Origin: an uncultured delta proteobacterium
GTDB taxonomy: Bacteria; Myxococcota_A; Polyangia; Fen-1088
Length of the DNA: 64,000 nucleotides
Assembly (NCBI GenBank): GCA_963796685.1
Contig: CAWCMR010000025.1
Coordinates: 1,440,001-1,504,000 of the forward strand
Direction: 5' to 3'
Part shown: piece after piece, positions 1 through 64,000 of the stretch
Layout: each line of letters opens with the position of its first letter
Position numbering within the stretch: position 1 is the first letter of the stretch
The notes under the pieces: model-generated
Databases searched by the model: none
What the model was told of the DNA's origin: nothing
The model's input: the letters and a program-made list of their open reading frames with translations, nothing else
Program-made: the position numbers and the translations under genes

Positions 1-134
1 AACATGGCAGTCTCGGGCTCCCTATTCTTGCATGGTTCGCCACATGTGATCCCTTGACGTACAGCGAGCACCCACTTGCGGGGCGCAAGCGCCGGCACTA
101 CCTTCTTCAGTGGGAATTTCCCTGCACGACGACC

Positions 135-2405
135 ATGGCGGAGAAGAGATCAGGCACGCGCTGTCGCGGCCCACGACTGGGGCTGCTTGCGGACGCCTTC
201 GACTACGAGTTCCAGATGCGGGTCTTGGGCGCGGCCGAGCGCGCGGCACGCGAGCACGGCCTGGACTTCGTCGCGGTCTCCGGCGGAGTTCTGGGCGTGG
301 ACCTGCGCGATCCCAAGCGCTTCGTCTACGATTTCATCGGACCCGATTGCGTGGATGCGCTGCTCATCTGCACCCACGTCATCGGACATCACTCGACGCT
401 GGCCGAGCTGACCGATTTCGTGGCGCGCTTCGATGGCGTGCCGCGGGTTTGCCTCGGGGTCGCGCTGGCGGGCGTGACGACCATGCTGATGGACAACGAG
501 ACCGGCATGTACAGCGCGGTCAAGCACCTGGTGGAGACGCACCACCTGCGTCGGATTGCCTTCGTGGCCGGACCGGAGGGCAGCGAGGAGGCGCAGGCGC
601 GCTACCGCGGCTACCGCCGCGCCCTGGCCGAGGGCAAGCTGGCGCTGGATCGACGCTACGTGGTCGCCGGCAACTTCACGCGCGAGTCCGGCGCGCGCGC
701 GGTCGCGGCCCTGTTCAGCGAGCGCGGCCTCGGGGCCGGCGATATCGATGCCATCGTGTGCGCCGATGATCTCATGGCCTTGGGTGCGCTCGAGGAGCTC
801 GACCGGCGGGGGCTCAACGTCCCCCGTCAGATCGCGCTGACGGGATTCGACGACACGGAATTTGCCCGCTACGCGCGTGTGCCGCTGACCACGGTTCGCC
901 AGCCCGTGGATGAGCAGGTTCGCCACGCGGTGGCGGTTCTGGCCGCGGCGGTGCACGGCTCGGAATCCGGGCAACAGGTGCTCACCTTCGAGACCGAGTT
1001 CGTCACGCGCCGCTCTTGCGGCTGTTCCGTGCACCATCGAGAAACCGTCCCCAGCCATGCCACGGCCGCCGAGGGAAAGGAGCTCGGGGTGGCCTTGCGC
1101 GCGCGGCGTGCCACCCTGGTGCGCGATCTCGACCACGCCTCGCACGGTGGGTTCGAATACATCGCGGAAGGCTGGGAGGATCGGCTCTTCGACTCGTTTC
1201 TCTTGCAGCTCAACGATCCCAGCCAGGAATCGTTCCTGGACTGCGTGGAGGGTATTTGCTACGAGCTGCTCAGGAATGGCAGCGAGGTGGGCGCCGCGCA
1301 GGACGTGCTGGTCGCCTTCAGGCGCCACATCATGGCCTGTGCCAGCGACGTGGACGTCCGCGCCCGCATCGAAGACCTGTTGCAAGAGGCGCTTCTGTCT
1401 GCCAGCGATCTGGCGGCCATCGCCCAGTCGCGCAGGCGCAGCGCCCTCATGGATCGCATGACCATGCTGGCCGAGACCACCGCGGCTTTGCTGGCCGCGC
1501 CCGATGTGAGCACGCTGGCGGAGACGGCCGCGCACCACCTGCCGGGTCTGGGCATCGGCGCGGGCGTGATCGCGCTCTTCACGCAGCCGGGAAAAGTCGG
1601 TGACGAGCTCGAAACCGCACTGGTCTTCACCGAGCAAGGCAAGCAACAAGCACCTGTCCGATACCGATCCCGGCTGCTGGCGCCATCGGACTTTCTCGAC
1701 GGTCGCTCGGTCGTCGTGGAGCCGCTCGGTTTTCGTGGCGAATGCCTCGGCCTGGCCCTGCTCGAGTATGGCGCCGCCGATTCGATGGTCTACGAGGACC
1801 TGCGCCTGGTCCTGGGCGCGGCCCTCAAGGGCGCCCAGCTCATTCGGGCGGTCGAGGACGCGCGCAAGGAGGTGGAGGCCCTGGCGGTCACCGATCCGCT
1901 CACCGGGCTGTACAATCGTCGTCACCTCATCCGTCGACTGGAGAGCGAGTTCGCACGCGCGCGTCGGCACATGCGCTGCATGAGCCTGATCGTCGTCGAC
2001 CTGGACGGCTTCAAGCAGGTCAACGATCAGCACGGCCACGACGCCGGTGACCGCGTGCTCTTGCGCGTGGCCGAACGCTTGCGCCGCAGCCTGCGCGAGT
2101 TCGATACCGTGGCTCGATACGGAGGCGACGAATTCGTGATCCTGCTGCCCGAGACGGACGGGGCCCAGGCGCGCGCAGCGGCCGAGCGCATTCGCCAGAG
2201 CGTGATCGGCGAGCCCATCGACAAGCAAGGCGTGGTGGGCGCCACCTTTGGCGTGGCGACCTTCGATCCCGCGACGATGAGCTTCGATCAGGAGGAGCTT
2301 CTGCGCCGGGCCGATCGCGCCCTGCTCATGGGCAAGCGCGCGGGCAAGGGGCGCATCCTGCACTTCGACGACTCGGTCACCCAGACCACTTGGCCATCCA
2401 TGTAA
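135..2405 (+). CDS. Diguanylate cyclase with N-terminal LacI-type periplasmic-binding-fold (sugar-sensing) domain
   Basis: LacI PBP motifs (RRIAFVAGP, R..GY, DAIVCADDLMALG, GFDD, LTTVRQP); C-terminal DPLTGLYNRR, DLDGFKQVND.HGHDAGD, RxxD I-site and GGDEF. ATG at 135 chosen within ORF 54..2405. Confidence 0.9.
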   Translation: MAEKRSGTRCRGPRLGLLADAFDYEFQMRVLGAAERAAREHGLDFVAVSGGVLGVDLRDPKRFVYDFIGPDCVDALLICTHVIGHHSTLAELTDFVARFDGVPRVCLGVALAGVTTMLMDNETGMYSAVKHLVETHHLRRIAFVAGPEGSEEAQARYRGYRRALAEGKLALDRRYVVAGNFTRESGARAVAALFSERGLGAGDIDAIVCADDLMALGALEELDRRGLNVPRQIALTGFDDTEFARYARVPLTTVRQPVDEQVRHAVAVLAAAVHGSESGQQVLTFETEFVTRRSCGCSVHHRETVPSHATAAEGKELGVALRARRATLVRDLDHASHGGFEYIAEGWEDRLFDSFLLQLNDPSQESFLDCVEGICYELLRNGSEVGAAQDVLVAFRRHIMACASDVDVRARIEDLLQEALLSASDLAAIAQSRRRSALMDRMTMLAETTAALLAAPDVSTLAETAAHHLPGLGIGAGVIALFTQPGKVGDELETALVFTEQGKQQAPVRYRSRLLAPSDFLDGRSVVVEPLGFRGECLGLALLEYGAADSMVYEDLRLVLGAALKGAQLIRAVEDARKEVEALAVTDPLTGLYNRRHLIRRLESEFARARRHMRCMSLIVVDLDGFKQVNDQHGHDAGDRVLLRVAERLRRSLREFDTVARYGGDEFVILLPETDGAQARAAAERIRQSVIGEPIDKQGVVGATFGVATFDPATMSFDQEELLRRADRALLMGKRAGKGRILHFDDSVTQTTWPSM

Positions 2406-2457
2406 ACACCATCGCCCGCCCTCGACGAGGCGGCGGTTCGTGTCGTAACCTTGGTCC

Positions 2458-2829
2458 ATGCACACGCTTCTTCACATCGCCATCCTGGCCATCACGGTTC
2501 TCGCCGTTGCGCGTTTCGTGCCCGACGTGGAGGTCAAAGGCGTCGGAACCGCCGTCGTGGTTTCAATCGTATTCAGCGTGCTCAACTTCTTCCTCGGCTG
2601 GGTGATTCACGCCGTGCTCTTCGTGCCGGCCTTGCTGACCCTGGGCTTGCTGTTCCTCTTCATCCCGTTCATCGTCAACACGACGATGCTGTGGCTCACG
2701 GACAAGCTCATCCGGGCCTTCGAAATCAAGAGCCTGCGCGCGCTGCTGACGTCGGCCGCCGCTATCACGATCGTGAACTGGCTCTTTCAAGCCGCCGTCC
2801 ACGGCCGCCATTTGCCCGGGTGGCGCTAA
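2458..2829 (+). CDS. YvlD/DUF360 (phage holin family) membrane protein
   Basis: 123 aa, about 4 TM helices, LLTLGLLFLFIPFIVN..MLWLTDKLI.AFEI pattern typical of the family. Confidence 0.75.
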   Translation: MHTLLHIAILAITVLAVARFVPDVEVKGVGTAVVVSIVFSVLNFFLGWVIHAVLFVPALLTLGLLFLFIPFIVNTTMLWLTDKLIRAFEIKSLRALLTSAAAITIVNWLFQAAVHGRHLPGWR

Positions 2830-2867
2830 CGGTCATGCGAACGGACCTTGGATCCGAACCTCTCTTT

Positions 2868-5800
2868 CTATTTCTGCGAGACGCTGGGGACGGGGTGCTG
2901 GAGCACCATGAGGGTTTGCACCGACTGCACCTCGTTGGCCTCGCGGGCAAAGACCTGGATGAGGTTGCTTCCCGGCCACAGGGGCACGTCGGTCTCGAAC
3001 GCCAGGCTCGTCTTTCCGCCCCGATTCGGCAGGTAGAAGACCTTCTTGGGCGGTAACTTGGACTCGCGATTCCACACCCGCACGTAGATGTCCTTGACCT
3101 CGGTGTTGTCGGTGGCGTTGCCCTTGATGTGGACCACGTTGCCGGTTGCCACGGTGGGGGCGCTGACCGTGAGCACGGGCGGGGTGGCGTCCCATTGTAG
3201 GCGGTAAGACGGACTGCCGCCCCCGCCGCGCGAGACATCCGCGGTCGACACGAAGGCCGGGCGGCCACTTTCCAGGTCGACGCGCTCGAAGCCAGTGAGC
3301 TTGCCGGTGGCGCGGAACGAGCTCCCTTTGTTGGCGTAACCGAGAAGAAGGGCGTCCGCCGAAGGCGATTCGCGCAAGGCCACGTTCGCCTTGTTGGCCG
3401 TCACCATGCCCTCGTCGGGCGTGGGCGCGGGCCCCGGCCCGGCAATCTTGATCTTGATCTTGTCCGAGATGGACTCGCCGAGCACGGTGTCGGCTACCAT
3501 CAGCTCGAGCTGATAGTCGCTGCCCGCATAGTCGTTGCCGACCTCGTACACGAACGAGAAATCCTTGGTCGCCCCCGGCGCCAAATCCTTGGCCTCGAAA
3601 CGCCCGGCGCTGATGAGAATGCCTTCCTGTCCGGCGCCGTTGCGCACGATGGCCTCGGTGTGCAGCGCCGTGCCCGCGCCGATGTTCTTGACTCTGACCA
3701 GGGTGCGCACGCGCTCGCCCTTCTGGACGCGGCCGTCATGGTTTCCGGCAACATCGTCGATGGTCTGGTACGTGTAGGCGAAAAGTGGGCGCGGCTTGCC
3801 CTCGATGTTGAGGGTCATCTCCGTGCCATTCGCGTGCAACTTTCCCTGCCCCATGAACTCCGCCCGGATCATGTCGGTGCGGGTGAGGCTGTTGCGCGGC
3901 ACCTTCACGGCCAGGTCGTAGGTCTTGCTGGCCCCCGGGGCAATCTTGCCGAACACCATTTCGTTTTCGTCGAAGAGCAGATTGTCGCTGTGAAGGACCG
4001 CGCGCACCCGGTACACCGTGGTGGCGCCGGTGTTCTTGACCGTGCCCCGGATCTTGATCGCCTGTCCTGCCCCGACCTTGGCATCGCCACCCAGAAGCGC
4101 GAGGGTAGCCTGGACGTCGCCTTCGGACGATGCCGGTCCCTGACTCCAGTCCACGCCCAGCTTTTCGAGGGCGAGTGACAGCTTCTTGTCTTGCTCCGCG
4201 CGCGCCTTGTCGATGAACTGCTTGGATTGGACCAACAACTCTTCGCGCCGCGGCGATTTGGCCTGGGCAACCAGATCGCGCGCCAGCTCGATGGGGTAGT
4301 CGATGCGCGCGTCATCGTCGGGCTCGTCGGCGTCGTCCTCGTCCGCATCGGCGTCCGGGTCGTCGTCGTCGGCATCGGCATGGTGGCGATCCTTGCCTGG
4401 CGGCGGAACGTAGAGGTACGACAGCGTCTCGAACGGCCGACTGCCCTTCTGCGCGTTGGGGTTTTGCAGATGCCACTCGTAGTCCGACTCCTGGCGCCTG
4501 CGCGTCGAGGGTTGCAGGCTGATCCATGCCTCGTCGCTCTTCTTCTCGACGCGCATGCGGTCGAGCTCGATGTCCGGGGTCACGCCCACGCCTTGGATCG
4601 AAACGTCACCCGGCGTGAGGTACTGCGCGGTGGTGAGCTTGAGGCCGAGCTTGTCGTCCTCGCTGTGCTTGCCGAAGGGTACCGGCGAGGGGATATCGAA
4701 CAGCATCTGCACCGAGCCCTTGCCGAAGGTCGTCTCACCGATGATGACGCCGCGGTCGAGATTCTTGAGCGCGCCGGCGACGATTTCGGAGGCGCTGGCC
4801 GAGGTCTGGCTGACCAGCACCGCGAGCGGCAGCTTGGTGTCTCCGTTGCGGGTGGCGTGCTCGTCCTTGCGTTGCGACCCGCCGGGACCGACCATGGAAA
4901 CCAGCACGCCCGAATCGATGAAGGCATCGGCCACCTTCTGCGCTTGGTCGTAAAGACCGCCGGGATTGCCGCGCAAATCCATGACCAGGCCCTTGACCTT
5001 CTCATGCTCGAAGTAGCTCATGGCCTTGGTCAAGTCGGACTCGGTGTTGGCGGAAAAGCTGACGATGCGGAAGTAGCCGACTTTCGTCGCCGGTTGGTTA
5101 CCCGCGGCAGGCACCGTCAAGATGCGCGGCGGCGGATCGATGGCCGGCGGACGAATATAGTCGCGAACGATGGTGAATTTCTTGGGCGTCTGCAATCCTG
5201 CGCGATCGATGTAGACATCGACGGGCGAGCCCACGTCGCCGCGCAGCCGGTCCACCGCTTCCTGCAAGGTCATGTTCATGGTGGATTCGTTGTTGATGCG
5301 GACGATGTGGTCCTTGGCCTTGAGGCCGATGCGCATGGCCGGTGTGTCGGGCATGGGCTTCTTGACCGTGATGCGCCCCTTGCGATCCATCTCGATGACG
5401 ATGCCGAGACCGCCGAACTTGCCCTGGGTCGTGGTGCGCATGTCCTTGAAGCTGTCGACATCGAGCAACACCGAGTGCGGGTCGAGGGTGTAGAGCATGC
5501 CGTTGGTCGCGGTCATTTCGATGTCGACCAGGTGGCGTGCCCGATCCTTGCTCGGCACGGGGCGCAAACGCGGCTCGATGAATGCGAAGATGTCCTTGAT
5601 CGTGCTGCGCAGGCTCCAGGGCGAGTCCACGCGCTCGATGGAAAACACCTTCTGCTCGCCGTTGACCTTGACCGTCACCTGTTTGGGGTCGCGTTCGGGA
5701 AAGCGGTCGACCAGAATCTCCGGGACATCGCGCTGCAAGAAATCCAGCGCGCCCACCAGCATGCGCTTGGGGTCGGGGCGGGTGCGATCGAAGTACTGAC

Positions 5801-5993
5801 TGTTCACATAGTACAGGGTCTTGCTGAAGATCTGAGCTTGCGCGAGATCGTACCCCCCCTCGTCGGAGTGCACCGCCGCGCTCAGCGACGGTTCGGCGGC
5901 CAGGCGGATGTCCTGACCGCGGTGCTCGATAGTCAGGATCAGGGCGAGGGCAGAGACACCCACCAATACAATCAGCTTGCGGAAGCGGTGCAT
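2868..5993 (-). CDS. C-terminal processing protease (S41, PDZ), MXAN_5808-like, with C-terminal Ig-like/SH3-like extension
   Basis: LDPHS, FGGLGI (PDZ), DLRGNPGG, SASASEIVAGAL, GETTFGKGSVQ, TTAQYLTP; N-terminal signal/anchor after MHRFRK; start uncertain (ORF extends to 6047). Confidence 0.88.
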   Translation of the reverse strand: MHRFRKLIVLVGVSALALILTIEHRGQDIRLAAEPSLSAAVHSDEGGYDLAQAQIFSKTLYYVNSQYFDRTRPDPKRMLVGALDFLQRDVPEILVDRFPERDPKQVTVKVNGEQKVFSIERVDSPWSLRSTIKDIFAFIEPRLRPVPSKDRARHLVDIEMTATNGMLYTLDPHSVLLDVDSFKDMRTTTQGKFGGLGIVIEMDRKGRITVKKPMPDTPAMRIGLKAKDHIVRINNESTMNMTLQEAVDRLRGDVGSPVDVYIDRAGLQTPKKFTIVRDYIRPPAIDPPPRILTVPAAGNQPATKVGYFRIVSFSANTESDLTKAMSYFEHEKVKGLVMDLRGNPGGLYDQAQKVADAFIDSGVLVSMVGPGGSQRKDEHATRNGDTKLPLAVLVSQTSASASEIVAGALKNLDRGVIIGETTFGKGSVQMLFDIPSPVPFGKHSEDDKLGLKLTTAQYLTPGDVSIQGVGVTPDIELDRMRVEKKSDEAWISLQPSTRRRQESDYEWHLQNPNAQKGSRPFETLSYLYVPPPGKDRHHADADDDDPDADADEDDADEPDDDARIDYPIELARDLVAQAKSPRREELLVQSKQFIDKARAEQDKKLSLALEKLGVDWSQGPASSEGDVQATLALLGGDAKVGAGQAIKIRGTVKNTGATTVYRVRAVLHSDNLLFDENEMVFGKIAPGASKTYDLAVKVPRNSLTRTDMIRAEFMGQGKLHANGTEMTLNIEGKPRPLFAYTYQTIDDVAGNHDGRVQKGERVRTLVRVKNIGAGTALHTEAIVRNGAGQEGILISAGRFEAKDLAPGATKDFSFVYEVGNDYAGSDYQLELMVADTVLGESISDKIKIKIAGPGPAPTPDEGMVTANKANVALRESPSADALLLGYANKGSSFRATGKLTGFERVDLESGRPAFVSTADVSRGGGGSPSYRLQWDATPPVLTVSAPTVATGNVVHIKGNATDNTEVKDIYVRVWNRESKLPPKKVFYLPNRGGKTSLAFETDVPLWPGSNLIQVFAREANEVQSVQTLMVLQHPVPSVSQK

Positions 5994-6195
5994 GAACGAC
6001 TCCGAGTTCTCCGGGGCGTGCGGCTTTGGGCCGTCGATGAGATCCATTGTGGAATGGCGGATGATAGCAAGAGGTAGCCCCCGCGTCGCTGGATTGTGAT
6101 GAGAACCCTCGGGAAGGTTTGCTCCAGGAGGGTTCGTTTCGGCCTCGGCAACGCCAGTCCGCCCTGCCCCCCCGCGCCACAGCGACGAAGTCGGC

Positions 6196-6215
6196 GGGCG
6201 AAGCCGGCTTCGCCC
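6196..6215. terminator. Perfect 20-bp palindrome GGGCGAAGCCGGCTTCGCCC, likely hairpin/terminator after the HDOD-GGDEF gene
   Basis: Seen directly just past the stop codon of 6225..7769(-); no clear U-tract. Confidence 0.4.
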
Positions 6216-6224
6216 ATGCGGTCG

Positions 6225-7769
6225 TTAGCTCGAACGTGTGGAGCTCGGGCGGAGAGGTACCTTGGGCAACTCCGGATCCGACCCTGCCACCACCAGGTTC
6301 CGCCCGCCGCGCTTGGCCGCGTACAGGGCCATGTCGGCACTGGCCAGCAGCATTTCCCCCGTGGCGGTGGATCCAGGTTGCAAGGTGGCGTGGCCGGCGG
6401 ACGTGGTCACGCGCAGGACCGAGCCCCCGCCAATCTCATGGACCGCCTCGGCCACCCGGCGGCGCAGGCGCTCGGCCACGATGGCCGCCCCCGGTGCGTC
6501 GGTGCTTGGCAGAAGCAGGACGAACTCTTCCCCGCCATAGCGGGCGGTGATGTCGGTGGGGCGCATGCGGCCGCCCAGGACCTTGGCAACCCCGGTAAGC
6601 ACCTTGTCGCCCGCTTGGTGGCCGTAGGTGTCGTTCACGTTCTTGAAGTGATCGATGTCGAAGAGAATGAGGCTCAGCGGCGCGCGCTCGACCGACGCCT
6701 GCGCGACTTTCTGGACGAGGGCATGGTCGAAATAGCCCCGGTTGTAGAGTCCGGTCATGCCATCGCGGTGCGCCTCGTGCTCGAGGGACTTGGCCTTGGC
6801 TTCCAGCGAACCCATGGCTTCCCTGGCGTCGTGGACTTGGCGATTGGCCGCGAGCGCCAGGATGAGCAGGGTTTCCTTGGCCTGGTCCAGGATGCCCGAG
6901 AGCTCCTCGGGCGAGCCGATCTCCATGTCGAAGTAGTCGGCCACCTCCTCACTTCGTATCGCCACTTGGCACAAGGTCGCGTCCAACCTGAGGTCGTCGA
7001 TCTGCAACAGGCGCGAGGAGGTGGTCCGGAGGGCCTTCATCGCCTCCGCGGCGTCGGCCTCGATCCACACGTCGGCCACCTCGCCCGAGATGGCTACCAG
7101 GCGCACCAGGTGGGCGATGTCCGCGTGCGTGCCTTCGGGCAGGTTCTCGGGGGCGTGGCTGCCCGCGATGGCCGCGCACAGGCTCTCCGGCAGTTTCCAG
7201 CGCTCGGCCAACCAGGCGCCGACGGACGCGTGATCTTCGCCGAAAAGCGCCCGTTCGCCGTCGGCCAGGGCAGTATGGCGGATCCCGGGGCGCGCCAAGG
7301 TCGTGTACTCGGTGCCCGCCAGTTGGCGCATGGCCAAGATGCCGATGTCCTGCAAGAGCGCCCCCAGAAAGGCTTCCTCGCCCAGGCGATAGTTGGAGGC
7401 GGCGGCCAGCTCGCGGGCGGCCACGGCCGACAACAAGGAGCGCTTCCAGAACCAGGTAAGCGCCTTCCTGTCGCGGCTCTGCAATCCCTTGACCAGGGAG
7501 AAGGACAAGGCCAGCGGACGAACTGCCGACAGGCCGAGAAGGCAGATGGCGTGAGAAACCGTGCGCACTTGGCACTTGAGGCCGTACATGGGCGAGTTGG
7601 TCAGCCGCAGAATCTTGGCCGACAGGGCCGGATCGCTGCCGATGAGCTTCGCGATCTCGCCCATGTCGGGCTCGTCGCGCTGGCACAGGTCCAGGATTTG
7701 GATCGCGACCGCCGGCATGCTCGGCAGGTCGGCGCATTTCGCAAGCTTTTCCCGGACACCCATGCCCAT
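6225..7769 (-). CDS. HDOD-domain diguanylate cyclase
   Basis: LPSMPAVA, DPALSAKILRLTNSP, ALLQDIG, WKLP (HDOD); DGMTGLYNR, DIDHFKNVND, RPTD I-site, GGEEF. Confidence 0.92.
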   Translation of the reverse strand: MGMGVREKLAKCADLPSMPAVAIQILDLCQRDEPDMGEIAKLIGSDPALSAKILRLTNSPMYGLKCQVRTVSHAICLLGLSAVRPLALSFSLVKGLQSRDRKALTWFWKRSLLSAVAARELAAASNYRLGEEAFLGALLQDIGILAMRQLAGTEYTTLARPGIRHTALADGERALFGEDHASVGAWLAERWKLPESLCAAIAGSHAPENLPEGTHADIAHLVRLVAISGEVADVWIEADAAEAMKALRTTSSRLLQIDDLRLDATLCQVAIRSEEVADYFDMEIGSPEELSGILDQAKETLLILALAANRQVHDAREAMGSLEAKAKSLEHEAHRDGMTGLYNRGYFDHALVQKVAQASVERAPLSLILFDIDHFKNVNDTYGHQAGDKVLTGVAKVLGGRMRPTDITARYGGEEFVLLLPSTDAPGAAIVAERLRRRVAEAVHEIGGGSVLRVTTSAGHATLQPGSTATGEMLLASADMALYAAKRGGRNLVVAGSDPELPKVPLRPSSTRSS

Positions 7770-7865
7770 GGTCTGAAGTGAATACTCGACAGGCTGTCGG
7801 GGCTTCTGTAGGCGAGTTCGCAGACGGCTGGGCGTGCCGGCACAAGCAGGCTATGCTCGGCCGCG

Positions 7866-9116
7866 ATGACCGAGCCACAGAAGACCACCGAGCACGTCCA
7901 CTTCATGCGACAGTTGCGGCTATTTCTCGAAGAGATCTGCTGCGAGATATGCCGTTTCCAGGTGGTCGGGCATCATGACCTCGGCGCCGAGGGCGTGCGC
8001 ATCTCGCGCGAGGTCGACCTGGGCGTGCCGGGAGCCTTCGCCGACGTGGTGGTGCGCGCGCCGGGCCGCCCGCCTTTCTTCGTCGAGGTAAAATACGGGT
8101 ACGCAGGCGACCGCATGGTCGAGCACTTCATCCGCAAGTACCAGCAGCCTTCGCCGCTGGTGCCGGACGCCGATCGCATCATCGTGGTGGTCGACCGGGC
8201 GGAGCGTTCGGACTGGACGCAACTCGAGTCGCGCTTGCGTCAGGTGACGCACCCGGCGCTCAGGTTGGAGTTCTGGGACGAAGGCCGCCTGCAAGAGCTG
8301 GTGGCCGAGTGCTTCGGCGTGAAGCTGGGGGAGGTGAGCAACGACGGACTCAACGAGCTACGCAACGCCATCGACGACATCAAATGGCGCTGGGCCTTCG
8401 GCGAACGCCACGTCGAAAGCCCACTCAAGACCTCGCTGCTGTGGCATTTCGGTTACTCGCGCCTGCTTCAGCTGCACAAGGTGCACAAGTTCGCGCCCGA
8501 GCAAATCCTGCCGGCGCGCCGGTTCCGCAACGCCGTGGTCTTGCTGGCCGACCTCTCGTCGTTCTCCAGCTTCGTGCGCGACACGCGCGACGACGAGGTC
8601 ATGCGCAACGCCTTAACCACGTTCTACTCGAACTCGCGCTACGCCGTGATCAACACGGGCGGCATGATGGTCCAGTTCGTGGGCGACGAGGTGCTGGCCC
8701 TGTTCGGCGTTCCCGACGTGCAGGACGGGTACGTCCAACGCGCCCTCGAATGCGCGCGCTCGCTGCTCCAGATCGGCAGCTCGGTGTCCAACCGGTGGCA
8801 GCGCGAGATCGATCGCATCCAACCCTCGGGCGGCGTGCACATCGGCATGGCCATGGGCGACATCCAGTCCGTGCTGTACCGTCCGTTCTGCCGCAGCCAC
8901 GTCGGCATCGTGGGCGACGCCGTCAACCTTGCCGCGCGCCTTCTGGCCCAGGCCGCGACCGACGAGATCGTCGTGTCCAACACCTACTTCCAGACCATGC
9001 CCGACCGCGACCAGCTCGGCTTCCAGGAAATGGAGCCTCTCGAGGCCAAGAACGTCGGTCTCATCAAGGCGTGGAAGCTCGAACAGCGGTCGAGCTACTC
9101 GACGCGCGGGGCGTGA
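7866..9116 (+). CDS. PD-(D/E)xK (Mrr-like) domain fused to class III adenylate/guanylate-cyclase-like domain
   Basis: N-term FADVVV...FFVEVK and LEFWDEGRLQELV; C-term LLADLSSFS, QFVGDEVLALFG, GDAVNLAARL, KNVG. Confidence 0.8.
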   Translation: MTEPQKTTEHVHFMRQLRLFLEEICCEICRFQVVGHHDLGAEGVRISREVDLGVPGAFADVVVRAPGRPPFFVEVKYGYAGDRMVEHFIRKYQQPSPLVPDADRIIVVVDRAERSDWTQLESRLRQVTHPALRLEFWDEGRLQELVAECFGVKLGEVSNDGLNELRNAIDDIKWRWAFGERHVESPLKTSLLWHFGYSRLLQLHKVHKFAPEQILPARRFRNAVVLLADLSSFSSFVRDTRDDEVMRNALTTFYSNSRYAVINTGGMMVQFVGDEVLALFGVPDVQDGYVQRALECARSLLQIGSSVSNRWQREIDRIQPSGGVHIGMAMGDIQSVLYRPFCRSHVGIVGDAVNLAARLLAQAATDEIVVSNTYFQTMPDRDQLGFQEMEPLEAKNVGLIKAWKLEQRSSYSTRGA

Positions 9117-9129
9117 CGGCGGAGCATCG

Positions 9130-9642
9130 TTACTTCTCAATCACCCCGCAGGCGATACGGGCGCCCGCGTTTCCCGCCGGATCGCTCTTCATGTCGTCGG
9201 CCTTGGCGTGGATGACGATGGCGGTGCCGCCATTGCCGTAAAGAGAGTTTGCGCCACTGCCGAGATCGACGCTCTTGTTGGCGATGGTGGCCTTGGCGTT
9301 GCCCTTGGCGTCGGCGGTGAAGTTGAGCATGTCGCCGGCGTGGTGGCCTTTGGGATTCTCGAGACCGTGCTCTTTGCCATCGGGATTGAAGTGGCCCCCG
9401 GCCGACTTGAAATCCGGGGGATCGCATTTCGCGGTTTGATGGAAGTGAATGGCGTGCTCGCCGGGAGGCAGTCCGTGGAGATCCAGCTTGAGGATGACGC
9501 CCGAACCGGCGGACTTGATATGGACGGCTCCAACATCTTTGCCGTCTGTGTTCTTGAGCTTGACCGTGACCCCGTTTGCCTTGGCGCTGGCTGTGGACGA
9601 CACCAACGTAAACAGGAAGAGAAAGACGATGGGAGTGCGCAT
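9130..9642 (-). CDS. sodC: Cu/Zn superoxide dismutase
   Basis: Signal peptide; [34 protein letters not shown]. Confidence 0.93.
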
Positions 9643-9705
9643 GGTGGGCTAGCCTAGCGCGGATAGGGTGCTCGTCCAGGCCGGCGATTTTCGACCCCGG
9701 CCGAG

Positions 9706-12093
<2,388 letters not shown>

Positions 12094-12138
12094 GCCGTCA
12101 GAATATCAGCAGCCCATGCGCCTGTCAGGAAGCCCCCT

Positions 12139-12264
12139 CACCACCAAGCGTTCAAAGCCCACCACATCGGGTGGTGAAATTCTAACACCTACCAGTTCAT
12201 ACATCTGGCAGTTATAGTTATTTCCAGTAGTTACGCTTCACGCCACGCTGGAGCGTACATTGCT
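12139..12264 (+). promoter_or_regulatory. Putative sigma54 promoter with upstream palindromic enhancer
   Basis: TGGAGCGTACATTGCT (GG 12250-51, GC 12262-63); palindrome CACCAC-N5-GTGGTG at 12160-12176 plus CACCAC half-site at 12139; AT-rich spacer between them. Confidence 0.6.
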
Positions 12265-12280
12265 TGAGAGTGTCTTCGCC

Positions 12281-13018
12281 ATGGAATCGATCGTCACCTC
12301 ACGCCAGACAAACAGGACATTCCCGCCCAGCAAGTCGCGCGCCGCGTCGGCCTTGGCTCTGCCCAAGGTGCTTCTGTGCGACCTCGATGGCACCCTGATC
12401 GACACCATGCCCATTCTGGCTGACCTGGCCACGGAAGTCATGATCGGCATGTATGGGGTTCCCAAGACGTTGGCGCGCGAGCTCTACTTGGCGACTTGCG
12501 GCCTGCCCTTCATTGCGCAGCTCGAGGACATCTTTCCGGGCGACGCACGCAACCAGGCAGCCTCGGATCTGTTCGAGAGTGGCAAGCCCCCCCGTTGCAA
12601 TGCTGCCCGTATGCCGGCGGACACCCGCGCGGCCCTCATGGAGCTGCGCCGCCGGGGCGTGCGTATCGCGGTTTCCTCGAACAACGGCCGCGACAACGTC
12701 GAGGCTTTTGCCCGCAGCGCCGATTTCTCCTTCGACCTCGTCATGGGCTACGGCAACGGGCTGTCCAAGGGTCGGCCGCACGTGCAGATGGTCGAGCGCG
12801 TGTTCGGCGTGGGTCGCGGCCAGATGCTCTTCATCGGCGACTCGCTTCACGACGGCGAGATCGCGCATGCCGAGGGTCTGTCCTTCGTCGGCGTGGCGGG
12901 AACTTTCTCCAAAGAGAGCTTCTTGCTCCGCTTTCCCGGGCAGCCGGTGGTGCACCGCTTTGACGAGCTGCTCGGTCTCTTCGAGGCTCCGGCCGCGGCC
13001 GTGGCTGCCGGGTACTAG
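12281..13018 (+). CDS. HAD-family hydrolase (phosphatase)
   Basis: DLDGTLID motif I, SSN motif II, KGRP, IGDSLHD motif IV. Confidence 0.88.
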   Translation: MESIVTSRQTNRTFPPSKSRAASALALPKVLLCDLDGTLIDTMPILADLATEVMIGMYGVPKTLARELYLATCGLPFIAQLEDIFPGDARNQAASDLFESGKPPRCNAARMPADTRAALMELRRRGVRIAVSSNNGRDNVEAFARSADFSFDLVMGYGNGLSKGRPHVQMVERVFGVGRGQMLFIGDSLHDGEIAHAEGLSFVGVAGTFSKESFLLRFPGQPVVHRFDELLGLFEAPAAAVAAGY

Positions 13019-13026
13019 GATCGGCC

Positions 13027-13767
13027 ATGAACGTGGTGCTGCTGGCAGCCGGGCTGGGAAGCCGACTCGGCCCGCTCACCCGGGATCTGCCCAAGGCGCT
13101 GATTCCCGTCGCCGGCAAGCCGCTCTTGCTTCACGCCGTGTCCTTTGCCGCAAGTTTGCGCCCCACGCGCATCATCGTGGTGGGCGGATTCTGCTTCTCG
13201 CGAGTGAAGGACGTCCTGGGGAGCGCTCCCCACGCGGAAGCTGCTGCGCTGCCCATCGACTTGGTCGAGAACACGCAGTTTCGTGACGGCAACTTGGTGT
13301 CGCTGCTCACCGCCAAGCCGCTTGTCACCGAGGGCTTTCTGGTCATGAACGTGGACCACATCTATCGGCCCAGCATCGCGGAAGTGGTTGCGCCCGAGGT
13401 GAGCGCGGTGACCGCGTTCATCGACACCGACCGCAAGCTCGGCCACGACGACATGAAGGTCGAACGCGGTACCGATGGCCGTATCGTCGCCATCGCCAAA
13501 ACATTGACGAAATTCGACTGCGGCTACGTGGGCATGACCCGCGTACCGACGGCATTGCTCGGCCGCTATTTCGAGGAGGCCGATCGCGCCCTCGCCGAGG
13601 AAGGCCGCGCCATCCATGTCGAGCGCATCCTGGGCCGACTGGCCCGAACCGGCTTCGCCCCCACCTGCCGGGACATCAGCGGCCATGGCTGGTTGGAGGT
13701 CGACACCCCCGACGAGCGCGCGGCGGCCGAGGCGACGCTGGCCGCCGGCGCGGGCCGCTGGGCTTGA
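13027..13767 (+). CDS. NTP-transferase (LicC/IPCT-like cytidylyltransferase)
   Basis: LAAGLGSRLGPLT...PKAL, DDMKV, WLEVDTPDE. Confidence 0.85.
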   Translation: MNVVLLAAGLGSRLGPLTRDLPKALIPVAGKPLLLHAVSFAASLRPTRIIVVGGFCFSRVKDVLGSAPHAEAAALPIDLVENTQFRDGNLVSLLTAKPLVTEGFLVMNVDHIYRPSIAEVVAPEVSAVTAFIDTDRKLGHDDMKVERGTDGRIVAIAKTLTKFDCGYVGMTRVPTALLGRYFEEADRALAEEGRAIHVERILGRLARTGFAPTCRDISGHGWLEVDTPDERAAAEATLAAGAGRWA

Positions 13768-13774
13768 CCCTCGC

Positions 13775-15052
13775 ATGAGCGGAGCCGGCCAGACCCTCTG
13801 GTTTCCCTACGCCCAGATGCAGGGGCTGGAGATCCAGAACGAGGTGGTGCGTGCCGAGGGCGTTCGTCTGCACCTGCGCGACGGACGCACCCTGATCGAT
13901 GCTATCGCCAGTTGGTGGTGCGTGATTCACGGGTACAACCATCCCGAGCTGAATGCGGCCCTGCGTGCGCAGGCAGAGGATTTCGCGCACGTCATGCTGG
14001 GCGGTCTCACGCACGCGCCGGCGCAGCGCCTGGCGGATCGTCTGGTGGCGTTGGCGCCCCCCGGCCTCGCGCACGTGTTCTTCGCGGACTCGGGCTCGGT
14101 GGGCATGGAAGTGGCCATGAAGATGGCCGTGCAGTACTGGAAGAACCTCGGGGTGCCGGGTAAGCACGCGTTTCTGTCTTTGCGCCACGCCTACCACGGC
14201 GACACCACGGGCGTGATGAGCCTCGGCGATCCGGAAGACGGCATGCACCGCTTGTTCGCGGGCTATCTGCCCAAGCAGCACTTCGTGCCCCCGCCCGAGG
14301 GCATGGGGGGCGGGCGCGGCGCGATCCGGCGCTCGGTCGACGAGGCGTTGTCCGCGCTGGCAGAGACCCTGCGCCTTTGCGCGCACGAGATCGCCGCCTT
14401 TGCCTGCGAGCCGCTTCTGCAGGGCGCGGGCGGTTTCAACTTCTATCCGCCCACCTATCTCGCCGAGGCGCGTCGCTTGTGCGACGAGCACGGCGTGCTG
14501 CTCATCTGCGACGAGGTGGCCACGGGTTTCGGTCGCACCGGAACCCTGTTCGCGTGCGAGCAGGCCGGCATCACCCCGGACGTCATGGTGCTGGCCAAGG
14601 GGCTCACCGCCGGGTACCTGGGACTGTCCGCGACCCTGGCCACCGATCGCGTGTTCGCAGCCTTTCTCGGCGACGGTCAGGACAAGGCGTTCATGCACGG
14701 GCCGACCTTCATGGGCAACGCCCTGGCCTGCGCCGTGGCCCTGGCGAGCCTGCACCTCTTCGAGCGCGATGGGTACCTCGACAAGATCCGGCGTATCGAG
14801 GACATCCTGCGCGAGGAGTTGCTCGGCCTGCGCGCGGATGCCGTCGCCGAAACGCGCGTGTTCGGAGCCTGCGGCGTCATCGAGGTTCACGAGGCCAAGG
14901 CGTGGCAAGGCATTCAGGCCTTCGCCAGCCAGCGCGGGGTGTGGTTGCGGCCCTTCGACAAGGTCGTTTACACCATGCCGGCCTACGTGATCGACGAGGC
15001 AAGTCTGCGCCAAGTGTGCCGGACCATGCGGGCCTGGTTCGGGTCAAGCTAG
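13775..15052 (+). CDS. bioA: Adenosylmethionine-8-amino-7-oxononanoate aminotransferase
   Basis: LWFPYAQM, DAIASWWCVIHGYNHP, SGSVGMEVAMKMA, YHGDT, DEVATGFGRTG, AKGLTAG, HGPTFMGN. Confidence 0.95.
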   Translation: MSGAGQTLWFPYAQMQGLEIQNEVVRAEGVRLHLRDGRTLIDAIASWWCVIHGYNHPELNAALRAQAEDFAHVMLGGLTHAPAQRLADRLVALAPPGLAHVFFADSGSVGMEVAMKMAVQYWKNLGVPGKHAFLSLRHAYHGDTTGVMSLGDPEDGMHRLFAGYLPKQHFVPPPEGMGGGRGAIRRSVDEALSALAETLRLCAHEIAAFACEPLLQGAGGFNFYPPTYLAEARRLCDEHGVLLICDEVATGFGRTGTLFACEQAGITPDVMVLAKGLTAGYLGLSATLATDRVFAAFLGDGQDKAFMHGPTFMGNALACAVALASLHLFERDGYLDKIRRIEDILREELLGLRADAVAETRVFGACGVIEVHEAKAWQGIQAFASQRGVWLRPFDKVVYTMPAYVIDEASLRQVCRTMRAWFGSS

Positions 15053-15058
15053 GGCTCC

Positions 15059-16282
15059 ATGGCCATCGCCGACGCCTCCTCCGTTTTGCAGAGCCGAAAC
15101 GTCATTCTCTTCCTGGCAGCCCGCTTCTGCTCGGCCATGGCGCGCATGATGGTCAGCGTGGCCGTGGGCTGGCAGGTCTACGCGCTCACTCACAGCGCCT
15201 TCGCGCTCGGCATGGTGGGCCTGGCGCAATTTCTGCCGGCGTTTCTTCTCACCTTGCCCGGGGGACTGGCGGCGGATCGGTTCGATCGGCGCACCATGCT
15301 GCTGGCCTCCCTCACGCTGGAGATCCTGGTCGGAGCGGCCTTGCTCGCGCTGTCCTTGCGCCCGTCCCCGAGCGCGACGTGGATTTTCGGCGTGATTGCC
15401 TTCATCGGCGTGGGGCGTGCCTTCATGGCCCCGGCCAACAGCGCGCTGCTGCCCTTGCTCGTCCCGCCCGAGCTCTTTCCGCGCGCGGTGGCCTGGAATT
15501 CCACCGCGTTTCAAGTCGCCACCATCGCGGGCCCGGCCCTCGGCGGAATTCTCTACACCCTCGGTCCGTGGCTGGTCTACGGCACCTCGACCGGGCTCCT
15601 TATCACGGGTTTCGCCCTCATCGCCAGCATGCGCGGCCGCTACCGGGCGCATAGCGGCTCGGCCGGTTGGCACGGATTGCTCGAGGGCGTGCGCTACGTG
15701 TTCGCCAAGAAGGCCATCCTGGGCGCCATCTCGCTCGATCTGTTCGCAGTGCTGTTCGGTGGGGCCACCGCGCTTCTGCCCATCTTCGCCCGCGACATCC
15801 TGCGCACGGGGCCGTGGGGCCTGGGCCTTCTGCGCAGCTCGCCCGCCATCGGAGCGGCCATCATGGCCTTGTGGATGGCGCACAATCCCATCCGCGGGGG
15901 TGCCGGCCGGCGCATGTTCGTCGGGGTCGCCCTGTTCGGGGTTTCCACCATCGTCTTCGCGCTCTCGCGCAGCTTCTGGCTCTCCGCCGTCGCGCTCGTC
16001 GTCCTGGGCGGCGCGGACATGGTCAGCGTCATCGTACGCGGTACCCTGGTGCAGGTCTCCACGCCCAATGCCATGCGTGGCCGGGTCAGCGCGGTCAACA
16101 TGCTCTTCATCGGCGCCTCCAACGAGCTCGGCGAGTTCGAGTCCGGTGTCACCGCGGCCTGGTTCGGCACGGTCCCGGCCACGGTGCTGGGCGGCGTGGG
16201 AACCTTGATCGTCGTGCTCTTCTGGCTGCGCCTCTTCCCGACCTTGCGCAAGGCCGATCGACTGGAAAACGCAGTGGAATAG
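15059..16282 (+). CDS. MFS transporter (MFS_3-like)
   Basis: About 12 TM; GLAADRFDRR motif A; AISLDLFAVLFGGATALLP; GASNELGEFESG. Confidence 0.9.
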   Translation: MAIADASSVLQSRNVILFLAARFCSAMARMMVSVAVGWQVYALTHSAFALGMVGLAQFLPAFLLTLPGGLAADRFDRRTMLLASLTLEILVGAALLALSLRPSPSATWIFGVIAFIGVGRAFMAPANSALLPLLVPPELFPRAVAWNSTAFQVATIAGPALGGILYTLGPWLVYGTSTGLLITGFALIASMRGRYRAHSGSAGWHGLLEGVRYVFAKKAILGAISLDLFAVLFGGATALLPIFARDILRTGPWGLGLLRSSPAIGAAIMALWMAHNPIRGGAGRRMFVGVALFGVSTIVFALSRSFWLSAVALVVLGGADMVSVIVRGTLVQVSTPNAMRGRVSAVNMLFIGASNELGEFESGVTAAWFGTVPATVLGGVGTLIVVLFWLRLFPTLRKADRLENAVE

Positions 16283-16342
16283 GCCTACTCCACAAATTGC
16301 TCCAGCAGCACCTGCTGACCTTCGAGGAGATCTCCTGTTGGT

Positions 16343-16558
16343 TCAGGCACGGATCCTGTCCAGAGTGACTCGCTCCCGCGCCGCCTGGGCCTCCTCGAGT
16401 GTGCGGAAACGGAAGACGCCGCGCGGGTAGTCCCGCGGTGCGACGGCGAAGTAGCGCGCGCAATGGCGTGCGAAGCGCTCGAAGCCGTCTCCCGGCGGCA
16501 CGATGATCGCGGCGCGGCCCATCTCCTCGAGCGAATGGAATCTTTGCACGCGGTTCAT
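16343..16558 (-). CDS. Small hypothetical protein coupled to upstream nucleotidyltransferase
   Basis: 71 aa, ATGA overlap with upstream gene; internal repeat RFHSLEE / RFRTLEE. Confidence 0.65.
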   Translation of the reverse strand: MNRVQRFHSLEEMGRAAIIVPPGDGFERFARHCARYFAVAPRDYPRGVFRFRTLEEAQAARERVTLDRIRA

Positions 16559-17034
16559 GACGGTTCATCTTCGATGCCGAACGCCTGGCGCAGCATCGCC
16601 GCGTCCTGGTGGTCGAGCGGTCGGATGGTGCCCCGCTTCAGGCGATAGAGGGCGCCAGGGGTGGCCACACGGATGCGCACGCCTGCTACCGTCTTCGTCT
16701 CCGCTTCCACGGTCTCGTAGCTGGCGGCCGATCCCAGGCGAGTCAGGATGTCGAAGTAGAGATCACCGCTGGGTGGGTAGTAGCGCACCGCCGGGTACTC
16801 GCCGAGCAGGTCCTCGGCTTTGATGTCGTCGATATTCGGATCGTCGCCATAGACCGCCCGAAAAGCACGGCGCAGGCGTTCGATGTTCTCGTATGTGCCC
16901 CGGATGAAGATGTCGAGGTCCTCCGTGGCACGCACCACGCCGTGCACGCCCATGGCCGCCGCCCCGACGAGAACATATTCCACCATCTCCCGGTCGAAGG
17001 CAGCGAGCGCCCGAAGCATTTCGTCTCGATCCAC
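16555..17034 (-). CDS. DUF6036/AbiEii-like nucleotidyltransferase
   Basis: C-terminal 159 aa of ORF 16555..18399 from GTG 17034: YVLVGAAAMGVHGVVRATEDLDIFI and K..TIRPLDHQD. Confidence 0.8.
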   Translation of the reverse strand: MDRDEMLRALAAFDREMVEYVLVGAAAMGVHGVVRATEDLDIFIRGTYENIERLRRAFRAVYGDDPNIDDIKAEDLLGEYPAVRYYPPSGDLYFDILTRLGSAASYETVEAETKTVAGVRIRVATPGALYRLKRGTIRPLDHQDAAMLRQAFGIEDEPS

Positions 17035-17154
17035 TCCGCAAGCGTACCCCGTCCCGCGCCAATCCCCAAGCCGAAGGCGGACCAGGGCGCGGGCAACGCT
17101 CAGGCAAGGCCGACCGACTGGAAAACGCCGTCGAATAGCGGGAAGCTGACCGCC

Positions 17155-18135
17155 ATGCCTCGCCGTGTATTTCTGCTTTCGTTGCTGTTCGTTCTTCTCG
17201 GTGCCTCGGCCTTCGATCCGGGAACGCGCCCGCGCGAGCGCAACGCCATCCTCATCTCGTGGGATGGGGCCCTGCGCGAGCACGTGCACGGCGATATCGC
17301 GCGCGGCAAGCTCCCCAACCTGGCCAAGCTCGCCCGCATGGGCGCACTCGTGGATATGGATGTCACCGGTCACCAGACCGACACCAAGGCCGGGCACGCG
17401 GAGATGCTCACCGGGTACGGTCCCGCGCTCACGGGCGTGTACTCGGATGGCAAGTTCGACCCGATCCCGCGCGGCTACTCGATCTTCGAGCGGCTGACCC
17501 AAGCCTTCGGCAAGCAGGGCATCACCACCATCATGCTGACCGGCAAGGATCACAACCTCGGCTCGCGCGGTCCCGGCCTGCTCAGCCACGGCGAGCCCTT
17601 CTACCTGGTTCGCCCGGACATCACGGTGTGGGACGGCGACGAGATGCGGCCGGCCTCTGTGGTCGGCGAGAAGGCCGTGCGCTACATCCGCGAGTACGCC
17701 AAGAAGGGGCGATTCTTCCTCTTCATCCACTTCGCCGACATCGATCTGAGCGGCCACGGCCACGGCGAGGCCTCGCAGGCGTACGACAGCGCCATGGTCG
17801 AATGCGATGGTTGGCTGGGCAGGATCATGACCGAGCTCGAAACCCAAGGCATCGACCGCCGCACCTTGCTCTATGTCAGCGCCGATCACGGGTTCGAGGT
17901 CGGAGCCAAGAACCACGCAAACGCGCCCCACATCTTCCTTGCCGCGAACGATCCATCCGTGGCCACGGCTGGCCAGCAGCGCGACATCGCGCCGACCATC
18001 CTGCGCGCCATGGGCGTGGAGCTGAACAAGATCGTTCCAGCACTTCCCGGCAGACCACTCGGAAATAGGGCAGCTAGAGCACCGAATGGGTTGAAACCCG
18101 AGCAATTCCCGGATTCTAACCACAGAGAACACTGA
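17155..18135 (+). CDS. Alkaline phosphatase superfamily (phosphodiesterase/nucleotide pyrophosphatase-like) secreted protein
   Basis: Signal peptide; LISWDG, TKAGHAEMLTG, DIDLSGH, SADHG, DIAPTIL. Confidence 0.85.
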   Translation: MPRRVFLLSLLFVLLGASAFDPGTRPRERNAILISWDGALREHVHGDIARGKLPNLAKLARMGALVDMDVTGHQTDTKAGHAEMLTGYGPALTGVYSDGKFDPIPRGYSIFERLTQAFGKQGITTIMLTGKDHNLGSRGPGLLSHGEPFYLVRPDITVWDGDEMRPASVVGEKAVRYIREYAKKGRFFLFIHFADIDLSGHGHGEASQAYDSAMVECDGWLGRIMTELETQGIDRRTLLYVSADHGFEVGAKNHANAPHIFLAANDPSVATAGQQRDIAPTILRAMGVELNKIVPALPGRPLGNRAARAPNGLKPEQFPDSNHREH

Positions 18136-18166
18136 GACGGATGCTAGGGTGCGCTTCGGCGACCGC

Positions 18167-18523
18167 TTACCAGCAGGACAACCCGACCCCGATGAGGTTG
18201 CGTTCCCCGGGCTTGCAGTAGCCGCGCGTCGCCCCCGGCGTGGGACAGGCGGCGACGTCCTGGCAGACCGCCCCTTGCGGGCAGTCTTCGTCGATGGCGC
18301 AGGAGGCGGTGCAGCCTTGCAGGATGCATCCCTGCTCGGCAGCCACGTTCTCGAAGACACCCAAACCACCGCTGCAGCTGAGATCCGAAACGGCCCCATA
18401 AGCCCCTGCGGTGAGCTGGCTCATGACCTTCGGGTCGCAGCGACCGAGCCAGTCTTTCACCACGAGCGCTGGTGGCACCTCAGCCGCGGCTTGCCTCGCA
18501 ATATAGGCGGCGGCTTCGCTCAC
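18167..18523 (-). pseudogene. Cys-rich C-terminal fragment of a myxobacterial-type secreted protein
   Basis: CTASCAIDEDCPQGAVC motif; no signal peptide or convincing start. Confidence 0.4.
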
Positions 18524-18609
18524 GGCTCTGCTTGGCGCGATTCTTCCTAGGCGAGTCGAGCGCTCTATTTCGGCCTTGCTCGTGGCGTGCTGGGGGGCAT
18601 GCTGGATGG

Positions 18610-19608
<999 letters not shown>

Positions 19609-19639
19609 CGCCATTACGAACCGTCTCCCCCAGCATCCG

Positions 19640-19955
19640 GAAGGCCGGCAGGGTCGTGAACGCGCCGGTCATCTCGATGACCAGCACGATGCCTGTGATC
19701 GGTGCGCGCACGACCCCGGTGAAGAACGCGGCCATGCCGGCGACTGCGAACGCCCGACATGTCACCAGAGGCCGCTGCAGTAACGTGAAACAGCGGCGCA
19801 TCGCCGAGGAACACGCGTGCCACGAGGATCGCGCTGGACGATGCACCCAGCGCCGCCAGGGCGAGCTGGCTCTCGAAGCGACGGTGCAACTCCTCGAGCA
19901 CGAATAGCGCGCCTGCGATAGGCGCATTGAAGGCCACGGCGAGTCCGGTGCCGAC
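19640..19955 (-). pseudogene. ClC H+/Cl- antiporter remnant (two non-adjacent internal pieces)
   Basis: GLAVAFNAPIAGALFVLEE in one frame joined to AVAGMAAFFTGVVRAPITGIVLVIEMTG in another; intervening part and both ends missing. Confidence 0.8.
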
Positions 19956-20087
19956 GTTCTTCTCCCTGGCGACGACGGTCCGGGGCAACATCGTGCTGGC
20001 CGTTGCCAAGCTGTCGATGTCCCCGAGGCCCAAATGCTCTACATCGAGCTCGACAGCTCCCGGCTCCCTTGATCTCGCTGACAGGTA

Positions 20088-21329
20088 CTACTTCTGGCAG
20101 ACGTGGACGTAGTCGATCACCATCTTCTGCGGGAAGACCGTGGTGGAGTCGGGGTTGCCCGGCCAGTCACCGCCAACCGCCAGGTTCAAGATGAAGAAGA
20201 ATCCATGATCGAAGACCCAGGTGTTGCCCTGGATGTCGGCAGGGGTCTTGGTCGAGTAGAGGTTGCCGTCGACGTACCAGCGAATGGCATTGGCTTCCCA
20301 CTCGATTGCGAAAACGTGAAAGTCGTCGGAGAACTTGGCGTCACTCGGGAGGGTGTAAGACGCCGTGGGCCCGGCCGAGCCGGAATAGCCGGGGCCATGC
20401 ATGGTTCCGTGGGCGATCGACGGCTCGCGCCCGAGGTTTTCCATGATGTCGATCTCGCCGGTGTTCGGCCACGAGTTTCCGCCCAGCATCCAGAAAGCCG
20501 GCCACATGCCCTGGCCGTACGGCAGCTTCATGCGCCCCTCGAAGCGTCCATAGGTAAAGGTCTTCTTGCCCTCGGTCTTGAGGCGCGCGGAGGTGTACTG
20601 CCTGCCTTCGCGAGCCTCCTTGCGCGCCTCGATGACCAGGTTGCCGTCGCCGTCCAGCGAGGCGTTGGTCGTGCCGGAGGTGTAGTCTTGAAGCTCGCCG
20701 TTGTACCAGTTGGGGCCAGTGTCATACGTCCACTTGCTGGCGTCAGCGGCCGCGCCAGCGGCGCCCTCGAAGTCGTCGCTCCAAACCAGCTTCCACGTGG
20801 TGTCCGGACACTTGGCGGACGTAACCGCCCCGCCCGTTCCGTTCCCCGTCGCACCGCCCGCTGCCGCTCCACCGGTACTCTGAACACCGCCGGTGCCGCT
20901 CCCACCCCCCGAGCCTTGCCTGCCGCCGCTCGCGACCGAGCCTCCCGACGAGGCCGAGCCTCCCGCACCGCTATCGGCGACGGTGCCCCCAGTTGCTGAC
21001 GAGCCGCCGGCACCAACCTTGCCACCCGCGCCGGCGCTGGTCCCGCCCCTCCCCGTGACGCCACCGGTGGGAAGCGCGCCGCCGGTGCCTCTGTCGACGC
21101 TGGTGCCGCCGGTGGGCAACGCGCCACCGGCGCCGCTGTCGCCGCTGGTGCCGCCCGTGGACAACGCGCCGCCGGCACCGCTGCCGCCGGTTCCTACGAT
21201 CCCGCCGGTTTCTGGTTGCCCACCCGATCCCGAACCTCCCTTCCCGGTCGCGCCGGATCCACCCGACGTGCAAGCCGCGAGTGCAGCGGACGCCAGTACG
21301 AAGAACAGACTGGACACACGTCTTCGCAT
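20088..21329 (-). CDS. GH16 beta-glucanase (laminarinase-like) lipoprotein with Gly/Ser/Thr linker
   Basis: Lipobox ALAAC; WSDDF, YTSARL, GMWPAFW, GEIDIME catalytic motif, LNLAVGG. Confidence 0.92.
   Translation of the reverse strand: MRRRVSSLFFVLASAALAACTSGGSGATGKGGSGSGGQPETGGIVGTGGSGAGGALSTGGTSGDSGAGGALPTGGTSVDRGTGGALPTGGVTGRGGTSAGAGGKVGAGGSSATGGTVADSGAGGSASSGGSVASGGRQGSGGGSGTGGVQSTGGAAAGGATGNGTGGAVTSAKCPDTTWKLVWSDDFEGAAGAAADASKWTYDTGPNWYNGELQDYTSGTTNASLDGDGNLVIEARKEAREGRQYTSARLKTEGKKTFTYGRFEGRMKLPYGQGMWPAFWMLGGNSWPNTGEIDIMENLGREPSIAHGTMHGPGYSGSAGPTASYTLPSDAKFSDDFHVFAIEWEANAIRWYVDGNLYSTKTPADIQGNTWVFDHGFFFILNLAVGGDWPGNPDSTTVFPQKMVIDYVHVCQK
21061..21183 (-). repeat. Degenerate 45-bp tandem repeat (about 2.7 copies) in GH16 linker
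   Basis: Encodes GAGGALSTGGTSGDS / GAGGALPTGGTSVDR / GTGGALPTGG. Confidence 0.7.
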
Positions 21330-21600
21330 GAGGAGCTCCTTGCATCGAGCATACTGGTCTTCCCGGACCGCATCCTGGAAAGTCGAGCCGTGCTCTGCCT
21401 TTTCCCAAGAAAGGCGATGGCGAGGGCAATCGTGACGAGCGTGGTGAACCAAGGACGACGGTGTCGCCGGTTGGGCCTGGCGCCGTGCTGTCGAAGCGCT
21501 GATGTGCATGGCTGGGGCGCTTGAAGGCCGTCACCTACGCCGAATTGGGAAGAATCGGATGCCATCGGCGATCGGCACACTTTCCGCTATCCTTCTGGAC

Positions 21601-22356
21601 ATGCCAGGCAAAAGGAAGCGGAGCATCACGCCCCTGATGGTTGGACATCGTCTGGACGAGCAAGACGCCTTCGACCGCACGACGGAGCACTTCTTGACCG
21701 AAGGCGAAGAGCATGAGGCGCGCGGGTGGGAAGATGTCCTGCCGCTGGATGACGAGCCTGGGATGAGGCCCCGACGTGGATCCGTCGACAAGGTCCCTCG
21801 CCGACGGGGCGCCGTCGTTGCTGTTGTCGCGCTCTGCGTTTGTCTGGTCTTGGCGGCCGCGGCCGGCGGCTTTGCGCTTTTCGCGAAGGGGCGTGTTGGA
21901 GAACCCATGGCGACCATCCGCGCGTGGTTGTCGGTGACGTCTCGCGAATCGACCGCGGTGCGTCCGCCGAATCCAAAATCGCCACAGACACCACGACAGA
22001 CCAACACACCGTCGCTCGGGCCGGCGCTTGCGCCAAGCCCGGCGATGCCACAGGTCCCTGCCGCCGCGCCGCCGGCTAGCGAGGCGGTCGCGATTCCCGC
22101 AAAAGGTCTACGCCCCGAGGACAAGACCGAACATGGGACGACGCCTTTGCCGGATCTCGAGGGCCAGGAGAGACTGAGAAAAGACGCACTCGCCACGCGC
22201 AGACGACGCCATCGCGGCCAGGCGCAAGACGATTACGTCTGGTCTGCGGAGCTGAACGCGTTGGTTCACGCCTCGTCGCTGCCGAGCGTAGCGCAACCGT
22301 CGGCGCAATCGGACGCAGCAACGGGTCGCCATCCTGCTTCCCAGAGCCCGCGTTGA
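21601..22356 (+). CDS. Hypothetical single-TM protein with Pro-rich C-terminal region
   Basis: ATG 21601 in ORF 21502..22356; acidic N-terminus, TM AVVAVVALCVCLVLAAAAGG. Confidence 0.55.
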   Translation: MPGKRKRSITPLMVGHRLDEQDAFDRTTEHFLTEGEEHEARGWEDVLPLDDEPGMRPRRGSVDKVPRRRGAVVAVVALCVCLVLAAAAGGFALFAKGRVGEPMATIRAWLSVTSRESTAVRPPNPKSPQTPRQTNTPSLGPALAPSPAMPQVPAAAPPASEAVAIPAKGLRPEDKTEHGTTPLPDLEGQERLRKDALATRRRRHRGQAQDDYVWSAELNALVHASSLPSVAQPSAQSDAATGRHPASQSPR

Positions 22357-22423
22357 GAACGCGGGCGCCTCGTCGTACACCCGTTCGCTGGCTCAGGATT
22401 TCGCGACCTCATCCAACCTGCAG

Positions 22424-23344
22424 CTACTCGCGGCGAAAGGACGTGGCGAACGCGGGCTTGGTAATCTCGTGACCCACGACCAGCCGACCCGGGCCGGCCC
22501 AAAACACTTGCATCGAAGGATCTGTTGCATCGGGTGGTAGCGGCCAGACGTTGTCACCATGGGGATTGTCGAACTCGACCAACACCACCAGCTTCGGCTG
22601 GGCTCCGCCTTCGATGAGGGCCAGGCTCCTGCCGTCCGAGGACCACGCCGGCGTGCCCTGGATTCTGGTGACGCCGGTCCGCGGGTAAACCTGGGCCCCG
22701 TCGGCGCCGAGCCATTCCCGACCGGGAGCGCCACCCACCCAGGCGACGTGAGCCCCGGTGGGCGAGAAGGCGAAGCTGCGGCCCTCGCAAACCATGGGTG
22801 CGGCGATCGGCGTGAGCGGCTGGATCACATAGACCACGGCGGGGGCAGGCGGCGTCTTCTTCTTGCCGTGCCGTCTCGGCCCGGTCGCGTGCTTGTCGAG
22901 AGCAGGCGTCGGCGGCGTAATCCGGTAGACCAGACGAGATTCGTCAAGAAGGCGTAGATCCTCGACCACGCCGGGGCGTGCGGCGGCGACCTCGGCGCTC
23001 GGCTCGCCCGAGGCACGGAAGACCGTGAGTCGATAGGGGGCGCCGTTTCCCGCCCCCTCCTTGGGCGAGATGGCCACCGCGTAGCTGGTTCGACCTGGGC
23101 TCCACTTGAGCTGAGCGAGCTCGACGCCCAGCCTCGCAGCCACGGCCTCCGGCGATTCCACGACCTTCGTCTCTCGCCTGGGCGGAGGTGCCTTGGGCGG
23201 CCTGGTGGCGGGGAGTGGTGAGCGCAGGTTGTCGTGGGACCGGTTGTCGGGATTGGACGCGCACGCCAGCGTGGCGGTGACGACCGCCGTCACCAACGCG
23301 ATCTCGGCATGGTGCAAGGACGGCCTCCGGCTCTGGTACTTCAT
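22424..23344 (-). CDS. Putative lipoprotein with TolB/PD40-like beta-propeller repeats
   Basis: TLAC lipobox; KWSPG, AFSPTG, PAWSSDG repeats. Confidence 0.7.
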   Translation of the reverse strand: MKYQSRRPSLHHAEIALVTAVVTATLACASNPDNRSHDNLRSPLPATRPPKAPPPRRETKVVESPEAVAARLGVELAQLKWSPGRTSYAVAISPKEGAGNGAPYRLTVFRASGEPSAEVAAARPGVVEDLRLLDESRLVYRITPPTPALDKHATGPRRHGKKKTPPAPAVVYVIQPLTPIAAPMVCEGRSFAFSPTGAHVAWVGGAPGREWLGADGAQVYPRTGVTRIQGTPAWSSDGRSLALIEGGAQPKLVVLVEFDNPHGDNVWPLPPDATDPSMQVFWAGPGRLVVGHEITKPAFATSFRRE

Positions 23345-23409
23345 CGGAAGATGCTCCCGGCGCGAACGCCGAAAGTCAACCTGCGCGCGCGTCGCCGCGC
23401 GAGGGCTGG

Positions 23410-24545
23410 TTACTTGGCGACCGCGTGCACCGGCGGCGGCGTGATGCGATCCGCTCGGTAGACGCCGGTGCTGGGAGCGCACAGCGGATCCTTGCACTCC
23501 GGCAGGGGCGCGCGCAGACTGCCGCCGTTGAGCAAGGCCACATCGCCGGGGCGGGCCGCGCGCATCAGATCGGCAAGCAGGTTGCCGAGAGCATTTTCCT
23601 GATTGCGCCGGTTCGGAAGTGGTCGCAGCACCTCGACGTTCAAGGACTCCGCGCCCTTGCTCTCCACGGCCGCGAAGGCGGCAGCGTTCAGTCGCGCCAA
23701 CTCGTCGCTCGCGTGGACCGGGCTTCCCTCGTAGTCGCCTGGACGGCACGATTCGCCCCGGCCCACCTGACAGAGGTCGTGCGGCTTGTCGATGTGAGAA
23801 GCCACGAGCTTGCCCGACTTGCGCTCGACGGTCAGATCCACGCGGCCGAAAGCGCGGCCGTTGGCGTAGGACTCGATGATGGGCACCCCGGCCACCCGCT
23901 GCGTGATGGCCTGGTGGGTGTGTCCGGCCACGATGGCGTCCACGCTGCCTTTGGGCAACTCCCGCGCAACGGCGAAGATCGCGCTCTTGGCGTCGCAGGA
24001 ATCGAGTCTCGCCGGATCCGAGAAATCGCCGCACGCGCCGCCTTCGTGAACCACGGCGATGACGATCTTGGCGCCTCGGGCGCGCAGGCCGCGCGCCTCG
24101 CGGGCGAGGGTCTTGGCCAGGGGCAGGAATTCCAGCCCTGCCACGTTGGCCGGCAGGGTCGTGCGGGGCGTGGCGAGGGTGACCGCGCCGACGAGCCCGA
24201 TCTTGACACCCGCGGCATCGACGATGGCGGAAGGCTCGACGCCCGGCCAGGCCACCGGCTTGCCCGTCTTCGCGTCGATGACGTTCGCCGCCAGCAAAGG
24301 AAAACGGGCCTCGGCGGCGCGGGCCTTGAGCGCGCCACGGGGATCGTCGCCGGGCTTCACCGGCGCGGGCGCGGGTCCGACCGGCCCGAAGTCGAATTCG
24401 TGGTTGCCGATGGCGGCAGCGGTGTACCCCAGGGCATTGTAGTCGCGCACGACAGGCGCGCCCTCCGCCAGGTTCGATTCGAGGGTGCCCTGAAACATGT
24501 CGCCCGCGTCGAGCAAGGCCACCGCGCCGCCATCGCGTTCGCGCG
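23410..24545 (-). pseudogene. Truncated duplicate of the 5'-nucleotidase gene, fused to a foreign C-terminal tail
   Basis: Near-identical to 27624..28670; lacks signal peptide and SDLHG motif and ends LRAPLP-ECKDPLC. Confidence 0.85.
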
Positions 24546-24924
24546 TCCTGCGGCGCGTGTTCTCAGGGCGCGCGCAATGAGCGACATGCTTTCCCACTGG
24601 CGACCGTGAGCGCACCCCAGCCTGGAGGCACAACCTTCGCCGCGCGTTTTTCGCTCAAACCCGGCCTTGAGGCCGAGCCACCCAATGTGGATAGGGGCGC
24701 GCGAGCGCTTCGTCTCTGCCAACGACAGCAACATCGGCGCCATCAGGCAGCTGTTCCCGCGCGACCGCGCCCACCAAGACCTGCACTTCGATGAAATCTC
24801 CACCAGCCACGCGGCGAACAACGGCGGAGGAGGGGACACACCAACCCCACCCACGCCCGCCACCGACACCACCAAAGTGGAAAGGGGAGATGGGCGGACC
24901 CAGGAGGCATTTCCCGCGCGGGAA

Positions 24925-25137
24925 GGGACCGGGCGTGTCGGGCGTGTGGTGGTGGACCAATTGCTGGCCGCGGGTGTGCCGGTGCGCGCGCTTACGCGCC
25001 GACCGACCGAGGCAGGGCTGCCGCCAGCGGTCGAGGTCGTGTCGGGCGACCTGACCGTGCCCGAATCGCTAGAAGTTGTGCTGGAAGGCGTAGGTGCGGT
25101 GTTCCTGGTCTGGACCGCTCCGACGACGACTGCCGAG
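24925..25137 (+). pseudogene. NmrA-like NAD(P)H-binding oxidoreductase N-terminal fragment
   Basis: GTGRVGRVVVDQLLAAGVPVRALTRRP...VVSGDLTVPESL...GVGAVFLVW. Confidence 0.75.
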
Positions 25138-25157
25138 GGGTGGCGCAGCTCGCGCGC

Positions 25158-25372
25158 CTGCCGGTATGGAGGAAAAATCCCATCTCGGTGACCGATAGGG
25201 GCGCGGTGATCTGGACGCCGGGATGACCGCGCAGGGGAACCGGGCGACGGCGCAACTCGGGGCCGGCGGGCGCCAGGCCGGCGACAGAGGCGGCGGCCAG
25301 TTGGGCGAGCGCGGGTTCGCGCTCGGCGAAGCCGTCTTCGAGTACGGTCAGTTCAGAGCCGGCCTCGATGCC
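25158..25372 (-). mobile_element. IS91-like (Y2) transposase internal fragment
   Basis: Translates IEAGSELTVLEDGFAEREPALAQLAAASVAGLAPAGPELRRRPVPLRGHPGVQITAPLSVTEMGFFLH, resembling myxobacterial IS91-family transposases (recognised from memory). Confidence 0.65.
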
Positions 25373-25384
25373 CCCGCGACCATG

Positions 25385-25514
25385 GCGCGACCACCGTCCC
25401 CGACAACGCCGCGGGCGGGGTCGACTTGCTGTCGACCCCGTCCCCGCACGCCATGAAGGCTCCGGACATCAGCACCACCCAGACGGCAAACACACTTCGG
25501 ACATTCCTGTTCAT
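25385..25514 (-). pseudogene. Lipoprotein N-terminal fragment
   Basis: MNRNVRSVFAVWVVLMSGAFMACGDG signal plus lipobox, cut off at the IS91-like piece. Confidence 0.5.
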
Positions 25515-25709
25515 GAGCGTTGGCCTTTCGTGAATCGAGACGACGAGCGCTTCGTTGGGCTCTCGACTAGGTGGATGCGCTCGCGTCAAAACCATCCGCA
25601 TCTCGCGACGCTGGACGTCAGCGGGCCCGCGATGCCTTCACGCGGTCTTCGCTCCGAACCCTGGCTGGCACCGCCTCGCCAGCCTTGCGAAGATCGGCGA
25701 GAAGGGTCT

Positions 25710-26063
25710 CTACCAATCCGACGCGCCGCTGTCTGCGATTCCCCCTGAGCGTCGGCGCGCTGCCGGCGGTGGGTTGCGGCTCGTCGGCGCCGGCGCCGCT
25801 GATGGGGTCAGCGCCATCAGCGCCAGGGCCCGGCGCAAGGCCGCGCCGAAGCGCTGGAACCCCAGCTCGGCGACCGCGGCCAGCAGCGCGGTCTTGTCGG
25901 CGAAGTGCCGGTAGGGCGCGCGCGGCGAGACGCCGACGGCGCGCGCCACCGCGCGCAGGCTGAGCGCCGCCGGCCCGCGCCGGGCCACCGCTCGCGCCCC
26001 TTCGTCCAGGCAGGCCCGCCGGAGATCGCCATGGTGGTAGGCGCGGCGAGCTCGCTTCGGCAC
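25710..26063 (-). pseudogene. TetR-family regulator, HTH only (C-terminal domain lost)
   Basis: YHHGDLRRACL...LSLRAVARAVGVSPRAPYRHFADKTALLAAVAELGF followed by unrelated sequence. Confidence 0.8.
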
Positions 26064-26070
26064 CCAAAGA

Positions 26071-26085
26071 GTATACACTGTATGC
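26071..26085. promoter_or_regulatory. Imperfect palindrome GTATACA-C-TGTATGC, putative TetR operator
   Basis: Lies between the divergent tetR and SnoaL-like starts. Confidence 0.55.
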
Positions 26086-26117
26086 ACTTCGGAGCTCGAA
26101 TCGAGGGGAGGCCTTCC

Positions 26118-26576
26118 ATGTACCACTTCTTCGTCCGCCGCCGGGTCGCCGCCATCCTCCGGCACATTAACGGGGGCGACTTCGACTTCGTGGTCCGCCA
26201 GTTCGCCCCCGACGCCGAGCACTGGTTCTCGGGGCGGCACGCCCTGGGCGGCCGGCGCACGCGGCCCGAAGAGATCGCGGCCTGGTACCGGCGGCTGGCG
26301 GCGGTCTTTCCCACCATCCGCTTCCAGCCGATCGCGATCATCGTCAGCGGCCCGCCGTGGCGCACCCGGGTCGTGATCGAGTGGACCGACACCTTCCCGG
26401 CCGGGGTCGACCTCGGCGTGAATCAGGGCGTCTTCGTGCTGACGCTGCGCTGGGGGCGCGCCGTGGCGCTGCACGTCTATTGCGACACCGACGAGCTCAA
26501 GCAGAACCTGGGGCGCCTGGCCGCCCGCGGCCTCGCCGACGCCGCCGCCCCGCCCATCGGGATCGCCCCCGGGTGA
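26118..26576 (+). CDS. SnoaL-like / NTF2-family protein
   Basis: F.PDAEHWFSGRHALGG.R, VSGPPW.TRVVIEW.D, NQGV..L.LRWG; RBS-like GGGGAGG. Confidence 0.85.
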   Translation: MYHFFVRRRVAAILRHINGGDFDFVVRQFAPDAEHWFSGRHALGGRRTRPEEIAAWYRRLAAVFPTIRFQPIAIIVSGPPWRTRVVIEWTDTFPAGVDLGVNQGVFVLTLRWGRAVALHVYCDTDELKQNLGRLAARGLADAAAPPIGIAPG

Positions 26577-26700
26577 AGATCGCGCGCCGGTCGATCGCCG
26601 GCGGTCCGGGCGGTCGGCGCGCACTTTAGGGCAGATTCCTCATACCCGCGGGCGAGCCCGGCCCAACCATCAGACGGGTGGGGACGAGCGAGGATCGGCC

Positions 26701-26835
26701 GTGAAGATGCTGCTCTGCCATCCGAGCGGCCTGGTGTACACGGAGATCTTTCTCCGTCTCGAGCCGCTGGGGCTGGAGCTGGTGGCCGAGGCCACGCGCC
26801 GCGCCGGGCACTAGGTGCGGATCCTCGATCTGCAC
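26701..26835 (+). pseudogene. N-terminal fragment of a B12-binding radical SAM methylase (HpnR-like) with in-frame TAG
   Basis: MKMLLCHPSGLVYTEIFLRLEPLGLELVAEATRRAGH*VRILDLH. Confidence 0.7.
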
Positions 26836-26957
26836 GCGTGCAGGGCCTACAAGGCCCGAAATCCCGCCGCGTCAAATGTCCCAGTCTGAGTGTTCCGTCA
26901 ACTCCCCGCGCTCCTCGGCGCCCCGTTCGCCCCCGTTTTCACGGCCAGTCGATCCCG

Positions 26958-27068
26958 AAAGCACGCCGGGGTGAGTTGCGTTGCCACCTGCCGATTGGCT
27001 TCGTCTACGACGGAGGCGGGCACGTCGTAATCGACCCGGACAAGCAAGTGCAAGAAAGTGTGCGACTG
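26958..27068 (+). mobile_element. Large serine recombinase internal fragment
   Basis: KARRGELRCHLPIGFVYDGGGHVVIDPDKQVQESVRL. Confidence 0.7.
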
Positions 27069-27147
27069 CAGCGGGTCCATGTCGACGGCATAGGTGCCAT
27101 CACGATAGGGTTTGCGCAGCTCGATGCGGACCAGGCCAACGGGCAGG
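27069..27147 (-). mobile_element. Second IS91-like transposase fragment
   Basis: LPVGLVRIELRKPYRDGTYAVDMDPL. Confidence 0.65.
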
Positions 27148-27174
27148 CCGCTCGGGAAGTGAGGCAGCCCGCGG

Positions 27175-28833
27175 CTACTGGCCGCACCGGATCGGCACTT
27201 CGCCAGGTAAGGTGAAGCGTGGGTGCGCGGGATCGAACAGCGCACGATCGTCCGGGTCCAGCACGCCGCCACGCCGGCGCAAGCCTTCGGCCATGGCGTC
27301 GCGAACCGGCGGCCCAATCTCGTAGTCGATCTTGGCGCCGGCGAAGAATCCGTCGCCGCCGGTGGCCAGGAAATCCGTCGTGGTGACGGCCAGGACTTCC
27401 TCGTCCCGTACCCTCGAGCCGTCCGCTCGCACGAGCGTCACCTCCACCTCGCCGTGCTCGCATCGAGCAAGCACGTGCAGGCCAGAAAGCGCGACCAGCG
27501 AGCCGGAGTGGCCGAGGCTGCGGGCGAGCAGACGGCGGAACTCGTTGGCCGGCATGTGCAGCGACGCGAAGGCGTTGTCGAAGGGGAAGGTCTCGTAGAG
27601 CCGGCCGTAGGTGAGCGGCCCGGCCGGCAGGGGCGCGCGCAAACTGCCGCCGTTGAGCAAGGCCACATCGCCGGGGCAGGCCGCGCGCATCAGATCGGCA
27701 AGCAGGTTGCCGAGAGCATTTTCCTGATTGCGCCGGTTCGGAAGTGGTCGCAGCACCTCGACGTTCAAGGACTCCGCGCCCTTGCTCTCCACGGCCGCGA
27801 AGGCGGCAGCGTTCAGTCGCGCCAACTCGTCGCTCGCGTGGACCGGGCTTCCCTCGTAGTCGCCTGGACGGCACGATTCGCCCCGGCCCACCTGACAGAG
27901 GTCGTGCGGCTTGTCGATGTGAGAAGACACGAGCTTGCCCGACTTGCGCTCGACGGTCAGATCCACGCGGCCGAAAGCGCGGCCGTTGGCGTAGGACTCG
28001 ATGATGGGCACCCCGGCCACCCGCTGCGCGATGGCCTGGTGGGTGTGTCCGGCCACGATGGCGTCCACGCTGCCTTTGGGTAACTCCCGCGCAACGGCGA
28101 AGATCGCGCTCTTGGCGTCGCAGGAATCGAGTCTCGCCGGATCCGAGAAATCGCCGCACGCGCCGCCTTCGTGAACCACGGCGATGACGATCTTGGCGCC
28201 TCGGGCGCGCAGGCCGCGCGCCTCGCGGGCGAGGGTCTTGGCCAGGGGCAGGAATTCCAGCCCTGCCACGTTGGCCGGCAGGGTCGTGCGGGGCGTGGCG
28301 AGGGTGACCGCGCCGACGAGCCCGATCTTGACACCCGCGGCATCGACGATGGCGGAAGGCTCGACGCCCGGCCAGGCCACCGGCTTGCCCGTCTTCGCGT
28401 CGATGACGTTCGCCGCCAGCAAAGGAAAACGGGCCTCGGCGGCGCGGGCCTTGAGCGCGCCGCGGGGATCGTCGCCGGGCTTCACCGGCGCGGGCGCGGG
28501 TCCGACCGGCCCGAAGTCGAATTCGTGGTTGCCAATGGCGGCGGCGGTGTAACCCAGGGCATTGTAGTCACGCACGACGGGCGCGCCCTCCGCCAGGTTC
28601 GATTCGAGGGTGCCCTGAAACATGTCGCCCGCGTCGAGCAAGACCACCGCGCCGCCGTCGTGTACGCGCGCCTTGCGCAGGTTTTCCAGGTAGCCCCCGA
28701 GCCACGGCAAAGCAGCAATGTGCCCGTGCAAGTCGCTCGTGCCCACCACCGAGATGGTCACCTGCGACGGCGGCGCCGCATGCGCGGACGAGGCCACCGC
28801 CAGCAAAGCGAAGATCGAAACGAGGGCGCGCAT
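27175..28833 (-). CDS. Secreted bifunctional metallophosphatase / 5'-nucleotidase
   Basis: Signal peptide; SDLHG, DAGD, GNHEFD, GHTH, NGGSLR, FPFDN, FLATGGDG. Confidence 0.93.
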   Translation of the reverse strand: MRALVSIFALLAVASSAHAAPPSQVTISVVGTSDLHGHIAALPWLGGYLENLRKARVHDGGAVVLLDAGDMFQGTLESNLAEGAPVVRDYNALGYTAAAIGNHEFDFGPVGPAPAPVKPGDDPRGALKARAAEARFPLLAANVIDAKTGKPVAWPGVEPSAIVDAAGVKIGLVGAVTLATPRTTLPANVAGLEFLPLAKTLAREARGLRARGAKIVIAVVHEGGACGDFSDPARLDSCDAKSAIFAVARELPKGSVDAIVAGHTHQAIAQRVAGVPIIESYANGRAFGRVDLTVERKSGKLVSSHIDKPHDLCQVGRGESCRPGDYEGSPVHASDELARLNAAAFAAVESKGAESLNVEVLRPLPNRRNQENALGNLLADLMRAACPGDVALLNGGSLRAPLPAGPLTYGRLYETFPFDNAFASLHMPANEFRRLLARSLGHSGSLVALSGLHVLARCEHGEVEVTLVRADGSRVRDEEVLAVTTTDFLATGGDGFFAGAKIDYEIGPPVRDAMAEGLRRRGGVLDPDDRALFDPAHPRFTLPGEVPIRCGQ

Positions 28834-28955
28834 GCGAGGCGAAGTATGACGCTTCGGCTACGCTGGATCCTGAATTTCACTCTGTGGTGAACCTCCCCAT
28901 CCCTCGCCGCTGAAATCGGCGAATTCCAGCCGAGTCGTGCTAGGTTTGCCCAACT

Positions 28956-29828
28956 ATGTTCAAAGGAGTCATTACCGCGCTGGTCACGCCCTTGCGCAAC
29001 GATCGCGTGGACGAAGAGGCCTTGCGCCGCTTGGTCGACGAGCAGATCCGCGCCGGCATCGACGGATTGGTTCCCGTGGGAACCACCGGCGAATCCCCCA
29101 CCTTGAGCAACGAGGAGCACATCCGAGTCATCGAGGTGGTGGTGCAAGAGGCGAAGAAGCGCGTGCCCGTGCTCGCCGGTACCGGCGCCAACGCGACCCG
29201 CGAGGCCATCGAGCTGACCGCTGCTGCCAAGGCGGTGGGTGCCGACGGCACCTTGCAGGTCACGCCCTACTACAACAAGCCTACGCAGGACGGGCTCTTT
29301 CGCCACTTCAAGGCCGTGATCGACGCCGTGGGCTTGCCCACGGTGGTGTACAACGTGCCCGGCCGCACGGGCTGCGATCTCCTGCCCGAGACCATCGCCC
29401 GGCTGTGCGAGCTGCCGCTCATGGTCGGCGTGAAAGAGGCCACCGGCAACTTGCAGCGCGCGGCGCAGATCATCGCCCGCGTGGGCGATCGCCTGACCAT
29501 GCTGTCGGGCGACGACGCCACGGCCATGCCCTTTTTCGCCCTCGGGGGCCACGGCTGCATTTCGGTCGTGTCCAACGTGGCGCCGGCCGATTTTTCGGCC
29601 ATGTGGGACGCGGCCGCTGCCGGAAATTGGAACAAGGCGCGCGAGCTGCACTACAAGCTCTTTCCGCTTTCCGAGGGTCTGTTCATCGAGGCCAACCCGA
29701 TCCCGGTCAAGGCCGCGCTGGCCATGATGGGCAAGATCACCGACGAGATCCGGCCTCCGCTCTATCCCATGACGGGCGCCAATCGCGAAAAAGTGCGCAA
29801 GATCCTCGCCGACCTCAAGCTCGTCTAG
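28956..29828 (+). CDS. dapA: 4-hydroxy-tetrahydrodipicolinate synthase
   Basis: GTTGESPTL, PYYNKP, YNVPGRT, GVKEATG, NPIPVK. Confidence 0.97.
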   Translation: MFKGVITALVTPLRNDRVDEEALRRLVDEQIRAGIDGLVPVGTTGESPTLSNEEHIRVIEVVVQEAKKRVPVLAGTGANATREAIELTAAAKAVGADGTLQVTPYYNKPTQDGLFRHFKAVIDAVGLPTVVYNVPGRTGCDLLPETIARLCELPLMVGVKEATGNLQRAAQIIARVGDRLTMLSGDDATAMPFFALGGHGCISVVSNVAPADFSAMWDAAAAGNWNKARELHYKLFPLSEGLFIEANPIPVKAALAMMGKITDEIRPPLYPMTGANREKVRKILADLKLV

Positions 29829-29836
29829 GGTTCACC

Positions 29837-30639
29837 ATGGCCGTACGAATCGCCGTCTTCGGAGCTGGTGGAAAAATGGGGCACGCCATCGTGCGCGCCA
29901 TGGCCGAGGCCGAGGGCGCTGTCCTGGCGGCGGCGGTTGAGCGCTCGGACTATCCCTACCTCGCGGGCGATGCCTCGCAATTGGCGGGCTTGGCCGCCTC
30001 CGGCGTGCGCGTGGTCGACCAGCGACCGGGCAAGGGCGCGGCAGAGGTGTGGATCGATTTTTCGACCCGTCCGCGGCCGTGCCCAACGCCCAGGCCGCCG
30101 CTGCCGCGGGCGCCGCCATCGTGATCGGCACGACCGGTGTTTCCGCCGCCGACAAAGAGACCATCGCCGCCATCGCCAAGACCATCCCGATCGTGCTCAC
30201 CCCCAACATGTCGATGGGCGTGAACGTGATGCTCAGGCTGGTGGCCGATGCCGCGCGCATGCTCGGCCAGGCCTACGACGTCGAGATCGTCGAGACCCAC
30301 CACCGCGCCAAGCGGGATGCTCCCTCGGGCACGGCCCTGCGCCTCGGCGAGGCGGTGGCCGAGGCGACGGGGCGGGAATTGGCCAAGGTGGCGCGCTACC
30401 ATCGCCATGGCGACGTCGGTCCGCGCACCCAGGCGGAAATCGGCATGCAAACCCTGCGCGGTGGCGACGTGTTCGGCGATCACACCGTGTTCTTTTTCGG
30501 CCAGGGCGACCGCCTAGAGATCACCCACCGGGCCTCTTCGCGCGACACCTTCGCCCGGGGCGCGGTTCGCGCGGCTCTGTGGCTGGCGGGAAAACCGGCC
30601 GGACTTTTCGACATGCGCGACGTGCTCGGACTAAAGTAG
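29837..30639 (+). CDS. dapB: 4-hydroxy-tetrahydrodipicolinate reductase (single-base frameshift near 30065)
   Basis: [15 protein letters not shown]...WIDFST in one frame continues as PSAAV...[29 protein letters not shown] in the next. Confidence 0.93.
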
Positions 30640-30655
30640 TCGGCAGCGAGGAACC

Positions 30656-31588
30656 ATGGACCGAAACGGCCCAGCTGCCGCTTCCGCACCCGGCGATGTC
30701 GAGCATCCCCGGTCCGCCATGCTCGACACCTATCCCGCGGAAGAAGTGGTCCGCCTTTGCCTCGACGAGGAAAACGCGGCCATCAAGGCGGCCAAGGCCT
30801 GCGCCGCGGAGATCGCCCAGGCCTCGCGCCTCCTCGCCGAACGCCTGGCCGCCGGCAGCCGGCTGGTCTACGTCGGCGCGGGCACCGCGGGCAGGGTGGC
30901 CGCGTTCGAGGCGGCCGAGTGCGTGCCGCTGTTCGGCCTGCCGCCATCGCTGGTGGTGTCCGTTCTGGCCGGTGGCCCGCACGCCCTGGCGCGCACGGTG
31001 GAAATCGCGCAGGACAACCGGCGCGAGGCCGAGCAGCGCATGCGCAAGGTCGCGGTGGGGCCGGGCGATGTCGTGTGCGCGGTCTCGGACCACGACGTCT
31101 CGCTCTTCTTGCGCGCGGCCATCGAATACGCCCGCTTTCGACGCGCCCACGTCGTGCTGGTGACCTGCACGTCGCCTCCCGTCGCCGACGACGGCGGAGC
31201 CCTGGCCGACGTCTTGATTCGGCTCGACCCCGGTCCCGAGGTCATCGCGGGTGCGACTCGCCTCAAGGCGGCCACGGCTATCAAATTGGCGCTCTCCGCC
31301 TTCTCGAGCGCCGCGTTCGTTCAACTTGGCAAGACCTACGGCGGTCTGATGGTCGACGTGCGTCCCACCACGCCGCGCACCTGGAAGCGCGCCATCTTGC
31401 TCGTGAGCCGTCTGTGCCGCCTGAGCGAGCCCGAGGCCGAAAAGCTGATCAAGAAAGCGGGCGGCAGAGCCAAAGTCGCCATCGTGATTCACCACGCCAG
31501 GGTCAACGCGGCGCGTGCAAAAGAGCTTCTGGTGCAGCACCGTGGCTCTTTGCGCGCTATCGTGGGCGATATCGATCTGACCGGCTAG
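30656..31588 (+). CDS. MurQ-like SIS-fold protein with degenerate active site
   Basis: YVGAGTAGR..AAEC, GPEVIAGATRLKAATA.K, GKTYGGLMVDV. Confidence 0.85.
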   Translation: MDRNGPAAASAPGDVEHPRSAMLDTYPAEEVVRLCLDEENAAIKAAKACAAEIAQASRLLAERLAAGSRLVYVGAGTAGRVAAFEAAECVPLFGLPPSLVVSVLAGGPHALARTVEIAQDNRREAEQRMRKVAVGPGDVVCAVSDHDVSLFLRAAIEYARFRRAHVVLVTCTSPPVADDGGALADVLIRLDPGPEVIAGATRLKAATAIKLALSAFSSAAFVQLGKTYGGLMVDVRPTTPRTWKRAILLVSRLCRLSEPEAEKLIKKAGGRAKVAIVIHHARVNAARAKELLVQHRGSLRAIVGDIDLTG

Positions 31589-31703
31589 ACTTGACCGTTG
31601 CTTGTAGAGCGCACTATCTTGCAGGCATCTGGCGCAGTACCCCAAACCAAATGGCGCCCTAGCGCGCTTCCATGAAACAAACGCAAAGGAGAATAGATAA
31701 CCG

Positions 31704-31991
31704 ATGAAGAAGTCCGATCTCGTGGATCTCGTGGCCCAGAAGCTCAACTTCCCCAGGCCGCAGGTCGAGCAAACCATTGAGTCGTTGCTAGACGCCGTCG
31801 CTGACGGGCTAGCCAAGGGAGAACGCGTCGACATCCGCGGGTTCGGGGCCTTCCAGATTCGGGAGTCTGCCGCGCGCAGTGGTCGCAACCCACGCACGGG
31901 TGAAACCATCCAAATCGCGGCTCGCAAGACGCCCACATTCAAGGTCGGCAAGGAATTGCGCGACAAAGTCAACGGCGTGGCCACCACTTAG
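31704..31991 (+). CDS. HU/IHF-family DNA-binding protein
   Basis: MKKSDLV, IRGFGAF, GRNPRTGE, FKVGKELR; RBS AAGGAG. Confidence 0.95.
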   Translation: MKKSDLVDLVAQKLNFPRPQVEQTIESLLDAVADGLAKGERVDIRGFGAFQIRESAARSGRNPRTGETIQIAARKTPTFKVGKELRDKVNGVATT

Positions 31992-32027
31992 GGAACAGCG
32001 GGAAAGCAGGAGCGAGGGAAGTAGTTC

Positions 32028-32588
32028 ATGGGAACGCGCCTTTTCGTAGGGAACCTCTCCTACAACGTCAACGAGCAAGAGCTGAAGGAGGTTTTTCAGT
32101 CCGAGAAAATCGAGGTACGCAGCGTTCGGGTCGCGATGGATCGCGAGACCGGCCGCCCGCGTGGGTTCGCTTTCGTCGAAACCGAAACCGAGGATGGTGC
32201 CAAGCAGTCCATCGAAAAGCTGGGCGGAAGGCTCGTGCAAGGGCGGCCCCTCATCATCGAGGAAGCCCAGGCCAGGCCTGCCCCCGGTGCTCCGCGTCCC
32301 GGCGGCGGGCCAGGTGGACCTCCACGCGTGGGTGGTCCTCCGCGCCCCGGCGGCCCCGCTGGGCCACGCCCGGCCGGTGGCCCACCGTCCATGGGCGGCC
32401 CTCCGCGGCCCTTCGGCCCGCCCCGGCCCCCAGGCCCAGGTGGGTTCGATGCGCGTGGACCCGACCGCCCACCCGGCAAGATCGAAGGGCGGCGCGAGCG
32501 GCCCGAAAAGAAGAAGTCGACCCGGCCCAAGCCCGAGGAGCGCGAGCGCGGCAACTGGCACTGGAGCGGAATCATCGACGACGACTAG
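32028..32588 (+). CDS. RRM RNA-binding protein with Pro/Gly-rich tail
   Basis: LFVGNLSY (RNP2), RGFAFVE (RNP1). Confidence 0.92.
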   Translation: MGTRLFVGNLSYNVNEQELKEVFQSEKIEVRSVRVAMDRETGRPRGFAFVETETEDGAKQSIEKLGGRLVQGRPLIIEEAQARPAPGAPRPGGGPGGPPRVGGPPRPGGPAGPRPAGGPPSMGGPPRPFGPPRPPGPGGFDARGPDRPPGKIEGRRERPEKKKSTRPKPEERERGNWHWSGIIDDD

Positions 32589-32624
32589 CACGGGCTCGGG
32601 TACCGTCAGGCGTGGGGAAGTAGC

Positions 32625-33473
32625 GTGAGCGCAAAAGGAATCCGAGTGCTGGTCGCCGATGACGATCCCTGGTCGCAGCAGCTCATCTCGTCCCAGCTGG
32701 TCGAATCCGGGTTCCGCGTCGACTGCGCCGCGGATGGCTGGGAGGCCCTGATCCTGGCCGGCCGGGCCCGTCCGGATTTGATCGTGATGGAGGTTCACCT
32801 CCCGACCACCGATGCCTGGACCCTGGCCGAGGATCTGCGTCGGCAGAGCAGCAACGCCCTTGTGCCCTTCATTTTCATGGCCGACGAATCGCCAGGGCTC
32901 AAGCCCGGCAAGAGCTTCCGGCAGGGCGTGGACCAGCTTCTGACCAAGCCCTTCTCGCTCATCGACTTGCACCAGGCGATCGACAAGGCCTTCGGCGGTC
33001 CCGCCAGCGATTCGAGCTACTCGGGCTCGACCAAGATCATCGTCGAGGTTCCCTCGGGACCGCACAACGTGGCCAAGTTCGCCACCCACATCATGCCGCC
33101 GCCGAGCGAGTCGTGGGAGATGGAGGGGCTCGAGCCGGCCCTCAAGGGCTCGCTGGCCAGCTTCGGACTTTCGAGCCTGCTCATGGTCATCGAGCTGGAA
33201 CGCATGTCGGGCATGGTGGCTCTGCACGGCCCCATCGGCATCGGCCGCCTCGCCATCCGCCAGGGGCGCGTGATCCGCGCGCGCATCGACGGTGCGCAGG
33301 GGGCGCGCGGCGCCTATGCCATCTACGAAATGCTCCAATGGGCCAAGGGCACCTTCGAGCTCGAGGCTGGTGAGGTGAGCGGCGAGGACCAGATCGAACG
33401 GTCGACGTCCTTCTTGCTGATGGAAGGCGCACGTCTGGCCGACGAGCGCGCGTACTCGGGCAAGAAGCACTGA
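32625..33473 (+). CDS. Atypical response regulator receiver + DUF4388 (PatA-N-like) domain
   Basis: VLVADDD, PDLIVMEV, KPF; GSLASFGLSSLL..IE.ERMSG, W.KGTFE, LLMEGAR.ADE. Confidence 0.85.
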   Translation: MSAKGIRVLVADDDPWSQQLISSQLVESGFRVDCAADGWEALILAGRARPDLIVMEVHLPTTDAWTLAEDLRRQSSNALVPFIFMADESPGLKPGKSFRQGVDQLLTKPFSLIDLHQAIDKAFGGPASDSSYSGSTKIIVEVPSGPHNVAKFATHIMPPPSESWEMEGLEPALKGSLASFGLSSLLMVIELERMSGMVALHGPIGIGRLAIRQGRVIRARIDGAQGARGAYAIYEMLQWAKGTFELEAGEVSGEDQIERSTSFLLMEGARLADERAYSGKKH

Positions 33474-33476
33474 CCC

Positions 33477-34472
33477 GTGGTGCCGGAGGTGGAAAGCTCG
33501 GAGCTTGCAGCCGCCGTGGCCGCCGAAGCGGACGAGCCGCGCGAGATCATGCCGCTTGCGCTGCGGGTTCCACCCGAGTGCGACGGCTGGCGCCTCGACC
33601 ACTTTCTCAAGCAGCGCATTCGCCGCCTGTCGCGTACCAAGATTCGCACTATCATCGAATCGCAGGTGTGGCTGCCCGACGGGCGGCAACCGCGACCTGC
33701 CATGCCCGTGCGCACCGGCGACACCATCCACATCGATCGCCCGGCCCCCATCGAGCCCGAGGTGCCGCGCGAGTTTCCCATTCTCGCCTCGGATGCGTGC
33801 TTCATGGCCATCGACAAGCCGGCGGGCTTGCCCATGCACACCACGGCCAAGTTCTGGAAAAACACCCTGGTGGCCATCCTGCGCGAGCGCTATCCCGACG
33901 AGGGTTTGCAGATTTGCCATCGCATCGATCGCGAGACCTCGGGCGTGCTGCTCATCGCGCGCACGCGCGAGGCCGCCTCGTTTCTCAAGCGCGCCTTCGC
34001 CTCGCGCGCGGTGAAGAAGACCTACCTGGCGCTGGTACACGGGATCCCGGCGCCATCCTCGGGCGTGATCGATGCGCCCATGCGCCTTGTCGAAAGCCGG
34101 TCGCATCTCATGATGGGCGTGGAGGAGGACGGCCTGCCCGCGGTCACGCGCTATGCCGTGCGCGAGACCTTTGCGCGACACGCGCTCATCGAGGCGGCGC
34201 CCGAGACGGGCAGGCAACACCAGATCCGCGTGCACCTGGCACACCTTGGTCATCCCATCGTGGGCGACAAGCTCTATGGGGCCGGCGAGCAGGCCTTCAT
34301 GGACTACTGCGACTCGGGCATGACCCCCGAGCTGCTGGACCTCTTCGACGGTCTGCCCCGCCACGCCCTGCACGCCGCGCGGCTCATCTTCCCGCACCCC
34401 GAGACGCGGGAAATGATCACGGTGGAAAGCCCCCTGCCCGGCGATCTCTGCGATTACATGAAGGGTCTGTGA
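33477..34472 (+). CDS. RluA/RluD-family 23S rRNA pseudouridine synthase
   Basis: S4-like RLDHFL, DKPAGLPMH, HRIDRETSG, TGRQHQIRVH, HPIVGDKLYG, LHA. Confidence 0.95.
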   Translation: MVPEVESSELAAAVAAEADEPREIMPLALRVPPECDGWRLDHFLKQRIRRLSRTKIRTIIESQVWLPDGRQPRPAMPVRTGDTIHIDRPAPIEPEVPREFPILASDACFMAIDKPAGLPMHTTAKFWKNTLVAILRERYPDEGLQICHRIDRETSGVLLIARTREAASFLKRAFASRAVKKTYLALVHGIPAPSSGVIDAPMRLVESRSHLMMGVEEDGLPAVTRYAVRETFARHALIEAAPETGRQHQIRVHLAHLGHPIVGDKLYGAGEQAFMDYCDSGMTPELLDLFDGLPRHALHAARLIFPHPETREMITVESPLPGDLCDYMKGL

Positions 34473-34525
34473 GGGTGGCTCCGCGCTTGGTCGCGAACGA
34501 TGTCCTTTGGCATTTGCAGATCTGT

Positions 34526-34544
34526 CATGTACAGTTTGTACATG
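34526..34544. promoter_or_regulatory. Operator palindrome CATGTACA-GTT-TGTACATG overlapping the antitoxin start
   Basis: Perfect 8-bp inverted repeat; typical of TA autoregulation. Confidence 0.75.
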
Positions 34545-34796
34545 TCACGACAGATGGCTATCAGCGAAGTCAGGAGAGTCCTGCCCTCTCTTTTGAAGGA
34601 GATTCAGAGGGATGGTACAACCGTGGAAATTACGAATCGTGGCGTCAGTGTTGCGCGTTTGATTGGGCCACTGACTGACGAGGCCGGAACGGCAAGGGCA
34701 CTTCTCTCCCTGCGACAGACGTTGCACCGCCGTCGTGGACGGCGCGGAGACGTGTCGGCGCACAAGACCGACTACCTGACCAGACGCCACGACTAA
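34542..34796 (+). CDS. Phd/YefM-family antitoxin
   Basis: MAISEVRRVLPSLLKEIQRDGTTVEITNRGVSVARL; TAATG overlap with toxin. Confidence 0.85.
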   Translation: MSRQMAISEVRRVLPSLLKEIQRDGTTVEITNRGVSVARLIGPLTDEAGTARALLSLRQTLHRRRGRRGDVSAHKTDYLTRRHD

Positions 34797-35212
34797 TGCC
34801 CCTCCCGAAGGAATTGTTCATCGACACGTCGTTCTGGTTCGCGGCAATGGTAGCCACCGACGTGAATCATGAACGGGCGGGGGAATTACTCGAAGAGGCG
34901 GCCGTTGCGGCCAGTCGGTTCCACACCACACGCGAGGTGATCAGCGAAACTCTCACCCTTTTACGCTATCGAGACGGGGCGCGTTCGGCTCTGCTGTTCG
35001 CCAGAGATATCCTGCCGACCATCGAAATGGTTGTTGCCGACTTGACTGACCACGCGGCCGCTTTGGAGGTCTTTCGACGTATGGCCCCTCAACGACGCCT
35101 CTCCTACTGCGATGCGCTCTCGTTCGTAATCGTGAGGCAACGGCTTGGTGACATGGCCTGCCTGGCATTCGACCGCGACTTTCGCGCGCTCGGTCTCACA
35201 GTTCTGGGCTGA
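34796..35212 (+). CDS. PIN-domain (VapC-like) toxin
   Basis: FIDTSFW, VISET, LSYCDALSF, LAFDRDF. Confidence 0.92.
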   Translation: MPLPKELFIDTSFWFAAMVATDVNHERAGELLEEAAVAASRFHTTREVISETLTLLRYRDGARSALLFARDILPTIEMVVADLTDHAAALEVFRRMAPQRRLSYCDALSFVIVRQRLGDMACLAFDRDFRALGLTVLG

Positions 35213-35294
35213 CACCACCCACAACGCGGGAAATGATCACGGTGGAAAGCCCGCTGCCCGGCGATCTTCGCGACTACATGAAAGGGCTGTGAGG

Positions 35295-35923
35295 GTGGCA
35301 TCGCTCTTGGTCGGCATCGCCGGCGGATCGGGGAGCGGCAAGACAACACTGGCCAGAGGCGTGGCCGCCGCCCTGCCGGCGGGGCATGCGGTGGTGATTC
35401 CACACGATGCCTACTACCGCGATCTCGCCCACCTGCCGTTCGAGGGCCGAATGGACTGCAACTTCGACGAGCCGGCCGCGCTCGACAACGAGCTTCTGGT
35501 CGAGGCTCTGCGCAGCCTGCGCGCGGGCCGGGCCATCGCGAGGCCGAGCTACGACTTTACGACTCACACTCGCCTGGCTGAAACCACGCGGGTCGAGGCA
35601 AGTCCCGTGGCGATCGTGGAGGGAATCTTGGTGCTGGCTTTCCCTGCCCTGTGCGAGGTCTTGGACCTGAGGGTGTTCGTCGAGGCCGCGGAAGCAACCC
35701 GGCTGGCGCGCCGGGTTGACCGCGACGTCGCGGAGCGTGGCCGAACGCGAGAAGGCGCTGAAATCCAGCCCGGCGCACCACCCGGCCCATGCATATCCTG
35801 CACGTGGAGCCGAGCCGAGCGCGGGCGGATTTGGTGGTCTCCGGCGAGGACGGAGCCGAGCGGGCAGTGAAAAGCGTGACGATGGCCATCCGTCGCCTCC
35901 CCAAACCTGGAATTCGAGCCTAG
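35295..35923 (+). CDS. udk: Uridine kinase (single-base frameshift near 35770)
   Basis: GIAGGSGSGKTT, DAYY, NFDEPAA, YDFTTH, VEGIL, RRVDRDV.ERGR; continues in shifted frame RPMHILHVEPSRARADLVV to TAG 35923. Confidence 0.9.
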
Positions 35924-35997
35924 ACGACTTTTTATGCAATAATACGGCGTTTCGTGAAAAAAGAAGACGCAATTAGTCCGACAATGAAGGAGAAGCG

Positions 35998-36606
35998 ATG
36001 CGCACATTCGGTACTTTCCTGGGAGTAGGAATTTTGGCAATGACCGTTGGCTGCGGAGGCAGCAGTAGTTCCAGCCTCGATGGCGGCGGCGCCACCCAAG
36101 GACCATCTGGCGACGCCGGCGGTGCACTCGGCGGCACCGGCGGCGTGATGGGCGGCAACGGCGGCGCTGGCGGAGGTGGCGGGGGAAGCGCCGGATCCTG
36201 CAACTATCCGAGCTGTCTGGCGAGCCTGGCCACGTCTTGCCAGCCGTCCGGAACTTGCGTCGAGCAGACGGACACGACGACGTTTGCGATTAACACCTGT
36301 TACTCGAATGGAGTGAAGGTGATCACCGCAGTCGATCTCACCTCGGGATCCGGGACCGTGACGTTCAAGAACGGCAGCACGGTATGCTACACCTTCGCAG
36401 CAGGTGCCAGTGCGACCGGGGCCGAGACCCTTACCATCAAGAATGCGGCCGGTACTACCATCGCGACCGGTACCAGCGACACCGCCGGCAATACGACCAT
36501 CACCTGCACCGGCGGTTCCCCCGTCACGCTCAATTCTAGCTGTCAAGATTCGACGGGCAGCGGCTCTTCGACGGCGGGCTGTACGACTGGAACCTGTACG
36601 CCTTAG
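35998..36606 (+). CDS. Cys-rich lipoprotein with Gly-rich linker
   Basis: RBS AAGGAG; lipobox TVGC; paired Cys; Thr/Gly rich. Confidence 0.75.
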   Translation: MRTFGTFLGVGILAMTVGCGGSSSSSLDGGGATQGPSGDAGGALGGTGGVMGGNGGAGGGGGGSAGSCNYPSCLASLATSCQPSGTCVEQTDTTTFAINTCYSNGVKVITAVDLTSGSGTVTFKNGSTVCYTFAAGASATGAETLTIKNAAGTTIATGTSDTAGNTTITCTGGSPVTLNSSCQDSTGSGSSTAGCTTGTCTP

Positions 36607-36630
36607 GCGGAACCATCTTCGAGCGAAGCC

Positions 36631-36656
36631 GGCGAAGCGGGGCAACCTGCTTCGCC
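36631..36656 (+). terminator. GC-rich hairpin GGCGAAGCGGG-GCAA-CCTGCTTCGCC
   Basis: 11-bp stem with GCAA tetraloop about 25 bp after the lipoprotein stop. Confidence 0.55.
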
Positions 36657-36718
36657 GTCTTCATGTGCGTGACGAAGAAGTGCCCTTGCCCGAAAAAAAA
36701 CCGTAGATTCACCGGCCC

Positions 36719-38518
<1,800 letters not shown>

Positions 38519-38524
38519 AGGAGC

Positions 38525-38594
38525 CCCCGGGGACGGGTTTGAAACCCCGGGGCGGGTTTGAAACCCCGGGGGCGGGTTTGAAACCCGCCCCTAC
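38525..38594. repeat. GTAG-type REP element with tandem amplification of its left arm
   Basis: Three ~19-20 bp units CCCCGGGG(A/G)CGGGTTTGAAA ending in the full palindrome GGGGCGGGTTTGAAACCCGCCCCTAC (GTAG on - strand), between convergent genes. Confidence 0.75.
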
Positions 38595-39154
38595 GACTTT
38601 TGATAGGTGCCCAACCATTCGGCGTGGGCCAGGATGTGGCCGTGCATGGCCTTCTCCAGGGCGGCCTTGGTGGGCTTGTGCAGATCGGGCAGAACCTCGT
38701 CCAGGGCATAGAGCTTGAAGAAATAGCGATGGCGGCCGACGGGAGGGCAAGGACCGCGGTAGCCGGTGCGCTTCCAGTCGTTGAGACCCTCGAGTGTCCC
38801 GGACGGCAGCTCGCGCGAGGCGATCGCCTCTGCAAGCCCCGTGGTTTTGGGCGGCAGGTTGTAGAGCACCCAGTGCACCCACGTCATCCTGGGCGCCGCC
38901 GGGTCGGGCGCGTCGGGATCGTCGACGATGAGGGCCAGGCTCTTGGCACCGGCCGGGATTTCGGCAAAGGCAAGGGGCGGAGAACGGTCGGCTCCTTCAC
39001 AGGTGAACTGCGAGGGGATCGAGGCGTTGGCGGCAAAGGCGGACGATGAGATGCGCATGGCAGACGACTCCTTGGCGGCGCTGCGGCTGGCGGCGCCGCA
39101 GACGAGAGCGAGCGTGATGGCCCCGAGGGGGCGAAGTCGTTGGGCGAAATTCAC
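38591..39154 (-). CDS. YbhB/YbcL (PEBP) family protein
   Basis: SPPL, DDPDAP, WVHW, YRGPCPP.GRHRY. Confidence 0.92.
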   Translation of the reverse strand: MNFAQRLRPLGAITLALVCGAASRSAAKESSAMRISSSAFAANASIPSQFTCEGADRSPPLAFAEIPAGAKSLALIVDDPDAPDPAAPRMTWVHWVLYNLPPKTTGLAEAIASRELPSGTLEGLNDWKRTGYRGPCPPVGRHRYFFKLYALDEVLPDLHKPTKAALEKAMHGHILAHAEWLGTYQKS

Positions 39155-39200
39155 GCTTTAAGCAGAATCCCAAGATCGACCAAAGTCAAACCAGGCAGGA

Positions 39201-40751
39201 TCACCGTCCTTTCGCCAGGCCAAGCCGACGGACCAGGCGATGGAAGTTGCCGCGATCCATGCCGAGAGCGCGCGCTGCTGCGGCCAGGCTGTCGGGGTGG
39301 TCGGCAAGCGCACGCTCGACGAGCGCGCGCTGGTGGGCGCGCGCGGACTCCGCAAGCGTTCGCCCGCGAGGGGTTGTCGCGGCCGGCGCGGCTTCGACGA
39401 CTTCGGGCGCGACCTTGCCCACGTCGGATTCGAGATGTTTCGCCGACAGCACGATGGCCTCGCCGCGCGGCACCACGGCCGTGCGGCGCAAGACCGCGCG
39501 CGAGATGACGTTTTCGAGCTCACGCACGTTGCCCGGCCAGGGATAGGCGAGCAAGGTCTCGATGGCGCTGGCGTCGAGACGAACGGGGCCAACGCCCATG
39601 CGGCGCCTGGCCGTGTCGCAGAAGTACCCGGCCAGAAGCGCGATGTCCTCGCCGCGCTCGCGCAAGGGCGGCGCGGCCAGCGGGTACACATTCAGGCGAT
39701 GGAAGAGATCCGCGCGAAAACGGCCGGCGGCGACCTCCGCGGCCAGGTCGCGGTTGGTGGCGGCCAGGACGCGCACGTTGACCTCGAGGGTGCGGTCGGC
39801 GCCCACGCGCTGGATCTCGCCTTCCTGCAAGGCCCGCAGGAGCTTCGGCTGCACGGTCAGGGGCAGCTCGCCGATCTCGTCGAGGAACAGGGTGCCCTTG
39901 TCGGCGACCTCGAACTTGCCCGGACGATCACCGGCAGCGCCAGTAAAAGCCCCGCGCACGTGCCCGAACAGCTCGGCCTCGGCCAGGGTTTCGGGCAGGG
40001 CCGCGCAGTTGACGTGGATGATGGGCTCGTTCCGCCGCGTGGACGCCGCGTGCACGGCGCGCGCGATCAGCTCCTTGCCGGTGCCGGTCTCGCCATGGAT
40101 GAGCACGGAGAAATCGGAGCGCGCGACCAGCTCGATCTCGCGGCGCAGGCGCTGGATGGGCGCGCTGGTGCCGATGATCTCGCTTCCTTGCATCATCGAC
40201 TCGCGCATGAGATCGCGCACCACGAGTCCCTGGTGCTCGGCCGCGTGCTCGAGCGCGGCGATGAGCTGGTTGGTGCGCATCTCGGCCGCGGCCAAGGCAG
40301 ACACCGCGGCGAGAAAGCGCAGGTCGATTCCGTCGAAGGCCTTGGGGTCGAGGGCATCCGCGGTGAGGGCGCCCACGAGCTCGCCATGCACCACCAGCGG
40401 ACACCCGAGGCAAGCGTGTACGCGATGGAGCGCGCCCTGGTCGTGCTCTAGCTGTCCGTCGAAGGGATCGGGAAGGGTGGTGTCGGAGGGAAAGAACACC
40501 GGCTCGCGCGAGCGGCAGATGATTTCCAGGCGCGGGTGGTCGCGCAGGGGATAGGGCTTGCCGCTGGCCGCGGGCGAGAGTCCCGTGGCCGCCACGGGCA
40601 AAAGGGAATCGCTCTCCAGCCGCAGGATGGTCGCGGCATCGAAAGGGATCACCCGGCGCAGGGATTCGAGCAAGCGGCGGTTGCGATCCGAGGCGGTCAG
40701 CCCGGACGCCAAATCGAGTGAGATGTTCACCACGGCATCGAGTTGGTCCAT
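39201..40751 (-). CDS. norR: NO-responsive sigma54-dependent activator
   Basis: GAF with HPRL, LPDPFDG, VHACLGCPL, LTADAL; AAA+ GETGTGKE, GAFTGA, FLDEIGE; C-terminal Fis-type HTH. Confidence 0.93.
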   Translation of the reverse strand: MDQLDAVVNISLDLASGLTASDRNRRLLESLRRVIPFDAATILRLESDSLLPVAATGLSPAASGKPYPLRDHPRLEIICRSREPVFFPSDTTLPDPFDGQLEHDQGALHRVHACLGCPLVVHGELVGALTADALDPKAFDGIDLRFLAAVSALAAAEMRTNQLIAALEHAAEHQGLVVRDLMRESMMQGSEIIGTSAPIQRLRREIELVARSDFSVLIHGETGTGKELIARAVHAASTRRNEPIIHVNCAALPETLAEAELFGHVRGAFTGAAGDRPGKFEVADKGTLFLDEIGELPLTVQPKLLRALQEGEIQRVGADRTLEVNVRVLAATNRDLAAEVAAGRFRADLFHRLNVYPLAAPPLRERGEDIALLAGYFCDTARRRMGVGPVRLDASAIETLLAYPWPGNVRELENVISRAVLRRTAVVPRGEAIVLSAKHLESDVGKVAPEVVEAAPAATTPRGRTLAESARAHQRALVERALADHPDSLAAAARALGMDRGNFHRLVRRLGLAKGR

Positions 40752-40755
40752 CGTT

Positions 40756-40869
40756 GTTACTATGACATCGTTGTTGTCATGATGACATCAATTCGCACGT
40801 TGTCTTCATGACACGTAACTGTGTAACCACCTGTTCTACAAGGACTAAATACTTGGTACCCACTTTGCT
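40756..40869 (+). promoter_or_regulatory. Three NorR boxes (GT-N7-AC) and sigma54 -24/-12 promoter
   Basis: GTTACTATGAC 40756-66, GTCATGATGAC 40776-86, GTCTTCATGAC 40802-12; TGGTACCCACTTTGCT with GG 40855-56 and GC 40867-68. Confidence 0.9.
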
Positions 40870-40911
40870 GAAGATGGCTGCAAGCGATGAGGAACGCAGC
40901 CATGAACACAG

Positions 40912-41429
40912 CCCAAAACACGCTCGGCCTAGCGACGGACGACACCACGGCCTGGGAGACGCAGCCGCCGGCCGCCATCATTGAATTCATCCTTCACCGC
41001 TACCACGAGCCCCTGCGTCGCGATTTGCCCGTCCTGGTCAGCGGCGCCCGGCGGGTCGAGGCCGAGAGCGCGCAAAGTCCTCTGTGCCCAGTCGGCCTTG
41101 CCGACCACTTGGAACAGATCCTGACGGCGGTCGAGAGCCACTTGGCCAAGGAGGAAAAGATCCTCTTCCCGCTCATTCTCGCCGGCCGTGGCGGAAGCGC
41201 CTTCATGCCCATCAAGGTGATGATGGCGGAGCACGAGGACCACGTGGCCAGTCTCGCCCGCACGCGCGCGCTGGCGCACGACTTCGCCTTGCCCACCGAT
41301 GCCAGCGAAGCCTGGCGAAGCCTCTACCTCGACCTGCAACGTCTGGAAGACGATCTGAACCGGCACATCCAGCTCGAGAACAACGTCCTGTTCACGCGCG
41401 TGATGAGCGGCGCGGATGACGGAGGTTGA
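40912..41429 (+). CDS. Hemerythrin-like protein (YtfE/RIC-like, lacking the N-terminal ScdA domain); likely start ATG 40902
   Basis: I...YHEPLR..LP, HLAKEEKILFP, PIKVMMAEHEDH, HIQLENNVLF. Confidence 0.88.
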
Positions 41430-41449
41430 CCCTTTCTTTGGAGATCGCC

Positions 41450-42910
41450 ATGCAACTCTCACCCAGCACCAAGATCAACGACCTGCTTTCGAGCCACCCC
41501 TTTCTCGAAGACTTTCTGGCCGCCTACAACCCGCACTTCGCCATTCTGAAGAACAAGATCGCGCGGACTACCGTCGGGCGAGTCGCCACCTTGGGCGCGG
41601 CGGCGCGCATCGCCGGCGTCGACCTCAGGGTCCTTTTACGCGACACGGCCGCCGCCATCGAGAAAGAGACCACCGCGCGTCCTGAGGTCACCGAGGGAGG
41701 GGAGGGAATAGACCGTCATCAGCGCATCGCCATGCTCGGCCACATCATCGCCGAGCTGCACGATGGTGGCGACCTGGCGACGGCCCGCGCGCACTTCGCC
41801 CGGGCGGTGGGCGACGTGGATGCGGGCGAGATCGCGGATATGGAGGAGGAGATGATCCGCGGCGGCTTGCCCGTGGGGGAGGTGCAACGCCTGTGCGACG
41901 TGCACGTGGGCGCGTTTCGCGATTCGCTGGACCAGAAGAAGGAGCTGTCGGTGCCGGCGGGCCATCCCGTGCACACGTACATGGCCGACAACAAGATCAT
42001 CGCGCCACTGGCCGCACAGCTCTCGGAGATCGCGCGCAAGCTCGGCACCGACCGCAGCTTGGCTGGCGAGCTTCTCCCGGTCGCCAGCATGGCGCTGGCC
42101 AAGTGCGACGGGCTCGACAACCACTACAAGCGCAAAGAAAACCAGCTCTTCCCGATGCTCGAACGCCATGGCGTAACCGGTCCTTCGCAAGTGATGTGGG
42201 GCGTGCACGACCAAATCCGCGCGCAGTGGAAGCAGGCAAGGAAATCGGTGGAGAGCGGCGACCTGGGGGCGCTGGTCGACGCCCTTCCGGCGCTCGCCCG
42301 CGGCGTGGTCGAGATGATCTACAAGGAAGAGAAGATTCTCTTCCCCATGGCCCTGGAGAAGCTGACGGCTGCGGAATGGGTAGAGGAGAAGCGCGGAGAG
42401 GACGAGCTCGGCTATGCGCTGGCCAAGCCCGCCATCGCGCTGCCCTTGGCGGCCGGGCGGCCCTCGCCGTCACCCGCGCCCGCGCCCGCCGCCGCCGCCG
42501 GCCTGCTTAGCCTGAGCACCGGCGCGCTGTCGCTGGAGATGGTGGACCTGTTGCTGCGGCACCTGCCCCTCGACCTCTCGTTCGTCGACGAGAACGACGT
42601 GGTCCGCTACTACTCGGAAAGCAAAGAGCGCATCTTCCCGCGCACGCCCGCCGCCATCGGCCGCACGGTGCAGAACTGCCACCCGCCAAGGAGCGTGGAT
42701 ACGGTCAACCGCATCCTCGAGTCGTTCCGCGCCGGGAAGAAAGACGTGGCCGAGTTCTGGATCCACATGGGTCCGCGCTTCGTCAACATTCGCTACTTCG
42801 CCGTGCGCGACAGCGCCGGCAAATACCGCGGCTGCTTGGAGGTCACGCAAGACATCGGCGCCCTCCGCGCCCTCGAAGGCGAACGCCGTCTACTCGATTG
42901 GAAAGACTGA
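41450..42910 (+). CDS. DUF1858-DUF438-hemerythrin-PAS protein
   Basis: EI..ME..MI.GGLP..EVQRLCDVH, GHPVHTY, HYKRKENQLFP, MWGVHD, MIYKEEKILFP, R.V.NCHPP, EVTQDI. Confidence 0.88.
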   Translation: MQLSPSTKINDLLSSHPFLEDFLAAYNPHFAILKNKIARTTVGRVATLGAAARIAGVDLRVLLRDTAAAIEKETTARPEVTEGGEGIDRHQRIAMLGHIIAELHDGGDLATARAHFARAVGDVDAGEIADMEEEMIRGGLPVGEVQRLCDVHVGAFRDSLDQKKELSVPAGHPVHTYMADNKIIAPLAAQLSEIARKLGTDRSLAGELLPVASMALAKCDGLDNHYKRKENQLFPMLERHGVTGPSQVMWGVHDQIRAQWKQARKSVESGDLGALVDALPALARGVVEMIYKEEKILFPMALEKLTAAEWVEEKRGEDELGYALAKPAIALPLAAGRPSPSPAPAPAAAAGLLSLSTGALSLEMVDLLLRHLPLDLSFVDENDVVRYYSESKERIFPRTPAAIGRTVQNCHPPRSVDTVNRILESFRAGKKDVAEFWIHMGPRFVNIRYFAVRDSAGKYRGCLEVTQDIGALRALEGERRLLDWKD

Positions 42911-42936
42911 TCGGACCAAGGAAAGGGACACGACCG

Positions 42937-45247
42937 ATGCAAAGCTCGAAGACCAAGGCCATCTTGCTGTTCATGCTCACGCTGACCTTCGGCGTGCTGC
43001 TGTTCGGCGGCTATCTCATGCACAAGGAAAAGCCGCCCATCCCCGACACCGTGGTCTCCGCCGACGGCCGCGCGCTTTACGGCGGGCATGACATCACGGG
43101 CGGGCAGAACTATTGGATGAGCCGCGGTGGCCAACACATGGGCAGCGTGTGGGGCCACGGCGCGTACCTGGCGCCCGATTGGTCCGCCGACTACTTGCAC
43201 CGCATGGGCCTGTTCCTGGCGGCGCGCCACCTCGGCCGCGGCGTGGAGGAGGCCGCCACCTTCACGCAAGCCGATCTGCAGAAGCTCGATCCGGGGACAC
43301 GTGGACGCATCACCGGGCTGGTGACGAACGACATCAAGACCAACCGCTTCGATGCGCAGTCCGACCGCCTGACCTTGACCGCGTTCCAGGCCGAGGCCCA
43401 CGCAAGCTTGATTCGCTATTACACCGACATCTTCCGCAATGGCAATTCGCGCATGGGGCTGCAAAGCGGGATTGTCCGCAGCGATGAGGAGGGCCGGCGC
43501 GTGACCGCCTTCTTCGCCTGGCTGGCCTGGGCCGCCGGCACCAACCGGCCGGGCCTCGATCACACCTACACCAACAACTGGCCCTACGACGAGCTGGTCG
43601 GCAACAGGGCCATGCCCGACGCCCTCATGTGGTCCATCGTCAGCGTGCTCTTGCTCATCCTCGGTGTCGCCGCCGCCATCTTCATCTACCAGCGCTACAT
43701 CCGAGACCAAGACGAAGTGGGTGACGCCAAACCCATCACGACGCTGCCCGAGCCCAAGCCCACCTCCAGCCAGAAAGCCACGCTGGCCTACTTCGTCACC
43801 GCCATGGCCTTGTTCGTGCTCCAAGTCGCGATGGGATCGCTGACCGGACACTTCACCGTCGAGGGCACGAAGTTTCTCGGCTTTCCCATCGCCAAGATCC
43901 TGCCGTACGCGGCCGTGCGCACCTGGCACCTGCAACTGTCCGTGTTCTTCATCGCCACCTGCTTCCTGGCCGCGGGTCTCTTCATCGGTCCCATGGTCGG
44001 CCGCGAGCCCAAGCACCAGGGCAAGCTGGTATGGGGCCTGTTCATCACCGTGGTGCTGGTCGTGCTCGGCGCGCTGACCGGCACGTACCTGTCGGTCATG
44101 GGCCACTTCGGCGGCAACGGCTTCATGTTCGGACATCAAGGCTACGAGTACATCGAGCTTGGCCGCTTTTGGCAGATCCTGCTCATCGTCGGTATGCTCG
44201 TCTGGCTGGTGCTGGTGGTGCGGGCGATTCGTCCGGCCCTCGCCGCCGAGAAAGACAACGGCGGCATCACGCACCTGCTGCTCTACAGCGCAGTCACCAT
44301 TCCGACCTTCTACATGGCCGGGCTCATGTACGGCCAAGGCAGCCATCTCTCCGACGCCGAGTACTGGCGCTGGTGGGTGGTGCACCTGTGGGTCGAGGGC
44401 TTCTTCGAGGTCTTCGCCACCGTGTTCATGGCCTTCATCCTGGCCCGCATTGGCGTGGTGAGCTCTAAGTTCGCCCTGCGCTCGGTGTACTTCAGCATCT
44501 TCCTCTACCTCGGCGCCGGTGTCATCGGCACCTTCCACCACCTCTACTGGTCGGGTGCGCCCACGCCCATCGTCGCCCTGGGCGGCACGTTCTCCGCGCT
44601 CGAGGTCGTGCCCCTGACCCTCGTCGGATTCGAGGCCGTCCAGAATCTGCGCAGCGCCAAAGCCGGCGGCTTTCCCAACCCCTACCGCTGGCCCATCTAT
44701 TTCTTCTTGGCCGTGTCGTTCTGGAACATGCTCGGCGCGGGCGTGTTCGGCTTCATGATCAACCCGCCCATCGTGCTCTATTACATCCAGGGCATCAACA
44801 CCACGCCCATCCACGCGCACACCGCCCTTTTCGGGGTGTATGGCCTGCTCGCCATCTCGCTCATGCTCTTCTCCATGCGCAACATCGTGAGGCTCTCCGC
44901 GTGGTCGGATCGCCTGCTCAAATGGAGCTTCTGGGGCATGAACGGCGGACTTCTGCTCATGACCGTGGTCAGCCTGGTGCCGTCGGGTTTCTACCAGTTC
45001 TACTTCGCGGTCCGCGACGGTATGTGGTACGCGCGCAGCCCCGAGATCGCCTCGGGTGAAGTCATCCGCACCTTGGCCAAGTTGCGCATCGGTCCGGATT
45101 CTGATCTTCGCCTCGGGCGCCGTCTTGATGTTGGTGTTCGTCGTTCGTGCCGTAGTCTTGACTGTTCGTAAACCGCAGGAGGAATTTGTCGATGAGTCTC
45201 AAACAAGCACCGGATCAGAACTTGCTGCCGCCCGCCGAGCCAGTTGA
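42937..45247 (+). CDS. norZ: Quinol-dependent nitric oxide reductase qNOR (one-base frameshift near 45100)
   Basis: GSVWGHGAYLAPDWSAD, YTNNWPYD, RTWHLQ, QGYEYIELGR, VVHLWVEGFFEVF, GTFHH, HAHTALFG; last TM helix (DLIFASGAVL...) in shifted frame. Confidence 0.94.
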
Positions 45248-45551
45248 CCTGGCAAAATTGGTGGCCTACCAGGACGGTGGTGTGGTCAGCCGCACGCTGG
45301 TCAAGAAGAACGGCGGGACGATCACCATGTTCGCCTTCGATAAGGACCAGGCCCTGTCCGAGCACACCGCGCCCTTCGACGCCATCGTGCAGGTGCTCGA
45401 CGGCGACGCCGAGCTGGTCATCGGCGGCAAGAGCGTCCCCGCCAAAGCCGGCCAGACCGTGCTCATGCCCGCCGGCATCCCGCACGCCGTGAACGCCACC
45501 AGCAAATTCAAGATGCTGCTCATCATGGTGCGCGAATCCGCAGGGAACTGA
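45192..45551 (+). CDS. Cupin-domain protein
   Basis: VVSRTL, FAFDKDQALSEHTAPFDA, MPAGIPHAV, FKMLL. Confidence 0.9.
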   Translation: MSLKQAPDQNLLPPAEPVDLAKLVAYQDGGVVSRTLVKKNGGTITMFAFDKDQALSEHTAPFDAIVQVLDGDAELVIGGKSVPAKAGQTVLMPAGIPHAVNATSKFKMLLIMVRESAGN

Positions 45552-45887
45552 GCGGGCTAGAAGACGCGACGGAAGCTCCACCCGAGCTTGCCCACGGCCA
45601 GCCGGACCAGGGCCTCGTCGGGCATCCACCACAGATCGTGGCTCTTCCTTACGAAGTACTCGCGGCCAATCCAGGCCGTGCGCTCGTGGCCGGCTGACAG
45701 ATGCGTGTGCGTACCTGTCTGGCTCCGTCCTGGTATCGCGGGTACTATTGGCACAAGCGCGCTGCCATGCCTCAGATGCGCCGGGTGAAAGGCCACCATT
45801 ACAATCCCTAGGATCTCCATCGCTTTCACGCACAAGCTTGCCCTGTTTTGCATCGCAGGAACCGCACTCGGATTCATCCAGACGCGG

Positions 45888-47075
45888 GTGACGAGCTGGC
45901 ACGATGCTCGTTGGCGTGCCCTCTCCAGCCTCTGGCGAATCGAGCGCACCAACCTCGGAGACGCCAGCCCGAGCATCTTGGCTGCCGAACGGCTGTCACA
46001 GTCAATGCCCATTTACGCCAGGGTTTCCACCCAAGGGGCTTCATTCATCTATCCTCCGCTGGCGACATTGCCCTACCGGCCTCTGGCTGGCCTTCCACAC
46101 GGCACAGCGCAACTGTACCTGTTCTGGGCCAACCGCTGCCTGCTCGTCGGAATCTTCGTGCTGTTGTTTCTGATCGCTCGACCATTCAATCCCATCGGCT
46201 CCTGGCGTCTCGCGCTCGGCTTGCTTGTGACAACGACGCTCTGGCATCCGCTCATGCGTGCGGTCGAGCTGAATCAAGCCTCTGTGCTCGTCACGTTCTT
46301 CCTGGGAGCCAGCTGGGCAGCGACTCGATACGGGAAGCAAGCTCTTGCGGGAATCCTATGCGCCCTGGCCGTTGCCATCAAACCGCAGCTAGTGTTGGTA
46401 ATCCCCCTCCTCTATTGGCACGCCCGGCGAACCGCGGTGGTCACAGGAATCACGAGCCTGATCCTCATGTGCATCTCGCTGGCCTATGCCGGCTGGGACG
46501 CCCATGTGCAGTACTTGACGCGCGTCCTCCCCTCGCTTCTTCCAGGCTATGCCTTCTATCCCAACCAATCCTGGAATGGACTCATTGGGCGCCTCTTCTT
46601 TTCAGAGCATGCAGCCCTATTCCTCATCGTCCCCGACGATCCGCTTGTTCGGATTGCCCCGGCCGTTCTGGGAACGCTGACGCTACTCTACTTTGGTGTA
46701 ACAATCCGCGCTCTTCCTCGGGTCGCGGAGATGCGTGTAGATGTCTTTGGATTGAGTTGGTTGGCGGCCACGGTGGCTTCCCCCATTGCGTGGGAGCACC
46801 ACTTTGCCCCAGGCCTGTTCTGTCTGGGTTGGCTCTATCGCAGGATCAGCGAGGCTTCTCCCCAGCGGCAACGGAGTGTCGAAAAGCCGGTCATGGGATT
46901 GGTCGTCGCGGCTGTCCTCATGGGGAGTTACTTCGAGGTTCGCCCCCTTCTTCACCCACTTGCGATGGTGCTCGACTCCTATGTTCTTGCCGGGGCGCTT
47001 CTCCTCGGCTACTTCTGGCTGGCACTGCTGAAAGCTCAGCAAACCGAACAGCTCTCCTTGCCGACTCGACGGTGA
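45888..47075 (+). CDS. GT87/DUF2029-like membrane glycosyltransferase
   Basis: FIYPPLA, LNQAS, AVAIKPQL, NQSWNG, SPIAWEHHF; lower GC; frame is open from about 45789 so the start is uncertain. Confidence 0.8.
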   Translation: MTSWHDARWRALSSLWRIERTNLGDASPSILAAERLSQSMPIYARVSTQGASFIYPPLATLPYRPLAGLPHGTAQLYLFWANRCLLVGIFVLLFLIARPFNPIGSWRLALGLLVTTTLWHPLMRAVELNQASVLVTFFLGASWAATRYGKQALAGILCALAVAIKPQLVLVIPLLYWHARRTAVVTGITSLILMCISLAYAGWDAHVQYLTRVLPSLLPGYAFYPNQSWNGLIGRLFFSEHAALFLIVPDDPLVRIAPAVLGTLTLLYFGVTIRALPRVAEMRVDVFGLSWLAATVASPIAWEHHFAPGLFCLGWLYRRISEASPQRQRSVEKPVMGLVVAAVLMGSYFEVRPLLHPLAMVLDSYVLAGALLLGYFWLALLKAQQTEQLSLPTRR

Positions 47076-47138
47076 AGGGGAGGGTTGGGTGGGGCGCCCC
47101 ATGATACGTCGGGCGATCGGATCGGCGAGCGCTTTTCC

Positions 47139-48053
47139 CTACTGTCCGCGCAGGGGCGGCATCGCGGCGCCGAGGCCGACCATCAGCGGCACGCCGGGGG
47201 CGAGCACGCTCACCTCCAGCCCGGGGCTGGCGAGGAGTGCCTGCGTCTCCAGCACCTCGAACAGGGCCTTGGCGATCATGGGGTTCTCGGCGATTTGGCC
47301 TAGCGTGCGGCCGACGATCTGCGGGCGCGTGGCCGCGGCCTTGGCGAATTCCACGGCGGCCTGGCGTTCCGCCGTCGAGCGAATCACGTTCACGCGGTTG
47401 GCACCGTCCTGCTGAATCGCGGCGGTGACCTGGCGCAGGCGATTGACGACCTTTTGCTCGATTTGGGAAATCATGCCGCGGTCGCGGAAGTGCACCTTGC
47501 GGATGTAGATGCTGCCCACCTGGTAGCCCCATTCCTGCGACTTGGTGGTGACCTCCTGGCGGACCAGCCGGCTCATGCCGTGACGATTTTCCAGCATGTC
47601 GGAGAGCTTCATGTTGGACAGGCAGCGAACCGTGGCGTTCGAGATGTTGGCGCGCAGGGAGCCGAGCGGGTCGGCGTTCTTGTAGATGTAGTCGAGCGGT
47701 TCGCTCACCACCATCTCGCACCACACGCCGATGCCCATGGGCGCGCCTTCCTCGGAATTCACCGGCTGGCTGCGCATGTAAGTCTGATCGATGCGCACGT
47801 CCACGATGAATTTCTTGCCGAACAAGGGCACCAGCATGGCGAAGGGACCCATGCTCTTCCACGGACAATGCAGCCCCGGTTCGCTGATCACCGTTCGCAC
47901 CTTGCCGAAAAGCTCGAACACCACGACCTGGCGCTCGCGAACCACGACGTACAGAGCGAACATGCGCGCGAGAGCGAGCAGCATCGGCATGGCGACGAAA
48001 CACGCCGCGAAGGTGTAGATCAGGGCCTTGAAGAAGACGAGCAGCGAGTCCAT
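47139..48053 (-). CDS. SPFH/band-7 domain protein
   Basis: N-terminal TM, LFGKV..VI.EPGLH, coiled-coil AERQAAVEFAKAA. Confidence 0.85.
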   Translation of the reverse strand: MDSLLVFFKALIYTFAACFVAMPMLLALARMFALYVVVRERQVVVFELFGKVRTVISEPGLHCPWKSMGPFAMLVPLFGKKFIVDVRIDQTYMRSQPVNSEEGAPMGIGVWCEMVVSEPLDYIYKNADPLGSLRANISNATVRCLSNMKLSDMLENRHGMSRLVRQEVTTKSQEWGYQVGSIYIRKVHFRDRGMISQIEQKVVNRLRQVTAAIQQDGANRVNVIRSTAERQAAVEFAKAAATRPQIVGRTLGQIAENPMIAKALFEVLETQALLASPGLEVSVLAPGVPLMVGLGAAMPPLRGQ

Positions 48054-49066
48054 CACTTGCCCCCTTCCGTGGCGTCGCGCAGAACCAGGTGCCGCGACTT
48101 GCGTTGCAGGGGGATCTTGGCGTTCCTGACGTAGGCCTCGAGGGCTTGCGGACCGCCGTTGCCGGCCAGCTCGCGTAGCTGGGCCGCCAGGGCCAGCAGG
48201 GGCTCGACCTCGGCCTGGGCATTGAGGGTCTCGATCTCGACCGCGCGCTTCGATTGGACGATGCGCTGGTCGGCGGCGGCCTGGGCCAGGCTGATCTCGC
48301 TCGACACGTGGTTGTGGGCGGTGTTGATGGCGGCCAGGGCCGAGTCCACCTCGGGTGGCGGATCGATGCCGGTGATGAGGGCGGCGTCGAGGTGAATGCC
48401 GTAGCGGGCGGCGGCGGTCTGGCATTCGGCATCCATGCGCTCGTTGAGGTCGCGCAGATTCTTGCGCAAGTCATTGATGGAGATGCCCTGCACGCCACCG
48501 ATGTCGAGGGCGTCCGCGGCGGCATCGGCCCCCGGCGCCTGTGCCTTGTCCGGCGCCTCGAAGTTGGCGATGCGGTCGCGCAAGATGGACACGAAATAGC
48601 CGAGCACGTGGGCGACCGGCCTCTTGACGCCGAAGAGATACGCGTAGAGGTTGCGCTCGGCCACGGTGAAACGGATCTGACCGCTCAGCCCCGTGTTCAG
48701 TTGATCCTTCGTCACCGCCTCGAGCACCTGGCCGCCGGAATTGGCCGATGGATCTTCGGGGTCGAAGGCGATGGAGACGGTCGAGGTCGCGATGGACGCC
48801 CGGTGCAAGGTCTGCCACGGCAGCTTCCAGTAGAAACCCGGGCCCACCACGCGGACCTGGGGATACTCGTAGCGCTGCCTCTCGTCGTCGTTCAGCTTCT
48901 CGGCGATGGGATCGCTGAGCGTGGTTTCGTCCTCCAGCCGCTGCGCTCGTCCGAAGGTGCACAGCACGGCGCGCTCGTTGGGACCGACGGTATAGAAACC
49001 GCCGATGCCATAGCGGGCGAAAAACCACAGCACGATCCCCAGAAGAACGCCGAGCAGGATGTCCAT
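48053..49066 (-). CDS. SPFH/band-7 domain protein
   Basis: TM, YTVGPNERAV..FG, GPGFYWKLPWQ, EAVTKDQ, ITGIDPP. Confidence 0.85.
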   Translation of the reverse strand: MDILLGVLLGIVLWFFARYGIGGFYTVGPNERAVLCTFGRAQRLEDETTLSDPIAEKLNDDERQRYEYPQVRVVGPGFYWKLPWQTLHRASIATSTVSIAFDPEDPSANSGGQVLEAVTKDQLNTGLSGQIRFTVAERNLYAYLFGVKRPVAHVLGYFVSILRDRIANFEAPDKAQAPGADAAADALDIGGVQGISINDLRKNLRDLNERMDAECQTAAARYGIHLDAALITGIDPPPEVDSALAAINTAHNHVSSEISLAQAAADQRIVQSKRAVEIETLNAQAEVEPLLALAAQLRELAGNGGPQALEAYVRNAKIPLQRKSRHLVLRDATEGGK

Positions 49067-49267
49067 AGGGACGGCAGCATACTTGATTCGAGAAGATCGT
49101 CTATCGAGCCAGAGGGGAGAGTGGCGGTTGGCTTTTCTGCTCTTTGAAAAGGCTCGACTCGGCGACCGCCGGCTTCGGCCTGGAGGGTTCTGTTAGCTCG
49201 GGCATGCTCCCCGTAGTGCGTTACGGTCGATTCGTGCCCAGGACGAAGACCTCCTGCTGACGCTGGT

Positions 49268-49795
49268 TCACGCGGCCACGAGAGCCGCGGCATCGATTCG
49301 ATAAGCAATCCTCCTGCCGCGTTTCCCTGGCGCGTCCACCTGAAGGAAGGCTTCCGCGACCGCGTCGACTGCCCCACTCTTGTCGCGCAACTGGAAGAAC
49401 ACGTGAGACCGAATGGCATAGGCTGTGGGGCCCGAGATAGGCGCTACTGCGTTCTCCCAGCGATTCACGGTGGCGCGTTCCACCTCTAGCCGTTTGGCGA
49501 ATTCCCCTTGCGTGTCACCAAGCATCCTGCGCAGGTAACGGACCTCGCCAGCATCCAGTGCCGGACTCTTGAGAATCAACGCGGCCAGCAAGTTGGCGAC
49601 CGCATCTAGGACCGCCCCTGACACCGTCAGGGCTCCGCACTTCGAGCAAACCAGAGCATGCAGGTTCTCCACCCCCACGTGCGGCATCCCCAACAATGGC
49701 CCAACATCGTAGTTTACGACCTTTTCCACTAGGTGTCCCTTCTCGCAAGAGGAACAGAGGATTCCGGTAGTTCGTCGACGATGAGTTTTGGTCAC
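49268..49795 (-). CDS. MqsA-like antitoxin (Zn-ribbon + XRE HTH)
   Basis: CSSC...CSKCG; VRYLRRMLGDTQGEFAKRLEVERATVNRWEN. Confidence 0.85.
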   Translation of the reverse strand: MTKTHRRRTTGILCSSCEKGHLVEKVVNYDVGPLLGMPHVGVENLHALVCSKCGALTVSGAVLDAVANLLAALILKSPALDAGEVRYLRRMLGDTQGEFAKRLEVERATVNRWENAVAPISGPTAYAIRSHVFFQLRDKSGAVDAVAEAFLQVDAPGKRGRRIAYRIDAAALVAA

Positions 49796-50106
49796 GTTGC
49801 TTCCATGATCGTGATGAGTAGGATCTGGCGCCCAAAGCTATCCAGGAAGGCTTCCACCCCGAGCGCGGCCATGTCCCCGTTGCTGTCCTGGCCAAGGACT
49901 CGCCAACACGTCCCGTTGGCCAGGATCTTGGCTTCGGGGTAGGGCGCGCAAGTCTTCGCCGTAGCGGCGATACGCTTGGCATCGAAGATCGAGTAGTAGC
50001 GCTGGCGGCAACGCTTTTCGAAGTGCGGGTCGGGAACGTAGCGGCCGGCAGCCATGGCCTCCCGCACCCATGCCAGTGCGTGTACCGCAGTCTTCGGTCC
50101 GGGCAT
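49792..50106 (-). CDS. DUF4258-like (RelE-fold) putative toxin
   Basis: PHFEKRCRQR, WRVLGQDSNG, ILLITIM; GTGA overlap with antitoxin. Confidence 0.7.
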   Translation of the reverse strand: MPGPKTAVHALAWVREAMAAGRYVPDPHFEKRCRQRYYSIFDAKRIAATAKTCAPYPEAKILANGTCWRVLGQDSNGDMAALGVEAFLDSFGRQILLITIMEAT

Positions 50107-50129
50107 CCATGTAACATATTGTTGCATGG
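50107..50129. promoter_or_regulatory. Operator palindrome CCATGTAACA-TAT-TGTTGCATGG
   Basis: 9/10-bp inverted repeat immediately upstream of the toxin ATG. Confidence 0.65.
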
Positions 50130-50216
50130 GCCTCGGTCCGGTCAACCACCGAATTGTCGGCAAGGACGCAGATGAGGAAGCCGAGCGCCGCTTTCCCGAA
50201 TCTCGCCTTGCCTAAT

Positions 50217-50813
50217 CTAACCGGCCTTGGACTTCAGCCCGAGCAGCCGCTGCAGGACCGCTTTCGATCCCTCGGCGACGGTCTCGTGCAGGGAGCCGCC
50301 TTGGGCGTCCATGGTGACCACCGTGGGGAAATCCTTAACTTGGATCACCCACATGGCCTCCGGCACGCCGAATTCTTCCAGCTTGAACACGCGTTCGACG
50401 CGAACCACGGCGCGCGCCAGGGACTGCGCCGTGCCGCCCACGGCGTGCAGGTAGACCGCGCCATGCTCGACCAAGGCCTTGCGAGTCTTGTCGGCCATGC
50501 CGCCCTTGCCGATCACGCCGCGCACACCGTAGCGTGCGATGACGTCGGCCTGGAAGGGCTCTTCGCGCGCGCTGGTGGTCGGGCCGGCGGCGACGAAGTC
50601 GTAGCTGCCGTCGGCGTTCTTCCGCACCACCGGACCACAGTGGTAGATGATCGAGCCGGCCAGGTATGGCGCGACCTCGTCGCGGAAGCCACCCACCAGC
50701 CAGTGATGGGCCGTGTCCCGGCCGGTGATGATGCGGCCGGAAAGCAGGGCGGGCTCGCCCACGCGCAGGGCGCGGATCTCGGCCTCGTCGCAGGGCAGGT
50801 TCAGCTGAGCCAT
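50217..50813 (-). CDS. Class I fumarate hydratase/tartrate dehydratase beta subunit
   Basis: TGRDTAH, YHCGP, GPTTSAR, IGKGGM, GVPEAMW. Confidence 0.92.
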   Translation of the reverse strand: MAQLNLPCDEAEIRALRVGEPALLSGRIITGRDTAHHWLVGGFRDEVAPYLAGSIIYHCGPVVRKNADGSYDFVAAGPTTSAREEPFQADVIARYGVRGVIGKGGMADKTRKALVEHGAVYLHAVGGTAQSLARAVVRVERVFKLEEFGVPEAMWVIQVKDFPTVVTMDAQGGSLHETVAEGSKAVLQRLLGLKSKAG

Positions 50814-51685
50814 GTCACGTCTCCGTTTTCCTCGACGACCACGCCGGCCCGGCGCGCCGCCCAACACAGGTAGGCGATGGACACGAAGTAGCTGGCGGGC
50901 ACGCGGCCGAGCGTGCCGATCTTCACGCCGAGCAGCGTGGTTTTGCCGCCGAACCCCATGGGGCCGATGCCGAGCTGGTTGGCCTCGTCGAGCAGGCGCG
51001 TTTCCATGGCGTCCAGCTCGGGTTCGGGATTGTGGTCGTCGAGGTGGCGCAAGAGCTGGGTCTTGGCCTCGAGATACCCGGTGCCGCGATCGCCGCCCAA
51101 GCACACGCCGAGGATGCCGGGCCCGCAGCCCTTGCCCTGCGCCTGGTGAACGGCGTCCAGCACGACCCGCCGCGCGCCTTCCAGATTGCGATCCGCGCCC
51201 AGCCTGGTCTCGGGCAGCGAGTACTGGGCGCTGGTGTTTTCGCAGCCGCCCCCTTTGAGCAGAAGCTGAACCTTGGTCTCGGGGCGGTCCCATTCCTCGC
51301 AGTGCACGCTGGGGATGCTGGGGGCGGAGCCGTTGCCGGTGTTTCTGCCCGTGAGCGTATCGACGGCGTTTTCACGCAGCAGCTTCTTGGCCGTGGCCTG
51401 GCGAACCGCCTCGGCGCAGGCCTCGACGAGCACGCCGGTGGACACGCCCGCCGGGTGGTGAATCCAGAAGATGGGCACCCCGGTGTCCTGGCACATGGGC
51501 GCCGTGTCGGCGCACGCCAGCTCGGCGTTCTTCAAGATCGAATCCAGCGCCATGGCGGCCAGCGACCCCTCGGCCTCGCGGGCTCGTCCTTGGTGAATGG
51601 CGCGCGTCACGTCCTCGGGAAGCTGCGCCGTCGCCCGCGCAATGACATCCACGAGTAGTTTGGTCCACTTTTCGAGGTCCTTCAT
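50801..51685 (-). CDS. Class I fumarate hydratase/tartrate dehydratase alpha subunit
   Basis: PMCQDTG, KGGGCEN, GCGP, N.LGIGPMGFGG, CWAARR. Confidence 0.92.
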   Translation of the reverse strand: MKDLEKWTKLLVDVIARATAQLPEDVTRAIHQGRAREAEGSLAAMALDSILKNAELACADTAPMCQDTGVPIFWIHHPAGVSTGVLVEACAEAVRQATAKKLLRENAVDTLTGRNTGNGSAPSIPSVHCEEWDRPETKVQLLLKGGGCENTSAQYSLPETRLGADRNLEGARRVVLDAVHQAQGKGCGPGILGVCLGGDRGTGYLEAKTQLLRHLDDHNPEPELDAMETRLLDEANQLGIGPMGFGGKTTLLGVKIGTLGRVPASYFVSIAYLCWAARRAGVVVEENGDVTWLS

Positions 51686-51804
51686 GACTGTGCTCACCGT
51701 CCAATCTAGCACCGTCCCATCCGAGCGGCGACCCGGTACCGCCGAAACCGGTCCGCAATGAAGTTCCACGCCGACCCACCGCAATCGGCTATCATGCCGC
51801 CGCT

Positions 51805-53481
51805 TTGTTGTCGGCAACTCGTTTCCCCTTTCGCTGGCGCGGCAGCTTCTGGCTGTTCGGCGCCATCGGGTTCTTGTACCTGTTTTCCACCAGCCGCGAA
51901 CGGCCGTGGGGCGACGCCACGCCCATCTGGGAAGTGGCTGACAACATCGTCCATGCGCACAACATCCACGCCAAGACGCGCTGGCCGATGGCCTTGCCGA
52001 ACGGCAAGGACGGAAAGCTGTACGGCCTGGCGCCGCTGCTTCAGTGCGCGATTCACATCCCCGGCGCCGCTTTGCAACGGGCGATCGCCGGACGTTGGCC
52101 GGCCTACTGGCAGATCTCCTGGCGATTCACTTCTCACCTTGCGCCCACCTTGCTCGGCACCTTGTCTTGCATTCTCTTCTTCGGTTTGTGCAGGCGGCTG
52201 GGCATGCGGCCGGTGCCCGCGGCGGCGTCCACCCTGGCGCTCGCCTTCGCCACATCGGTCTGGGTGTATTCGCGCTATCCGTACTCCGAAACGCTCCAAC
52301 TGGCATGCTTCACCGGGTTCTTCGCCAAGTTGCTCGACGTGCGCAAGGAGCCGACGTGGCGTCAAGCGGTGCTGCTGGGCGTGTGGGCCGGCTTGTTGGT
52401 CAACGCCAAACCGGTCTTTCTTCTCTCCGGAATCGGAGCCGGCCTATTTTTGATATGGGAATTGCGCCGCAACTGGCGGGCGCTTCTGCTTGTGGCCCTG
52501 GTCAGCGTGGCCGCCGCGTTTCCGTTCGGGGCCGCGTACCTCTACTACAACTACGTACGCTGGGGCAGCATCTACTCGACCGGTTATGGACTGGCCTTCG
52601 CGGGATCCGGGGTCTCGTCCGCGCCCGTGGGCGTTCTGCACGAATCGCCGTGGGTGGGTTTGTACGGAATGTTCTTCTCGCCGGGCAAGTCCATCTTCCT
52701 GTACTGCCCGCCCATCTTCTTGGCCCTGCTCGGGTTCCTACGCTTCTACAAGCGCTTTCGTTACGTCGTGCTGGCCATGGCGCTCACCATCTTCCCCGGG
52801 CTTTACCTGCACGCGCAGATGATCTCCTGGGCCGGCGATTACGCCTGGGGGCCCCGTTACATGACCTTCGCCCTCGCCGTGCTCCTGCTTCCGGCCGGAT
52901 TCCTCTTTCAGGACTTGCTCGACAAAGCCAGCTCGCTGCGCCGCACGGCGGGCATCGCGTTCTTCACGGCAGTTTGCGCTTTCGGCGTCGTGGTCACCTA
53001 CCTCGGCAACGCCATCTACTGGGATCATTTCATCCGCATCGAGACCGAGGCGACCCAGTACTGGCTGGGCGTGCCCAACCAGTCGGGCGACGGGGTCAGC
53101 ACGCCCGGCTTGCCCTGTCCGGTGTGTTTCGAGACCATCTATTCGCTGCAGTGGTTGCCGCCCTTCCAGCACATTCTCGGCAACTATTGGCTACTCAAGC
53201 ACCTACCCAAGAACGATTCGTGGGTGGTGGCCGAGCAGGACGCGCCCTGGCGCCGCTACACCAACCTGCGACTCGACATCCACGAAGGTTATGCCAGGGC
53301 GCGCGTCGACTGGTGGTTCATCGAGTATCGCAGCAGCTTCCCGGTCCTGGCGTGGACCCTGGTCATCCTGCTGCCCACCCTGAGCGCGCTCATGCTGCTG
53401 CTCTTTCTGCTCGAAATTCGCCGCGCCACGCGCGGCCTGTCTCAAGCTCCGCCCGAAGCCGTCTTGAGCGCCTCGACGTAG
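51805..53481 (+). CDS. GT-C fold (PMT/ArnT-like) polytopic membrane glycosyltransferase
   Basis: WGD, YSRYPYSE, YNYVRWGS..STGY, FSPGKSIFLYCP, W.G.YAWGPRY; many TMs. Confidence 0.75.
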   Translation: MLSATRFPFRWRGSFWLFGAIGFLYLFSTSRERPWGDATPIWEVADNIVHAHNIHAKTRWPMALPNGKDGKLYGLAPLLQCAIHIPGAALQRAIAGRWPAYWQISWRFTSHLAPTLLGTLSCILFFGLCRRLGMRPVPAAASTLALAFATSVWVYSRYPYSETLQLACFTGFFAKLLDVRKEPTWRQAVLLGVWAGLLVNAKPVFLLSGIGAGLFLIWELRRNWRALLLVALVSVAAAFPFGAAYLYYNYVRWGSIYSTGYGLAFAGSGVSSAPVGVLHESPWVGLYGMFFSPGKSIFLYCPPIFLALLGFLRFYKRFRYVVLAMALTIFPGLYLHAQMISWAGDYAWGPRYMTFALAVLLLPAGFLFQDLLDKASSLRRTAGIAFFTAVCAFGVVVTYLGNAIYWDHFIRIETEATQYWLGVPNQSGDGVSTPGLPCPVCFETIYSLQWLPPFQHILGNYWLLKHLPKNDSWVVAEQDAPWRRYTNLRLDIHEGYARARVDWWFIEYRSSFPVLAWTLVILLPTLSALMLLLFLLEIRRATRGLSQAPPEAVLSAST

Positions 53482-53855
53482 CGCAGGCGCAGGTCGAAGA
53501 GCAAGCTCTCCAAGATCTGTCCTTCTTCGGCAGACAGGTTGCCCTTGGTCTTGTCCTCGAGCACCGTGAGCAGGTCGATGGCGTGCTTGGCCATGGGCAG
53601 GTTGCGCGGGGGCTTCTTGCCCTCGGGCTCATCCGATTGCCCAAGGTACATGACGGCCGAGCTGCCCAGCGAAAGCACCAAGGTGGCGAAATCGGCCGGC
53701 GGCAGCGAGCGGGATGACTCGGGCGTGGCCCGGGGAGGCGCCTCGGCAGGGGCCTCCGGGACCGCGGGCGGCTCTTGCTTGCGCTCGCCGCTCGGGTCGA
53801 ACGCGCGGCGGTCGGTCACGGTGAAGTTCCCTGTTTTTTGCTCGGAATCAGCCAT
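53442..53855 (-). CDS. DUF1844 domain protein
   Basis: VTDRR, F..LVLSL..SA.MYLG, AKHAIDLL.VL..KTKGNL, L.DLRLRYV. Confidence 0.88.
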   Translation of the reverse strand: MADSEQKTGNFTVTDRRAFDPSGERKQEPPAVPEAPAEAPPRATPESSRSLPPADFATLVLSLGSSAVMYLGQSDEPEGKKPPRNLPMAKHAIDLLTVLEDKTKGNLSAEEGQILESLLFDLRLRYVEALKTASGGA

Positions 53856-53908
53856 GCACGCAAGCGTACGCAGGTGTCGTCCCAGTTTCAACCCTGGGCT
53901 TCGGCCGC

Positions 53909-54088
53909 TCACCTCTCGGCGGCGGGTGGATTTTCCGGCTCGGGCGGGAGGGTGTTGTCGCTGGCGTCGGGCAGCGATTTCAGGAATCGCTCGTAGTCCT
54001 TGCGGGTGATCAGCCCGCGCTTGATGTTGCGCTCGACGGTGCGAAGATCGAACAATCGGACTTCCTTGACGTCTTCCTCACGGGTCAT
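53909..54088 (-). CDS. 59-aa hypothetical protein (below ORF-track cutoff)
   Basis: MTREEDVKEVRLFDLRTVERNIKRGLITRKDYERFLKSLPDASDNTLPPEPENPPAAER; host-like GC3; co-oriented with DUF1844 gene. Confidence 0.75.
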   Translation of the reverse strand: MTREEDVKEVRLFDLRTVERNIKRGLITRKDYERFLKSLPDASDNTLPPEPENPPAAER

Positions 54089-54161
54089 GGAGGCAAGTGG
54101 TTAGCGAAGACCGGGGTGCAAGTCAAGGGGCGTGCGATGCTCCGACGGAGACCGGGCAGCC

Positions 54162-55403
54162 CTAGCGCCGCACGCGACGGGCCAAGGCGACCACGGGCGT
54201 GGTTGGACAGGCGGTCACGAGCTCGAGGGTGGCGAGGCCATTCAGGCTGCGTGCATCGTGACAAGACTTGCCGAAAAGGACCACGGAGGTGCCGCTGTCG
54301 CCGAAATCCCAGCCCTCCTGGTGCGATGTGTCTCGCGCGACCCGATGGTCGGACATCAGGACCGTGGCGCTGTCCGGCCACGTCACCACACCGGGCAAGG
54401 CGAAGCTGCAGCTCGTGGTTTGCTCGCCAAGCGTGCCGAGCGCGGCCACCAAATCGGTGGTGCCGTTGGCCGCGTAGTAGGCGGGTTGACCGGCCGCCGT
54501 GTTGGGCATTCCGCCGAGATTCGCCATGTCGATGAAGAGCTGCATGAGACCGTTGGGTTGGAGGTTGCCCGTGGCCGGGGGAAGGGCCACGGCGGCCACC
54601 GCCACGGGAATACCGAGGACGCTGGCCACGTGGGCCACGGTCTCCTTGCTGCGTGAATCGTCGGGGCTGGACGCGCCGTCGCACAGGGTGTCGCTGGCGC
54701 AGGTGGGCTCGCCGCCGGTCACCAGCACGATGTATTTCGACGTGCTGGTCCCGCGCGCGAGCAGAAAATTTGCCGCCTGCACCAGCGCCCGCGCGGTGGG
54801 CGTGCCGATCCCTGTCGGCGTGCCCTGCGCAAGCGTGGCGGCAATGACTTGCGTGGAGCCCAGGTCGGGAGCCACCTCGACGAGGGGCGTGAGATTGCTC
54901 GCCGGCATCTGGCAGCAAGCCGCGTCGCCGCTCGACTTGGGAAAGAGCATCACGCCCCACGCCGTCGCCCCCTGGCTGGCCAGGACCGCGCTCGCGACCG
55001 CCGCGACGGTGGTGCTCCATCTGCTCGTGCCGTCGGCGGCGATGGGCTCTGCCATGGTCGTGGATCGATCGATTATCAGCAACACTTCGGCGGGTCGCGG
55101 ATAAAGGGTGGTGGTGGCCAGCGAGCAAGTCGGGTCGGGCGACCCAGGCGGGACCGGAGAGCCCGCCTGGCCGCCGTCAACCACGGAGGCGTAGGCGGCG
55201 GCGTCGATCGTCAAGAACGTGGCCTGTGCGGCATCCAATTTGGCCGCAACGGCGCCTGCGTCGCGGCCTGGATTCGCACCGGTATTGCTCGCGCCGGTGC
55301 TGTAGGCACCGCAAGCCAAGAGGCAAGACGCTGCGGCCGGCAGCAATGCGCTTTGCCAACCCCGGTTGCCGCGCTGTGAATTGGAAACTGTCATCGGACC
55401 CAT
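54162..55403 (-). CDS. vWA-domain lipoprotein
   Basis: Lipobox LLAC; LLIIDRSTTM, GTPT, IVLVTGGEPTC; Cys-rich C-terminus. Confidence 0.8.
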   Translation of the reverse strand: MGPMTVSNSQRGNRGWQSALLPAAASCLLACGAYSTGASNTGANPGRDAGAVAAKLDAAQATFLTIDAAAYASVVDGGQAGSPVPPGSPDPTCSLATTTLYPRPAEVLLIIDRSTTMAEPIAADGTSRWSTTVAAVASAVLASQGATAWGVMLFPKSSGDAACCQMPASNLTPLVEVAPDLGSTQVIAATLAQGTPTGIGTPTARALVQAANFLLARGTSTSKYIVLVTGGEPTCASDTLCDGASSPDDSRSKETVAHVASVLGIPVAVAAVALPPATGNLQPNGLMQLFIDMANLGGMPNTAAGQPAYYAANGTTDLVAALGTLGEQTTSCSFALPGVVTWPDSATVLMSDHRVARDTSHQEGWDFGDSGTSVVLFGKSCHDARSLNGLATLELVTACPTTPVVALARRVRR

Positions 55404-55485
55404 GAATCGCGCTGGTCTTTCTCATGCACGATGCCATGGCGAGAGGGCCAAGTCATCCGCTGCGGCCCGAGCTCGGTAGCCGCCG

Positions 55486-57291
55486 TCACAGTCGCTCGGC
55501 AAGCCCGGAGCTGCGGACTTCTTCTGCGGCAATGCCTGCCCGCCACTGCTCGAACCTGCCACAGACGACGACGCTCGTGCGTGCGCGCGACACGGCGGTG
55601 TAAAGGAGCTCGCGCGTGAGCAGGGGACACGCGAGCTCGGGCAAGATGAGCAGCACCTCGTCGAGCTCGGAGCCTTGCGCCTTGTGGATCGTGAGCGCGA
55701 ATCCGAGCTCGAGCGCGCCGGGCATGGCCCGCGGTTCCACGGCCTGCCACCCGCTGCGTGTGCGGAAGGCGACGACGACCGGGTCGCCCGGGCCGTGCAT
55801 GCGCACCGCGATGCCCTGGTCTCCGTTCCACAGGTCGCGCTCGTAATCGTTGCGCGACATCAGCACCGGCTCGCCGGGCAAGAACCATGGCCCGCCGCCG
55901 TGCAAATCGTGCAGGAAGGCGTTGCATCGCTCGACGCCGGTCTTGCGCCCGCGGGTTACGGCCAGGACGCGCGTCCGTGCCAGGTGCGCAACCAACTCGT
56001 CGAGTCGGTGGGCATCCTCCTCGGCGAAGATCCCGTCTTCCGCTACGTACCTGCGATCGACCAGGGAAGCCATGCGCGCGCTGTCGAAGTTGCGCCGGTG
56101 GTAGTCGCGGAGAAGATCCTCCAGGTGTTCGGGCGACAGCTGTTCGACGCCTTGTCTGAAAAGCTCGGCGGGGCCGTTACGAACGATGCACAGCCGGGTG
56201 GCCTCCTCGGTTTGCCCCGCCCGCACCGCCGCTGCCAGGTCGGCGATCCGCTTGCCCTCGGGCCGCGCGATGTCCGCGCGAAACCCGCGCTCGAGTCGAA
56301 CGCCGAATTGGCGCAGGTCGCGCAACACGGCTCCCGCTGCGATGGAAGGAAGCTGATCCGCGTCACCCAGGAGAATCAGCAAGGCGCCGTCCGGCAACAC
56401 GGCCAAGAGCTTGTCCATGAGCACGAGATCGATCATCGACGACTCGTCGACGATGACGGTCCGGAAGGGCAGGGGATCGCGCGCAGCGCGCAGAATGCCC
56501 CCTGGTCCGCGCCGGGCGCCGAGCAGCCGGTGCAGGGTTTGCGCCTTGGGACAGTCGTCGCGTAGAGCGCGGTCGCTTGGGGCGGGATTCTCCAGCGCCG
56601 AGAGTCGGGTGCGGAAATCGTCTTCGAGGCGGCTGGCCGCCTTGCCAGTGGGGGCGCACAGGGCGATGTCGGCGGGGGCCACGCCGAGGCGGACCAGGGT
56701 GCGCACCAGCGCCAGCGCGGTGGTGGTCTTGCCCGTGCCCGGGCCTCCGGAGATGACCCCGAGAGCATGGGCCAGCGCGTGCGCAACCGCAGCCTTCTGT
56801 TCCGCGCTGGGCGCGGGAGCACCCTCGGTGGCAACGTCACCGAGCGCGCGGGAGACGTCCTCGGCGGGGAAGGGCGCGGCCTGCCCGAAGAGAGTGGCGA
56901 GCCGCGAAGCCACCCGCGTCTCGCAGGCATGGTCCCGCTGCGTGTAGAGGTACTCTCCGTCGAGGACGAAGGGCGCGCGCCCGGCCGGCGGCTGGACGAG
57001 GTCCGGCACCTTGGCGAGAAGGCGGCGCTCGGGCTCCTCAACCGCAAGGCGCGTGCTGCCGAGGGACTGCGCCGCGAGCAAGCGACCCAAGAGCAGCATG
57101 AAGGTGTCGCGCTCGTCGGGCGCAAGGCCGCTTCCAAGCTGGGCCACCTGCCAGGCCAGGTAGAGGCTGCTCTCGTCGAGGTCGCTTTCGCGCGCGAGCT
57201 CGAGCAGGGAAGCCGGATAGGCCGGCCGAGCGGCGACGGTTTGGCGGCCGGTGCCGGTGGGCAGCAGAGTGGAGAGCCCCGGCCGTCTCAT
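55486..57291 (-). CDS. recD: Exodeoxyribonuclease V alpha subunit
   Basis: SGGPGTGKTT, APTGKAA, TLHRLLG, VDESSM, LGDADQL, NGDQG, TIHKAQGSE, LYTAVSRAR. Confidence 0.93.
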   Translation of the reverse strand: MRRPGLSTLLPTGTGRQTVAARPAYPASLLELARESDLDESSLYLAWQVAQLGSGLAPDERDTFMLLLGRLLAAQSLGSTRLAVEEPERRLLAKVPDLVQPPAGRAPFVLDGEYLYTQRDHACETRVASRLATLFGQAAPFPAEDVSRALGDVATEGAPAPSAEQKAAVAHALAHALGVISGGPGTGKTTTALALVRTLVRLGVAPADIALCAPTGKAASRLEDDFRTRLSALENPAPSDRALRDDCPKAQTLHRLLGARRGPGGILRAARDPLPFRTVIVDESSMIDLVLMDKLLAVLPDGALLILLGDADQLPSIAAGAVLRDLRQFGVRLERGFRADIARPEGKRIADLAAAVRAGQTEEATRLCIVRNGPAELFRQGVEQLSPEHLEDLLRDYHRRNFDSARMASLVDRRYVAEDGIFAEEDAHRLDELVAHLARTRVLAVTRGRKTGVERCNAFLHDLHGGGPWFLPGEPVLMSRNDYERDLWNGDQGIAVRMHGPGDPVVVAFRTRSGWQAVEPRAMPGALELGFALTIHKAQGSELDEVLLILPELACPLLTRELLYTAVSRARTSVVVCGRFEQWRAGIAAEEVRSSGLAERL

Positions 57292-60200
57292 CGCGAGAGC
57301 CCCCAAAAGCGCTGGCCGAGCATGTCCGTCTCCCAGGACAGAACCTCGTCCCAGGTCGGCTTCCAGAAATGGATCCCGACCGTGTTGCTCGCGCCCTCGT
57401 CGTTCGGGCGCTCGCTGCCCAGGCCGCGCAGAAAACAGAAGACCATGCCGCCAAAGCGTCGCGTGTACTCGGCGGGCGACCGGACATCGCACAGGCGCAG
57501 CGCCGCGATGGTGTAGATGCGCGTCTGCACGTCGTAGTTCTGTGCGCAGTGCCGGGCCAGCGTGTCTTGGTCGAATCTCGGCAGGACGTCGCTTTTCCAG
57601 TCGCACACGAACACGCGGCCATCGTGCTCGAAGAGCAGATCCACGAAGCCCTTCACCACGCCGCGCTCCACGGTCCACGTGCCGTCCCGCGGCCGTGACA
57701 GAAGGGGATGCGAAGGCTCGGGCATGGGGAAGAGAAACTCCACCTCGCGCAGGGCGATTTGCGCGGACGCCAGCCCGGCGATGACCGCGTCGCCCAGTCG
57801 TATCGGTGTGGTGTACGCTCGATGCACCAGCTTGGCGGCCAGGGGCACGTGGGCGGCGGGCCGCCCGTGCCGTCGGCCCATCCTTTCAAACAGACGCGCC
57901 ACCTTGGGCTTGGCGTACCAGTCGGCGAAACCTTTGGTGCCGGCCAGCTCGGCGAGCGCGACGGTGGCCAGAAGGTCGTGCAGGAAGATACCGGTGTCGG
58001 CGCCGCCCGGCAGCTCGTGCCCGGTGTCGGCTTGGCGGTCGTCTTCGCCAAGCGCAAGCTCGCCGGACAGGCGCGGGTCGGCCTCGACGCCGTCGAATTC
58101 GGCGCGCGCATGTTTGACCGCGGTGTAGGAGGTCACGGCGAACCCGCTGCGCTCGGCCCTGATGGCGGCCAGGTCGCCGGGCTCGCGGGCCGACGCCGAC
58201 CCCCGGGGCGAGAGCGCGGCTGGCCAAGGCGCAGGCGCGGGGAAAATGGCGCGCCCATGAACCGAATGGGCGGGGCAGATGCGCACGCTGAAAGGAGGGC
58301 AAGCGCGCTCGTGTCGCTCGCCGAGAAGGTCGGTCAGGCGCTGGTTGGCGCGCCGATACGGGCCGGTGAACATGTTGAGCTCGGGCGGATAGTGGGGAAG
58401 GTACAGACGGTAGCGGGCGCGAGTCAGGGCCACGTAGAGCAGGCGGCTGCGCTCGTCTTCTGTTTCTAGCGCGGCGAGACGCCTGGCGGTTTCGTCCGGC
58501 CGGCCCACCTGCAGCACGCGCTGGCCGCCGTCGTGCAGAAGGCGCACCGGTGGCCCGGATCTCCGTTCCCCGGTGCCGCCGTAGACGAACACCACGTCCG
58601 CCTCGAGTCCCTTGGCTTTGTGAACGGTCAGAATCTGGACTGCGTCCTTGTCGGTCTCCAGGCGCTGCAAGTCGCCCTCGCGGCCGGGTGGTTTCTGCGT
58701 GCCGTGGATGAAGGCATTCAGCAGATCCGCCAGCTCGGGCAGCGACGCGTGCGAGCGCGCCCATTGCGCCTGCAGCACCTCCAGCACGTGCATGACGTTG
58801 GTCAGGGTTCGTTCGCCGGCGTTGGCCAAGAGCTCGCGGCGGACGATGCCACTGTCGTCGATCATGGAGGCGAACAAGGCCGGAATGTGGCCCTTGCCGG
58901 CCAGGGTGGTGAAATGCTCGAGCAGGCGCAACGGCTCGGCCGATGCGCCGAGATCCAGGCACGAAGCCGCGCCGATCACGTCGAGGTCGAAGAATCGCGT
59001 GAGCAAGGCCTGCGCGCGCAAGCTGCGATCCGCGGGCGCGGCGATGGCGCGCAAGACCGACCGCACCTCCGCGGCCTCGGGTGACGCGAAGAGCTCGCCG
59101 AGCTTGTAGAACGCGAACGGAATGCCCGCGGCGGCGAGCGCGCGCCCGATGGCGTGGCTCTCGGCGTTGGTGAAGGTCAGGATGAACACGTCGCGGGCGC
59201 GCAGCCGGCGGTCGCCGTCGCCATGGCCGCGCAGGCGCAGCGGGCTCGCCGGGTCGAGCAGGACGCGCAGCTCCTCGACGATGGCGGTTTGCACCGTGGC
59301 GCGCGCGGCGGACGCGCGCAGCGGAGGCCTGCTGGCCGCAAGCCCGAACACGACCACGGGCGCGGCCGGGATCGTGGATCCATCGAGCCATTGCAGGTCG
59401 GCGCAGCCACAGCGCACGGGCTGGTCGTAGGTGATGCCGCCGTCGCGGCGAAAGAAATCCGCGGCCTGGTCGAAGATCAGATTGGTGGCCTCGATGAGGC
59501 CGGCGGTCGAGCGAAAGTTGCGATCGAGCACCAGGCGGCTACCGCCGGCGACCTGCAGGGCTTGCCTGGCCCCGAGGTAGGCGTGCACGTCCGCGCCGCG
59601 GAAGCCGTAGATGGCTTGCTTGGGATCGCCGATCACGGTGATGGCGTGCCCCTCCGACGACTCGACGAAGATGCGGCGGAAGATCGACCACTGGGTCTCG
59701 TCGGTGTCCTGGAATTCGTCGATGAGGGCGTGGCGGTAGCGGCGACGCAGGGCTTCGACGAGGGCACCGCCGGCGGGTCCCGGATCGGCAAGCGCCCTCG
59801 ACACCAGGTGCAGCATGTCGGAAAAATCGAACAAGCCGGCCCTGCGCTTGCGGCCGGATGCGCGCTCGCGGATGAGAGGGGAGAGCCGCTCGGCCAAGTA
59901 GGCTTCCAGGGGAACGGCGGCCTCCTGCAGGTCGCGAACCATGGCCACGAGGTCGGCCAGGCTCGCGCCATGGGGTGCCCCGAGAAGCCTGTCCAGCACG
60001 TAGCCGAGGCCCTCTTGCATGCGCGGCTCGTCGGGGAACTTCTGCATGGCTGCCAGCAGGTGCACGGGACTGCCAGCGCACGCGGCGATGAGCTCGGAGG
60101 CGCGGGCCAGCCGGGCGATGATGGACTTGATCGAGTGCCCGTGGATCTTGGCCAGCTTGAGACGACGCCCAAGCTGCTCGTCTTCGCCTGCCACCGGCCG

Positions 60201-60860
60201 CCACGCCGCCATGGCGGCGAACAGGCGAGCCCGGTCGAAGCGCGGGCGCAGCGCCGTGGCCTTCTCCGCGTCGCATTTGCGCAGCAACCCTTCCAGGGCG
60301 GCGATGGACCCGCCGCCACTCAGCCAGCCCGCGATGGCCGCGGCCAGATCCTCGTCATGGGCCACGTCGTTTCGCAACACCTCGTGGAACGCGTCGCCGA
60401 AGGCGGCCTCCTCGCCGATCAGCTCCTCGTCGAAGAACCGGCCCTGGACGAACGCGTGCTCGCGCAGGACGCCTTGGCAGAAACCGTGGATGGTGAAGAT
60501 GCTGGCCCGGTCGAAGCCGAGCAGGGCTTCTTCGAGGAGCTTCTTCGCCCGGTCGTCGATGAGCCAGCTCTCGCTGGCTGGCGCTTGCGCCGCCGCGATG
60601 GCCTTGGGGTCGTCCTTGCGCAGTCCGGCCAGACGGACTAGGAGCGCGCGCAAGCGGATCACCAATTCCGCGGTGGCCTTCTCGGTGAACGTGACCACCA
60701 GAATCTCCTCGCATGACAGACCCCGGGTCAGGATGAGGTCGACGAAGAGGTGTTCGAGCAGAAAGGTCTTGCCCGTGCCCGCCGAGGATTCCACCACGTG
60801 GTGTCCTCGGCCAAGTCGCCCAAGCTCCGCCGGTCGCGGATAACGCAGGGCCTGGCTCAC
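57288..60860 (-). CDS. recB: Exodeoxyribonuclease V beta subunit
   Basis: SAGTGKT, VTFTEKAT, TIHGFC, IDEFQDTD, GDPKQAIY, TVHKAKGLE, YVALTRA; nuclease GFVDL...DWKS...Q...Y. Confidence 0.94.
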   Translation of the reverse strand: MSQALRYPRPAELGRLGRGHHVVESSAGTGKTFLLEHLFVDLILTRGLSCEEILVVTFTEKATAELVIRLRALLVRLAGLRKDDPKAIAAAQAPASESWLIDDRAKKLLEEALLGFDRASIFTIHGFCQGVLREHAFVQGRFFDEELIGEEAAFGDAFHEVLRNDVAHDEDLAAAIAGWLSGGGSIAALEGLLRKCDAEKATALRPRFDRARLFAAMAAWRPVAGEDEQLGRRLKLAKIHGHSIKSIIARLARASELIAACAGSPVHLLAAMQKFPDEPRMQEGLGYVLDRLLGAPHGASLADLVAMVRDLQEAAVPLEAYLAERLSPLIRERASGRKRRAGLFDFSDMLHLVSRALADPGPAGGALVEALRRRYRHALIDEFQDTDETQWSIFRRIFVESSEGHAITVIGDPKQAIYGFRGADVHAYLGARQALQVAGGSRLVLDRNFRSTAGLIEATNLIFDQAADFFRRDGGITYDQPVRCGCADLQWLDGSTIPAAPVVVFGLAASRPPLRASAARATVQTAIVEELRVLLDPASPLRLRGHGDGDRRLRARDVFILTFTNAESHAIGRALAAAGIPFAFYKLGELFASPEAAEVRSVLRAIAAPADRSLRAQALLTRFFDLDVIGAASCLDLGASAEPLRLLEHFTTLAGKGHIPALFASMIDDSGIVRRELLANAGERTLTNVMHVLEVLQAQWARSHASLPELADLLNAFIHGTQKPPGREGDLQRLETDKDAVQILTVHKAKGLEADVVFVYGGTGERRSGPPVRLLHDGGQRVLQVGRPDETARRLAALETEDERSRLLYVALTRARYRLYLPHYPPELNMFTGPYRRANQRLTDLLGERHERACPPFSVRICPAHSVHGRAIFPAPAPWPAALSPRGSASAREPGDLAAIRAERSGFAVTSYTAVKHARAEFDGVEADPRLSGELALGEDDRQADTGHELPGGADTGIFLHDLLATVALAELAGTKGFADWYAKPKVARLFERMGRRHGRPAAHVPLAAKLVHRAYTTPIRLGDAVIAGLASAQIALREVEFLFPMPEPSHPLLSRPRDGTWTVERGVVKGFVDLLFEHDGRVFVCDWKSDVLPRFDQDTLARHCAQNYDVQTRIYTIAALRLCDVRSPAEYTRRFGGMVFCFLRGLGSERPNDEGASNTVGIHFWKPTWDEVLSWETDMLGQRFWGLSR

Positions 60861-63800
60861 GCGCCCTCTTTCGATGCGAGCTCGAAGAACAGGCCGAAAC
60901 GCGCCTTGGCCATGCTCTCGGCCTCTTGCGCGGTGGGCGCGGAATAGCGATCGAGGACTCCTGGCACCGGGCCTTGCAAAGAGCTCATGCTGCGCCCTTT
61001 GCCCTCCGCTTCACAGCACAGCTCGTCGATTTCGTCGAGCAGGGGTGTGTGGTTGCGCCGGCTCGCCAGCACCGCCTCGTGGGGAAGAAGGTAGGGGTGC
61101 ACGCCCGTGGCCGCGCCGCTTGTGTCGAGCGCGCCGGTCAGGAGATCGGCGCACAGGAGCGCCAGGTAGTCCCGCGCGCGCTCGCGTTCGAGGGGGCGGA
61201 ATCCCAGCGTGTGAACCTTGCCCGGGCCGTCGGAGCTGTAGAAGAGGACGCTGCGGTGACCGGGGAGGCTGGCCTCGTCGCTTGCCGCGGCCAACGCCAC
61301 ATAGTCGAGGAAGGCCCACAGATCCTCCCGGCAAATCTCCTTGCCGGAGATCCCGGCTCGGCAGGTGAAGCCCAAGGTGGCACCGCCGGTCTGTTCCGAC
61401 CGGCTGGAGAGCCTGGTCTCGCCGCCGAGGCGGACCGCGCGCGCAGGCCGACCCGCGGCGCCCGGCAGGGGAACGGCCAGGACGGGGGCCCGACGGTAAA
61501 CGACGCCTGTCCTCGCAGGGTTCTCGGCCGCGCTCTTCGCCAGGCGGACCACGCGGCACTCCACACGATGCAATCCCAATACCTCGGGCAGCATCTCGTG
61601 CCAGGCACGCAGAAGCCCTTCCTCGGCGCGCGTGCCGGCGGCGCGGAACAATCCCGTGGGCGAGCGTCCGCCGAGCTCCGCCTGGCCGGCTCGCCGCTCG
61701 TAGGCGGTACGTAGATCTTGCCAGGACGGCGTCGCCTGCGCGGCGACGAGAGCATCGGCCATGCTCGTGCGCAGAAGCCAAGACAATCCGCGACGATCCA
61801 TGTCGAAGGGCTCGTCTTCCACATCGGCCGGCGCGCGATCGTCGTCGTCGTGCATGCCCAGGCGAAAGCGCGCCGAACCTTGCAGGGGATCGTCGAGAAA
61901 GCGGCGAAGCGCGGACAGCGGAACGACCAAGGCGTCGCGCGCATCCTCCGCGTGCGCCGAGCTCGACTTGGCCGGCGGCGTGGGCGCCGTCCCGGGCAAA
62001 ACCTCGCCCTTGGCCATGGCCGCGCCCAGCTCCTTGGCCAGGTGCTCGCCCTCGGCGGCGGGCAGGACCGCTCGGCGCTCCGCGAGGTCGTCCCAGCGTC
62101 GCAGAGGGGGCCGCGCTTGAACATCGTCGCCGAACAGCCGGGCGAGCGCGGCCGGGTCGAGGTAGCCCTGACCGAGGATGGTGCGCAGCTCGAGCAACAC
62201 GGACGAGGCGGGCAGCTCGTCGCCCGTGATCTCGTCGCGCGCGACGTACGAGAGCGTGACGTGCTCGCGCGCCGACAGCAAGGTTTCGAGGAACATGTAC
62301 AGATCCTGCTCGCGGCGATCGACATCGCCCGCCTTGCGTGCGCCCGCCCGCAGGTCGAGCTCGTGGTGCCCCGCGGGGCGTGGGAACGCCTCTTGCCCGA
62401 GGCCGAGCACGAACACGGCGCGAAAAGGGATCGCGCGCATGGGCACGAACGAGGCCACGGCCACCCCGCTCGACAGGTAGTGGCCGCGGCTCGCAGGCGT
62501 GGCCGACAGGGCGCGCTCGGCGAGCTCGGCCGCCACGCGATAGGAAACCGGCCGCTGGCCGAGGCCCATGTCCGACAGATCTTCCAGCTCGGCGAGAAAA
62601 TGTCCGATCACCGACTTGCCCGCACCGTCGGCTTGGTCGAGCACGAGATAGGATTCGACCAGACCGCGGATGAAGTCGAGCCAGTCGCCGAGCGGTCGCT
62701 CCGACGTCTTGCCGCCACCCGAGGCGAAGCGCGCGTCGGCGATGAGCGAACGCGCGAGCAGACCGAACCCCAGGCATTCCTCGTCGGCGCTGTCGATGGC
62801 GGGGCCGGGCAGATAGCTCTCCCCGGCCAAGACGAGGGGCTCGTCCTCGCCGGGACCGCGCGAGTCGCACAGCGCGCCCAGCGCCAGTCTGCGCAGCCCC
62901 TGATCCCAGGTGAAGAGATCGTGCGTGACGTAGGAGCCACGCAGGTCGCCGCGGTCCGCGCCGCGCACGATGCCGAGCCCATGGGCCAGCTCGCGCCAGG
63001 TCTCGGGCGCGGCCTTGGGAAACCTGGCCATGAGGCAGGGATGGGTGAGGAGCGGCAGGAATTCCTTGCGGGTGAAGGTCGAGAAGGGCAAACGGAGCAG
63101 CAGCGCGATGGCCTCGGCGACGCGATGGGCGCTGGCGGCCGGCAGATCCGCTACGCTGTGGGGCAGAGCGCAGCTCTCGTCGAACACCGCCGAGAGTTGC
63201 GCCAGGTAGAGGTTCTTGCTGGCCTCGGGCACGATCACGGCCACGTCGCACAAGCGCAGCGTGGGATCGCGGCGTGCGAGATTCCAGATCTCCGCTGCCA
63301 CCACCTCGAGCTCGCGGCGCAGAGACGGGCAGGGCAGCACGCGCAGGCTGGCGTCGCACTCGCCGCGTTCCCCCTCGGACTTGTCCGGCATCCGCCGGTT
63401 GACGATGTCGCCCTGCAGACGGCGAAGCAAGCTGGCGCCTTGGCTCGCCTGCTCGGGGAAACGCGCATCCACGGTGACCCCCTCACAGGCGGCGAGCAGG
63501 CGAAGGTTCTCGCGGCCCGGCCGCGCCCAGCGGCGTAGCGCCGACTGCGCCTCGCGCCCGAGACCAAAGGGATCGTCCGCCGGGGGATCGGGCATGCCCC
63601 GGAGCTCGTCCTTGGCCTCGCGGCACGGGCTCAGGGTGTAGAGGTGGACCGTCGAGGCGCGCGCCAGCACCGCCAGCATGCGGTGGTAAACGGTCGCGAG
63701 GTAGGAAAGGCCGAACACGTGAACGGCTTTGCCGGCGAAGGGCGCCGGCTCTTTCGCCATGGCCTCTTCCCACAGGACATCGAGTCTCACGAAGCGAACG

Positions 63801-64000
63801 CCGCTGGCAAAGGCCAACTGGGCCAAGCGTCCGCCCGGTCCGAAGACGGCCCGCCAAAGCGCGCGCTGCCAGAGCGCGTGGCCGCGGTCATCGCCTGCGT
63901 TGCTTGCATCGCTTTCCCAGGTGGCGAGCATCTCGGGGCGCGAGCTCGCGTATTCGTCGAAGAGCTGGGCCAGCAGGGCCGCCAGTTGGCAGCGGCGGCG
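60857..64000 (-). CDS. recC: Exodeoxyribonuclease V gamma subunit (5' end outside window)
   Basis: WQRALW, VHVFGLS, RRELEV, PMRAIPFR.V.VLGL, D.Y.FLE.LLSAR, FLDDP; GTGA overlap with recB. Confidence 0.9.
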   Translation of the reverse strand, partial: RRRCQLAALLAQLFDEYASSRPEMLATWESDASNAGDDRGHALWQRALWRAVFGPGGRLAQLAFASGVRFVRLDVLWEEAMAKEPAPFAGKAVHVFGLSYLATVYHRMLAVLARASTVHLYTLSPCREAKDELRGMPDPPADDPFGLGREAQSALRRWARPGRENLRLLAACEGVTVDARFPEQASQGASLLRRLQGDIVNRRMPDKSEGERGECDASLRVLPCPSLRRELEVVAAEIWNLARRDPTLRLCDVAVIVPEASKNLYLAQLSAVFDESCALPHSVADLPAASAHRVAEAIALLLRLPFSTFTRKEFLPLLTHPCLMARFPKAAPETWRELAHGLGIVRGADRGDLRGSYVTHDLFTWDQGLRRLALGALCDSRGPGEDEPLVLAGESYLPGPAIDSADEECLGFGLLARSLIADARFASGGGKTSERPLGDWLDFIRGLVESYLVLDQADGAGKSVIGHFLAELEDLSDMGLGQRPVSYRVAAELAERALSATPASRGHYLSSGVAVASFVPMRAIPFRAVFVLGLGQEAFPRPAGHHELDLRAGARKAGDVDRREQDLYMFLETLLSAREHVTLSYVARDEITGDELPASSVLLELRTILGQGYLDPAALARLFGDDVQARPPLRRWDDLAERRAVLPAAEGEHLAKELGAAMAKGEVLPGTAPTPPAKSSSAHAEDARDALVVPLSALRRFLDDPLQGSARFRLGMHDDDDRAPADVEDEPFDMDRRGLSWLLRTSMADALVAAQATPSWQDLRTAYERRAGQAELGGRSPTGLFRAAGTRAEEGLLRAWHEMLPEVLGLHRVECRVVRLAKSAAENPARTGVVYRRAPVLAVPLPGAAGRPARAVRLGGETRLSSRSEQTGGATLGFTCRAGISGKEICREDLWAFLDYVALAAASDEASLPGHRSVLFYSSDGPGKVHTLGFRPLERERARDYLALLCADLLTGALDTSGAATGVHPYLLPHEAVLASRRNHTPLLDEIDELCCEAEGKGRSMSSLQGPVPGVLDRYSAPTAQEAESMAKARFGLFFELASKEGA

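What the first reader, a model, noticed from the sequence alone, without database searches (positions are those of the whole stretch)
24546..27174. Dense mosaic of short unrelated gene fragments interleaved with IS91-like transposase pieces
Seen, within about 2.6 kb: an unassigned coding-like piece (~24690-24820), NmrA N-terminus (+), IS91-like piece (-), lipoprotein N-terminus (-), another unassigned piece (~25620-25745), TetR HTH (-) with an intact SnoaL partner, HpnR-like N-terminus (+), serine recombinase piece (+) and a second IS91-like piece (-). Most pieces are about 80-250 bp, barely decayed internally, and joined abruptly in mixed orientation. The two IS91-like pieces lie in permuted order relative to an intact gene. 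This does not look like ordinary pseudogene erosion. Established: IS91/ISCR/Helitron rolling-circle elements mobilise flanking DNA. Inference: a fragment-capture hotspot (rolling-circle capture, microhomology-mediated patching, or uptake of foreign DNA), i.e. a repeat-less archive of foreign sequence.
Basis: partly seen in the sequence, partly recalled or inferred. Interest (0 to 1): 0.7.

Follow-up and report, generated by a model that had tools for sequence, protein, structure and literature searches.

The report
Gene-fragment patchwork at an insertion hotspot
A 2.6-kb stretch of a soil bacterium's chromosome really is a patchwork of about a dozen unrelated gene pieces, and it is best read as non-functional debris at a spot between two conserved genes where foreign and duplicated DNA keeps being inserted and cut down.

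Summary
Between 24553 and 27174, 72% of the bases can be assigned to named pieces: NmrA residues 10-79, a TetR N-terminus with an intact SnoaL gene, an HpnR N-terminus, a serine-recombinase piece, two IS91-type pieces in permuted order, and pieces of a toxin-antitoxin/defence island.

The patchwork reaches further left than reported. There it holds two arylsulfotransferase scraps and a 1054-bp copy of the neighbouring 5'-nucleotidase gene.

All of this is the right part of a ~9.1-kb lineage-specific insert between two convergent conserved genes. In one relative these genes abut directly. Three other relatives carry different DNA at the site.

Short-read contigs of one soil run span four junctions exactly.

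My best reading is stepwise accumulation followed by short-homology deletion. Three piece sets are colinear remnants of larger units. An Ku/LigD end-joining locus is present.

Rolling-circle capture is not shown. The region has no IS end and the mosaic is single-copy. However, the same genome holds an active IS91-family element with variable upstream ends.

This scan has noted dead IS91 fragments at island edges in other genomes before.

Interest is modest.

The parts
17109..18073 (+). Conserved left flank: 3' part of an alkaline-phosphatase-superfamily gene ('gene X') with its tail, copy L.
   Evidence: Pfam Phosphodiest/Sulfatase. 83% identical to G010, where it abuts the nucleotidase gene.
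18074..18137 (.). 64-bp dispersed repeat that forms the left end of the lineage-specific insert.
   Evidence: 28 further blastn matches in G000, about 13 of them near full length at 87-94%. A dozen or more copies in G002.
18074..27136 (.). The ~9.1-kb lineage-specific insert between gene X and the nucleotidase gene. The finding is its right part.
   Evidence: In G010 the two flanks are contiguous (L011 11656-12611 and 12596-13999).
19614..20033 (-). Chloride-channel (CLC) gene fragment, a further fragment outside the finding.
   Evidence: Pfam Voltage_CLC, profile positions 95-154 of 346 only.
23408..23475 (-). Arylsulfotransferase gene 3' end with its stop codon (piece b).
   Evidence: 65/68 identical to C15:308242-308309. 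That gene is Pfam Arylsulfotrans.
23478..23500 (-). Arylsulfotransferase piece a, from about 740 bp upstream in the same gene.
   Evidence: 22/23 identical, colinear with piece b.
23499..24552 (-). Copy F of the interior of the neighbouring 5'-nucleotidase gene. It lacks both gene ends.
   Evidence: 1037/1054 identical to 27624-28677 with no indels.
24553..24603 (.). Unassigned 51 bp (u1) with a 9-bp G+C-rich hairpin.
   Evidence: No significant match. Fold.
24604..24676 (+). Piece of a small ORF that sits upstream of a PIN-domain gene, i.e. in the antitoxin position.
   Evidence: 86% identical to C11:157156-157227. The PIN neighbour is shown. The small ORF itself has no Pfam match.
24670..24927 (+). 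3' end of an unnamed island ORF (to 24869) plus one palindrome-bearing repeat unit (24877-24927).
   Evidence: 83-84% identical to C11:160571-160765 and 160933-160981, colinear. The unit forms a 42-bp-period array on C11.
24928..25137 (+). NmrA/NAD(P)H-binding protein, residues 10-79.
   Evidence: 62/70 identical to a 291-aa protein.
25152..25378 (-). IS91-family (Y2) transposase piece Y, residues ~137-208.
   Evidence: 77-85% DNA identity to intact copies in G004 and G001.
25379..25801 (.). Unassigned stretch.
   Evidence: No homolog. Weak codon-phase signal.
25802..26054 (-). TetR-family regulator, N-terminal ~84 residues (the DNA-binding domain only).
   Evidence: Pfam TetR_N. 66% identical over 83 aa to an intact 247-aa gene in a same-family genome.
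26121..26576 (+). Intact SnoaL-like gene, the divergent partner of the TetR gene.
   Evidence: Pfam SnoaL_2. 75% identical over 150 aa to the 156-aa homolog.
26577..26703 (.). Unassigned 127 bp (u3).
   Evidence: No significant match.
26704..26841 (+). HpnR-type B12 radical-SAM methylase, first ~46 residues, with one in-frame TAG.
   Evidence: No match over the family cut-off elsewhere in G000.
26842..26942 (.). Unassigned ~100 bp (u4).
   Evidence: No significant match.
26943..27069 (+). Large serine recombinase piece, residues ~157-200.
   Evidence: 109/112 identical to G010:C17. 83% identical to the intact 686-aa gene on C9.
27070..27152 (-). IS91-family transposase piece X, residues ~239-266.
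   Evidence: 79-89% DNA identity to intact copies.
27137..27165 (+). Copy R of the gene X tail, with the ancestral '...GRPLGK stop'. This is the right edge of the insert.
27175..28833 (-). Intact 5'-nucleotidase gene, the conserved right flank and the source of copy F.

Best explanation
The mosaic is non-functional debris. It lies at a hypervariable insertion site between two convergent conserved genes: an alkaline-phosphatase-family gene and a 5'-nucleotidase gene.

Shown:
- The site is empty in one relative and filled with different DNA in three others.
- Here it holds ~9.1 kb of mixed origin.

Inferred history:
1. Larger units arrived one after another. These were an IS91-family element, a serine-recombinase element, a piece of a toxin-antitoxin/defence island, a TetR-SnoaL pair, other foreign genes, and copies of the genome's own arylsulfotransferase and nucleotidase genes.
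2. Many deletions between short or absent homologies then cut them down.
3. At least one local duplication or rearrangement produced the permuted IS91 pieces and the displaced nucleotidase copy.

The gap between two convergent gene ends tolerates such scars because no promoter or coding sequence is harmed.
For: Hotspot:
- In G010 gene X and the nucleotidase gene are contiguous.
- G001 has 7.5 kb of other, intact genes there.
- G002 has 2.1 kb plus a relic made of 66 bp of the X tail and 111 bp of the nucleotidase 3' end.
- G004 lacks gene X.
- The right junctions of the G000 and G002 inserts lie within about 3 nt of each other.

Colinear remnants of larger units (3 sets):
- Arylsulfotransferase pieces a and b, with 740 bp missing between them.
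- Antitoxin-position ORF, island ORF 3' end and repeat unit, in the order and orientation of the C11 and G002:C1 islands, with 3.3 kb missing.
- TetR N-terminus plus SnoaL, as in the intact pair of G018.

Junction overlaps: 2 bp (a|F), up to 7 bp (antitoxin|island ORF), about 6 bp (X|tail R), 0 bp (recombinase|X).

Different ages:
- F differs from its source at 17/1054 positions. About 10 of these changes are on F's side and 6 on the intact gene's side.
- The arylsulfotransferase scraps differ at 4/91 positions.

The DNA is real: contigs of run X1 with 0-1 differences span 23311-23475, 24620-24770 and 26884-27122.

IS91-type relics are common in this genome, with more than 15 partial hits.
Against: - The two IS91 pieces lie only ~73-90 bp apart in an intact gene yet are permuted and 1.7 kb apart here. 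Deletion alone cannot do this, and the closeness is unexplained.
- The recombinase|X junction is blunt. The two pieces face opposite ways, whereas the recombinase and the IS91-type gene share a strand in the two elements seen. The window's IS91 pieces belong to a different subfamily, so this comparison is weak.
- For the NmrA, HpnR and signal-peptide-like pieces and for u1-u4, no larger parent unit was found, so their arrival as larger units is assumed.
- The pieces are little decayed. F has no indel in 1054 bp, and NmrA is 89% identical to a homolog with no frameshift.
- Two consecutive junctions (F|a and a|b) keep the reading frame.
- Only 4 of ~17 junctions are covered by outside reads, and that run may be the sample of origin.
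Confidence: 0.5

Rival explanations
1. End-joining 'filler' capture. The site breaks repeatedly, and Ku/LigD-type repair ligates ready-made short DNA pieces into the break. The pieces come from nearby genes, from transposase genes and from incoming foreign DNA. On this reading most pieces were never part of larger inserts here.
For: - A Ku gene, a LigD ligase domain (over its cut-off) and a LigD polymerase domain (under its cut-off and split over two frames) sit together at C8:607-612 kb.
- There is a blunt junction between oppositely oriented recombinase and IS91 pieces, and a 23-bp piece.
- Copy F comes from only 3 kb away.
- In Streptomyces ambofaciens, NHEJ repair of induced breaks inserted 30-83 bp to 18.8 kb of own-genome DNA. 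Sources included regions near the break and the 5' end of a transposase gene (PMC5869714, passages read).
Against: - Three piece sets are colinear, same-orientation parts of one parent. Independent captures would rarely give that.
- No donor at ~100% identity exists in this 88.6%-complete genome. The best are 98.4% and 96%.
- The LigD polymerase match is split over two frames.
- No break-prone feature was shown at the site.
Confidence: 0.22
2. IS91/ISCR-type rolling-circle capture. One-ended transposition of an IS91-family element repeatedly carried along short stretches of flanking DNA. This built a Helitron-like fragment array that has since lost its transposase and ends.
For: - Two pieces of one IS91-type gene bracket 1.7 kb of the mosaic in the same orientation and permuted. 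That is the order expected across a circle junction or a tandem copy.
- The same genome has 12 copies (99.5-99.8% identical) of another IS91-family element on contig C9. They share one exact downstream end, and the 11 copies compared with the reference copy share its upstream sequence to 11 different extents.
- The DNA carried upstream of these copies includes gene fragments: Aminotran_5 profile positions 198-285 of 371, and NifU_N positions 36-126 of 127.
- G004 copies of the type found in the window also have one fixed and one variable end.
- Failure of termination in 1-14% of events and circular intermediates are documented for IS91 and IS1294 (PMC13181058, introduction passages read).
Against: - No fixed (ori) end or upstream end of either element type is in 17000-29000. 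Only chance-level matches were found, E >= 0.2 and >= 0.013 for 15-nt words.
- The mosaic is single-copy.
- The IS91 pieces are internal scraps of 83 and 227 bp.
- The mosaic pieces are not shared with any IS91-bearing locus examined: 8 loci.
- The C9 element's upstream extensions are nested cuts of one continuous flank, not serial captures.
- The active C9 element is only 44% identical in protein to the type in the window.
Confidence: 0.12
3. A single replicative template-switching event (MMBIR or fork-stalling type) copied short stretches from many templates in one go.
For: Short microhomologies at some junctions; two pieces from one gene 740 bp apart; a nearby gene used as template.
Against: - Templates should remain in the genome at near-identity. 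Most are absent, and those present differ by 1.6-17%.
- Divergences differ between pieces, which argues for different ages.
Confidence: 0.08
4. Assembly artefact: a chimeric join in a metagenome-assembled genome.
For: The genome is a 26-contig assembly rated 88.6% complete and 6.5% contaminated. About 13 of 17 junctions have no outside read support.
Against: - Contigs of 151-239 bp from a public run match across four junctions with 0-1 differences.
- The contig is 2.1 Mb, and the assembly resolves 12 near-identical IS copies.
- The flanks are syntenic with relatives on both sides.
Confidence: 0.04

Closest known systems
Variable insertion hotspots and decayed genomic islands between conserved core genes, carrying pseudogene and IS remnants
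   Same: The flanks are conserved while the content differs in every relative examined. The content mixes mobile-element relics, accessory genes and gene fragments.
   Different: - The density of short pieces is unusually high: about a dozen in 2.6 kb, many of 70-260 bp.
- No intact integrase or tRNA target is present.
- Parts of both flanking genes are duplicated around the inserts.
IS91/ISCR one-ended rolling-circle transposition (IS91, IS801, IS1294; ISCR1-linked complex class 1 integrons with a duplicated 3'-CS)
   Same: - IS91-family transposase relics lie at and inside the insert.
- A host segment is duplicated on both sides of inserted DNA.
- Active relatives with one fixed and one variable end exist in the same genome.
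   Different: - No ori or ter end is found here, and there is no intact transposase.
- The pieces are far shorter than typical ISCR cargo.
- The duplicated host segment (F) does not sit in the position that a simple single-crossover re-integration predicts. That is my inference from the layout.
NHEJ-associated DNA insertion at double-strand breaks in Streptomyces ambofaciens (Hoff et al. 2018, PMC5869714)
   Same: - Both organisms are high-G+C soil bacteria with Ku and LigD.
- Insertions of tens of bp to kb are taken from nearby DNA and from a transposase gene.
- Junctions have little or no homology.
   Different: The Streptomyces events are single insertions at induced breaks, seen in the laboratory. 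Here there is a multi-piece natural locus whose breaks are only inferred.
Helitron gene-fragment capture in eukaryotes (for example Helraiser, PMC4778049; abstract seen in the search listing only)
   Same: A mosaic of short pieces of unrelated genes in mixed orientation, associated with a rolling-circle transposase family.
   Different: Helitron mosaics lie inside elements with defined ends and occur in many copies. This one has no ends and is single-copy.

Membership tests
IS91/ISCR capture array | Y2 (HUH) transposase gene or its relic | tested here: met
   Two relic pieces match Pfam Y2_Tnp-bearing genes of relatives. No intact gene is in the region.
IS91/ISCR capture array | A fixed ori end bordering the captured DNA | tested here: not met
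   The ends of the G004-type and C9-type elements give only chance-level matches in 17000-29000 and in u1-u4.
IS91/ISCR capture array | The unit (IS plus cargo) is found in more than one copy or place | tested here: not met
   blastn of 22000-29500 against the whole genome gives no second copy of any block except F and short island, recombinase and arylsulfotransferase pieces. No match in 30 relatives beyond single pieces.
IS91/ISCR capture array | Tetranucleotide target (CTTG/GTTC type) next to the ori end | not testable with these tools
   There is no ori end to anchor the test. The junction sequences listed show no shared motif.
End-joining (NHEJ) filler insertion | Ku and LigD encoded by the organism | tested here: met
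   Ku 182.7 bits and LigD ligase domain 344 bits, both over their cut-offs. The polymerase domain is under its cut-off and split over two frames.
End-joining (NHEJ) filler insertion | Junctions with 0 to a few bp of homology | tested here: met
   0, 2, ~6 and up to 7 bp at the four junctions where both parents are known.
End-joining (NHEJ) filler insertion | Inserted pieces are exact copies of donors that persist elsewhere | tested here: inconclusive
   Donors exist for F (98.4%) and the arylsulfotransferase scraps (96%). None was found for the NmrA, HpnR, SnoaL or IS91 pieces.
Genomic island integrated by a site-specific recombinase | Intact integrase or recombinase at an island edge | tested here: not met
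   Only a ~42-residue piece of a large serine recombinase is present.
Genomic island integrated by a site-specific recombinase | Direct repeats (attL/attR) at both edges | tested here: inconclusive
   The gene X tail occurs at both edges, about 21 of 27 positions alike. G002 has a 111-nt repeat, 91% alike. No recombinase is linked to either.
CRISPR-like or other repeat-spaced archive | Regularly spaced repeats between acquired pieces | tested here: not met
   The repeat finder on 20000-31000 shows only the nucleotidase duplication and low-complexity families. Rfam gives 0 matches in 17500-29000.

The most novel reading that the evidence does not exclude
This genus may have a recurrent way of inserting DNA that copies tens to about a thousand bases of the target onto both sides of the insert.

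Cases seen:
- Here: the gene X tail (~27 bp) and the 1054-bp nucleotidase copy.
- At the same site in G002: a repeat of at least 111 bp.
- Around a 1960-bp deaminase cassette in the G002 defence island: 181 bp.

The mechanism could be circles made by IS91-type one-ended transposition and re-integrated through carried homology. It could also be end joining with fill-in. Repeated rounds at one fragile site would then build the fragment mosaic. That would make the locus a natural record of how end-joining or rolling-circle intermediates bring foreign DNA into a chromosome.
Probability: 0.2. Interest if true: 0.6.

Novelty: new member of a known kind. Interest (0 to 1): 0.35.

Why it matters
Bacterial genomes are usually thought to purge junk quickly. 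A 3.8-kb run of about 15 breakpoints has nevertheless persisted while its internal duplicate diverged by 1.6%. This gives a readable record of illegitimate recombination in a large soil-bacterial genome.

If same-species genomes were available, the locus could show what share of inserted DNA comes from deletion of larger inserts, from end-joining capture, and from IS91-type co-mobilisation.

As it stands, it is an unusually dense example of a known kind of scar. It is not a new system.

Tried and rejected
- tblastx of the region against the genome was swamped by high-G+C noise and was not used.
- A metagenome scan with a degenerate 37-mer from the conserved nucleotidase gene found nothing, so no population view of the site was obtained.
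- The search for related loci with the SnoaL protein gave only 4 loci. None held other mosaic pieces in its flanks. The idea that the NmrA, HpnR and TetR-SnoaL pieces are remnants of one gene cluster therefore found no support.
- The signal-peptide-like ORF had no homolog among longer proteins.
- The plasmid collection gave only generic NmrA and TetR matches, 10 records.
- u1-u4 were tested as miniature IS ends or dispersed repeats. Only chance-level matches were found.
- A genome-wide screen for short low-copy duplicates found 125 pairs, 18 with one member inside a long ORF and the other not. Other 3-kb bins hold 3-4 such pieces. My ORF criteria were crude (84 pairs unclassified), so I draw only one conclusion: the locus is among the denser ones, not unique.
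- Runs X2 and X3 held only short, unlike matches. This says nothing about absence.
- The codon positions of F's own changes do not depart from chance (2/2/6 over positions 1/2/3; my chi-square gives p ~0.2). There is thus no sign of selection on F.
- Rfam found no RNA family, and there are no tRNA genes in the window.
Full report
**Setting.** The window is G000:C25:1440001-1504000 of a 7.3-Mb, 26-contig, ~68% G+C assembly rated 88.6% complete and 6.5% contaminated. A same-family record is titled 'MAG: Proteobacteria bacterium'. From recall only, the gene content looks like Myxococcota.

- Profile searches of stop-to-stop frames confirm four pieces. These are an NAD_binding_10/NmrA N-terminal piece (E 3.5e-12), TetR_N (E 8.5e-11), SnoaL_2 over a whole 150-aa gene (E 5.2e-11) and the first 36 residues of HpnR (E 1e-12).
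- A whole-genome family search extends the HpnR match to 26841, with one in-frame TAG. It finds no match over the family cut-off elsewhere in G000.
- The NmrA piece aligns to residues 10-79 of ~291-aa proteins, 62/70 identical to the best hit. Its coordinates are 24928-25137, and it lacks the start codon.
- The TetR remnant keeps ~84 residues. An intact 247-aa TetR with a 156-aa SnoaL partner stands in a same-family genome, 74% identical in DNA over 25844-26560.
- The IS91-like pieces and the recombinase piece were too short for Pfam but match intact genes of relatives.
  - 25152-25378 and 27070-27156 match a multi-copy Y2_Tnp element of G004 and G001 at 77-89%.
  - 26958-27069 is 109/112 identical to a large serine recombinase gene in G010 and 83% identical to the intact 686-aa gene on G000 contig C9.
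- In the intact IS the order along the gene is Y, ~73 bp, X. In the window, along the same direction, X comes first and Y lies 1.7 kb later. The permutation is therefore real.
- The first 'unassigned piece' is the 3' end of an unnamed ORF of an island on contig C11. That island also holds a PIN-domain gene, a deaminase/HATPase_c_4 gene and an Eco57I-type methylase.
- Just left of it, 24604-24676 is a piece of the small ORF upstream of that PIN gene.
- The 'lipoprotein N-terminus' remains a pattern only, with no homolog.
- 25620-25745 has only a weak codon-phase signal.
- In all, about 72% of 24553-27174 is assigned.

- The finding starts exactly where a 1054-bp direct duplication ends. 23499-24552 equals 27624-28677, the interior of the intact 5'-nucleotidase gene at 27175-28833, with 17 differences and no indel.
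- Against three outgroups, about 10 of the differences arose on the copy and 6 on the intact gene. The copy therefore arose in this lineage and is not brand new. G000 and G002 differ by ~8% over the same stretch.
- Left of the copy lie two scraps of the genome's own arylsulfotransferase gene on contig C15. One is 23 bp (22/23 identical). The other is its 3'-terminal 68 bp with the stop codon (65/68 identical). They are colinear, with 740 bp missing between them.
- The nucleotidase copy and both scraps happen to stay in one frame.

**The locus is a hotspot.** In G010 the alkaline-phosphatase-family gene (window 17109-18062) and the nucleotidase 3' end (from 27140) are contiguous, stop codon to stop codon, about 13 nt apart. 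Window ~18074-27136 is therefore a 9.1-kb insert specific to this lineage. The other relatives differ at the same site:
- G001 has 7.5 kb of other, apparently intact genes.
- G004 lacks gene X.
- G002, the closest relative, has a 2.1-kb insert with one membrane-protein gene. Beyond it lies a relic of 66 bp of the X tail plus 111 bp of the nucleotidase 3' end, 91% identical to its intact copy.
- The right junctions of the G000 and G002 inserts fall within about 3 nt of each other.

In G000 the X tail is present at both edges, about 21 of 27 positions alike, and the insert's left end starts with a 64-bp dispersed repeat. The rest of the insert is also mixed:
- an intact luciferase-like monooxygenase gene;
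- a chloride-channel fragment (60 of 346 profile positions);
- a GH16 gene that is 91% identical to G001 but only 71% identical to G002 and G004;
- two genes whose homologs lie on other contigs in G010.

**Is it real DNA?** One public soil-metagenome run (X1, word share 0.10, depth ~2) holds contigs of 151-239 bp with 0-1 differences. They cover 23311-23475, 24620-24770, 26884-27122 and 27405-27635. The first three bridge four junctions: flank|arylsulfotransferase b, antitoxin-ORF|island ORF, u4|recombinase and recombinase|X. The run may be the sample of origin, so it is support from another read type rather than from an independent sample. About 13 junctions remain unbridged.

**How was the mosaic made? 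Evidence for erosion of larger units.** Three piece sets are colinear, same-orientation remnants of known larger units:
- arylsulfotransferase pieces a and b;
- antitoxin-position ORF, island ORF end and repeat unit, with 3.3 kb missing relative to C11 and to G002:C1;
- the TetR N-terminus with SnoaL.

Overlaps at the four junctions with known parents are 2, up to 7, ~6 and 0 bp. Divergence from the nearest copy differs between pieces (1.6%, 4.4%, 3%, 14-17%), which fits several events over time.

**Evidence that deletion is not the whole story.**
- The IS91 pieces are permuted although they lie only 73-90 bp apart in the gene.
- The nucleotidase copy is likewise displaced relative to the gene's 3' end.
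- The recombinase and X pieces meet bluntly in opposite orientation.

A local tandem duplication with later trimming, a circular intermediate opened inside the IS, or ligation of loose pieces would each give this layout. I could not tell them apart.

**The rolling-circle idea.** It has real background in this genome.
- Contig C9 carries 12 copies (99.5-99.8% identical) of an IS91-family element with Y2_Tnp and Zn_Tnp_IS91 domains.
- All end at one exact downstream base. The 11 copies compared with the reference copy share its upstream sequence from 11 different points, up to 3.8 kb beyond the shortest.
- The carried upstream DNA holds gene fragments: Aminotran_5 positions 198-285 of 371 abutting NifU_N positions 36-126 of 127.
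- The G004 copies of the type found in the window behave alike, often cut inside their own transposase gene.
- This matches published one-ended transposition of IS91 and IS1294, where termination fails in 1-14% of events, circles form and there is no target duplication (PMC13181058, introduction passages read).

But the evidence at the locus itself is against it:
- Neither element's ends occur in 17000-29000 or in the unassigned spacers.
- The mosaic is single-copy.
- None of 8 IS91- or hotspot-bearing loci shares other mosaic pieces.
- The C9 extensions are nested cuts of one flank, not serial captures.

**The end-joining idea.** The genome encodes Ku and a LigD ligase domain over their cut-offs. 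It also has a LigD polymerase match under its cut-off, split over two frames, in one locus. In Streptomyces ambofaciens, NHEJ repair of induced breaks inserted 30-83 bp and up to 18.8 kb of own-genome DNA. This included DNA from near the break and the 5' end of a transposase gene (PMC5869714, passages read). That resembles the nucleotidase, arylsulfotransferase and IS91 pieces. The colinear sets and the lack of exact donors argue against it as the main source.

**Donors.**
- For the NmrA piece, the best match among 60 same-family genomes is 60% identical. In the large protein collection many ~291-aa proteins reach 80-89%.
- HpnR-like genes at 72-83% identity occur in 7 of 60 family genomes, and in 0 of 7 genomes sampled from the genus.
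- tblastn of 13 peptides against the own genome found partners only for the island ORF, the TetR piece (46%), the recombinase piece and, weakly, the NmrA piece.

Most pieces are therefore foreign to this genome as assembled.

**Verdict.** Earlier notes of this scan describe dead IS91 fragments at island edges, inserts flanked by duplicated target, and IS91-like families with a fixed ori end in other genomes. I used them as leads only.

Noticed in passing
G000 contig C9, 3.7-131 kb (for example L045:3765-9291; L018): Twelve copies (99.5-99.8% identical) of an IS91-family element (Y2_Tnp + Zn_Tnp_IS91). All share one exact downstream end, and the 11 copies compared with the reference copy share its upstream sequence to 11 different extents. 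This is the signature of active one-ended rolling-circle transposition. The carried upstream DNA includes SufS-like and NifU-like gene fragments and a whole DUF59/FeS_assembly_P gene.
   Followed up: partly
G000:C9:66357-69702 (L018:4357-7702): One IS91-family copy is interrupted near the 3' end of its transposase gene by a 3.35-kb module of an HTH gene plus a 686-aa large serine recombinase. The same three-gene neighbourhood (IS91-type gene, HTH, recombinase) recurs in G010:C17.
   Followed up: partly
G000:C11:157784-159743 versus G002:C1 (L025:2858-4817): A 1960-bp cassette encoding a deaminase/HATPase_c_4 protein is 99.4% identical between two species whose surrounding island DNA is 82-97% identical. 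It sits at different positions in the island. In G002 it is flanked by a 181-bp duplication of its target.
   Followed up: no
window 18074-18137: A 64-bp dispersed repeat. It has 28 further blastn matches in G000, about 13 of them near full length at 87-94%, and many copies in G002, G006 and G001. It forms the left end of the 9.1-kb insert and extends the reading frame of the upstream gene. It matches no Rfam family.
   Followed up: partly
window 20088-21509: A GH16 lipoprotein gene is 91% identical in DNA to G001:C7 but only 71% identical to G002 and G004. This is far above the usual G000-G001 identity (77-84%) and suggests recent exchange.
   Followed up: no
window 19614-20033: A chloride-channel gene fragment (Voltage_CLC profile positions 95-154 of 346). 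This is another gene scrap inside the same insert, outside the finding's coordinates.
   Followed up: no
G000:C11:160873-161300 (L042:5912-6061) and window 24877-24927: A short array (period 42 bp, 3.6 copies) of a unit containing a perfect 14-nt palindrome lies downstream of the unnamed island ORF. One unit lies in the window.
   Followed up: no
G000:C8:608292-609022: The LigD polymerase-domain match is split over two reading frames next to an intact LigD ligase domain and a Ku gene. This is either a frameshift or an assembly error.
   Followed up: no
G000:C13:588886-590230: An array of eight ~65-bp units at ~160-230-bp spacing, similar to a ~72-bp multi-copy sequence found next to the C11/G002 island. 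It may be a tRNA-gene array but was not checked.
   Followed up: no
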